DNA of 64,000 nt from NCBI RefSeq assembly GCF_009914755.1, contig NC_060927.1; one strand, given 5' to 3'. Below are positions 1 through 64,000 of the stretch, piece after piece. The translations under genes and the position numbers were made by a program. Source of the DNA: the human T2T-CHM13v2.0 reference genome, Homo sapiens. Numbering within the stretch: the stretch's first letter is position 1; every line of letters begins with the position of its first letter. The notes under the pieces were generated by a model, which worked only from the letters and a program-made list of their open reading frames with translations, made no database searches and was not told the DNA's origin.

Positions 1-132
1 TTCTGTATTTTTAGTAGAGATGGGGTTTCACCATGTTGCTCAGGCTGGTCTCAAACTCCTGGCCTCAAGTGAGCTGCCTGCCTTAGCCTCCCAAAGTGCT
101 GGGATTACAGGCGTGAGCCACTGCACCCGGCC
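1..132 (-). mobile_element. Alu (left arm, cut by window start)
   Basis: CCTCCCAAAGTGCTGGGATTACAGGCGTGAGCCAC. Confidence 0.95.
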
Positions 133-472
133 CTGAGATGTTCATTTCAATTGTTCTTTAAATGTTTGTAGAGCAGCTTACTATGTGCCAGGAACTGGAA
201 ATACAGAAAGGAATCACACAGAAGACATCCCTTCTCTCATGGAGCTTATGTGAAGATGGTGCTACTCTTCCTTACCCCCTTTCCTGTAAAGTTGTCTTTT
301 TGCTGGTTAAATATTCCCAGCTCCCTCAGCCTTTCCTAGGTGACACAGTCTTATTCCATCAACATCCTGCGCTCCCCTCCTCTGATGCTTGTAGGTTAAT
401 GGAGTATTTGTGAGGAATCTTATGTAGCAAATGCTAGAAACTCAATCAAATTGGATTAAGTTTTAAAAAAAT

Positions 473-834
<362 letters not shown>

Positions 835-888
835 TCAGGAAACTAAAAATTCTAGGGTAAGCCTCCTTCAGGCAAGACTGGTCGGGGC

Positions 889-1370
889 TGTATATTAGTG
901 TGCTGGGGCTGTCATAGCAAAGTGCCATAGCCACAGCCTGGCTGGTTTAAACAACAGAAATATATTGTCTCAAAGTTCTAGAGTCCAGAGATCAAGTGTC
1001 ACCAGGGTTGGTTTCTTTTGAAGCTGTGAGGGATAATCTGTTTTTGCTTCTCTTCCTGGCTTCTGGTAGTTTGCTGACAATTTTTGTTCTGGTAGTTTGC
1101 TGGCAATTTTTGGTGTTCCCTCACATGCAGCATCCTCCAAGTTCTGCCTTCATGTTCACATGGTGCTCTTCCTGGATGCATGTCTCTGTGTCCAAATTTC
1201 CCCTTTTTATGAGGACACCAGTCATAATGGATGAGGGGCCCACCCTAGGCACCTCATCTTAACTAATTACATCTACAAGGAACCGATTTCCAAATAAGGT
1301 CACATTCTGAGGAACAGAAGGTTAGGGCTTCAACATATGAATTTGGAGGCGGACACATTTCAACCCCAAC
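889..1370 (-). mobile_element. MaLR LTR (MLT1C-like)
   Basis: AACAACAGAAATATATTGTCTCA, CCAAATAAGGTCACATTCTGAGG, TTCAACATATGAATTTGG. Confidence 0.8.
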
Positions 1371-2122
1371 AGGCTTCAACAGTGTTTTCAGAAATCTTTC
1401 TCTCCATCTGTTGGCCCTGCTCTCTGTGTTTACTTCATTATTGTTCAGGCGCTTTCCAAATTGTGATAAGCTACCAGGAGCTCCATAATCGGAAAGATGC
1501 ATTTTTTGTCCAGTTGTAAGAAAAAGTCTTAGAATTGTCTGTGGTTGTCCTGACTTGGATCACATACCTGTCACCAACCCGATGCCTGTCTGGGGATTGG
1601 AAGATTCAGATTTGCCATTCCTGGGTCACATGCTTTCCCCGGGAGCTAGAGTTTAGGTCAGCTCTAATGGTATAATGCAGATTGAGAGTAGAGGTAGGGT
1701 GAGGGTCCACAGAAGAAAAATAGGGTACTGGTACCAGCAGAGGCCTCACATAAGTGGACAAGACCTGACCACTACAGTCTTGTAGGTAATGCTGTTCTGC
1801 TAGCTTGGTGCCATCCAGGTTCATAAGCCGGGAGTGGATGTTTAAGCTTGCTAGGCTTCCTTTGTCTTCACTTACTTGAACTTACATCATCTGTAAGGTG
1901 CCTTGCAGATGTGGAATTTTCTGATTCTCTTTGATGACTTACTTAAACTTCCTTTCCCCTCCTTGAGTAGCATTTGATCCAAATAAAGACCAATTATATA
2001 AAAGAACATAATTGCCTTTGGTTAAAATGGAGTGAGTTTTACTGGGGTTTGATTTGCATTCCTCATAGTGACACAGTGTCTGCCACCTGGCACTGTGTGT
2101 TGATTAGAATAACATGAAAGCT

Positions 2123-2463
<341 letters not shown>

Positions 2464-2849
2464 TTAAAATATTAAGTAGCAGAAAACAGATAGGATGCTC
2501 CTGTTCAGTATTCCTCCAAACAAGACTTATTTAATTCTTCTATGACAGATAGTTCCTGAACAGCTCTCTCCAGAAAATTCAGAGTTCCCTCCAACTCCTT
2601 ACCAGAGATAAGCAGTAGCTTGGGAAGTTGTACCTAAGTTTACAGAGCTTAGAACACCCATATCCCCCCACTTTTGCATTTATATCCACATTTCCATTTT
2701 GCACCAAACTTTCTAGAAGCTCACTTACTCATTTGACAAGGCTCTCATGAGAAAAGAGACATTGTGCCTTAAGCACTTATTAATACTCATCATTATTTCT
2801 AAATGAAGGCCAAAATGAAATGATGTCAGGCTTATGAAAATGCTCTATG

Positions 2850-3202
<353 letters not shown>

Positions 3203-3383
3203 CTATGCAGAGGATGCCACTTGAAGCTCTAGAGATGTAGTCAGTACAGCTTGGTCCAGCTGGCACCACACCTTCATTAATCCAGAAAATGAGTAGAATT
3301 GCATGTGGACTTACATGTTAAATGAAGCCCAACTGGTACACTGGGCATAATGATGGTTTGCAAACTTGACTTTTAGATTCCTG

Positions 3384-3451
3384 CTGTATTAGGGATTGGT
3401 CAGGATTCTCCAGAGATACAGAACCAACAGGACATTATATGTATATGTATA

Positions 3452-3497
<46 letters not shown>

Positions 3498-4285
3498 TTA
3501 TATGTATATATACACATACATATATATACACACACACACAGATTTACTATATAAAGGTTTATTTATTTATTTACTTTTGAGATGGAGTCTTGCTGTGTCA
3601 CCTAGGCTGAACTGTTGTGGCATGATCTTGGCTCATTGAAACCTCCATCTCCCAGGTTCAAGTGATTCTCCTGCCTCAGCCTCCTGAGTAGCTGGGATTA
3701 CAAGTGCATGCCACCATGCCCAGCTAATTTTTGTATTTTTGGTAGAGACACAGTTTCGCCATGTTGCCCGGGCTCGTCTCAAACTCCTGACCTCAGGTGA
3801 TTCACCCGCCTCGGCCTCCCAAAGTGCTGGGATTACAGGCATGAGCCACCACACCCAGCTATAAAGGTTTATTATTAAAAAATGGCACATGTGATTATGG
3901 AAATGGGAAGTCCGAAGATCTGCAGGGTGTGTCAGCAAGCTGGAGAATTAGGAAAGCCAATGTTGTAAGTTCTAGTCTGCAGGCTGGCAGGCTTGAGACC
4001 TAGGAAACACTGACATTTTCACTGAAGTCCAAAGGCAGGAAAAAACCCAGTGTCTCAGATAAAAGGCAGCGAGGCAGAAGGAATTCTCTCTTACTCTAGG
4101 GAGGGCTAACCTTCTGTTCTATTCAGGCCTTCAACTGATTGCATGAGGCCCACACACATTAGGGCGGACTATCTGTTTCACTCAGTGCACTGGTTTAAAT
4201 GTTAACCTCATCTGAGAATACTGTTTGACCAAATATCTGGGCATCCATGGCCCTGCCAAGTTGACACATAAAATTAATTATCACC
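3384..4285 (-). mobile_element. ERVL LTR (MLT2-like) with a TA/CA microsatellite and a nested AluS (about 3557-3860, -)
   Basis: TTCTCCAGAGATACAGAACCAACAGG ... CAAGTTGACACATAAAATTAA; Alu TSD TATAAAGGTTTATT. Confidence 0.85.
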
Positions 4286-7200
4286 CATACAGACATGGCA
4301 TAATATCTATCAACAGGAACCACTCAGCAAAACAGTAATGGTTGTTAAATTAAAAAAAAAATTTCCTTTAATAATTAGAAAACCATCAATGCACTTGATC
4401 CTTTTGCTTGAACATGATGTTTGGAAAAATGGAATCTTTGAAAAAACACACCTGGCTAATGCTTTTAATCTTGAAATTGGTACCCTACCCAGTTGTTAGG
4501 GTAGTGTTTCATTGTATGTTTGGTATGGAGTACAAGAATAAGCTACATCTCTAATTAATTGTTTTGAAAAGCCATCTATGCATATCTATAGCACAGAGTT
4601 CTTTAAGAAAAAAATATTCTGGTGTCTTCCATCGAAACTAAGAAAGTGTTGAGATGTTATATAAGCATAAAGAACTAGGAATGATGAACGCTCTTGTAGC
4701 CAGAAGGGGGAAAACACAGAGGAAGTGTGTGGATGGTGGCATCCTTTAGAAGTGACAGTCCTTGCTTCCTATAATGCTCAGCTCTAATATAAATGCAGTG
4801 TATGCCTCGCAGCCTAGTAAATCAAAAATACATTTGAACCTTATTGATTAACTAAAAAAAATCAAATCAGTCTTCTAAAACCTATTTGCAGTTACAGGAT
4901 ATTACCTAAAAATTGAGACTATTGAGGGGAAAAAACGGTAGCCAGAAAACAGGGTGTTAGAGTTTAGCAAGTCTCAGACTTTTGTGTTTACTTGACTCAT
5001 GGTTTGAAAGTCTAACATCAGATCATACCTAACCAATAACATAAAAGGTATTATTTGTGGATGGGACGCAAAAGACACCTCATATTGTTATTTCTCCTAA
5101 GGGTCCTCTCCTGATTTGTAGAATCCGATGAGTGTTTTATTTTTGGTTGCCTTAATTGGGGAAGGGGTGAAAGGTGGTGAGATGAAAAGGGAAGGCCCTG
5201 GGAAATCGACCTTCTTCCCAGAGACAGCATGAAAGGGTAGAGGGATCTAGTCTCTATTTCTAACAGATAATTAAGCCTGTTATCCTGATGATAAATAACC
5301 TTCGTAGGTCTTTTTCTGGCCCTATAGAGTAAAGTCTCCCTCTAGCTACAAAGGCAATTAAGGTAAACAAAATCACACTTAGGCAAAAGTGAGATTATGG
5401 CTGGAGTCTTCCAGAAAATAACTATCATCCTCTGTCTCCCTTTGGCATTGGAAGCCTCATATGTTTAATCAAAAGAAAGGCCATCTGGGTTGAGGGAATG
5501 GGCAGTTAACTGGGTTCACTGAGAACTGCAAATACGCTGGGCACCACAGTGAAGTCAGCTGACATGTTCTCTGCCCTGCAGAATGTTGGCAATGCTGACA
5601 TAGTTGGACTGAACACAATAGATTATCATGTAAGTTTAAGCAATCTGAGTGACAATGACAAGTAACAAGAAGGCTCTGAATATAGAAATTATTCCAGAGA
5701 GATGACTGGAAAGAATGGAGTTTTGCACATAAAGAGAATCACAGCAGACTCCTAGCAATTGTGAAGATACGGAAAGTTTTCATCAGCAACAACCCACAAC
5801 ACTTCCTAGTTTCTCCCACTCACCCTTTGAGCTACTGACCTCTTCCTTACCAACTCCTTGTTCCCCCTCCACCTCACATTAAATCCCCACTGTTGCCTTT
5901 TGCCCTATGTAGAGCCTATGCTGTGGGTCCCTTTATTTCTCACAACACACCCATCGTCTGTCCTGTGACTGCCCAGGGGATGGGAAGGAGTGAGATAAAT
6001 AAGGGACCTGAACACTGTATGAAACCACCTTAGGTTGTGGACTCATCCTTTGAAGAGTAATGCAAAGTAAAGCTGACTTTTTAGATATGAAGTAGGAGTC
6101 AACACTTTACCGTAAATTTACTGAGCATCTACTATGCGCTGGAATTTTAGAAATACATGTGGCTCATTCCCTTGAACTGTAATCTGGTATAGGCCACCCA
6201 GAAAGGTGTTGACTTTTTCATGCTGCTGGGCAGCTGCTCTTTTATTCTACATACAGAAAAGAATGTGGAAAGATGAATGGCGTAAATAGAATTGATATTG
6301 TGTGTGTGTTTGTTTGGGGCTGTAAGAGATGGGTGACTTCAAAGATGGCGACCCCTTGTTTGGAATTTTCTAACTGAGACAGCTCGTGGGAATTGGAAAA
6401 CTTACTCTCCCCATCATTCGTTGAATTTCAGGAAGCAGGGCAGCACTACTCCATATAGTCAAGTCAGATTCATGTGTAAGGAAGACAGAGGCCTGCTACT
6501 AGCTGTTGTCCAGCTTCAATGGTCCTAGCTGGAGGCCAGGTTCAGATGGCCCAACAGTTCTAGGTGGGTGACTGAGCCCCAGGGAAGTGTGCACTGTGTT
6601 TCTTTCCTGTTTTCCTTCAGCACCTGTTCTGAAGCCTTCCTGGCTCATGGAAGGGATAGTCTGAAGTGTGGGGAAGTCAGTGCCCTGAGGCCATCTTCAA
6701 CCAATGGGGAAGAGGAGCTGGCAGATGAAGGTTCCATCCCCGCCTCCTGGGGCAGCGTTTCTGGGCAGCGTTTGGTGCACTTTTCGTGAGGTACTGACAG
6801 ACGTTGTCCCTTGTTGTCCAAGCTCAGTAGCAGTTTCAGTAATGTACATTTATATTGGCTTCCACTGCCCACCGCCCCACTTCCCTCACTCTTACTTTCT
6901 GGGTTCTCCTGATAGACTAAGAGCATACAAGTCCTTATCTTAGGGAGTCCCAAACTGAGACATCGAGGGAGTAGCATTCCCTGATAACATTCTGTAAGGT
7001 GTTGAGATTCTAGATGTCTCTCAGTTACTTTGATTTGTTAACGTTATGAATCATCTTATCCTGCTAATTAAAGAGATGGAAATTGTTTTAAAAATTAAAA
7101 ATTTTTAAACGCCAGCAAGTAACATAGAAAGAAAACCTTCAAGAAAGTATAATGCAGAAGGAAAAATTAAGTTGAAGAATGATACCGTCAGGTATGTATA

Positions 7201-9117
7201 TAATTGTTTAAAGACACACAAAGCAATATCTTACGTTATCAATGGCTGCTCATATTTGTGGTCAAAGGATGTTTTCCAAATTCCTGGTGGTGGTGGCTTT
7301 GGGGAGGCAGACAGGAACATGAGGCTTGCAAGCAGCATAGAGAGGATTTCAGCTTTATCTGTACGTTTTGTCATATATTTGAAAGCAAAGATTGAAAGGA
7401 CAGCTGAAAAAATTGTTAACATTAGCTTGTTTTAGTTGGGAGATACAAGAACATTTGTCATATTTTTCTCTCTTACGCGTTTTAAAGTTTTCCCAAATTA
7501 GATAAAAAGTTAAAGCAGCTTTAAATGTTTTTAAATGAAATTTGGCAAGTTCAAAGCTTTGAAAAAAATTAAGATGACCTATAAATGTAGCATCAAGCTC
7601 CAAGCAAAATTGCCGATTTGATATTGATATGTTTCTCCAGATGTTTTTTCTAATTTAATGTGTGTTGATTTGAAATGCAACTATGCGTTAGTCTTGCTGT
7701 ATCTTCAGACACTCAGAAGTCTCCTTGTTGACTATGGCAACATTATGAAACGTTTCCCCCTCAAATTCATAAGGCAATGTAAGTCCAGCTAACAGAGAAA
7801 TTTAAAGAGTATATCTAATTTATTTTCCGAAAATGTAAGATTAGCACTGTGAGAGTAAATATGGGATATGACTTAGTTCACAGTCACATAGATAAGGTTC
7901 TCAAAGTAAAGAATTTCTGTTCTTTCCAATGCAGAATTTTTACTGGGAATAAATCAAGTTCAACTATACTTCTATATTTCCTCTATCGTCCCTCTATAGA
8001 ACTATAACATATACGCTTTAGTTTATCTTCCATAAGAACTTCTTGTTACTGGGCTTTTTTTTTTCTTGTTATGATTACAAATAGCCTTCATTACATTTGC
8101 AAACTAAATCCAGAGTTTGGAGTCTTGTGCATGGCTGCAACTTGGTATTATTTAGTATTATTGTTATTAATATACATGCTGGGAGACAAGAGAACATTTT
8201 GATAAATATTCATAAAATGTGCCAGATTGATGCATAGTTACAGTATCTATTTGCACAAAGCAATGCCATGAACATATGACTCACAAGTTCTGAAGTCTGA
8301 TACTGTTAGATAGATTGATGCTGGTAATTTATCATGTGCCGCCAGGAATAGGGAGATGCATTGCAAAACCCTTTACTGGCTTCTGGCATCCAGGCAACAA
8401 ACTCCTCTTGCCTTTCTCTCTTTGCCCTCAGATTCATCAGCATCTCTGTGAAGTAGGATTCAAGGATGAAGTCAACCTAAAACTTTTTCTCTAGGTTTCC
8501 AGGAACAGACTGGGAGGCGTAGTTATGAGCAGACCTAAACAGAAAACACTACGGGGATACAACCACAATTTATTTTCCTCTGAGGCTTTTTTAAAAAAAA
8601 GAACCCACACTTTTGCATGCTGCAAATCTTTCTTTCTCTGTCTCCCTTTGACCCCAACCCCTACCACATGGGAACCAGAAATAATAAGTTTCTAATGGCC
8701 TAGGAGAAGCCAATGCAGGGGCAGGGAACATGCCGCAGAGCAACGGAAGTGATTTCAAAACTCTTGACTCCTTCAGACCCACCAGCATCAGAAACTATAA
8801 ATAGGAATGGCTGGCAAGAGGGAAAGGTGGGACAGATCTTTCCACTTCTTCAGAATGCTCTTGAGCAGGAGGCAGAGAACAGAAACATGTTCAATGTTTT
8901 GCACAAAACTTGCTTCGTTCCTTCACAGCAGAGCTGCTTGGCATTATGGGAGAGCAAGTTATCTGGGCAGAAGTCAGAGCTGAAAAATTTTGCTGCAGTG
9001 CCTGTTGTTGACCTGATGAGATTTTTTTAAAAAATCCTTCACTGGGGGCGGGGTGGGGGACAGAGAGGGGAAGTAGACAAACTTTTTATTTTTTGGAGTA
9101 TTTATCTATTGCTTGTC

Positions 9118-9500
9118 TGTTATGGAATGAAACGTGTCCCCCTCAGATTCATGTGTTGAAGCCCTAACCCCCAGTGTGACTGTATTTGGAGACAGGGCCA
9201 TAAGGATGTAATTAAGGTTTAATGAGCTTGCAAGAGTGGGGACCTAATCCAATAGGACTGGTGTCCTTATAAGAAGAGAAAGAGACACCAGGAGTGTACA
9301 TACACAGGAAAAAGGCCATGGGAGGACACAAGGAGAGGGCAGCTGTCTGCAAGCCAGGAAGAGAGCCTTCACCAGAAACCAACCCTGCTGGTACCTTGAT
9401 CTTGGACTTGCAGCCTTCAGTACTGTGAAAAAATAAATTTCTGTTCTTTAAGCTGCTTGGTCTGTGGTATTCTGTTTGGCAGTTCTAGGCAACTAATACA
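9118..9500 (+). mobile_element. MaLR LTR (MLT1B-like)
   Basis: TGTTATGG...GTGACTGTATTTGGAGACAGGG...CTAATACA. Confidence 0.85.
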
Positions 9501-9574
9501 ATGTCTTTTAACACTGAAAGGCAGATTGAAGTTCACTTGTGTATGTGACAAGGCATTGGATACATATTAAGGCC

Positions 9575-10070
9575 TAGCAGGTAGTGGAGTGGTTAAAAGA
9601 ATTGGCTGCTGGACTAAGGTAGGCCTGGTTCAAATCCCAGTTGATCACTTACTAGTAGTGTGACCTCCAGCAAATTACTTTGTGTCTTTATGTTTCCTCA
9701 TCTGTAGGAGAGTAACAATAACAGCTTATATCTGCAAGATTGTTGTGAGGTTAAATACTTTAATGTATACAGAGCATGTCGTAGTTACTGGCAAACGGCA
9801 CCCTAAAAAATGCTAGCTACGACACTGAGCACCTCATTTGTTTATAGTAGTTTCAGTTTACAAAGTACTTCCATAGCTATTATTTCATTTGATTTTTACA
9901 GCAATCTTATGAGATTAGTTGGGAAGGAAATCTTACACCCACTCAAGGGAGGAAGAAACCAAAATTCAGAGAGGAAAGGAACTTGTCCAAGCTCAAATTT
10001 CTAAGAAAAGTAGAGCCAGGCTTCAAATCCAGATCCCCTGACTCCAACTTCAGTGCTTTCCTCACTAAAT
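9575..10070. mobile_element. Two MIR fragments in opposite orientation
   Basis: GGTTCAAATCCCAG, TTTCCTCATCTGTA, TTGTGAGGTTAAAT; then GAAACCAAAATTCAGAGAGG...ACTTGTCCAAG. Confidence 0.65.
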
Positions 10071-12920
10071 TTGCAGTCCCTCTGAATTCCTCCTTCCCTG
10101 ATCCCCTCCCCTTGTCTTTTTTTTTTTTTTTTTTTTTTTTCACCAAACATGTATTGAGTTTCTATCACATTCCAGGCATTTCCTCTTCTTTCCCTGGACC
10201 TGCGTGTCTTTTCTCTTGTTCGTTTGGACCTGGATGTTGTGTGTGTGTGCATGAGCAAGCCTGCCTGGGAGCGTGCCCGTGTGCCCACATTTGGGCATTG
10301 AGGGCTCTCATTCTCCCTAAGGGTGGCCTTGCCTTGTTTTAGCTCAAAGACAGCACTTGGCTTTCAAGGATATATTATAAATAGAGCCTTGACAGCACTC
10401 TCTTTTCTTATCTGAAAACTGACACGAAGCACAGGCAACTAGGACAAAAAGAAAGAGAACAGGGTCCGTGGTGGAGCAGATAATCAATATCTTTAAATGA
10501 TTCGAGAGCAGAAATTCCCAAATGGGAGGTGAGAAGAGACCTGAAAATGACAGCCTGAGGAAGTTTGTTGGGCTCTCCTAGGGAGTGAGTGGTAGGGCGC
10601 GGTGTTTGAAAAAGCAGATTTCATATTTCAATTTGTTACTTAGAAAAATGTCCCCCAAAAGCTGTTATTCTCATAGTACAAACTATAGAAATTAAAGCTG
10701 TCCAGAACCTTTTTGACCTTTGGGATTATGTAAGAGTTATGGCAATTCCCAATGAAACGGGAGGCGGCCTCTGAATTGTGAGAGCTGAGATCATCACCGT
10801 GTATTTTTAGCCATTAGGGATTTGAATCTAAAAAGCTGGAAAACACTGTTTCATAGAGTCTTCAGAAAAGAAGCAAGGCCTAAAAGTTGCAAGGAGTCAA
10901 TGCTTGAAAGGTTCCCATAGAGTTTGAAAAGGCCATAAAACCTAACTCCCCTATTTTACAGATGAGGCAACAAGAGAAGTCGCTGGCACAAGATCTAATG
11001 CTTATAACAGGATTGGCTGAGCCCAGCATCGGCCTCAACCTGCAGTGGGCGGCGGGGGGGGGGTGGGGTATCAGTAGAAAAGACCAGGGAATCTCTGACA
11101 AGTCGTCCTCTGCTCCTAATAAAGAGAATTAAAATGTGCCTTTAGGAGGCTGGGACCAACCCCAGGTCACTAGCTCAATGAGCCTGAAGGATGCAACTGG
11201 GGAGGCATTTGGAACACAAAAGCAGATACTCCTGCTGTTCTAGATGGCTTCCTAAGAGCCAGGGTTCTTCAGGTCGGTCTTTCCAAGGACCTAAAGTAGT
11301 AGGTTGGACAGCAGGGGATGCGGAGGATCAATGAAGCAGCTGTTGGCTTTCGGTGCATATAAATAATGCACCTCTAAGGCCTAGGGTGTGTTTTGGTTAT
11401 TCTATACAACAAATACCCAAAAAGTGTTGGTGACCCTTGGCCTTGCATTTCCCCAGACTCTGACCCACACCCTGACCTTGACCTGACCCTCAGCCTGAAG
11501 CTGACCCTGAACCTAATCCTTTCGCTGACGCTGACCCTGATTTTGAGCCTCCTGTTGAACCATAGCCTCAGCCTGGCCTGCCATTCACTCTGACACAGGA
11601 CATGACCTTGTCCTTCATCCTGTTTCTCACACTACCATGACTCTCAGCTATGCTCACCCAGACTCTGACCCTGACATGGACTCAGATTCTCACCCTCACA
11701 ATGAACTTGTCTATAGGCAGACTCTAACTCTGAGGCTAACCCTATGCTCACCCTGAATCTGATCCTAATCTTGAACCTGACTCTCACCGTGTCCCCGAAC
11801 ATATGGCCCTCACGCTGACTCTGACCCTCACACTTACCCTCTCAATTTAACCCTACCCCTTACCCTGATGCTGACATTGACCTTTATCGTGATGTTGACC
11901 CTGGACATATACCTCACACTCCTTCTGAATCTGACCTTAATCCTCACCATGACATTCACAATTACTCAGATCCTGAATCTGACCTTCATCACGATCTTGA
12001 CCCTGACCTTGATCTAGATACTCACATGACTCTCTTCCTGACTGAACTCTGACCCTTAACCTGAACCTCACACTGATTCTCACCATGACCTGAGCTTGAC
12101 ACTGAACGTGATGCTAAATAAGCACCTGACCCTGAACTTGGCTCTTACCCTGATTCTACCTTCATCCTCACCCTCACCCTGAGCTTTGTCTGACCCTTAC
12201 CTTAATTTTTTCCCAAACCTTAATTTGAACCTGACACTTATCTAATGTTGACTCTGACCCTTACCCCTAACCTACTAGACACTCAGTCTGACACTAATTT
12301 TCATTCTCACACTGGTGTTGACCCATACTCTTACCCTTACCCTTTCACACTCACCTTGAACCTGACCATAAATCTGGCCCTGTCTCTGAACCCCACCCTA
12401 AACTTTAACCTTCAGAAGACCCTGCTCCACACCCTCCCCGTGACTGAGACCCTGAATCTGCCACTGTCTCTCAATTTCTCATCCTCACTCTTACCACAGC
12501 TCTAATACTTATTCTGACCCTTACCCTCACTCTGAATTTGTCCCTAACCCAAAACCTGTCTCTGACACTGACTTTCACCCTGAACCTCACCATAACTCTG
12601 ACCCTTGGACTTTCCCACCCTCATCATGACCCTGATGAAGCTATGACCCTGACTGTAGCCCTTACCCTCACCCTGATATGAACAGTGACTCAATCCCGAC
12701 CCTGACCCAGACCATCACCCTATCATACTGGTCTTAAATTCATCCTCACCCTGAACCTGACCCAAATTCTGACCCTTATCCTTGTCCTGATCATCACTAT
12801 GACCTTGAAAAGACCCTGACACTCACAGTGACCATCAAATGATTCTACTTCACCACTACCCTAACACTTTAGCTGGGCCAGACACTCATCCTCATCAGGA
12901 CCGTTATGTTCATCTGACTC

Positions 12921-13042
12921 TGCTCACCTTGAGTTTACTATGTATTACATGCTCACCTTGAGTTTACTATGTATTACATGCTCACCTTGAGTTTACTATG
13001 TATTACATGCTCACCTTGAGTTTACTATGTATTACATGCTCA
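12921..13042 (+). repeat. 29-bp minisatellite, 4 perfect copies plus 6 nt
   Basis: TGCTCACCTTGAGTTTACTATGTATTACA x4. Confidence 0.95.
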
Positions 13043-13367
13043 ACCAAATCCTCACTCTAAACCTGACCCTGACCTTTATTCTGATGTTCACCCTAAAATT
13101 GGCCCTCATCTGGCCCTCCCTCTTGCTCTCATCTTGTGTCCATGATCCTGCCCCTAAAAGTATCTCTGACTCTGATATCATGCTGACATTGACTCTAACC
13201 ATCCCACCCCTCTAAAGTTACCCTAAACTTAAATTTCAACCTGTCCCTGGTCGTGACCCTGACCAACAACTCAACTTTGACCCTGATCCTGACCGTCAAC
13301 CTGACACTGACTCTCACCAAGACTCTGACATTCACACTGATCATCAAACTGACTATACTGAGTCTGG

Positions 13368-13965
13368 CTTTAAAAAGTTGTGGTAAAATAAATGTAATAT
13401 AAAATTTACCATCTTAAACATTTTAAAGTATACAGTTCAGTGGCACTAAGTACATTCACGTTGTTGTGCAACCAATCTCCAGAACTCTTTTCATCTCACA
13501 AAACTGAAACTCTGTACCCGTTAAATAACAACTCCCTCTTTTTTCCTTTCCCAGACCCTGGCAACCACCATCATAGTTTCTGTCTCTATAATTTTGAGTA
13601 ATCTAAGTATATAGGTGGAATCATACAGTATTTGTCCTTTGGTGACTGGATCATTTCACTTAGTATAATAACCTTGAGATTCATCCATGTAGTAGCATGT
13701 GTCAGAATTCCCTTCCTTTTTAAGGCTGAATAATATTCGGTATATACCACATTTTATTTATCCATTCATCTGTCCATGGACACTTGGGTTGCTTCTACCT
13801 TTTGCCTGTTGTGAATAATGCTTCTATAAACATGAGCGTTCAAGTATCTCTTTGAGACCCTACTTTCAATTCTTCTGTATATATACCTAGAAGTAGAATT
13901 GCTGGATCATCTAGTAATTTTTAATTTTTTGAGGAACCAACCATATTGTTTTCCATAGTGGCTGT
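13368..13965 (-). mobile_element. Old L1 3' end (L1MB-like) inserted in array A
   Basis: AAAATTTACCATCTTAA...TACAGTTCAGTGGCACTAAGTACATTCAC...GGAATCATACAGTATTTGTCC...AGAATTGCTGGATCAT. Confidence 0.85.
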
Positions 13966-16718
13966 GACCCTATCTTTTATGCTGAACTTTACCTGACCCT
14001 GTCCTACATCCTGACCTTAACAATGACCTTCTACCTGATTTTTAACCTGAACTTCACCCTGAATGTGACTATCATGCTGACCCTAACCATGGCACTGTCT
14101 TGACTTTTACCATGTCCTTACACTGTGCTAGAGCCTGACCGTGGCCCATACTATTAACCTCACACTGACCCTGACTCTGTATTTTATACATATACTTACA
14201 TTCACCCTGACTCTCACCTCTCTTTGACCATGACTTAGACCCTGAAATTAACCCCTACCCTGTATCTAAATTTGAACTAGACTTTTACTTTGATCTTTTT
14301 CAGACCTTTACCATGAATCAGACCTCAACTTAACCCTTACCTCACCATGATTTTACCTTCACATTCACCCTGATGTCAAGACTAAAGCTGACCCTTATCC
14401 TCACACAGAACATGACCCTGACCCTCACCATGACCCTGTCCATGATTCTGACCCTGACACGCATCCTGACACCGATTCTGATTCTCACCCTCACAATAAG
14501 CCTGATACTAACCAAGACCCTGATGCATACCTGACCCTATTCTTCATTCTGGCCACCCGATACTTACTCTGATCCTTAACCTAAACCCGCGTGATATTGA
14601 CCCTCTATCTTGTCCCTTATCCTAAACATGACCCTCACACTGACCCTGATTTCCACCCTTATGAAGACCCTGACCCTCAACCTTTCATACTGACTGTCAT
14701 CATCATGATATTATCTCACTCTGACCCTGACCCTAAACTGGACTCTGAATCTGACCCTCAACTTGTTCCTGACCATTATCTTCCCTTTCTCCATTGACCT
14801 TAAATGAAATCTGACCATGATGACACCTTGAAACTGACTGACCTCCCTGCTGCTGAACTTGACCTTTATCTTGTCCCTCAACCTCACCTTAATCATCACT
14901 CTGACCCTGACCAGCACTCTGACATTGATCCTGAACCTTACCTGACCCTAACCTTTACCCTGACACTGACCCTTAACCTGATCCTTATCCTAAACCTGAC
15001 CATAAATTTGAACTTGACCATCAATCTGACCCAGATCATAAATATGAAAACAATTGGGACCCTCACCATATCCCCAAACCTGAGCTGACTGAACTTGATA
15101 CTGACCATAACCCTGACCACCTTCATCCTTACTCTTACCCTGAGTCATATCATGACTCTCACTCTTACCCTGACCCTGACCTTCACACTGAACTGACACT
15201 CAACCTGACTTTGAGTCTCACCATGGCCCTGAGCCTGACTTTGACTTTATCCATGACACTCAGCAAGACTCTGATATTCACTCTAACCTTAACCCTGACC
15301 TGACCATGTCCCTGAGCTTGCTTGTGAACTTTAACCTCTACCTGATCCTCACCCTCTACTTGGCCCTAACCTTATCATGATCCTGGCCCTGATTATCACC
15401 CTGACCTGACCAACATCTTGACCTGATTCTGACACTCAAGCTGACCATGATATGGATACTATTCTCACATCAGCCCTGATCCTCAACTTCACCCAGAGCC
15501 TTGGCCAACTCCAATCTTAATCTTGACCCTGACCCTGATCCTCAACCAGATACTTTTCTGACCTTACCCTGAACTGTTTTGCATCTTGACCTTGACCCTG
15601 ACCCTCACCATGACACCATCCATGATCCTTATCATGTCGCTGAACCTGATCTTGAGTGTGATCTTCACCTTCACCTTGACCTTCACACACAGCCTTACCC
15701 TTCCCCTGACCCTCACCTGAAAGTGATTCTGACCTTGGATCAAATCGTATACTCACCCAGGCCTCATCCAGAATTGGACCTTTATGATGACTCTTATTCT
15801 CACTCTGAACCTGACTTGCACCTAACTCTCATCTTTACCCTTACTCGGATTTGGCCATCACCCTGCATATGACCCACATCTTGAAACTTACCCTTATCCT
15901 TATAGTAATCCTCACTCTGATAGTGACTCACACAAAGACCCTGATATTCATGCTATCACCCTGACTCTACCCTTACCCTGGCCCTGAACTTTACCCTGAA
16001 CCTTAACTGACCCTGACAGTCAACCTAATCTTTCCTCTGAAACCCTCATGCAAACCTTGACCCTAACTGTACCAATGACATTCTCATCAATCCTTCTATT
16101 TCCATATAACTTGACCCTGACCATAACCCCTACACTCACACACACCCACACCGTGACCAACACCTTGACTATGAACTGGACCTTGACTTGTCCCTGAGAC
16201 TCATCCTGATCATGGCCCTTATGCTGACCCTCACAATGACCCTGACCCTCACTTTGACCCTCAATCTAATATTAACCCTTATCTTGAGAATGAAAAGACT
16301 CTGAAGCTGAAGCTTACCCTGAACATCGTCATGACGCAACCCAGACTCTAAATTTTATTCTCACCCTGAACCTATCCCTCACCACATACCTGATATTGGC
16401 TGCCATGCTGACTATGACCCTCCTCACTATTACCATGTCTCTGACCTTGACTTAGAACCCTATCCTCATGATCATCTTGACCCTGAGACTCAGCTAACAC
16501 TGAACGTCACTCTAATCCTCTCACTCACTGTAATCTTGATACAAACCCTAACCTGCACCCTCAAATGTATCATGACCTCACCATGTCCTTGATCCCGTGC
16601 TTGACCTTGTCCCTACCTTCATCCTGACTTTACTCCTCACCATGATCCTGATGCTGATCTTCACCTGCAACCCCAAACTTTCTCTGACCCAGACCCTTAT
16701 ATTTATCAAGTTTCTGAC

Positions 16719-17167
16719 TACAATGATTTGAAAGTTTGTCTCCTCCAAACCTCATTTTGAAATTTGATCCTCAGTGTTGGAGGTGGGGTCTAGTGTAGGT
16801 TGTTTTGGTCATGGGGGTAAATCCCTCATGAACAGATTAATGCCCTTCCTGGAGTATGCAGAGGGAAGGAGGGGAATGAGTGAGTTCTTGCTCTATTAGT
16901 TCCCATGAGATCTGGTTGTTAAAAGGAGCCCGGTACCTCCCCTTCTACTCTCCCTCACTCCCTCTCTCTCCATGTGATCTCTGCACATGTGACTCCCCTT
17001 TGCCTTCTTCTATGAGTGGAGGCAGCCTGAGGCTCTTGCCAGAAGCAGATGCTAGTGCCATGTTTTTTGTATAGTCTGCGGAACTGTGAGCCAATTAAAC
17101 CCCTTTTCTTTATAAATTACCCAGCCCTCAGGTTTTCGTTTATAACAACACAAAATGGACTAAGACA
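16719..17167 (+). mobile_element. MaLR solo LTR (MSTB-like) inserted in array A
   Basis: Typical MST body ending GGACTAAGACA; 5-bp TSD CTGAC at 16714-16718 and 17168-17172. Confidence 0.85.
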
Positions 17168-18043
17168 CTGACCTGGTACTTAGCCCCACCCCCACCACGA
17201 TTAACACCCTGGCACTGTATCTGACTCCCTTACTCTTCAAACATTACTGTCCTTGATAATCAACCTGACCAGACCCTGTTCGTCACGCTGAACCTGATGC
17301 CCTAGCCTTGACCTTTACACCACCCTTACCTTGAACCTGACCCTCACCCTATTGTGATGCCTGATCCTTACAATGACCCTAATCTTTAATTCTTACCTCA
17401 CAACGATGCTGAACCTGATTGGATTCCTCATCCCAACTCACATCTGGATACTCCTCATCTAGATACACACATCATTTCTCCCCTGAACAATGACTGTGCC
17501 TGTGCCTCATCTTCACTTTCACCTTGATCCTGATCCTAAACCTCACCTGGCCTTGAACTTCATTCATACACTGACCCTTATTTGACCTCATTCTTACTCC
17601 AACCCTCATACTGACCCTTATGTTGACCCTGACCCTGACCTTAACCATCACCCTGACACTGACTCTGAAATATACACCCACTCTCACTCTGACCCTGTAC
17701 CAGACCCTCTGCACCTCACCCTATCACTAACCCCCTCACTGACCCTGACCCCCAACTTGATCCCCAAATACACCCTCAGATGCTGATCCTAATACTGATT
17801 GTGATACTGCTCCTGACACTTACCATATCCTAAAGCTCACCATCATCATGACATTTACGCTTAACCTCTCCCTGTCTGTGACCCCCTCTCTCTGACCCTT
17901 ATTGTCACCCTGACCCTTATAATGATTCTGACTCTAATAATGACCTAACCATCACCAAGTTGAGTTTGAACATGAAATCTTATACACTCACACTCTAGTT
18001 TCTTTTGGATTTCTTACTGTTCTCAATAAGAATGTGCTTTTGA

Positions 18044-19157
<1,114 letters not shown>

Positions 19158-19602
19158 GAATTTTCTTTAGAGACAAGTGTCTGATTTTTTCTTTAATGCT
19201 AGTCTGTTCACATAAATACAATTTTCAATGATATCTGCTTTAACTCGCAAGAAATTACTGTTGAGGACAGTGTGTAAATATGAACTCATTTTCACATATA
19301 TAGCATAGGTTCCTCTTATCTTGTTCTGATTCACAGGAAGAAATTGTAATCAAGATGAATATGAGTTTCTGAGTTTTTTGGAGTCAAATAAATCTTAAAT
19401 ACATCTTGGTTTAGGCAAACAGAGGTAGCATTGAAAACAATCTGTATTAGTGCATATAAGCTCAGTTTCAGACATTCCTCTCAAAAGAAACTTTTTATTG
19501 CTTCTTAGGGTAAACTGAGATGGACATAAGCACATATGAGTATGTGTCATTCATTGCAAAGGCACAGCCCTACTGTAAGGGACAACAATAAGGACGAGTC
19601 TA

Positions 19603-19854
<252 letters not shown>

Positions 19855-19989
19855 TTAGCATCAGCAAACTCAGTTTTAGACATTCCTCTCAAAAATATCT
19901 CCTTATTGTTTCCTGCAGTAAACTAAGATGAATGTAAGAAGAACAACACATATCCATCTAAAAGGTGTATTCTTTTTTTTCAAGGTAGG

Positions 19990-20990
<1,001 letters not shown>

Positions 20991-21899
20991 AACAGAGCAA
21001 AGGAGAATGAATCTAAGTAGTAGTATTAAAAAGAATTTGTAGTAGTACAATCAGGCTCGGCCTCAGACATTCCTATTAGAAGTCCTTATTGCTTCTCAGA
21101 GTAAAGCAAGATAAATGATAAGACAGTAAAATACATATCAAAGGCACATTCTTACTAGAAAGAAAAAAGATAAAAATACACTGTTTATTAAACCTCATTT
21201 TAATTGTCTCTTCCTTCTTAAAATGTCAGTGGGTTAACAAAATATGTAAATGCCTTTGGATAATAAGACATATTTGTGTATATTTGCCTTCTCAAAGCTT
21301 TTAATTAACATGAGATAAATGCTCATGAAAAATTACCTAGGCAGTTTTTTACTTTCTATCCTGTAGATGTCTCCTATGTCTGGAGGAAAAAAAAAGAAAG
21401 AAAAGAATTATTCCCTTAATTAGAGATAGTAATTAACAAAGACAGTTCGTTATACTAGGTACAAGGATTGCAGAGAGATACAGGTATGTATATATAGGAT
21501 TTTCTGTTTGTATATTTTTAAAAGTTGTGTAGTTCACTCATATAATAAATTTAATATAATACATACTGCTTTATTTAGTATACTGACAATTATGCTTTAA
21601 AGCTATAGTTTAAAACTTTAAATTATTACCTATTTATATTTGTATGTCTTGATGCATACAAAAAGGGAATATATCCTTTACTACAATTTGTTATATAAAT
21701 AATATACCAAAAGAATAAAATTAGAATTTAGGTCTTTTGCATGAGGTGACTTATTTTATGCCCAGGTCAACAGAGGTTCCTTTTTTTGTCAACAAATTGT
21801 TCTACTGCTTTTGTATTCTCTACAACTATCATCAGAGATTCCCTTGGATAACCTTGACCTAATTTTATTTGATCAAAGTTAAAATGCTATCATGGAGTG

Positions 21900-23030
21900 A
21901 AATTCACCCTTAAAACATAGACAACTTCCAGAAATTAAATCAGTTCAGATAACTAACATCATTGTCCTTATCTGGGCTTGACAGCTCACAAATAAATAAA
22001 TAAGCAATTATTTATGCTGATAGTAAATGTGTTTTGGGGGTAGTCCACAAATTCAGAATTGTTTAGAAACAGAGATGTTTCTAACCTTGAAAAAAAAAAC
22101 TTACACCAATTAAATGACAAATTAAAGAACTTTTAGATGCTTTGCTATTACCTAAGAAAACAGCTATCATAAAAACACAGTCATTGAAAAGACAAGACCT
22201 AGAAACTCATGGTAATGCTTTGGCTGGCCCCTATGCTAAACAAACAATATTAACCTAGATAAACAGTCCTATCATCACACGGACAAGAAAAGTCTTGGAG
22301 AAATTCAGAGAGGCTGTTGCTAACTGTCAGAAACAAGTCTCTAATTCAATTTAGGATGATCATTAGATGATCACCAGGATGGTCAACTGAGCGTGCCTCA
22401 ACACTTGAAAATGGAGCTTAACGAAAATTCTTCATGATGTAACCATAAAGGAACGATAAGTTGACAACAATATTAGACCAACACTGGTGGCTTAATTTTA
22501 GATGTAGCTGCCAAGGATGTGTTTGAAAATGTGTCTTATCTGCCAGTGACACATCCTGATAAACTGCCAAGGTGGGCTCATGGACAGGAATCAAAGCCTC
22601 TATGCCCCTTTAAATACCTCCAAATGGACTTCATACAAATACCTTTTACAATGAATTATAAATATGTTTTGCTCATTGTGTATTTATTCTCAGGGTGGAC
22701 TGAAGTTTTTCCTTGCTGGAAAGCTATTCCATGCTGGGTTGGGGGTTGAAAGGGTTCAGGGGATGGCTTGGTTTTGTTTTCCCACCTGGGGAATTCCCAT
22801 TTATCTCTCCAATGACAGAGGTGCTCATTTTACTAGAACTGCACTGAAGTACTTTTACACAGAAACTTCACTGTCCTTATCATCTGTAGTCCTCAAGATG
22901 AACAGAGAGAACGAATGGAATTTTATAACTAAAATTAGCAAAGCTCTCAAAACCTCTTAAACTCCCATGGCAGAAAGCATTACTATTAGCTTTCATATCT
23001 AAAATCAACCCTCTCTAGGGTCCTTATTCT
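21900..23030 (+). mobile_element. Decayed class I (ERV1, gamma-like) pol remnant: RNase H plus integrase
   Basis: IYADSKCVLGVVH at 22010 (cf. IYTDSRYAFGVVH), HGNALAGPYAK, PFKYLQMDFIQIP...FSGWTEVFPC, WGIPIYLSNDRGAHF; multiple stops and frameshifts. Confidence 0.85.
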
Positions 23031-23046
23031 GCAAGGATGAAAACTC

Positions 23047-24110
<1,064 letters not shown>

Positions 24111-24361
24111 ATTACAGTAGGTGCCGGCATTTTAAAATATGAACAAATAAAATTAGGTCAACACTATCCAAAGGAGTCTCAAAAGAATGGTTGAAGAATA
24201 TGCAAAAAGCATTGAGAATTAACAGAATAATTTGGTGACAAAAGAAACCTCTATTGATCTGGGGATAAAAATATTTGGTAAATTTACATGGAAGACCTAA
24301 ATTCTAATTATTCACTTGGCAAATTATTTATGTAACAAATTGTAGTAAAGGAACTATTGAT

Positions 24362-24397
24362 ATTGCTTGTCCGCCTTTTGGCTAAGATCAAGCGTAG
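24362..24397 (+). pseudogene. 3'-truncated (tailless) U2 snRNA retropseudogene
   Basis: ATTGCTTGTCCGCCTTTTGGCTAAGATCAAGCGTAG vs U2 5' end ATCGCTTCTCGGCCTTTTGGCTAAGATCAAGTGTAG; flanking direct repeats AGGAACTATTGAT / AGGAGCTATTGAT. Confidence 0.9.
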
Positions 24398-24769
24398 GAG
24401 CTATTGATATACATTTATTTGTATGAATTTAGGCAGACACACGTGTACAAACATAAAAATAGGTTTCTGACTATTGAAAATACATTTATCCTCTGCATAG
24501 ACTTTTATCTCTGCAATCTTTATACTCAGTTTAATCAATATCTACATTAATTACTATCTTTAAGTAAGTAATCAGTCTGTTTTTTTTCTCTAGACATAAG
24601 GAAAACCCAGGGGACAGAAAGTTTAAAACCATCCAACTTATTTGTTCATAAGAATTTATCTTCCAGTATTTTAAAATTTTGAAAAGGCAAAAACAAGGGA
24701 TCCAGCCCTGGTCATGCTGACTTCGCAGCTTCTGTGCGTATCTATGCACTCAACTTGTCAGTGTCCTTG

Positions 24770-25000
24770 TGTCAAAGACCCCCTAGGCACATACCTGAGA
24801 TGAATAAATTGGGCTTATTATGGCTTGCATTGGGGGAGAATGCACACCACTGGGAACTACAGGGTGTCTCAGTAAAAAGGCGTCAGAAAGTACCTGTTAT
24901 AGAATGTAATCTTTTGTTGGGTGACTTGGGGAAGGGTCTAAGGAAGTGAGGGTTTTGCTCTAGATTTGGTATTGTTAGAAAGTGGAGCTAATTCTAGATT
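24770..25000 (-). mobile_element. Old LTR fragment
   Basis: GGAGAATGCACACCACTGGGAACTACAGGGTGTCTCAGTAA resembles old ERVL-type LTRs; family uncertain. Confidence 0.45.
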
Positions 25001-25684
25001 AGCTATTTTGTGGATATACAACACATTATTAAATAATAAAGTGTTTAACTATAGCCTTAAAATAGAATTTATCAGTATATTAAATAAAACAATCTATATC
25101 AAATTAAATTATTATGTGAATTAACTGCAATAACTTTAAAAAAACTAATAAGAAATCAATTAGAAACTCTTTCTGTAATTCTTATACCCTATATAATCAA
25201 CCATCTACATTAATTATTATCTTGAATTAATCAGCCTTTTCTTTCTTTTTCTGTAGACATAAGAGACACCTAGAGGACAGAAAGTTAAAAACCATCTGGG
25301 TCATTTTTTAATAAGCATTATCTTATATTAATTAAAAGTTTTGAGAAGGCAAATACAAGCATATATGTATTATCATCCAAGGCATATTTTGTTAATTCAC
25401 TGATAATTTAATAAATAAGGGTCAGTTAAAATATGGCTTATATGTGGTCTTTTGTATATTTTTTTATTTTAGTAAGAATGCGCCTTTGAAAGTAGTATGT
25501 TTTGCTGTCCTTATGTTTATGTCAGTTTACTCTAAAAAGCAATAAGAAGTTTCATTTGAGAGTAATGTGTAAGAAGGCTGAGCTGGTTTGCCCCAATATG
25601 AATTTTTTTCAATATTACTTCTGTTTGCCAACCTAAACTCAGATATATATATATACATTGTGTACCTGACCTTACACAATGAGT

Positions 25685-26679
25685 ATCGGTCAGATTCAGG
25701 GTGAAGGTCAGTGTCAGAGTCTGTATGAGGATAGGCATCAGGGACGTAGTGACGGATAAGTTCAGGGTAAGGGTGAGTGTCAAGGTTGGGTCATGGTGAA
25801 ATTCAGAGTAAGTTTCAATATAAGGATCAGCATCAAGTGGAGTGTTACAATGAAAGGATCAGGATAAGTCTCAGGCTCAGCTTCAAGGTCAGATCAACAT
25901 CAGGTGAGGGTCAGTATCAACATTAGAAAAGATCAGGGATGGGGTCAGGGTCAGGGTTAGGTTAAGGATAAGGATGAGGATTGAAATAATTGTCAGGCTA
26001 AGTAAGCAAGGGTCAAGGTCAATGTGAGAATAGGATGAGTGGTAATGTCAAATGCAGGGTGAACTTGAGTGTCTGGTTTAGAGAAAGAGTAGGAATTAGG
26101 GGTCAGAGGTGGGTGAGTTTGCGTGTCAGGTTCATGGTCAGAAGTAAAGTCAGTGTGAGGCTGAAGGTCAAGGTCAGAGTCAGGTGCAAGACAGGGTTAT
26201 TGTGAGATGAGAGGGAGATTCTGAGTCAGTATATGTGTAAGGGTAAGGCTCACAGTTATAAAAATGGTGAATCTGACAATAAAATTCAGGGAGAAAATCA
26301 GGGTTAGATTCAGGGTAAAGTCAGCTCAGAGTCAGCATGAGGATCAGAGGAAGGGCCAAGGACAAGTGATGGTCATAGACAGGATCAGGGTCAGAGAGCA
26401 TCAGGATAAGCATAAGGATAAGGTTAAGGGTGAGTGTATATGTCAGAGAAAGTGTCAGCTTGATAGTCAGGGTCAGCGTCAGGCTGAGGGTCAAGGTCAG
26501 CCAGCATCATGGTGAAGGTCAGAGTGAAGGTTAGGGTCAGGAAAAGTCCAGAGTCAAGTGCAGGATTAGGGTCAGTGTAAGAGTATTATCTGGGTCAGAG
26601 TCAGCTTCAGGATCACTGTCTAGGTCAGGGTGTTTTCAGAACAGGATGATAATTGAGGTTCTGGGCACAGTCAGGGTCA
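25685..26679 (-). repeat. Array B: same degenerate hexamer in opposite polarity (GGGTCA on +)
   Basis: e.g. GGGGTCAGGGTCAGGGTTAGG near 25941; many GGTCAG/GGTGAG/GGTAAG units. Confidence 0.9.
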
Positions 26680-26682
26680 AGT

Positions 26683-28385
26683 TGACCCCTCAAACTTAAC
26701 CTGACACTCAGCCTGACACTGAGCCTGAAACTCATGTCTGTTAACATGACTCTTGCCCTAATGGTAGCTCTCATCCTCACCAAGACACTGCAGTTCATGA
26801 ACGGAGTGAATGTCAGGGACATAGTGGTCATATGTCCATTTACTCTTGACCCTCATGTGCGTCTGACCTTCATAGTGACCCTCACTAGGACCTTGCCTTG
26901 ACCTAGAATTTTGCCCTCATGCTGTCCATCCTGACCCTGCACCTGACCCTGATGCTCACCCACACCAAGACTCTATTCCCCACCATGACCCTGAGGCTGA
27001 TCCCACCCACACCCTCTACATTACTCTCACCCAGACACTCACCCTCACCATGTCCCTGACACCTCACTTGACCTCAACCCACATCCTAACTCCGGCACTC
27101 ACTGTGACACTCACCCTGACACTGAATCCGACCCGCATCTTCACCTTAACCTTAACCTGTCCTTTACCCTCATCTTTACCATCAGCCTAACCCTGATCCT
27201 CATCCTCACACTAACTCTTACCCTCACGTTCCCAGTGGCACACTTTGACCCTGACCCTTACCTTGACTCTCTTCTCACTCTGACCTTCACACGCGTTTTG
27301 ACCCTGACCCATTCCCTGACTGATCTTGACCTTGATCTGTATCTTGACCCTCACCCTGACCCTGATCTTGACCTTGACCTGACTTGGCACTGACCCTCCA
27401 TGTGACCCCAACCCTAACCATGGCCGTGACTCTGACCTTTGTTCTGAGATCTTGAGCCTGACCCTTACTCTGATCTTGATACTCATCCTCCCCCTTCTCA
27501 TGATCCTTACCCTCAAATCTGACTCAAACCTGATGTCACCCTGACACTGTCTCTCATCCCCCAACCCTTGTACCTTACTTGACCCTGCCCTACCTCTGAC
27601 CATCACCCTGACTTTGATCCTGATGCTGACTCTGACCCTGACACTACCCCTACCCTGAACCTGACTCTCACCCTACCTTTACCCTGACCATGACCTTGAC
27701 TGTGATCTAAATCACACATGGACTCTTACCTCATGTTGACACTGAAACTGACTCTGACCCTCATCCTGACTTGGACTCTCACCCCTACCCTTCCCTGAAC
27801 AATGACTCTTATCCTAAACCTCACTGTCACTCTCATGTTGACTATGATCCTAACCCTTATCCTGGCCCTGACACTGACTTTCAGCCTCCTTTGAACGTTG
27901 ACTCTTACTTGTCCCCATTGACCATGACCCTGACAGTGACCTCAATCCTCAACCTGACCCTGTCCCTGGCACTGACAACTATACTAAAACTGACCCTGAA
28001 ATGTACACTGGCCTTCATCTTGACTCTGACCTTAACCCTCTGATACTGATCCTGAATCTGTACCTGACCCTTCTTTACCTTCATTGTGACACTAAACCCT
28101 TCACTGGCCTCAACTTCATCCTGACCCTCATCATGAAATTGAAGCTTACTCTCACCATGATATTGATCCTGACCCCCAGCTGCACCCTGTCATGACCCTT
28201 TCCCTGACCCTCATCATGACCCTGAGTTGAATCTTACTTTTACCCTACACCTGACACCTGATCCTTATGCAGAGTTGATCCTAACCCTGACCAGAGCTGC
28301 ATTGACTCTGATTGTGACCTTCAACTACACCCTAACCATGACATGCACCCTCATCACTAAGCTGAGTATGACCATGATCTATGCA
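26683..28385 (+). repeat. Array C: degenerate (CCCTGA)n array, C-rich on +
   Basis: Same unit spectrum as array A; begins directly at the polarity switch. Confidence 0.9.
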
Positions 28386-29779
28386 CACACATTCTAGTTT
28401 CATCTAGATCTTTTGTAACTTGCAATATGAAAATAATTTTCAGAATTATGGACATTTACCAACTTGCCTAAACTTTTGCTGCTTATTTTCAAATATACTG
28501 CTTTGATTCATGTTAATATGATCTATTACAATGAGGTAAAAAATATAAACAAATATATAGTGGCTATTACTACTCTTTTTTGTTACTTTGGCAAATTATC
28601 CCTATGGCAGTCGATGAATTAGAGGGCTAAAAATGTAAACTTTCCCAGGATTCCAAACTGATTCTAGCACCCTAAAAGGGCCTCCTGGCTGGCCAAGGAG
28701 ACTGCTGTTGTGCTTGGCTCCACCTACTGCCTCTTGTCTTTACTACCTTTTCCCTGGCAGGTGCCGGGTGGGGTAAGCCAGCTGGCTGCACAATCCAGGC
28801 AGTGAAGAATGGTGGGTGGCACAGCATACAGACCACAAGGATGTGGTCACAGTTCTTGGCTCATGGCTCACAGCTATGGATCCAAGTGTCATGGCCATCA
28901 CAATGGATCCTTTTAGCATCATTTTCTTAAATAAAAGGTATTACAAAGACTATACACTGGTTACTGCTTATTGTGGTTGCTCTGCCAATGGATCTCCATA
29001 GAGAATGACCATACACATATTAGCCATACCTTATAAGAGCAAAAGAGATAAATGATCAGGGTACTTTCATGGTCTCCCACAGAAGAAAGCTAGCAAGCAA
29101 ACCTGTTCTTATGTTTTCAGTAGCTATTTTCATAAAAGCTATTTTTAGCAATTGGAAAATTGGTTTTATAGGCCACAGAGTTATGTATCTTATAAAATAG
29201 AAATCAAAATCAGAAATTACTTACAGAGGTGGTATAAACCTTTGAGAGTTCATGTTGGATAAGGTTTTCATTGATAACTGCTTCCCGAGAAAATGCCACT
29301 GAACTAAACAAGCAACTGACTAAGTGGGGGAAATATCCCTAAGATTACAGAGTACTCCCTATGTGCCAGACACAGCCCCAGGGTGCTGTGGCACAAAGGA
29401 GTTAGTCTAGTACCGTATAATCACTATGAGAAAAAGACTGATATTTCTGCATGCAGCAATTCACAAGAAGAGGCAATGGTAAGGGTGGAAGAAAGACAAT
29501 GGACTGACTGTTCTTTGTCATAATCATTGTTTCTTGACTGCACTCCTTTTTCCTCCTTACCAGGGGAAATGAGACCAGTAAGAAATGAGGCAAATAAGTT
29601 AAGAAATTAGGACAAAGGAAAAGAAATGGTAATGATTGTTTATATATATATTTTATATATACACTTCATATATAATATGTAGTTACATATAGTTATATAT
29701 TATATTGTTATACATACCTTAACAAAATATATGTTGATATATATAAAGATTGTTTATATACATATGTGTGTATATATAA

Positions 29780-30050
29780 TTTTTTTTAAAGACAGGGTCT
29801 GTCACCCAGGCTGGAGTGCAGTGGTGCAATAACATCTCACTACAGCCTCAGTCTCCCCAGGCTCAGGTGATCCTACCACCTCAGCCTCCCAAGTAGCTGT
29901 GACTATGGGCACGTGCCACTATACCTGGCTAATTTTTTATTTTTTTAAATAGAGATGGGGTTTCACCACGTTGTTCAGGCTGGTCTAAAACTCCTGGGCC
30001 CAATCGAGCTGTCCACTTCACCCTCCCAAAATCCTAAGGTTATAGGTGTA
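29780..30050 (-). mobile_element. AluJ after a TA-rich tract
   Basis: CCCAGGCTGGAGTGCAGTGG, CCCAGGCTCAGGTGATCC. Confidence 0.9.
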
Positions 30051-30447
30051 ATGATTTGTTTTTAAAAGGAACCTTTTCTAGATAGATAGACTCTGTTTTA
30101 AACTTGTCAAGTGAGTTAACAATTTTTAATCCTTCACTACAAATACTGTGCCTGCATGTTGCATATAAGGAATTGATGTTGCTGAGACATTTCTGAGTTG
30201 GTTTTAAGCTCTATCATCAACAAAATAAATGACTATTTCTTTTGCAACCATAAGCACCATAGCTCTGAATGGGCAAGACAGAGAGTTTCACGATTAAACT
30301 ACCAAAACCTAAGAAAGACAGATGCAATATAGAGTACTTTACGCTACATAGGACAAAAGAGTGAAAGCAGAAGTAAATGAAAACTGCTACAAAGCCATGA
30401 AATCAAGGAAGCTGCCAACAAAAGATCATTTAAGAAAGAAAAAAATG

Positions 30448-30982
30448 ATATACCTAAAGGATTATAAATCATTCTACTATAAAGACACACACACGTATGT
30501 TTATTGCAGCACTATTTACAATAGCAAAGACTTGGAACCAACCCAAATGCCCCTCAGTGATAGACTGGATAAAGAAAATGTGGCATATATATACCTTGGA
30601 AACTGTGCAGCTATAAAAAAGAATGAATTCATGTCCTTTGCAGGGACATGGATAAAGCTGGAAGCCATCATTCTCAGTAAACTAACACAGGAACAGAAAA
30701 CCGAACACCACATGTTCTCACTCATAAGTGGGAGTTGAACAATGAGAAGACATGCATATAGGGAGGGGTACATCACACACTGGGGCCTGTCATGGGGGTG
30801 CGGGTGCAAGGGGACGGATAGCCTTAGAAGAAATACCAAATGCATGTGGGGCTTAAAACCTAGATGATGGCTTCATGGGTGCAGCAAACGACCACAGCAT
30901 GTGTATACCTATGTAACAAACCTGCATATTCTACACATGTATCCCAGAACTTAAAGTAAAATGAAAAAAAAAAAAAAAAAGG
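30448..30982 (+). mobile_element. L1PA 3' end (ORF2 C-terminus, 3' UTR, polyA)
   Basis: KNEFMSFAGTWIKLEAIILSKLTQEQKT ORF2 tail; ACCTATGTAACAAACCTGC; A-tail; TSD-like GAAAGAAAAAAT. Confidence 0.95.
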
Positions 30983-31511
30983 AAAGAAAAAAATCTATTG
31001 GCAAAGTTGACCTTAACAAGGGTAGATGTCCCAAGCTTGCTTCGTTGTAAGAATTACTGGAGACACTTGTTCAACAGCGAGAACTCCCACACATCTTGGA
31101 ATAATTCTAATTTCACTCCATATGTGATCTACACACATCAGCAGCTCTAAGAACTCCCATTTTAAAAAAAACATTTTAAAATGAAAAAAGAGACAAAAGA
31201 AGGAATTCTGCTAAGTTACACTGGGTTCACCACTTAAATAACTGGTGGCAAGTGTCTGAGTGTGAATCCTGAAGTTTGACATCACTCAGTCTTGAAAAAT
31301 TAGTTTACCATAACAAAAGCTTGACACATTATTTTGCTTTGTTCAAGACCAAATTTAAAACGTAAAATTATACATGTATTACGTTGTTTTTAACTAAATG
31401 ACATAGCAGTGGTTGTCTTCTTAAATGGTTAAGTTTTATAATATTTTATATTAATACAATTCGTAAAGATTTAATATATTAACTTAATTGTAATTTCTAG
31501 ATTCGTAACTA

Positions 31512-31832
<321 letters not shown>

Positions 31833-32575
31833 ACTTAAGCCCAATTCAATTAATAAATTACCCTTAAATGCTTGTAATTTCTAAAAGAAAAAATACAAAA
31901 ACTGCTGGCTAAATATAATTTTAACTTACCCTTATTAAAACATCAGTAGACTAATAAAATATAAAAATACCTTTGGGTGCTAATACATAGATGTTTGATT
32001 TTGCGTTTTTAAATTTTTAAAATAATGGGAGATAAATGCTCATTAAAAATTAGAGCATGGTTTTTAACTGTTTCCCCTTTGGGTGTCCCTTATGTCTAGA
32101 GAAAAAAAGAAAAGACTGCTTACTTTAAAGATGCTAATTATTTTGGTATAGTTCATAAAAGTAATCCATTACATCCAGAATATTTACTGCAACAATTCTA
32201 CAATGAATTGATTACATTCTAGGGTCTGCTTGTTGAGCTGACACAGTGAGTTCAGGTCCTAGTACTCTATAGGATTACTTTGAGTTCATCTGCTTATGTT
32301 TCTACCTCCCTCATTACACTATGAGCCTCACAATGGCAGAGAATGAAATTATCTTTGTATTCCCTATTCCAAATTTAGCCCCGATACACAGTAGGCACTC
32401 AGTATTGTATAATGGAAAGAGGCAAAGAGAAGAATGGAATATTCTATGCAGTTTATTTACCTTCTTCCCCTAGGCATGAAGTTTTATTAATAATGAGATA
32501 ATTGACCTAATGATGCAATGCTAGAATTGCTGGACTTACTTATAGGAGGAAACTTGCATGAATATCACGAGAATG

Positions 32576-33006
<431 letters not shown>

Positions 33007-34256
33007 TTAAAAGCATTAATTAGAATGCTAGTACCCCAGAAAAAGCAAGAACATTGTCTATCTTGTTCATCTATATTCCTAGAGTCAGAACATTGACAGG
33101 AACATGTATAAGTTCGGCAAAGATTAGTTGAGAAATGACTTTGTTGCACCAATTCTGATTGCCGATGGAGGCTGGCAGCACTTTACCGAGTACAATATCA
33201 TTTCAGTGATAGATTATCAATGTCTGCCGTGTGTACAGTAGGCAAAGTTAGGGTGCCTGTAACATGTTTGCCATGAATGTTAAACCACTCTTCTTGCCTT
33301 AGCTATCAGTCAACATTTTAAACAGCTGACTGCAAAGAAGACTATGGAACTAGCAGGTAGGGAAGGGTATTGACTGGGAGGGCTAATGGGGCTCTGAGAT
33401 GGAAACGTGAATCTCGGAAAACAGATTCTGCTGATTCCATGTTTGGCTAAGAACATTGACTTTCTTATTTGTTAGTTATTTGTTTTATTTGGGTTTTCCT
33501 GATACTGAAAGATTAAGTTGTGCAACACAGCAGTGTTTTAACATTTCACTAATTGAATGAAGCCTGCAATGTGCAACAAAAAGATTTTTGTGTTTATTTA
33601 TTGAGATTGTGCATGTACTATATTAATTTCACACTCCTTGAACATGCATTCTTCTTCCAATTAGAAAGAAAAAAGCGTGGTGGAGGCTCAGAGTTTATTC
33701 CTTTATGGAATGATTTTAAATAACAAATAAATGAATTAAAAATTTCCTGTCCCCAGAGTCTTACATCTTTCTCTGGTTAGGAAGCAGATGCACTCATAGG
33801 TGTAGCTATTGTTCCAAAGCTAGATTATCTTAAGTTTTTGAGTCTAGGATTGGAATGGGGGTGCTTGCAGGTAATTGACTAAAATAATGAAGATAATTTG
33901 AGATATGGAGGGAGATATTTTGCAGCATAAACGCAAGGGTCTTGTGTCTACCCGCACTCAGAATTGCAATATCAACTATGCCAGTGCTATATAAAATAGG
34001 ATTCATTCATATTTGGACTGATGCATACTTTATTGCATAGCTGGGAGGCAGTTCAATTTTCTATCACTTTGTCACACATGCAGTTTGAAGTATGAGAACT
34101 CACAACTTAGCTCTTTTTGCCTCTCCTCTTCCTGATAAGTGGAGGCAGCCCCTTGACCCTGTGGAAGAATTATTTGTTTATTCAGTTAACAAATATCTAG
34201 CCATGGGCCAACATTCAAGCTTACATCCAACTAAGGCCATTTGTTCATAGGGCATC

Positions 34257-34707
34257 TGTCTTAATTTGGATCTCCTCTACCATGGACCCTGAGAGAAGGA
34301 CTTGGGTGCAGGTAGCTTCTGCAGGGAGAAAATCCCTGGAAGCACAAATAAGAAAGTTAAAAAAGTGAGGCAGAAAAAGGGAAAAAATTGATAAAGTATG
34401 CGTAATAGAGCAGGTTAGTGCTGTAAGCAACTATGTCTCAATCTTCCTGGGAACCTCTGAGAAACTACTGGAAACATATACAAAATATCCCCATCAGAGG
34501 GAAGGCTGGGATATTTATGAGTATACACCCACATAGCTCAGTTGTGCCTGCAAACTTCCCATGGTGCAAGAGAGAGGGCTCAGGTAGAGAAAACAAGAGA
34601 CACTAATTCCTATGTTGGGATGTTTTCAGTGTGCCAGGGACTGTCCGCCATAACTGTACGTCAATGCAGGCGAGCCAAGCAGATACGGGGCAGTGTATCT
34701 GCAACAT
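34257..34707 (-). mobile_element. Old ERVL LTR (LTR16/LTR33-like)
   Basis: GACCCTGAGAGAAGGACTTGGGTGCAGGTAG signature. Confidence 0.55.
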
Positions 34708-35139
34708 CTACTAAAAAATCCTACTTTCTCTACCTCGAGGCAGGGTCCATTTTGGAACCAACAAACTTCATACTGAGGTAGATCCAGGGCTGCCACATAT
34801 GGCTATTTAGGATTAGCCAGTTGTGCACCATTTAAGCCCAAAGACTGCCAAGTACATAGACTGTATTGTAATTATTACTGCCTGGAGCTGGGCAATGAAA
34901 AATCTGTAGCACATTCACAGGGATGTCTGTATAATTGGCATCCCTTGGAGCCATGTAATGCACAATCTGCAAGGCTGTACATACTGTTTCTTTTATAAGA
35001 AAATCCTCTTTTGAAGGGTAGGTATTATTTTTTGGGAGAGTAAGTAAATTATTATAAAGCATTAGACAGAGGACATTTCAGAATAAAGAAGATTTCAGTT
35101 AACATATTTGCATCGCTCAGCAAGCAGTACTTACAGGTT

Positions 35140-35476
35140 CTTTTTTTTTTTTTTTTAGACAGAGTCTTGCTGTATTGCATAGGCTGGGGTGTAGTGGCAT
35201 GCACTCCAGTAGTCATTGTAACCTCCACCTCTTGGCCTCAAGCAATCCTCCCATCCTTCCACTTCAGCCTCTCAAGTAGCTGGGACTGCAGGCATGCACT
35301 ACCACCCCTGGCTAATTTTTCTTTCTTTCTTTTTTTTTTTTTTTTTTTTTAACACGGAGTTTTGCCATGTTGCCTGGCGGGGGAGGTGCTGGTCTTGAAC
35401 TCCTGGGCTCAAGTCATCTGTCTGCCTTGGCCTCCCACAGTGCTGGCATTACAGGTGTGAGTCACCTCACCTGGCC
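35140..35476 (-). mobile_element. AluJ
   Basis: Alu motifs, expanded middle T tract. Confidence 0.9.
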
Positions 35477-36957
35477 TAGTTACAGGTTCTATGTGGCGAT
35501 CAGACTCAAAAGACTCGGTAGGCTTTAAAACCTAATACGATATTTTCTTAGCTTTTTAGATGGATACAGGACCACATGTATGGTATCTGTGCCTTGTTAG
35601 GAGACCCAAATGCTACCCAAGTACCCGCCTCACCTACGTAAGTCATGTCTAGCTGCCTCAAACAAGGTATGGTGTGTCACTTTAACACAGAGAAGCTACA
35701 GCCTCAGTTATCCCCCCCATCCTTTAGACCATACTAGTCCAGTTCATGGGTCTTCCACTCTTGGTGCAGTTCCAACAATTAGGGGTTTCACGGCAAACAA
35801 GCCAGGTATAACCATCCACATATATCTTAATCTCCATTTGATCATTGTATTATATATTAAGATAATCTTAATTTCCAATGAGACAGTATTATGGGAAGAC
35901 AGACTCCAAACTTGTTTTAAAGGCAAGTCTTTGTTCAGCCCAGGCCTGATTGATTTTACTCACAACATTGTATATAAATTTGGATGAAAAAGAATACAAT
36001 GCTTATGAAACAATGGACCTCATCTCTAAATTCCTGCCCAAAGTAACTGACAAATGCTATAAATTTTAATGTAAACAAATGCATAGTTAAAACTAAATTA
36101 TTTTCTCATTACAAAGTAGTCTTAATTGTAGAATACTTGAGAGACAAGATAGGCACACAGTATATATTTTAGAAATGTATTTCTCAACTTTAAATCTTTC
36201 TTGTAACGCTTGTGCCAATTTTCTTGCCCATCTAATCTTTCTTTTACAGGAAATTGCAGAAATTAAGAAATAGAAGTGGAAAAGAAAGGTGGTATAATAG
36301 ACAATGTACTATTGCTATTACCCAATTGTTGAGACAGTTTATCAGCAAGATAGAGGTAGCATTCTTGTGGGTTAAATATCCATTATACACTAGAACAAAG
36401 TAAACTGTGAGCACTTATGCAAGCACAGTGTTCTCTAAATACTAACTGATGGCAACTTATATATTGCATGGAAAAAGACTTTATATAGTTAAATTGCTAC
36501 AGAAAAATGACTCCATTTCCAAGCGATTAGTCAATGGTATTCTCACGTTTTGGAAACTTTTATTTTTAATCATTCTCTCTTAAGCTTTACTAAAATAAAA
36601 ATCTAGATTTTTTTTAAATCTTCCTATTTTACTTCTGCAAGCACCATAGAGTTTCATTGTTCATCATAATGACTTTTAAAAAGAGAGATGATTTTCTGCT
36701 CTTGTGAAATGGCCAATTTATTGCCAACTGGATCACAACAGAACTGATTTATCATTGCTCTAGTTGGAATCAGTTATGTCTCTGAGAGAACCTTTTTTTT
36801 TAAAGGAAATCATGGCAGGCCAATGTCAGTGAACTCGGGAAAAGGCCCTGATCAGGGAAATTAGGAAAGAGATTGCCACATGGATTTCACATGCCGTCTT
36901 GCCAGAAAAACATTCAAGTTGACATTCTTTGTGTTTTGTCTGTCAAAAATATAGGAG

Positions 36958-37049
36958 CAGGACAACCCACTTTTCCGGGACCCTCCCTGTAGCAGAGAGC
37001 TATTCTGCTTCTTTCGCCTATTTAATTTCTGCTCTAAACCTCAAAAAAA
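36958..37049 (+). mobile_element. Short ERV1 LTR 3' (R-region) fragment ending in a short A tract
   Basis: GCAGAGAGCTATTCTGCTTCTTTCGCCTATTTAATTTCTGCTCTAAACCTCAAAAAAAG. Confidence 0.55.
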
Positions 37050-37593
37050 GTATATAGATATATATATAATATATATACACACACACCTTTATATGGGTAT
37101 ATATATATATATATATACACATTTATATGGGTATATATATATACACATTTATATGGGTATATATATATACACATTTATATGGGTATATATATATACACAT
37201 TTATATGGGTATATATATATACACATTTATATGGGTATATATATATACACATTTATATGGGTATATATATATACACATTTATATGGGTGTATATATATAT
37301 TTATATGGGTGTATATATATATATGGGTATATATATACACACCTTTACATGGGTATATATATATATACCTTTATATGGGTGTACATATATATATATACCT
37401 TTATATGGGTGTGTGTATATATATATATATATATACACACACCTTTATATGGGTATATATATATAAATGTGTATATATACATACACATATATATACATTT
37501 ATATATATATACCCATATAAAGGTGTGTATATATATATATATATTTATGTACCCATATAAAGGTATATATATATACACACCCATATAAAGGTG

Positions 37594-37636
<43 letters not shown>

Positions 37637-38449
37637 CCATATAAAGGTATATATATATATATATATATATACACAAAAAGGTATATATACCTTTTATATA
37701 TATATATACCTATACTTTTATAGGTATATAAAGATATATATATATAACTTCTATATTTTGACAGACAAAACACAAAGAATATATAATGATATACCCATAT
37801 AAAGGTGTATATATATGTGTGTATATATGTATGTATATATAATATATAGCTATATGTATGTATATATACATATATATCTATATGTATGTATATATACATA
37901 TGTATATATATCTGTATGTATATATATACATATGTACATGTATCTATATGTATGTATATGTGTATATGTATATATATCTATATATAGTCACATAAAGATA
38001 TATATATAAAGGTGTATATATATATAAAGGTGTATATATATACTTTTATATGGGTATATAGTTATATATTCTTTGTGTTTTGTCTATCAAAATATAGAAG
38101 GTATATATATATACCTTTTATATACGTATAAAAGTATAGGCATATATATATAAAAGGTATATATATACACACCTATATATCTATTTTATATATATATATA
38201 CCTTTTATAGATATATATAAATATATATATTTTATAGGTATATATAGGTATATATAAATATATAGATATATATATTTTATAGGTATATATTGGTATGGAT
38301 ATATATATACAACTTTTATAGGTATATCTATAAAGGTATATATATATATACACACCTATATAAAGGTGTATCTATACACACACACACACCTTATATATAG
38401 AGAGAGGTGTGTATACACACACATATATATATACTCCTCTCTCTCTCTC

Positions 38450-38510
<61 letters not shown>
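37050..38510. repeat. Complex AT-rich micro/minisatellite with internal inversions and long pure (TA)n
   Basis: CACATTTATATGGG(TA)n units, then ACCCATATAAAGG units; pure TA runs near 37598-37632 and 38456-38510. Confidence 0.95.
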
Positions 38511-38513
<3 letters not shown>

Positions 38514-38913
38514 GTAGTTTCCTGGGGGAAAGAGTACCCTGAAGATGTCTATAGCAATACCAATCCCCTAGCATAGGCTTTTAGGAGTTTCGGATGCCTA
38601 TTGGACCTTCCTGATGCACATCAGCTTTGTTATGGAGCTAAAGATGCAACTATGTATGGCCTCCTTCACTTCCTCCTTCCTCCCTCCTTCTCCCTTTTCT
38701 ATTCCAGCAAGTGAGCCTATATGATGTATCTGGGACTGAGTATTCGGTGGCAAACTTGATAGACATTGTCTCTGTCTTCACACATTTTTATAATCTAGTG
38801 GTGGAGACAGATATTAATAACATCAGCCCACAAATCTAGAATTATAGATTGCAATAAGTTCTGGGGAAAAAATATGATGCTATGGGACAAAAGCTGGAGT
38901 GGGGTGATGTGAA

Positions 38914-38997
38914 GGAAAAGACAATCTCCCTTAGGAAGCCACATTAAGTTGAACTGGAAAAGACAGTCTCCCTTAGGAAACCACATTAAGTTGAACT
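38914..38997 (+). repeat. 42-bp tandem duplication
   Basis: GGAAAAGACARTCTCCCTTAGGAARCCACATTAAGTTGAACT x2. Confidence 0.95.
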
Positions 38998-39082
38998 GTC
39001 AGTGAAGGATAATGAGAAATGTGGGAGTGGGGGTTGGCATATGCAAATGTCCTGAGGCTGAAGGTATGGACAACTGTGACTC

Positions 39083-39376
39083 TTTTTTTTTTCTTGAGAT
39101 GGGGGTCTCACTCTGTCACTAGGCTGGAGTGCAGTGGTGTGATCTTTGCTCACTGCAGCCTTGACCTCCAGCTCAAGCAATCCTCCTACCTCTGTCTCTC
39201 GAGTAGTTGGGGCTATAGAAGCAGGCCAACATGCGAGGCTAATTTTTGTATTTATTTGTAAAGATGGGCTTTTGCCATGTTTCCCAGGCTGGTCTTGAAC
39301 TCTGGGGCTCAAGCAACCCTCCCACCTCAGCCTCCCAAAATGCTGGGATTACAAGCGCAAGCTACTGCGCCCGGCC
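39083..39376 (-). mobile_element. AluJ (within a decayed L2-like region)
   Basis: Alu motifs. Confidence 0.9.
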
Positions 39377-40364
39377 TCGACTCATCTGAGTTAGCAAAAA
39401 GCTGAGTATCGCCAAAGGTTTGTCAGCAAGGAGACGTGACTGGCGAGCTATGAAGGTGAGGCAACAGTCAGGGGCCAGATCACTCAGGCTAAAAGCAAAC
39501 ATATGTCTACTGAGAAATAAAACATGTGAATAGCACAGAACTAAAAATTAATAGAGGCTGTGGCACTGCACCTGCATGGCACATTACTGGACAGCTGGTA
39601 ACATGACCATGTCCTCTTGTAATTATTTGGGGAATGGTGGCTATTTTGCTATATCAGCACCATTGGATCTGAGAAATGACAAAACAAATGTATTCACTCA
39701 TCTTTTACAAGAGATCCTTGAACTCTAAGAGGGGATTCACCTGGGGACAGTTCAAGAATATTGATGTTCGACCTGTAGCATTAAGCGGACTGTGTTCATT
39801 TAGGACACACAGTGGTAGCTCAGAAGAATAGAGGGGTTGTGCCCTTTGGAGTGGAGGCCTGCTGTTTGTTTGACAGAAGGTAATAAACAAAAAGACCACA
39901 GTGCCCTGAAGCTCTTTGGAAGGTTTGCAATGAGAAAGGTAAAAAATGGCAAACAGCCTGAAAGTGGCACGTAATCGTGAGGGAGCCGGTGAATGGAAAT
40001 TCAAATCCCTATTATTCTTTTAAACTTTTCCGTACTGGGAAATTACCTGGGGTCTTGCGGCTCTTAATATAGCTTGCACTTATTGCTGCCTCCCCCGGTC
40101 TTTCCATCCAGAAACTCTTACTTAACAAAACAAAATGGCATTGAAGGGGGAGGAGAGAGCTTTGATTATTGGTTGATTAAGGAATGTTGCTGTGATGTGA
40201 CCAGTTGAGAGAAAAAATTAAAAATAGAAAAAAAGTAAGAACATTGCATATGTCAGCTTTTCTGTGAGACTGAGAAATTTCACAAATGTTTCACAAGCAT
40301 TTCATTTTTGAAATCAAATATTTTAAATGCATTCCATCTCTTCTGAAGAAAAAGTATGTCTTTT

Positions 40365-41475
40365 ATTGTTGTAAAATATAACATAAAAATGACCATTTTA
40401 ACCATTTTTAAGCGTACAGTTCAGTAGCATTAAGTACATTTGCTGCTCAATGTACATGAGCAACCATCACTACTATAGATCTCAAGAATTTTTTCATCTT
40501 CCCCAACTGATACTCTGTAACAATCTCCCCTTATCTGCAGTTTCACTTTCTGTGATTTCAGTTACCGAGTGAACCGAACCGCAGTCCAAAAATGTTAGGG
40601 TATTTTTAGAGAGTGAGTGAGTGAGAGGCTACATTCACATAACTTTTGTTACAGTATATTGTTATGATTGTTCTACTTATTGTTATTATTTTTTGGAGAC
40701 TGGGTGTCCTGTTGTCCAGGCTGGAGTGCACTGGTGCAATCATAGTTAACTGCAGCCTGAAACTCCTGGGCTCAAGTGATCCTCCCACCTCAGCCTCCTG
40801 AGGAGCTGGGACTACAGGTGCACACCACCATGCCTGGCTAATAAATTTTTTTTTTTTTCATAGAGACAAGGCCTTGCTTTATTGCCCAAGCTGGCCTCAG
40901 ACTCCTGGCTTGAAGTAGTCCTCCCATCTCGGCCTCCCAAAGTGCCAGGATTACAAATGCAAGCCAATGTGCCAATTCATATTTTATTATTCATTATTGT
41001 TGTGCCTAATTTATAAATTAAGCTTCATAATCAGTATATATGTATAGGAAAAAAACCTAGTATACATAGGGTTCAGTACTTTCTGAGGTTTCAGGCATCA
41101 CCCACTGGGAATCTTGAAATGTATCCCCCATGGATAAGGGGGATATACTGTATCCATTGAACAATTCAATGAACAATTCAATACTGTATCCATTGAATTC
41201 TCCATTTCCCCCTCCCCTAAGCTCCTGGCAACCACCATGCTACTTTTATCTCTATAAATTTGACTACTTTGGACATCTCACCTAAATGGAATCATATAAT
41301 ATTGGTCTTTTTGTGACTGGCTTATTTTGCTTAGCATAATGTCTTCAAGTTTCATCCACATTGTAGCATGTGCCAGGATCTTCTTCCTTTTTAAGGGTAA
41401 ACAATACTCCACCATATGTATAAATGTACATTCCATATTTTGTGTACCCATTCATTTGCCGATTGACATTCGGTT
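40365..41475 (-). mobile_element. L1MB-like 3' end containing a MER44/Tigger7-type DNA transposon (about 40521-41150), itself containing an AluJ (about 40683-40975)
   Basis: L1 3' motifs; terminal inverted CCCCTTATC / GATAAGGGG; nested Alu. Confidence 0.8.
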
Positions 41476-41637
41476 GTAGAAAAAGTATCTGTTAAACATG
41501 GAGCAGAGGGACACAATCTTTTCCTTTTCTTAAATCATCTTACTTTTATTTTTTCCTTTTACTGTCCTTTCCTTCTTTCCTTCTATCCTTTCCTTTCCTC
41601 TATCCTCCCTGGATAAAAGGAGGATAAAACGTGACTA

Positions 41638-42510
<873 letters not shown>

Positions 42511-42606
42511 TCATTAAAAATGATCATCTGTCTCAAAAAAAAGTAATTATTCATTAAAAATGATCAGTAATGCAAAAATCCCCAGAAATGTCAGAGTTTA
42601 CGGTTT

Positions 42607-42995
42607 GATATGGTCTGGATGTTTGTCCCTTCCCAATCTCATGTTGAAATGTGATTCCCAGTGTTGGAGGTTGAGCCTGGTGGGAGGTGTTTGGGTCATG
42701 GGGGTGGATCCCTCTTGAATGGCTTGGCCCCATCTCCACAGTAATGAGTTCACATGAGAGCTGGTTGTTAAAAAGAGCCTGGCAGCTATCTTTCTACCTC
42801 TCTCACCATGTGACATGCCTACCCCCACCCCACCTTCTGCCATGAATAAAAGCTTCCTGAGGTCTCACTAGAAGCCAAGCAGATGCTGGTGCCATACTTG
42901 TACAGCCTGCAGAACCGTGAGCCAAATAAACCTCTTTTCTTTATATGTTACACAACCTAAAGTATTCCTTTATAACGATGCAAAACTGACTCACA
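42607..42995 (+). mobile_element. MST solo LTR
   Basis: TGATATGGTCTGGATGTTTGTCCC...GAGCCAAATAAACCTCTTTTC. Confidence 0.85.
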
Positions 42996-43409
42996 TTAAG
43001 ATTTTATTACATATGGCCACATTGCTCACCAGAAAAGTTGCTCCAACTCTCCCTCTAGAAAAAAATCCTTGCCTATTTAAAATGTTAAAAAATATGCTTT
43101 GTTGGTGTTTTAATTTTCATTTCGATGTTACTAATGAATTGAAAAATATTTTTTAACATGTTCATTATCTATTTGTATTTCTACTTTTGTGATCTTTACT
43201 CATTTTTTTCTATTGGTATTAGTGTTTTTCTGTTGAGTTATGGGAACTATTTACACTTAAAAATTTGATGTGATTATATACATTGCACATATTTTCCCTG
43301 TCAAATTTATTTTAATTTTAATTTTTAATAACAAAGCTATTAACTGAAATTTTTTTTTTGAGACATAGAAGATGTTTCTTTATCTCAAGAATAGAAAAAT
43401 GTTTACCTT

Positions 43410-44040
<631 letters not shown>

Positions 44041-44386
44041 GTACTATTTTAATAGTTTAATTATATCAATGAAAAAATATGTAACCGTTTTAGGAGGCAA
44101 AGCGTAAGATGGAGATCAAACATTATTTTCTTCTAAATGGTTAGCTGATAGTCCCAAAAGCATTTATTGAAAGAGTCATCTTTTTCTCTCTCACTAATTT
44201 TAAATGCAAACATAAAGCCATATGACTGGTACTCTGTTGATTCTATCACTTAAAGGAAAACTGACTTTTCAAACAGGCCTTTAAAATTTTTTCATTTGAC
44301 TTTCTTTCCATTTTATATATTTACTACCCTTTGCAGATGGATTGAAATAGTTCCAGGAATATTTTTATTGAAAATGATTCTAACTG

Positions 44387-44768
44387 TTGTCTTAATCCAT
44401 TTGTGCTGCTATAACAACATACCACTGACTAGTTAATTTGTAAAGAACAGAAATGTATTGCTCAAAATTCTGGAGGCTGGGAAGTCCAAGGTCAAGGTAT
44501 TGGCAGATTCGGTGTCTGGGGAGGGCCCAGTTCCTGCTTCCAAGATGGTACTTTTGAACAGTATCCTTACGTGCTCAGGTGGCAAAAGGTGGAAGGGAAA
44601 AAAGGCTGACTGAATACTTTGTGAAGCTTCTTTTACGAAGACTTTAGTCATATTCACAAGGGAGGAGCCATCATGACCTAATTGCCTCCTAAAAGCCCCA
44701 CCTCTTATCACACTGGCGATTAAGTTTCTACACATGAATTTTGGGGGACACATTCAGATCTTAACAAA
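44387..44768 (-). mobile_element. MaLR LTR (MSTD/MLT1A-like)
   Basis: TGTCTTAATCCATTTGTGCTGCTATAAC...ATGAATTTTGGGGGACACATTCAG. Confidence 0.8.
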
Positions 44769-44807
44769 TACTATCGTATTTTTCAATAAAAATCAGTAAC
44801 ATGGAAT

Positions 44808-45120
44808 GGGGCGCAGTGGCTCCCACTTATAATTCTAGGCTGAGGTGGGTGGATCGCTTGAGCTCAGGAGTTCAAGACAAGCTTGGGCAACATGGTGAAA
44901 CCCCATCTCTACTAAAAATACAAAAATTAGCTAGGTGTTGTGGCATGCCTCTGTAGTCCCACCTACTTGAGGAGCTGAGGCAGGAAGATTGCTTGAACCC
45001 GGAGGTTGAGGCTGCAGTGAGTCGAGATGGCACCACTGCATTCCAGCCTGGGCAACAGGACAAGAACCTGTCTTAAAACAAACAAACAAATAAACAAAAA
45101 ACAACAACAACAAACAAAAC
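44808..45120 (+). mobile_element. AluJ
   Basis: Alu motifs, AAAC tail. Confidence 0.9.
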
Positions 45121-46079
45121 AGTAACGGGGCTTGGAACTTAAGCCTAGTCCTGGTTGAAGATTATGTCCTTGTTTTTTGTTTTTGTTTTTTTTTTTGTGC
45201 TAGGCTTAAATTATTTTTTGAGCTATGTCTTTGGTTTCTTGCTAATTTTTATAAATACTATTAAGATTTTAGAGCTTGTTTAAAAGAAAACTTGGCTTAC
45301 AGTGATAGATTTAAGTGAGAAAGACAGGATTATTATAATATCACGTGTAATGCAAATCAGTGCTTACCACATTGCCTGTATCTTTTAAAATGAAAGATTT
45401 GAGAACATATGCTGCCTGCAATGTGGTGATAATGATGATGCATTGAAATACTCCATTTAAAAAGCATGCACAAGTAGTAATGAGTCTTTCTGCTAGCATT
45501 TCATGAAAAGGAAGCCCTAGGTCATGTTTGTAATATCTGTATTTCCTAAAAGGATTCCAGTGGTATCATGAAATACCTGGTAAAGCCTTTACCTTGCATA
45601 AAAGGAGAGACTATGTATTTCTTCTTGATTCTGAAAGATACCTGATAAATTACATTTCCCTCCAAGTTACCAGAAAATGACATCAACACAATTTTTTCTT
45701 GCAAAGTTAAAGACAACCATTGCATTGAAGAGGAAAGGAATTTTTTTCTTAATTTTACTTCAAAGGATGTATTAAATCAAAATTAAAGGTATAAGTCTAG
45801 GTTAAATTTTCTCTTAGGGAAGGAATTACATCAAAAACTTCCAGTAACATTAGTAGCTAGAAATAAGATTTATTTTCACTTAGGAGGCTATAGTAGTATG
45901 TATCACAAAGTACTTATGCACCTTGATAACTTATCAGTCTCTCATTCATAATATTCAGAATCTCTAACTTAAATAGGAAAATACGGAATAAACCGAATAT
46001 TTCTATATGACAAGCACTGGACTAAAACTTTCTGTGCATATATTATTTATTCCTCATCATCCTGCGAGATAGTAATATT

Positions 46080-47083
<1,004 letters not shown>

Positions 47084-48120
47084 GTGGTAACCAGTTTCCA
47101 AGATGGCACCCAGTGATCCTCATCTTCCGGTATTTAGGCTTTTGGGTAGTCCAGCCCCATAATAAATGTCGATTACCTGTGTAAACAATAGACTATTGCT
47201 GGAATGACAACTGAGTAATTTATGAGAACAGGTCATGAGAGACTTTGTAGTTTCTGTCTTGTTCTCTTTCAGACCACTTACTCTAGGAACAACCAGCTAC
47301 TATATCATGAAGACACTCAAGCAGTACTATGGAGAGATGTATGCCATGAGGGATTAAGGCTACCTGCCAATAGCTAGCACTAATCTGCCAGTTATGGGAG
47401 TGAGCCATCTTGGAATTGGATCCTGCGGTCATAATCAAGTTTTATGATATGGCCCTGGCCACCATCTTGACTGTAGTGTCATGAAAATTTCTGAGTCTTA
47501 AACACCCAGCTAAATGACTCCTTGATTCTTGACGTATGAAAACTGTGTGAGGTAATACAAGTTTATCGTTGCTTTAGTCTGTTAAATTTTGGGGGTAATT
47601 TGTTACGCAGAAATAGACAAATAATACAGATTTTGGTACTTGGAGGTGGGCGCTACTGTAATTCCTAAACTGTGGGAGTGCCATTGGCACCAGGCAGTAG
47701 GTGAAAGGTGGGAAGACTGTGAGGGAAATGTCAGTGAAAGCTTATTAATAGAAACTTGATGGCCTTTGAGGAGGCTGCCGGTGAGGGTTTATAGGAATGT
47801 GAAGTAGGCAGGATTCTAAGGTGGCCCTCAAGATTCCTGGCCCCTAATGTGTTTTGCATAATCACCCCACTGATTGTGAGCAGGACCTGTGAGTATGACA
47901 GAACATTACCACCATGATTATGTTGTCACGTATGGCAAAAGGAATTTTTCAGATATAATTAAGGTCTCTAATCAGTTGACTTTGAGTTAATAAAAATGGA
48001 GATTATCCTGGGTAGGCCTGACCAAAGCACATGAGACTTTGAAAGACATTAATAGCAGCAACAGAGATTCTTCTGCTGGCATTGACAAAGTGAACTAGCA
48101 TGTTTTGAGAGGGCCTACAG
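47084..48120 (+). mobile_element. MLT1-family LTR with start of internal sequence, plus a second MLT1 LTR fragment
   Basis: CAAGATGGCACCCAGTGATCC...TAATACAGATTTTGGTAC; GATATAATTAAGGTC...GAGATTATCCTGG. Confidence 0.7.
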
Positions 48121-49578
48121 GCAGCTTAGGGAAAGGTATTCTGGGTAGAGAGAACAACATGGGCAAAATTAGGAGGCTTGGAAGTGTATAGTCTGTCTGT
48201 GTGTAGTCCGGCTAGTGGGAAGAGTGACAGGAGACACCAGCTGAGAGGTGTATACCATGCTAGGGAGCTGGACTGTCTCCATTGGCAGCAGAGGGGAGTT
48301 GTAAGCAGGGAAATAACATTACCATCACCTTTAGAGAGTACTTTCTATGAGCCAGGAACTAGGCTAAGAACTTGAGTGCATTATCTCATTTAATCTATTA
48401 ATATAATAGTACCGCATGACAAAGTGACTATCATTATCGCCACTTTACAGGGGAGAAAACTTAATCTTGGAAAACTTATCCCCAAACCCAGCAGGTGATA
48501 GAATTTGAATTCCATCTAACACCTAAAGCTATTCTGCGTATCATTTCTAGATCATTTTACCTAGAAGAGAATAAGAATAATTATAAGAATAATTCTAGCA
48601 GTGTTATAGAATAGGGATTGAAGAAAGGCCAGGCAAGGAGCCTGCTCAGGTTATTATAACGGTTTTGAGGAAAGATGATGAGGGCATTAAGTATATTTTC
48701 AGTGCTTGCTCTGCTGTGTTCTCTGTAGCCACATTGAGTCGGTTACTTGTTGGAGCATCAGGAGCCTCTGTAAAATGAGGACACTAGTGTTGCTGACATC
48801 ATAGGGTTGGTGAAAGGATTAAATGAAAAAATGTCTGTCAATCACTTAGCACCACGTCTGAGATGTAGTTGGCCCTTAATATATACAGAAGTTTACAAGG
48901 TATTTGTTTGTTTAATAAAGACAGGTCCACTCCAAGAAATGTTATTAAGTACTTAATAACGTGTGCTTTGAGGTGTACACATGAGTACAACAGCGAACAA
49001 CATGAGCAGGTAAATAACTGAACAAACAAATAATTTTAAATGCAGTAACTCTGTAAAGAGAAATGGAGGATGCTAATTTTTAACTCCCGTCAGGAAATTT
49101 CTGATGTATTTTTCTATATCTTTATTTAATAATCTTCTGATAATGAGTTAATTTAATATAAACTCAGATAAAATTTTTTGACAAAACTAAGAGATAAACC
49201 AAAATGAAATATCCGATTAGGATCCCGAATCGCGCCTCCCGAGGTTAGTACTACCCCTCACGACTCCTCCCTCCGCCACAGCCACGCCTCTTCTGGGTTT
49301 ACAGTTCAGAATCACGCCGGCCTCATTCTACCGCTGCTCTCTCCTGGATCTCGGCCACGGATCTTTTGCTCGCGAAAGTTCCTCCGTCTAGCTGCACACA
49401 ACGCTGCTGCAGGAAACCGAGGTAAGGGATTTGCCGAGACTTAGCTCCACCACACTCCCCGAGGCCCCGCCCCTCCTCTCTGGCCCTCCCCTAGGCCCAG
49501 GTGTCTCGCGTTGCACGTGCAGTTGTTGTGGTTCTACGTCACGTGGTCCCGGAAGTTCAAGACAGACCCGCCTCAAAC

Positions 49579-49635
49579 ATGGCGGCGCCCAGCGCGCGAG
49601 GACGTGATCCGCTTCTGCTCCGGCTTGGATTGTAG
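49579..49635 (+). other. Upstream ORF, 18 aa (MAAPSARGRDPLLLRLGL*)
   Basis: AAACATGG strong Kozak context, TAG at 49633-49635, ends 22 nt before the main ATG; inclusion in mRNA depends on the TSS. Confidence 0.6.
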
Positions 49636-49657
49636 CCTTGACGAGGTCTGAGCGACC

Positions 49658-49690
49658 ATGGACCGGCCGGGGTTCGTGGCAGCGCTGGTG
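49658..49690 (+). CDS. SLC25A26: First coding exon (11 codons, MDRPGFVAALV) of the mitochondrial S-adenosylmethionine carrier; intron continues past the window end
   Basis: ACCATGG Kozak ATG at 49658; peptide matches the known N-terminus MDRPGFVAALV(AGGVAG...); GTG|GTGAGT donor at 49691 (c.33+1), phase 0; no sequence encoding AGGVAGVSVDL seen downstream in the window. Confidence 0.95.
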
Positions 49691-50720
49691 GTGAGTGCGG
49701 GGCGGTGGGGTGGGTTGCTCAGAGTGCCGGCGTCCGGCATTGGAGCCCGCGGGGGTTCTCTGCACTGGTTTTCTTCCGGTTTTGCGGGCTGGACTGTCCT
49801 CGGGTTACTGGCAGCCAGGTCTGAGAGGGAGCACGAGGCTCCCAGGCCACCGGCGGGCCAGGTGTTAAGGCTATGTCTGTACTGCCAGGTCATAAGAGCC
49901 AGGTGGGGGAAGGAAGGTGACTCATTGTCTTTTGCACCCTCATTTACTTAAAAAAGAGCTTCTATTATACACTGTTAACTACTCTTTCATTAAATAGTGT
50001 AACTACTCTAGAGATCTTGGGAATTAAAGAAATGTATGTAACACAACAACAAAAACCTTACTCACATCGCTCCCAGCCCTTCTATTCAATACTACGTTTC
50101 TCATTTTGCTGCATCTCTTTTCAGTCTTAGAAAATGACATGTCCTTCTGTTCATTCAATACATAATCTGCTATTTCTGCTCCAAGCCTAGGCTTTGGAGA
50201 AATATTGATGAGCACACATAGCTCATCGGGAACGCTGCGGAGTCAATAAACAGGCTTAGTATTTAATTCCGTAGCAGAAAACTACGAGAATCAACATGAA
50301 TTAACAGAAAAAAAAGTCCTTTACCAAATATTTTGGAGCGTCTGGTAGAGGATACTAGATACAGCAGTTAACAAAACAGAGTTTGGCTGCCTACGTTTTC
50401 ATTGTGTGGAATGGGCAGAGACAGACGAATAATTTTTAAAATGATTTTCATAGGGAAAATGGAGGCCCACAGTGATTTAGTCACTTAATTATCGAATTTT
50501 GGTGTTGCAGGTGTTGAGGATAACATGGTGAACAAGATAGACCTGCTCCTAAGGGTCAGGTGTTAGAGACAAAATAGTAAAATGACTGTTGGGATAAATA
50601 ACAGGTGGGCTAGGTTCAGGGTGTTAGGGGAATATATGGAAGTAGGGATGTCTTAGCCAGACTTGTAGGATGATAGCTTTAAATCTAGATTTGTTGAAAC
50701 TTGTATAAGGTAGGTCTTAG

Positions 50721-51047
<327 letters not shown>

Positions 51048-52794
51048 TTACCGCTTTTAAGGAGCTTTCCTGTCTAGCTGGTGTCACAGCAGCAGTAGTT
51101 TGTCAGCTAACATTCCTGTGCCAGGAACTGGGGTAAGCTCTTTACATACATTATCCCATTTAATTCTCACAATAATTGAACTCTTATCCTAATTTTCCAA
51201 ATGAGGGAAGTGGGATACCAAGAGATTAGATAACTAGTTCAAAATCACACAAGTGAGATCCATTTCGTCTGTGTAAGTATTGGAGCTCATATTCCAACCC
51301 AGGTGATGTCACCTGGGAGTCGTGCCCTTATCTGCTTCTTGATACTCTCCGAAGTCAGCAAAGGTTGCAATTGCTAAAACACAGGTGAGTGCTGCAGTTA
51401 ACAAAAGAATGGATTTAGTATATACTTAATTAAAGTATGATACACATGCAGTAAAGTATACTTTTTTCCCAATGTATTTATAGAGGGTAAAATTAGAATC
51501 AATAGGTGGAAGTTTCAAGAAACTAGATTTCATTCCAGGTAAAGGAAAAACATTTTATTTATGCATTCAGCACACAATTTTTCTTCCATCTATTCTGCCC
51601 ACTGGGTATTGTGGTAGGCTTTGTAGATACAGTGGCAGATAACCCCATTTCAAGTAGGGAAGAAAGACCAGCAGATAAAACAGTTGCAATGAATAAGTGC
51701 TATGAAAGAAATGAACTGAAGATGCGACAGAGTAGGCAAATATTGGTGAACCTCTTAGATGGAGTGACCAAGGAAAGCCACGAAGTGGTAACATTTCAGC
51801 TAAGACCTAAAAGATAGGAAGGGGCTTGAATTTTTGATGATCAGAGTGGGAGGTTCAGTCATGGGGAATGGCTCAAGTGGAAAGAGCTTAGAGTTTTCAA
51901 GTGGTGAGGCCTAATGGGTAAGGATAGCATGGCAGGGGTTGGTATGGGAGGGGTAGGCAAAGCCAGCTGAGGTGGGGCTTTATGGGCTAGGGAAAATAAT
52001 TTGGATTTCATTTGTAGTGTAATGGAAGCCATTGAAATGTTTTATTATCAGAGTAGTACGGAGATGGAGTGGCTACTTTTTAATGTCTTGGAGTGCGTTT
52101 GAGACACAGTGAACACTCCTGAGGGAGTTTGGTTTTGCTTACTACTCTTTTACCAGTACCTGGCACTAGGTAAGCACTCAGTACTACTTTGAATGAAAAG
52201 CCTAGATGATTGCTGAAGTCTTGAAACTTGGATTTGAAGAATTAAATGAGGTAACATTAAACACACAGAGCAGAGCCTGGCAAGTAGCAGACATTGAAAT
52301 GCTCCCTTCCTAAAGCTTCATGAAGAGGATTGAATAAGTGGAGAGCCTCTGGGATGTTAGTTATCATTTGGAGCACAGAGTGGGGTATCCAGAAACAAAA
52401 TCCTCAAAGAGTACATTGATCAGTGCATACTTTTAGGAAAGCAACTGGAACTATGTATTAGCAACCTAAAGATATTTATATAAATAACATTTAACTCAGT
52501 GAAGACAGTAAGAAGCTGCTAAAACATGGGACAGAGGGGAAGAATTAGACAAACAATGGGAAACCCATTTCTTGGACTAGTCTGCAGCCATAAAAAATAG
52601 TGCTTGTGAAGAGAATGTACTATAATTACATGGGAAATGCTTATGAGATAAAATTAAGAGAAAAACATTGCATGTATGTATATTTGCTTGTACCTAATTA
52701 AAGCTATGTTAAAACCTATTCCATTCATGGGGAAAAAAAGCCAGATTGAAATACTCCAAAATAGCACTAAGTATTTTTGGTGGTAGGATTACAT

Positions 52795-55030
52795 CGTGTT
52801 AGTCTGTTCTCATGCTGCTAACAAAGATACCTGAGACTGGGTAATTTATAAAGGAAAGAGTCTTAATTGACTTACAGTTCCATTTGGCTGGGGAGGCCTC
52901 ACAGTTGTGTGGAAGGCAAAGGAAGAGCAAGTCATGTCTTACATAGTGGCAGACAAGAGAGCATGTGCTGCAGGGGAACTCCCCTTTATAAAACCATCAG
53001 ATCCTGTGAGACTTACTCACTATTACCAGAAGAGCAAGGGAAAGACCTGCCCCCATGATTCAGTTACCTTCCACCAGGTCCCTCCCACAACACATTGGAA
53101 TTATGAGAGTTACAATTCAAGATGAGATTTGGGTGGGGACACAGAGCCAAACCATATCATTCCACCCCTGGCCTCTCCCAAATCTCCTATCCTCACATTT
53201 CAAAACCAATCATGCCTTCTCAACAGTCCCCAAAGTCTTAACTCATTTTAGCATTAATTCAAAAGTCCACAGTCCAAAGTCTTATCTGAGACAAAGCAAG
53301 TCCCTTCTGCCTATGAGCCTGTAAAATGAAAAGCAAGTTAATTACTTCCTAGATACAATGGGGTTACAGGTATTGGGTAAATACACCCATTGCAAATGGG
53401 AGAGATTGGCCAAAATGAAGGGGCTGTAGGCCCCATGCAAGTCTGAAACCCAACAGGGTAGTCACATCTTAAAGCTCTGAAATCATCTCCTTTGACTCCA
53501 TGTCTTACATCCAGGTCACGCTGCTGTAAGAGGTGGGTTCCCATGGTGGCTTTGTGGGATACAGCTCCCCTCCTGGCTGTTTTCATGGGCTGGCATTCAG
53601 TGTCTGTAGCTTTTCCAGGCACAGGGTTCAAGCTGTCAGTGGATCTACCATTCTGGGGTCTGGAGGACAGTGGCCCTCTTCTCACAGCTCCACCAGGTGG
53701 TGACCTGGTGGGGACTCCTTACTGGGGCAGCCACATTTCCCTTCCACACTGCCCCAGTAGAGGTTCTCTAGGAGAGCCCCACCCCTGCAGCACACCTCGG
53801 CCTGGACATCCCGACGTTTCCGTACATCATCTGAAATCTAGGCAGAGGTTCCCAAAGCTCAGTTCTTGTCTTCTGCACACCCACAGTACCAACACCATGT
53901 GGAAGCTGCCAAGGCTTGGGGCTTGCATCCTTCGAAGCCATAGCCTGAGCTCTACCTTGGCCCCTTCTAGCCACGGCTGTAATGGCTGGGACACAGGGCA
54001 CCAAGTCCTGAGGCTGCACACAGCAAGGGGGCCCTGGACCCAGTCCAGGAAATCATTTTTTCCCTCCTAGGCCTCCAGAGCCTGTGATGGGAGGGGCTGC
54101 CATGAAGGTCTCTGACATGCCCTGAAGACATTTTCCCCACTGTCTTGTCAGTTAACGTTTGACTCCTGGTTATTTATGCAAATTTCTGCAGCCAGCTTGA
54201 ATTTTTCTCCAGAAAATGGGTTTTTCTTTTTTACCGCATCATCAGGCTGCAAATTTTCCAAACTTTTATGCTTTGTCACCTCTAGGATGCTTTGCCACTT
54301 AGAAATTTCTTCTGTCGGATACTGTAAATCATCTCTCTCAAGTTCAAAATTTCACAGATCTCTAGGGCAGGGGCAAAATGCTGCCAGTCTCTTTGCATAG
54401 CAAGAGTGGCCTTTACTCCAGTTACCAAGAAGTTCCTCATCTCCATCTGAGTCCACTTCAGCCTGGATTTTATTGTCCATCTCACTGTCAGCATTTTGGT
54501 CAAAGCCATTCAACAAGTCTCTAGGAAGTTCCAAACTTTCCCACATCTTCCTGTCTTCTGAGCCCTTCAAACTGTTCCAACCCCTGCTTGTTACCCATTC
54601 TGAAGTCGCTTCCACATTTTCAGGTATCTTTATAGTAGCACCCTACTGTGGGTACCAATTTCCTGTATTAGTCTGTTCTCACACTGCTGATAAAGACATA
54701 CCCAAGACTGGGTAATTTATAAAGGGAAGAGGTTTAATGGACTAACAGTTCCACATGGCTGGCAGAGGGGCCTCACAATCATGGTAGAAGGCAAAGGAGG
54801 AGCAAAGTCACGTCTTACATGGCTGCAGATGAGAGCGTATGCAGGAGAACTCCCCTTTATGAGATCATCAGATCTTGTGAGACTTATTCACTATCACCAG
54901 AACAGAATGGGAAAGACCTGCCACCATGATTCAATTACCTCCCACCAGGCCCCTCCCACAACATGTGGGAATTATGGGAGCTACAATTCAAGATGAGATT
55001 TGGTTGGGGACCCAGAGCCAAACCATTTCA
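52795..55030 (-). mobile_element. Full-structure THE1 (MaLR) element: 5' LTR 54664-55030, internal about 1.5 kb, 3' LTR 52795-53159
   Basis: Two direct LTRs (TGTATTAGTC...ACCATATCA on +) flanking THE1-int that starts GAAATTGGTACC on -. Confidence 0.92.
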
Positions 55031-55039
55031 TGTGCGTTC

Positions 55040-55323
55040 TTTTCTTTTTTTTTTGAGACAAGGTCTTCCTCTGTTGCCCAGGCTGGAGTGCAGTGGTGCT
55101 GTCTCTGCTCAAGTGATCCTCCCACCTCAGCCTCCTGAGTAGCTGGGACTAGAGGCATGCACCAACCACGCCTGGCTAATTTTTTAATTAAAAATTTTCT
55201 TGTTTTGTAGAGACAGGGTCTTGCTGTGTTGCCAGGGCTGGTTTTGAAGTACTGGCCTCAAGCAATCCTCCTGACTCAGCTTCAAAGTGCTGAGATTACA
55301 GGCATGAGCCACTGAGCCCAGCC
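55040..55323 (-). mobile_element. AluJ with internal deletion
   Basis: Alu motifs. Confidence 0.85.
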
Positions 55324-57902
55324 CATGTTGTTCTTACAGTTTTTAGAAAATTTTTTTTTGTAGAGAGAGGTGTCACAGGTATGAGCCACCACACCTGGCC
55401 CACCCTAAGAATTTTTGTCAAAACATTAAAAACGCTTTGGTTGTAAATATATAGGGGAAAAATTGCAAAGCTGATGTTTATTTAGTACACTGTAATTAAA
55501 AACATTAGAAACATTAATAACTTAATTTTTTGGACAAAACCTTATCAACAGTAGTTTGAACATTTGCTTGTGTTCTCATTATGTATTATAGAAGAAGCAT
55601 CTTTTTATGCCTTGGCAAGTTGTCATACTGCTTTCTCAGTTTGGATCAACTTCTAACATTTTATTTTTTGTGCTTTCAATGTTGTGAGTTCGTTTAATGC
55701 GAAGACTTGCTGACATAACTTAGTCTGGGACATTTTCATCCTTTTCATCACAACTACTTTCCTTATTTATGTTAAATTTGCTCTCACTTATTTTTTCTAG
55801 TTACTTATCTAGATTAATGACAGCAGTGTGAATATTTCCATGGCCAGCTGTTTGTTCTCTAATACCATTTATGTCTGATTTTTGTTTAACTTTGTGTTAC
55901 CACTTTTCATTTTTTTTGCATTTTCATCTTTGTTCATCAGTTTTCTGTCTATTTTTATAAAATGTCGTGTGCATTTATTACTGGGAGATGAGGTAACAAC
56001 TATTTGCTGTCTGTGCGTAAACTGAGTAATAGGCAGTGATTTCTGTTAATTGTATTGTGATTTGTGGACTGAACAAGTGGTGAAGTTTACACTTTATCCA
56101 GTTACTCATAGTTAATATGCTGTGGTAACTGAAATTTGACCTGGGTCATTGGGAGATTCATGTTATTTAAGTAAATCATGGTAACTGAAATTCATGTATG
56201 TAGGTACCATGCAAAGTGAGGACCGCTTGTAGTTTTTGTTTTCCTGTTTTTAGTGAGGTGATTTTTGGCTGGTGCTGTCATCTGGGGAGCTTTTTCGTGA
56301 TACTTGGGTGTCTTCTCACTGGACCTGCCCTTCTGCTGAGAACCACCTTACAGGCAGTAGGATACTTGAGGGGAACAATGTGGGTTATGATGGCAGGGGT
56401 TCTTGGGTGGAGTGAAGAAAGGTAATACGAATGAAGTATTGGGTATACTATTAAAAGAGGTTTTCTGTTTTGTTGTTTTTCTTGTTTTGCCTCTTATCTT
56501 TTCTGGATAGTGACCTCCTAGTTTTCAATTTGGAGTAAAGGGCATCTTTAAAGATTATCTCCAAATTTATAAAAAATTGAGAATTATGCTTCTCTTTCTC
56601 AGGACTTGTGTGACTTGTTTATTTTTGGCATTTACGTCAGAGTGAGCAGGTCTTCCCTTTTTGCTTGCTTTTGTGTTGAGCAAGAAATTATCTAAACACA
56701 AGTATATTCCAAATTTTGCTCAGCCCGTGGAGCATGCAAAGCACTGCTTGGAGAGCACCAATCATGCAAGGACCACAACTGATAACCACCACTGTGATGG
56801 AGGCATTTTTTTGTGCATCTCTACTACCCACAGATGGGACTACCTTTCTTTTTTCATTTTTCTTTCTGTTTAAGAAAGGCATACTTGGAAAGTTTTAGTA
56901 TTTGATAACTTAGCTGTAAGTGACTTGTTAATGTGCTTTTGTTACCACTTCCAAACCCTACTACTACGTGTTGAAAGTTGCTCTGAATATTAAATCTTTT
57001 GTAATACAGACAAAATTTGGGTAACATTAATTAAATTCCAAATAAAGGAAAGATAAAAGTTACACCCACAGTTATCTCACCTCCCCAAATCAGGTGTCTT
57101 TTACATGCTTAACCAGATACATTTGTTGGCCTTTGCTGTGTTATTTGGGGTTGAATGCCTGAAAAATATGGTCCCCCACCTTCAGGGATTTAGAGTCTAG
57201 TAGGAGGCAGATGCTAAACGAAACTTAATTATATAATTCCAAGTGGTGGTAACACTTAACTGTTTACTGAGCACTTTAAAAGTGCTTATGCAACTTTTTC
57301 ATAGCTGAGGTCATATAGGTATAATTTTATATTCTACTTTAAAAAATTAACATGTAAGTTTGAATTCAAGAATCATAAAGCAATTTGAACACTTATATTT
57401 CTCTTTAAGTTTTTGAAGTTGATGCTGAATGTTCCTGTCATGCATCACATGATTTGGTTTCTGTTGAGTCAGTTCACTGGGGATTCTTGTCCAGAGAGCA
57501 GAATTTGAGAAGAGCTTTTAATTCATTATTGCTAGTGAAAAACTTGAATTTACAGATTTTAATATATGAATTTGTCAGTTGAGTTGAATATAGGAATGTC
57601 ATCTTCAGTGTTTGGTAAAGTACTCTTTAGGCTTTTGCGTGGTTTTTAGTATTTGCATGTCAGTATTGGTACCAGCAAACTTTGAAGGATGTTTATAGTA
57701 ATATAATTCTAAAAATAGTAGTTTATTGATAATTGATTAAGGCCTAGGCATTTTGCTAACCATATAACAGGTTCATCTGATTGTGTTTAGTTCTCATTTA
57801 TTTTATTTAATTCTCAAAAACTCTATGAAGTATAGGTACTCTTTTCCCTGTTTCATGTGTCAAGAAACAAAGGCTTAGAGAGGTTAGTTTCCCTAAGAAG
57901 AC

Positions 57903-58278
57903 TGATATGGTTTGGCTGGGTCCCCACCCAAAATTTCATCTTGAATTGTAATCCCCATAATCCCCATGTGTCAAGGACGAACCAAAGGTGGAGGTAATTG
58001 GATCGTGGGGACAGTTCCCCCATGCTGTTCTCCTGATGGTGAGTGAGTCTCATGAGATCTGATGGTTTTATAAGTGTCTCGCATTTCCCCTCTTGCACTC
58101 TCTGTGTCCTGCCGCCCTGTGAAGAAGGTGCCTGCTTCACCTTTGCCCTCTGGCATGATTGTAAGTTTCCTGAGGTCTCCCCAGCAGTGCGGAGCTGTGA
58201 GTCAACTAAACCTCTTTTCTTTATACATGACCCTGTCTCAGGTATTTCTTCATAGCTGTGTGAGAACAGACTAATACA
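57903..58278 (+). mobile_element. THE1D-like solo LTR
   Basis: TGATATGGTTTGGCTG...GACTAATACA; TSD AAGAC on both sides. Confidence 0.92.
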
Positions 58279-58800
58279 AAGACCAAGTTGAAACCGAAGC
58301 TAAATCTGTTTGATGCCAAAGCTGTGTTCTTAGGCAATACTTAATTTGAAAGAATTCCTGGAGAAATGGAAGAATAATCGAGTCAGATTCTAGAACCATT
58401 ATTATTGTATTCTTGAGAATAGCCTCACTAAAAAAAAAACTGAATGTACACAGTTCTTTCCATTAGGAGGTAATATTAAGCAGAGATTTCTGGAGAAGTC
58501 CCCCTGAGTATTCCACAAAGTGGTCATGGTGGCTGAGGAATGCTGCGAAGAATAGCAGCAGATAGCTGACCCTGACTTTTGATTGTCACACATGCTGTGG
58601 CAGACCAGAACAGGGACCACCAAGCAGTGCTTGACTGCAAGATTTCTTCTGAACATTTCCTCTTTTTACAAAGTGTTATCTCATCATCCCACATTTCTAT
58701 TTTAGCACCCCTGCTATATAAGAAACACTCGGTTAGATATTTAGGAAGGCAGGTGACTAACTGATCTGGTTTCTACTCTGAAGGATCTAAACGTCAGACA

Positions 58801-59813
<1,013 letters not shown>

Positions 59814-60334
59814 CTATAGAGGGTGAAGCTTCATGAAGCTGCAGAGGAGGTAGCTTAGGGTCAGTAGGTTGAGGTTCTTAGTTACCGTTTGCTGAGTGGC
59901 TTCTATATATCAAGTACAACCAGTAAATTAGAGATTTTTTTTTTCCCCAGGGGAAGCATGAATTTTGAATGGCTTAGCTTTTATATATTTGTAATATTCA
60001 TTACAAAACTTGAGCAAATAAAAAATTAACAAGGTTGTTTAAAAAATTAATAATTCTTGTTATTTAAAATTGTTAAAAATTATTTAAAAATTAATTGTTA
60101 AAAAATTAACAAGAAATATTATTAACAGTAGTATTTCTCATCCTGAATCTCTTTCCACAGAGGCAATAATTTCTAGCAATTTACTGTTTATGTTCCAGAC
60201 TTCTAATTATGCATATACAAATAGTTACACATTTTAAAAGATGGGATTATATAGCATATATTGTTTTATAGCTAATTTGATTAATTTAAGAATATAGTGT
60301 ATGTTTCTGTGCCAATAAGTATGGGTTTACCTCA

Positions 60335-60507
60335 TTTTTTTTTTTTTTTTTGATTAGAGACAGGATCTTGCTCTGTTGCCCAAGCTAGAGTGCAGGGCAG
60401 TGGCGTGATCATAGCTTACTGCAACCTCAAACTCCTGGGCCCAAGTGAGCATCCCACCTCAGCCTCCCAGCAGCTAGGACTACAGACATGAGCCACTGCA
60501 CCCAGCC
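60335..60507 (-). mobile_element. Alu monomer (FRAM/AluJ fragment)
   Basis: T tail plus a single arm. Confidence 0.8.
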
Positions 60508-62662
60508 TACCTTGTTGTTTTAAAGGCTATGTAGCAATTCATTATTTGTGTATAACTTAATTTACTTAACAGGGCCCCAGTGGATGGACTTTTAGGTTGT
60601 TTTCAATTTTTTATTATTACAGAAATGCTGTAGTAGACATTCTTGTATATTTGTGCATTTATTTCTGTGGAAGAAATGCTTAGTAATAACTGGATCAAAG
60701 GTTTGATAATTTAAAATGTTCATTTTGCCAAATTGTCCTCCAGTAGATTATGGTAATGTTTTCGTTAACAGTGCCTATACCCATTCTTCATATTTTTAAT
60801 TTTTTTCTAATTGGGAAAACATTTTGTTTTTATTTGATAATGACAGAGAATCATATTTTCATATTTTTGTTAGTCATTTATATTTTTCTTTTGGGAATTG
60901 CCTGGTCCTGTCTTTTGCTATTTTTGAAAAAAATTCAGTGTACCTTTTTAAGGTTGATTTGTAGTGCCTTCTAAAATATAGATAGTAACCCTTTATTAGA
61001 GCCATTGAATGCCTCCTATTAATATGTGCTGGTGCTGGAAACATATTAGTAAACAAAACAGATATAGATCTTGTGGTTTAATTGGACTGGTACTGAACAA
61101 ATGGTCAGAGGCAAAACTATGTAATTAAAATTGTGTTCAGTGCTTGGAAACAACAAGATCTAAACCTGAACTGGAGATTAGGGGGCATCTGTACAAACTC
61201 CTTGAAATGAGGAAGATCAGATGATTTAGAGGAAAAGATCCAGGTGGAAAGAAAGGACTGAACAAAGGGCACATAGTGCGAGTTTTGGGAGTTGGAGGGG
61301 CTCCAGAACCTCCAGAGCCTGGAAGGCTGTGCTAGGATTTTCTTCTTCATCCTCGGGGCTGTTGGAAAGTTTGGAAGATTTATAGGCTGGAGAGTGGCAA
61401 GATGAAATTTGGATTTTATGAATATGATTAGTACAGAGAGGCAGCGAGCACTGCAGGGAGAATGAATGGGAAGTGGGGAAGACGACAGGTATGTCAGAAA
61501 GCAGAGGTGGCAGTTCTGCAGTGAGGAAGATGGTGGTTCAAGTCATGGGTGGCAACTTCATGGTGGAGGAAACCGAGACTGTCGGGAATGTTTCCCTTGA
61601 GAAGCCATGTTAATGTTATGGCTGGCTCTTCTTAGCTGTCGTTTAGGCCAGTGGCCTCTATTAATTTTGCTTAGTTACATTACACAGATGGTTTGGTTTT
61701 GCCCTAGAGGGGAGCAGCAATGCTGTTTTTATGGTGTGCCCTCCTCCTTTTGAGAAAAAAAGTTTTACAGCATGTAATTCTGACCTATAACTTCTCAGAG
61801 TAATTGCAGAGCACTAATTGGGCACTTCCTCTCTACAGTCTGCCAACACTTCATACGTTTATTAACTTAAGGTAGAGACATGTATTTTATCTATAAGATA
61901 TTGAGGTCTCGATACATTGTGATGCTGTAGCAAGGTTTGCTGGTTATCTGGGTTATGTCCTATTTCTTTGGATTTTTTTCTAGTTAGAACTTTTCGGTAT
62001 AAGCTACCATAAATTATGAAATGAATCACTTGCCTGATAACTTTCTGATAGATGATTATAGCAAAATAACATTTTCAGGCTAAAGAATAAAAGAGTTTGA
62101 TGGAGTTCTTTATAATTAGGTTGTTACTGGCTTATATATTTTTTACATAATTACATACAAAACAATATTGATATAGGCATTCCTTAAGGATTTTGTTTAA
62201 ATCTGAAATATGTGGTTGTGTGGATAAATATATAGGTATTCTTATTCTTCAGGTTCTCTGTTAGCTGTTTTTCTTTTTTTTCAGTCGCATGAATTTAAAT
62301 GACATTTGAGTTATATAGAAGTTTGAAATCGATAGAAGCGTTTAGTAATCCTTGAGTGATGTTTTACCAGACAAGTAAATTGAATCTGGTCATTTTTTTC
62401 CTCAGAAGATAATAATTGTGATGAAAGAAGGGTTAGAGAATCAATACATGTAAGGTAGCCAACTAGATTGAAAGAGTAATTATTGATTAAAATTTAGCAG
62501 TAGATAGCACTTCTCTGAATTCTCTCCTAAGATTAAAGAGAAAATTAGAGTGAAGTGCAGCATGTTTTTAAATAATCTAGTCGCACGAGACATTTTCGCC
62601 AGGGTTCTATTCTCTCTGTATTTTGAGAAAACGAGGAGGCATGCAAAATATTTACCTACCAA

Positions 62663-62829
62663 ATTATTATTAGAGATGAGGTCTCCCTGTGTTGCCCAGG
62701 CAGGAGCGTGGTGGCTATTCATGGGCATAATCATAGCTCACTGTATTCTCAAATTCCTGGGCTCAAGCGATCCTCCTGCCTCAGCCTCCCAGGTAGCTGG
62801 GATTACAGGTACATACCACCATGCCCGGC
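62663..62829 (-). mobile_element. FAM-like fossil Alu monomer
   Basis: Retains 7SL-like GGCTATTCA segment absent from dimeric Alus. Confidence 0.7.
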
Positions 62830-64000
62830 TCTACTTACTGAATTTTATAAAAATCCTGAAACAAGAATTAAGAAGAGTTTTGACAATTGGCCTTTTTACT
62901 TTCCTACATTACTTGTGAACTTTTTCCCATGACTTAGGGAAGGCCACCTTTATATCCAGAAAGAAATCCCACGTTATTGGATATTCTTTTGGTACTACTT
63001 GGTTTCTCTACTGGCACATCTCTGTGCCCTTTTGGGTGACGTCTTCTTAGGTAATTTGCAGATTAGAACTTCAGGGTCTTTGGGCTTCTTTAATGTCTTT
63101 GGGCTGATCATGAAGTATAGTATTACTATTTATAGTAATGTACTTGTCTAGTGTAAATTAATTTTTAATAATTAACCTGTGCTAGTTAATTTGAAAATAG
63201 GTATTGGATTTATCATTAAAGTATTTCATTTTTCAAGTTAACTCCTGGGATGGTTTTATGGTGAGCGGTAAGTAAAGCAGATAGTATTTGCTAGGTACCA
63301 AGCTTTGTAGCATTGCACATTTTGTAAACTCGAAGGATGGAAACAATCAGTTTGAAGTTCAATTGTATGTTTGAATAATACTGATGATCTTTTTTTCCTT
63401 TGTCATGAAATGTATAGTTTAAAAATGTGTATTTTTACTTTTTGAATAGGTAATGTATTTACATGGTTCTGATTTCAAAATATAGCAAAAAATAGCAATT
63501 TAGTTAAAAAATTACTATGTAGGAAAGTTTCCTCTTTATAATGCCTCTGCCTGCCTGCTGTAAACTGACTTTGACTCACATCTTTAAATGATGCCTTTAG
63601 ATCTGGGTGATCTTTTCGTATCAGAACAAACGTTATGTTTTTGTCTTTTTCACTAGTAAGTAGTGCATCTGTATTGACATTTTTGAGACCCACATTTTGA
63701 AACAACTAATGATCCTTGTGAATCTAGATCTGTATTTTAATAATCACACATGTAAGGATTCATATGTATTAGCCTTTCTTTGATGCTCTTCGTGTTCATA
63801 TTTTGTCAATTTCTGTTTTCTTTGACTAAGGTGTAACGAGTTTAAAAATATTCTACATATTTGTCACTATAATCATGAGGTACAGAGTTAGTTCTTAATC
63901 AGTTTTTTCCCCCCAAAATCCATTTAGCAGAAATTAATCAGTTTTTAAAGTACAGCTTCCCCAAAGCAACATGGTATCTCTTGGGAGATGACTAGTTTGG

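What the first reader, a model, noticed from the sequence alone, without database searches (positions are those of the whole stretch)
26674..26688. Head-to-head array junction GGGTCA-AGT-TGACCC: fusion-like polarity and a perfect ERE
Seen: G-rich array B switches abruptly to C-rich array C at a palindrome with 7-bp arms and a 1-nt centre. Established: (TTAGGG)n followed by (CCCTAA)n is the polarity of an end-to-end telomere fusion, as at the human chromosome 2 fusion site; GGTCAnnnTGACC is the consensus estrogen response element (IR3). Inference: either a fossil telomere-type fusion or fold-back scar, or an inversion breakpoint inside one array. It also creates an IR3 nuclear-receptor site. 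A short G-rich patch at about 26800-26830 suggests a second micro-inversion.
Basis: partly seen in the sequence, partly recalled or inferred. Interest (0 to 1): 0.7.

Follow-up and report, generated by a model that had tools for sequence, protein, structure and literature searches.

The report
Old inverted-duplication joint, not telomere fusion
The flip between two telomere-like repeat stretches on human chromosome 3 is real, but it likely marks the joint of an ancient local back-to-back duplication rather than two fused chromosome ends, and the oestrogen-receptor-type site at the joint is likely a by-product.

Summary
The 15-bp palindrome, the G-to-C polarity switch at 26681-26684, the 26790-26830 patch and the perfect ERE are real. 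A telomere fusion is not supported: the arrays are decayed TCAGGG/TGAGGG, not TTAGGG (81 of 865 units carry the telomeric base), B and C are not mirror images, and MAGI1-SLC25A26-LRIG1 adjacency is old. Instead, the non-repeat flanks of arrays A, B and C are 64-81% identical paralogues lying +, -, +. The repeated unit is array + retrovirus-like remnant + a copy of the promoter region of a chr12 Forkhead gene (FOXN4 by recall). B|C is the head-to-head joint, ~23865 the tail-to-tail joint, of a probably 70-100-My-old inverted triplication. Random joins give such a palindrome in 0.8-3% and an ERE in 0.4% of trials; hairpins at the other polarity borders suggest later template-switch polishing. 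The ERE is one of 2218 in the genome; binding untested. The unannotated ~8 kb array with 164 nuclear-receptor half-sites is the more interesting object.

The parts
26674..26688 (.). 15-bp palindrome (7-bp arms, 1-nt centre) = head-to-head joint; holds perfect 13-bp ERE 26675-26687
25679..26684 (+). Array B, G-type decayed (TCAGGG/TGAGGG)n, array of the inverted middle copy
26685..28379 (-). Array C, C-type on +, array of the third copy
11434..17996 (-). Array A, C-type on +, array of the first copy; interrupted at 13369-13966 and 16701-17167 by dispersed repeats
26790..26830 (+). G-type patch in array C, bounded by a 10-bp palindrome (26793-26802) and a 7-bp-arm hairpin (26817-26837); template-switch-like micro-inversion
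25656..25681 (.). 9-bp-arm hairpin with a C-type 8-nt loop at the outer border of B
17950..18085 (+). End of array A plus tail, homologous to end of C plus tail
   Evidence: 66% identity, E 1e-9; alignment
28352..28490 (+). End of array C plus tail
19396..19590 (+). Locus-specific ~150-bp unit, inverted copy at 25456-25651 abutting B, further copies 19845-19975 and 21016-21170
21016..23040 (+). Flank of copy 1: AT-rich block and old retrovirus-like remnant with dispersed relatives on chrX, chr1, chr2, chr7
24089..25622 (-). Flank of copy 2: inverted paralogue of 21016-21935, with an internal partial duplication and a later dispersed-repeat insertion (~24770-25010)
31288..32260 (+). Flank of copy 3: same retrovirus-like block, split by an Alu
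23336..23872 (+). Decayed copy of the CpG-island promoter at chr12:109,284,683-109,284,085 (Forkhead gene, FOXN4 by recall)
23862..24084 (-). Inverted second copy of part of that promoter; tail-to-tail joint at ~23862-23872; holds the 5' end (23963) of predicted lncRNA LOC107986095
   Evidence: hub annotation
28579..31267 (+). Blocks homologous to DNA upstream of the same chr12 promoter (109,285,252-019, then 109,288,647 to 109,286,350 in order), split by Alu and L1

Best explanation
The junction at 26681-26684 is where two oppositely oriented copies of one old unit meet head to head, and it was likely made by an ancient local inverted duplication (net order +, -, +) rather than by a chromosome-end fusion. 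Shown: three arrays of the same decayed TCAGGG/TGAGGG hexamer, each with paralogous non-repeat DNA on the same side (tail, retrovirus-like block, pieces of a chr12 promoter region); copy 2 is inverted, giving a tail-to-tail joint at ~23865 and this head-to-head joint. Inferred: a piece of the chr12 Forkhead-gene promoter region was copied into this SLC25A26 region next to a then nearly uniform hexamer array; replication template switching (fold-back on a repeat that offers microhomology everywhere) triplicated the unit with the middle copy inverted; deletions eroded the unstable palindromic arms; the arrays then decayed independently for about 70-100 My. Inferred: the tight 7-bp palindrome, and with it the ERE, is either a chance survivor or was perfected later by a short template switch, like the hairpins at 25656-25681 and 26793-26837. 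The ERE may well be bound where ESR1 is expressed and chromatin is open, but nothing shows it is selected.
For: Inverted paralogy of flanks: 21016-21648 vs 25622-25013 (71%, E 8e-92), 21283-21925 vs 24691-24089, 19396-19534 vs 25651-25506 (77%); B's flank vs C's flank 25196-25501 vs 32156-31852 inverted (70%, E 3e-37); A end vs C end direct (66%, E 1e-9). Ungapped identities c1-c2 81%, c2-c3 76%, c1-c3 74%, chrX relative 70-75%. chr12 blocks map to copy 1 (+), copy 2 (-) and copy 3 (+), nhmmer E 1e-51 to 6e-4; the only other genomic hit for 23336-24100 is chr12:109.284 Mb; no array in 20 kb at the chr12 source or at the other flank relatives. Same position weight matrix in A, B and C with CpG-decay couplings as the strongest dependencies. 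DNA left of A and right of copy 3 has no long paralogue. Inverted triplications have this geometry and lose arm DNA secondarily (PMC10766186, passages); template switches make inverted repeats with inverted spacers (PMC5453318, passages).
Against: The copies are fragmentary and unequal: copy 3 lacks the 150-bp unit, copies 1-2 lack the chr12 upstream blocks, one chr12 block in copy 3 is out of order, and c1-c2 are closer than c3, so more than one event (or gene conversion) is needed. In the shared block the window copies are only slightly closer to each other (74-83%) than to the chrX relative (72-77%), so independent insertion of the retrovirus-like piece is not excluded on identity alone; 29150-29629 also has a chrX relative. 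No collinear similarity between the array bodies (0 of 10 pairs above the shuffle maximum). No clear short inverted repeat at the 23865 joint (best 5-bp arms). No outgroup mammal could be examined. The origin of the array itself is unexplained, as is its excess of C (24%) and deficit of A (9%) at position 5.
Confidence: 0.7

Rival explanations
1. Direct tandem triplication first, then a separate later inversion of the middle copy (24084-26684); the palindrome is an inversion breakpoint.
For: Gives the same +,-,+ order. A younger junction would explain why a perfect palindrome survives amid ~33% decay (0.8-3% by chance).
Against: Both breakpoints must fall on unit borders; no C-type array remnant is seen at 24084 (and 15 segmentation). 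The promoter is duplicated across the left joint in inverted form, which a plain inversion does not make.
Confidence: 0.13
2. The unit began at an ancient chromosome end (variant-repeat array plus inter-chromosomal duplicon, a subtelomere-like patchwork) and was copied into 3p14; B|C is a fold-back or joining of two such copied ends, without any fusion of whole chromosomes.
For: In all three copies the G-strand runs away from the flank, as at a telomere; TCAGGG and TGAGGG are the known proximal variants (PMC3518223, passages); the array's best look-alikes are chromosome ends and subtelomeric repeats; one of these (L008) is TCAGGG-dominated, 36 vs 10 TTAGGG; a mosaic with a chr12 duplicon is subtelomere-like (recalled).
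Against: Look-alike hits are expected from hexamer content alone; no block structure of variants (lag-1 identity 0.343 vs 0.347 expected); almost no TTAGGG over ~8 kb; flanks match none of 9 telomeric/ITS loci outside Alus.
Confidence: 0.1
3. Fossil end-to-end fusion of two chromosomes, as at 2q13.
For: Head-to-head polarity with homologous inverted flanks.
Against: 2q13 has 56 TTAGGG vs 5 TCAGGG, here 6 vs 35; a decayed TTAGGG array should keep ~85% A at position 5, observed 81 of 865. The joint lies inside the annotated SLC25A26 span; a MAGI domain lies 0.72 Mb to the left; lrig1, slc25a26, magi1 are consecutive in gar, eel and arowana (PMC5645911) and share one 4.5-Mb interval of sheep chr19 (PMC12717993). 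A third copy (A) is unexplained. Head-to-head polarity arises without fusion: chr9:140,361,362 and a horse ITS (PMC7215372).
Confidence: 0.03
4. The palindrome is kept by selection as a working oestrogen response element for SLC25A26 or LOC107986095 (compatible with any origin).
For: Perfect 13-bp consensus, 0.4% under random joining; perfect EREs are the most strongly bound class, 1,202 of them in one ER experiment (PMC6542189, passages); 2.7 kb from the lncRNA start.
Against: 2218 perfect 13-mers and 132 GGGTCAnnnTGACCC in the genome, fewer than the reversed controls (3584, 236); RefSeq lists no element here; arrays show methylation-type decay; other borders also carry hairpins that are not EREs.
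Confidence: 0.08

Closest known systems
Inverted triplication (TRP/INV, DUP-TRP/INV-DUP; ODIRA model, PMC10766186)
   Same: Three copies with the centre one inverted, one head-to-head and one tail-to-tail joint, arms eroded by deletion.
   Different: Fixed and ancient (64-81% identity), ~21 kb, built on a hexamer array and a chr12-derived duplicon; single-event origin not shown.
2q13 telomere-fusion ITS
   Same: G-type array followed by C-type array with a short palindrome at the switch.
   Different: Unit TCAGGG/TGAGGG not TTAGGG, far more decayed, flanks are local paralogues, no gene-order break.
Telomere variant repeats and subtelomeric ITS (C-type TCAGGG bound by COUP-TF2/TR4, PMC3518223, PMC7691514)
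   Same: Same hexamers; dense RGGTCA half-sites with DR0 and DR6 spacing.
   Different: Interstitial, ~8 kb, only ~8% of units intact, no TTAGGGTTA.
Short template-switch mutations (PMC5453318)
   Same: Inverted repeats with an inverted spacer at 25656-25681 and 26793-26837; new inverted repeat at 26674-26688.
   Different: No outgroup sequence, so the switch points cannot be assigned.
Consensus estrogen response element (IR3)
   Same: Perfect GGTCAnnnTGACC.
   Different: Arises from array geometry; occupancy and function unknown.

Membership tests
Telomere-fusion ITS (2q13 type) | Head-to-head G-array then C-array | tested here: met
Telomere-fusion ITS (2q13 type) | Arrays derived from TTAGGG | tested here: not met
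   6 CCCTAA vs 35 CCCTGA in B+C; 81 of 865 units with A at position 5; 2q13 56 vs 5
Telomere-fusion ITS (2q13 type) | Subtelomeric repeats flank both arms | tested here: not met
   no non-Alu match of the flanks to 9 telomeric/ITS loci of ~3 kb; ancient subtelomeres need not resemble modern ones
Telomere-fusion ITS (2q13 type) | Synteny break at the site | tested here: not met
   gene level only: and hub annotation; base-level orthologues not available
Telomere-fusion ITS (2q13 type) | Vestigial second centromere | not tested
   not examined
Short ITS (telomerase insertion) | At least four near-perfect TTAGGG units | tested here: not met
   no TTAGGGTTA in any array; none of the 10 human chr3 rows of the PMC7215372 list is near 66 Mb (list excludes degenerate arrays)
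Inverted triplication (TRP/INV) | Three copies, centre inverted | tested here: met
Inverted triplication (TRP/INV) | Two opposite inversion joints | tested here: met
   26681-26684 and ~23862-23872
Inverted triplication (TRP/INV) | Joints at short interrupted inverted repeats | tested here: inconclusive
   7-bp palindrome at one, only 5-bp arms at the other
Inverted triplication (TRP/INV) | Single event (equal age of copies) | tested here: inconclusive
   81% vs 74-76% identity; unequal content
Inverted triplication (TRP/INV) | Single-copy ancestral state in outgroups | not testable with these tools
   no mammalian relatives held
Recent fold-back palindrome | Mirror identity outward from the centre | tested here: not met
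   power
Estrogen response element | Perfect GGTCAnnnTGACC | tested here: met
Estrogen response element | ESR1 occupancy and oestrogen-dependent effect | not testable with these tools
   no ChIP or reporter data
Template-switch micro-inversion | Inverted repeat(s) around a spacer of reversed polarity | tested here: met
   borders and hairpins are not independent observations
Template-switch micro-inversion | Difference from an outgroup explained by one switch | not testable with these tools
   no primate orthologue

The most novel reading that the evidence does not exclude
The ~21-kb composite is a stranded piece of an ancient chromosome end that now acts as the largest interstitial landing pad for COUP-TF/TR4-type receptors in the human genome (164 half-sites, 20 DR0, 18 DR6), with an ERE at its centre; a copied FOXN4 promoter drives TERRA-polarity RNA through array A and read-through RNA across B|C folds into a long imperfect hairpin, and in ALT cells the locus contacts or receives telomeric DNA.
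Probability: 0.1. Interest if true: 0.75.

Novelty: new member of a known kind. Interest (0 to 1): 0.33.

Why it matters
As flagged, little: it removes a false 'second chromosome-fusion site' and shows that head-to-head polarity alone is no proof of fusion. What remains is an unmasked, apparently undescribed ~8 kb array of telomere-variant-like repeats with 19-26 times the background density of nuclear-receptor half-sites, tied to an old inter-chromosomal copy of a transcription-factor promoter that overlaps the start of a predicted lncRNA. If receptors bind it, it is a natural test site for the NR2C/NR2F-telomere link and an example of promoter duplication seeding a lncRNA.

Tried and rejected
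Mirror fold-back: four 300-nt mirror windows scored no better than random array-A windows (fractions of 300 nulls as good: 0.98, 0.87, 0.08, 0.48); shared-variant alignment 0 of 10 pairs above 20 shuffles; that test missed the short shared A/C end seen and in simulation has power only when about 35-50% of the decay is shared. Coding origin (the C-strand reads Thr-Leu with wobble-like variation): rejected, 16-19 phase shifts per kb, mostly -1, longest open stretch 153 codons. Higher-order repeat or blocks of variants: none. Array carried by the retrovirus-like element: no array in the 7 fetched regions (6 around flank relatives, 1 upstream on chr3), at chr12 or chrX:82.47 Mb. Structured RNA families: only Alu-type hits and a weak U2 hit in 9000-34000. 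Other head-to-head TCAGGG junctions were not searched for directly; the four-unit pattern gave 221 matches of which only the first 100 were listed, mostly at chromosome ends. Look-alike loci at chr21:44.51, chr20:54.92 and chr19:0.68 Mb were not read. Literature: no paper with GGGTCA + SLC25A26, interstitial telomeric + 3p14 + variant repeat or LOC107986095; searches listed nothing on this locus by title or abstract start. The library lacks most subscription papers and bioRxiv supplements, so absence is weak evidence.

Full report
Observation. The sequence at 26674-26688 is a perfect palindrome with 7-bp arms round a single base, and the arms stop there. A fourth-order Markov model trained on array A alone places array B (G-type on +) at 25679-26684, array C (C-type) at 26685-28379 and a short G-type patch at 26790-26830; array A (11434-17996) has no such patch. 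The site is the window's only perfect GGTCAnnnTGACC. In 20,000 simulated head-to-head joins of real array pieces, arms of 7 or more arose in 0.8% (loop up to 1) or 3.0% (loop up to 5), a perfect ERE in 0.4%.

What the arrays are. In phase, 1196 units give C.56 C.58 C.63 T.86 G.51 A.85, alike in A, B and C. Among 865 units with T and A intact, position 5 is G 464, C 208, T 112, A 81. A decayed CCCTAA array should keep about 85% A there, as position 6 does, so the ancestor was TCAGGG with some TGAGGG, not TTAGGG. The true fusion site at chr2:114,027,640 has 56 TTAGGG to 5 TCAGGG; B plus C have 6 to 35. The strongest dependencies between positions are CpG loss, phase shifts come every ~55 nt: long neutral, methylated, non-coding decay. 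Genome searches with three array pieces returned mainly chromosome ends, subtelomeric repeats and a few short interstitial hits, none longer than about 1 kb (counts are lower bounds).

Mirror test. B and C do not align as mirror images, and no pair of arrays shares variants collinearly (0 of 10 above shuffles). Simulation shows the test would have seen copies that shared half their decay (scores 80-166 against 14-18 observed), partly at 35% (18-49), not at 20%. A recent fold-back is excluded; an old one, made when the array was nearly uniform, is not.

The flanks decide it. Non-repeat DNA beside the arrays is paralogous: 21016-21648 with 25622-25013 (inverted, 71%), 21283-21925 with 24691-24089, 19396-19534 with 25651-25506 next to B, B's flank 25196-25501 with C's flank 32156-31852 (inverted, 70%), and the end of A with the end of C (direct, 66%). 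Part of the flank is an old retrovirus-like remnant (weak integrase hit, E 0.014, under the cut-off) with relatives on X, 1, 2, 3 and 7 that carry no array. Unexpectedly, 23336-23872 (+) and 24084-23862 (-) are copies of a CpG-island promoter at chr12:109.284 Mb, and 28579-31267 holds blocks of the DNA upstream of it, four in order and one displaced (66-77% ungapped identity). A Forkhead domain lies 22 kb downstream of that promoter on the same strand; the name FOXN4 is my recall. No array exists in the 20 kb read at chr12. DNA left of A and right of copy 3 has no long paralogue. The region 11434-32260 is therefore a unit of array, tail, chr12-derived DNA and retrovirus-like DNA present three times, +, -, +, with a tail-to-tail joint near 23865 and the head-to-head joint at B|C. 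Against neatness: the copies are unequal in content, copies 1 and 2 are closer (81%) than copy 3 (74-76%), and the chrX relative is not much further (70-75%). Divergence of 25-30% suggests 70-100 My at a recalled neutral rate; this is inference.

Mechanism. This geometry is that of an inverted triplication, whose palindromic joints are unstable and lose arm DNA (PMC10766186, passages). I infer replication template switching, helped by a repeat that offers microhomology everywhere, possibly in more than one step. Every polarity border carries a hairpin: 9-bp arms round a C-type loop at 25656-25681, a 10-bp palindrome and a 7-bp-arm hairpin round the patch. These match the products of short template switches, inverted repeats with inverted spacers (PMC5453318, passages), so the central palindrome may have been perfected the same way; hairpins and borders are not independent observations, and none is unusually stable (z -1.4 to -2.0).

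Fusion. Besides the wrong hexamer, the joint lies inside the annotated SLC25A26 span, a MAGI domain lies 0.72 Mb to the left, lrig1, slc25a26 and magi1 are consecutive in gar, eel and arowana (PMC5645911, passages), and all three fall in one sheep chr19 interval (PMC12717993, one table row). PMC7215372 (passages and supplement rows) names 2q13 as the only human fusion ITS, describes a horse ITS made head-to-head by inversion and inverted duplication, and lists no chr3 ITS near 66 Mb. The pattern search found one other head-to-head TTAGGG site, chr9:140,361,362, a 48-bp insert between 15-bp direct repeats: polarity without fusion. A softer version, that the unit came from an ancient chromosome end, stays open (one subtelomeric repeat is TCAGGG-dominated).

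ERE and receptors. The genome holds 2218 perfect 13-mers and 132 GGGTCAnnnTGACCC. Perfect EREs are often bound (1,202 in one experiment, PMC6542189, passages), so occupancy is plausible, but function is untested. The arrays hold 104 and 60 RGGTCA half-sites (15.9 and 22.2 per kb against 0.85 in 47 kb of other window DNA), 20 DR0, 18 DR6 and no TTAGGGTTA; TCAGGG repeats bind COUP-TF2 and TR4 (PMC3518223, PMC7691514, passages). The predicted lncRNA LOC107986095 starts in the inverted promoter copy and would read array A as its G-strand. RNA across B|C is predicted to form one long imperfect hairpin (-343.7 kcal/mol, z -3.35, 0 of 20 shuffles; inside C -119.3).

Verdict. Real feature, ordinary class: the head-to-head joint of an ancient inverted duplication. 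Ten literature searches showed no description of the locus, within a library that lacks most subscription papers. No mammalian outgroup or ChIP data could be examined. Interest 0.33, carried by the surrounding array and promoter copy rather than by the 15-mer.

Noticed in passing
L029:1500-1547 (chr9:140,361,362): Short head-to-head (TTAGGG)n/(CCCTAA)n insert with a perfect palindromic centre between 15-bp direct repeats; one of only two such sites in the genome by the pattern used.
   Followed up: partly
window 24362-24400: 5' fragment of U2 snRNA inserted in copy 2 (Rfam E 0.0068, below gathering score).
   Followed up: partly
window 22400-23000: Broken integrase-like remnant of an old endogenous retrovirus-like element (Pfam rve E 0.014) with relatives at chrX:66.43, chr1:109.68, chr2:98.21 Mb.
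   Followed up: partly
window 21270-21440, 24525-24705, 25195-25375, 31985-32160: A ~170-bp block present four times (74-83% alike) and once on chrX; it holds the 43-nt LOC107986095 exon 21337-21379, and by eye the other copies keep an acceptor-like pyrimidine tract and AG.
   Followed up: partly
arrays A, B, C position 5: Unexplained excess of C (24%) and deficit of A (9%) without clustering; the C-strand profile also resembles the branch-point motif yUnAy (recalled), probably a coincidence of AT-biased decay.
   Followed up: partly
window 12921-13042: Perfect 29-bp x 4.2 tandem repeat inside array A, a recent expansion.
   Followed up: no
window 37051-38510: 1.46-kb degenerate TA tract, a possible cruciform or fragile spot.
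   Followed up: no
L032 (chrX:82,470,350-82,470,820): Isolated relative of window 29150-29629 and of the chr12 upstream DNA, no array nearby.
   Followed up: partly
chr21:44,512,385; chr20:54,923,607; chr19:681,201; chr4:6,079,758: Interstitial TCAGGG-like stretches seen; not read.
   Followed up: no
window 19250-19501: Weak self-inverted stretch (E 3e-4), perhaps an old miniature DNA transposon.
   Followed up: no
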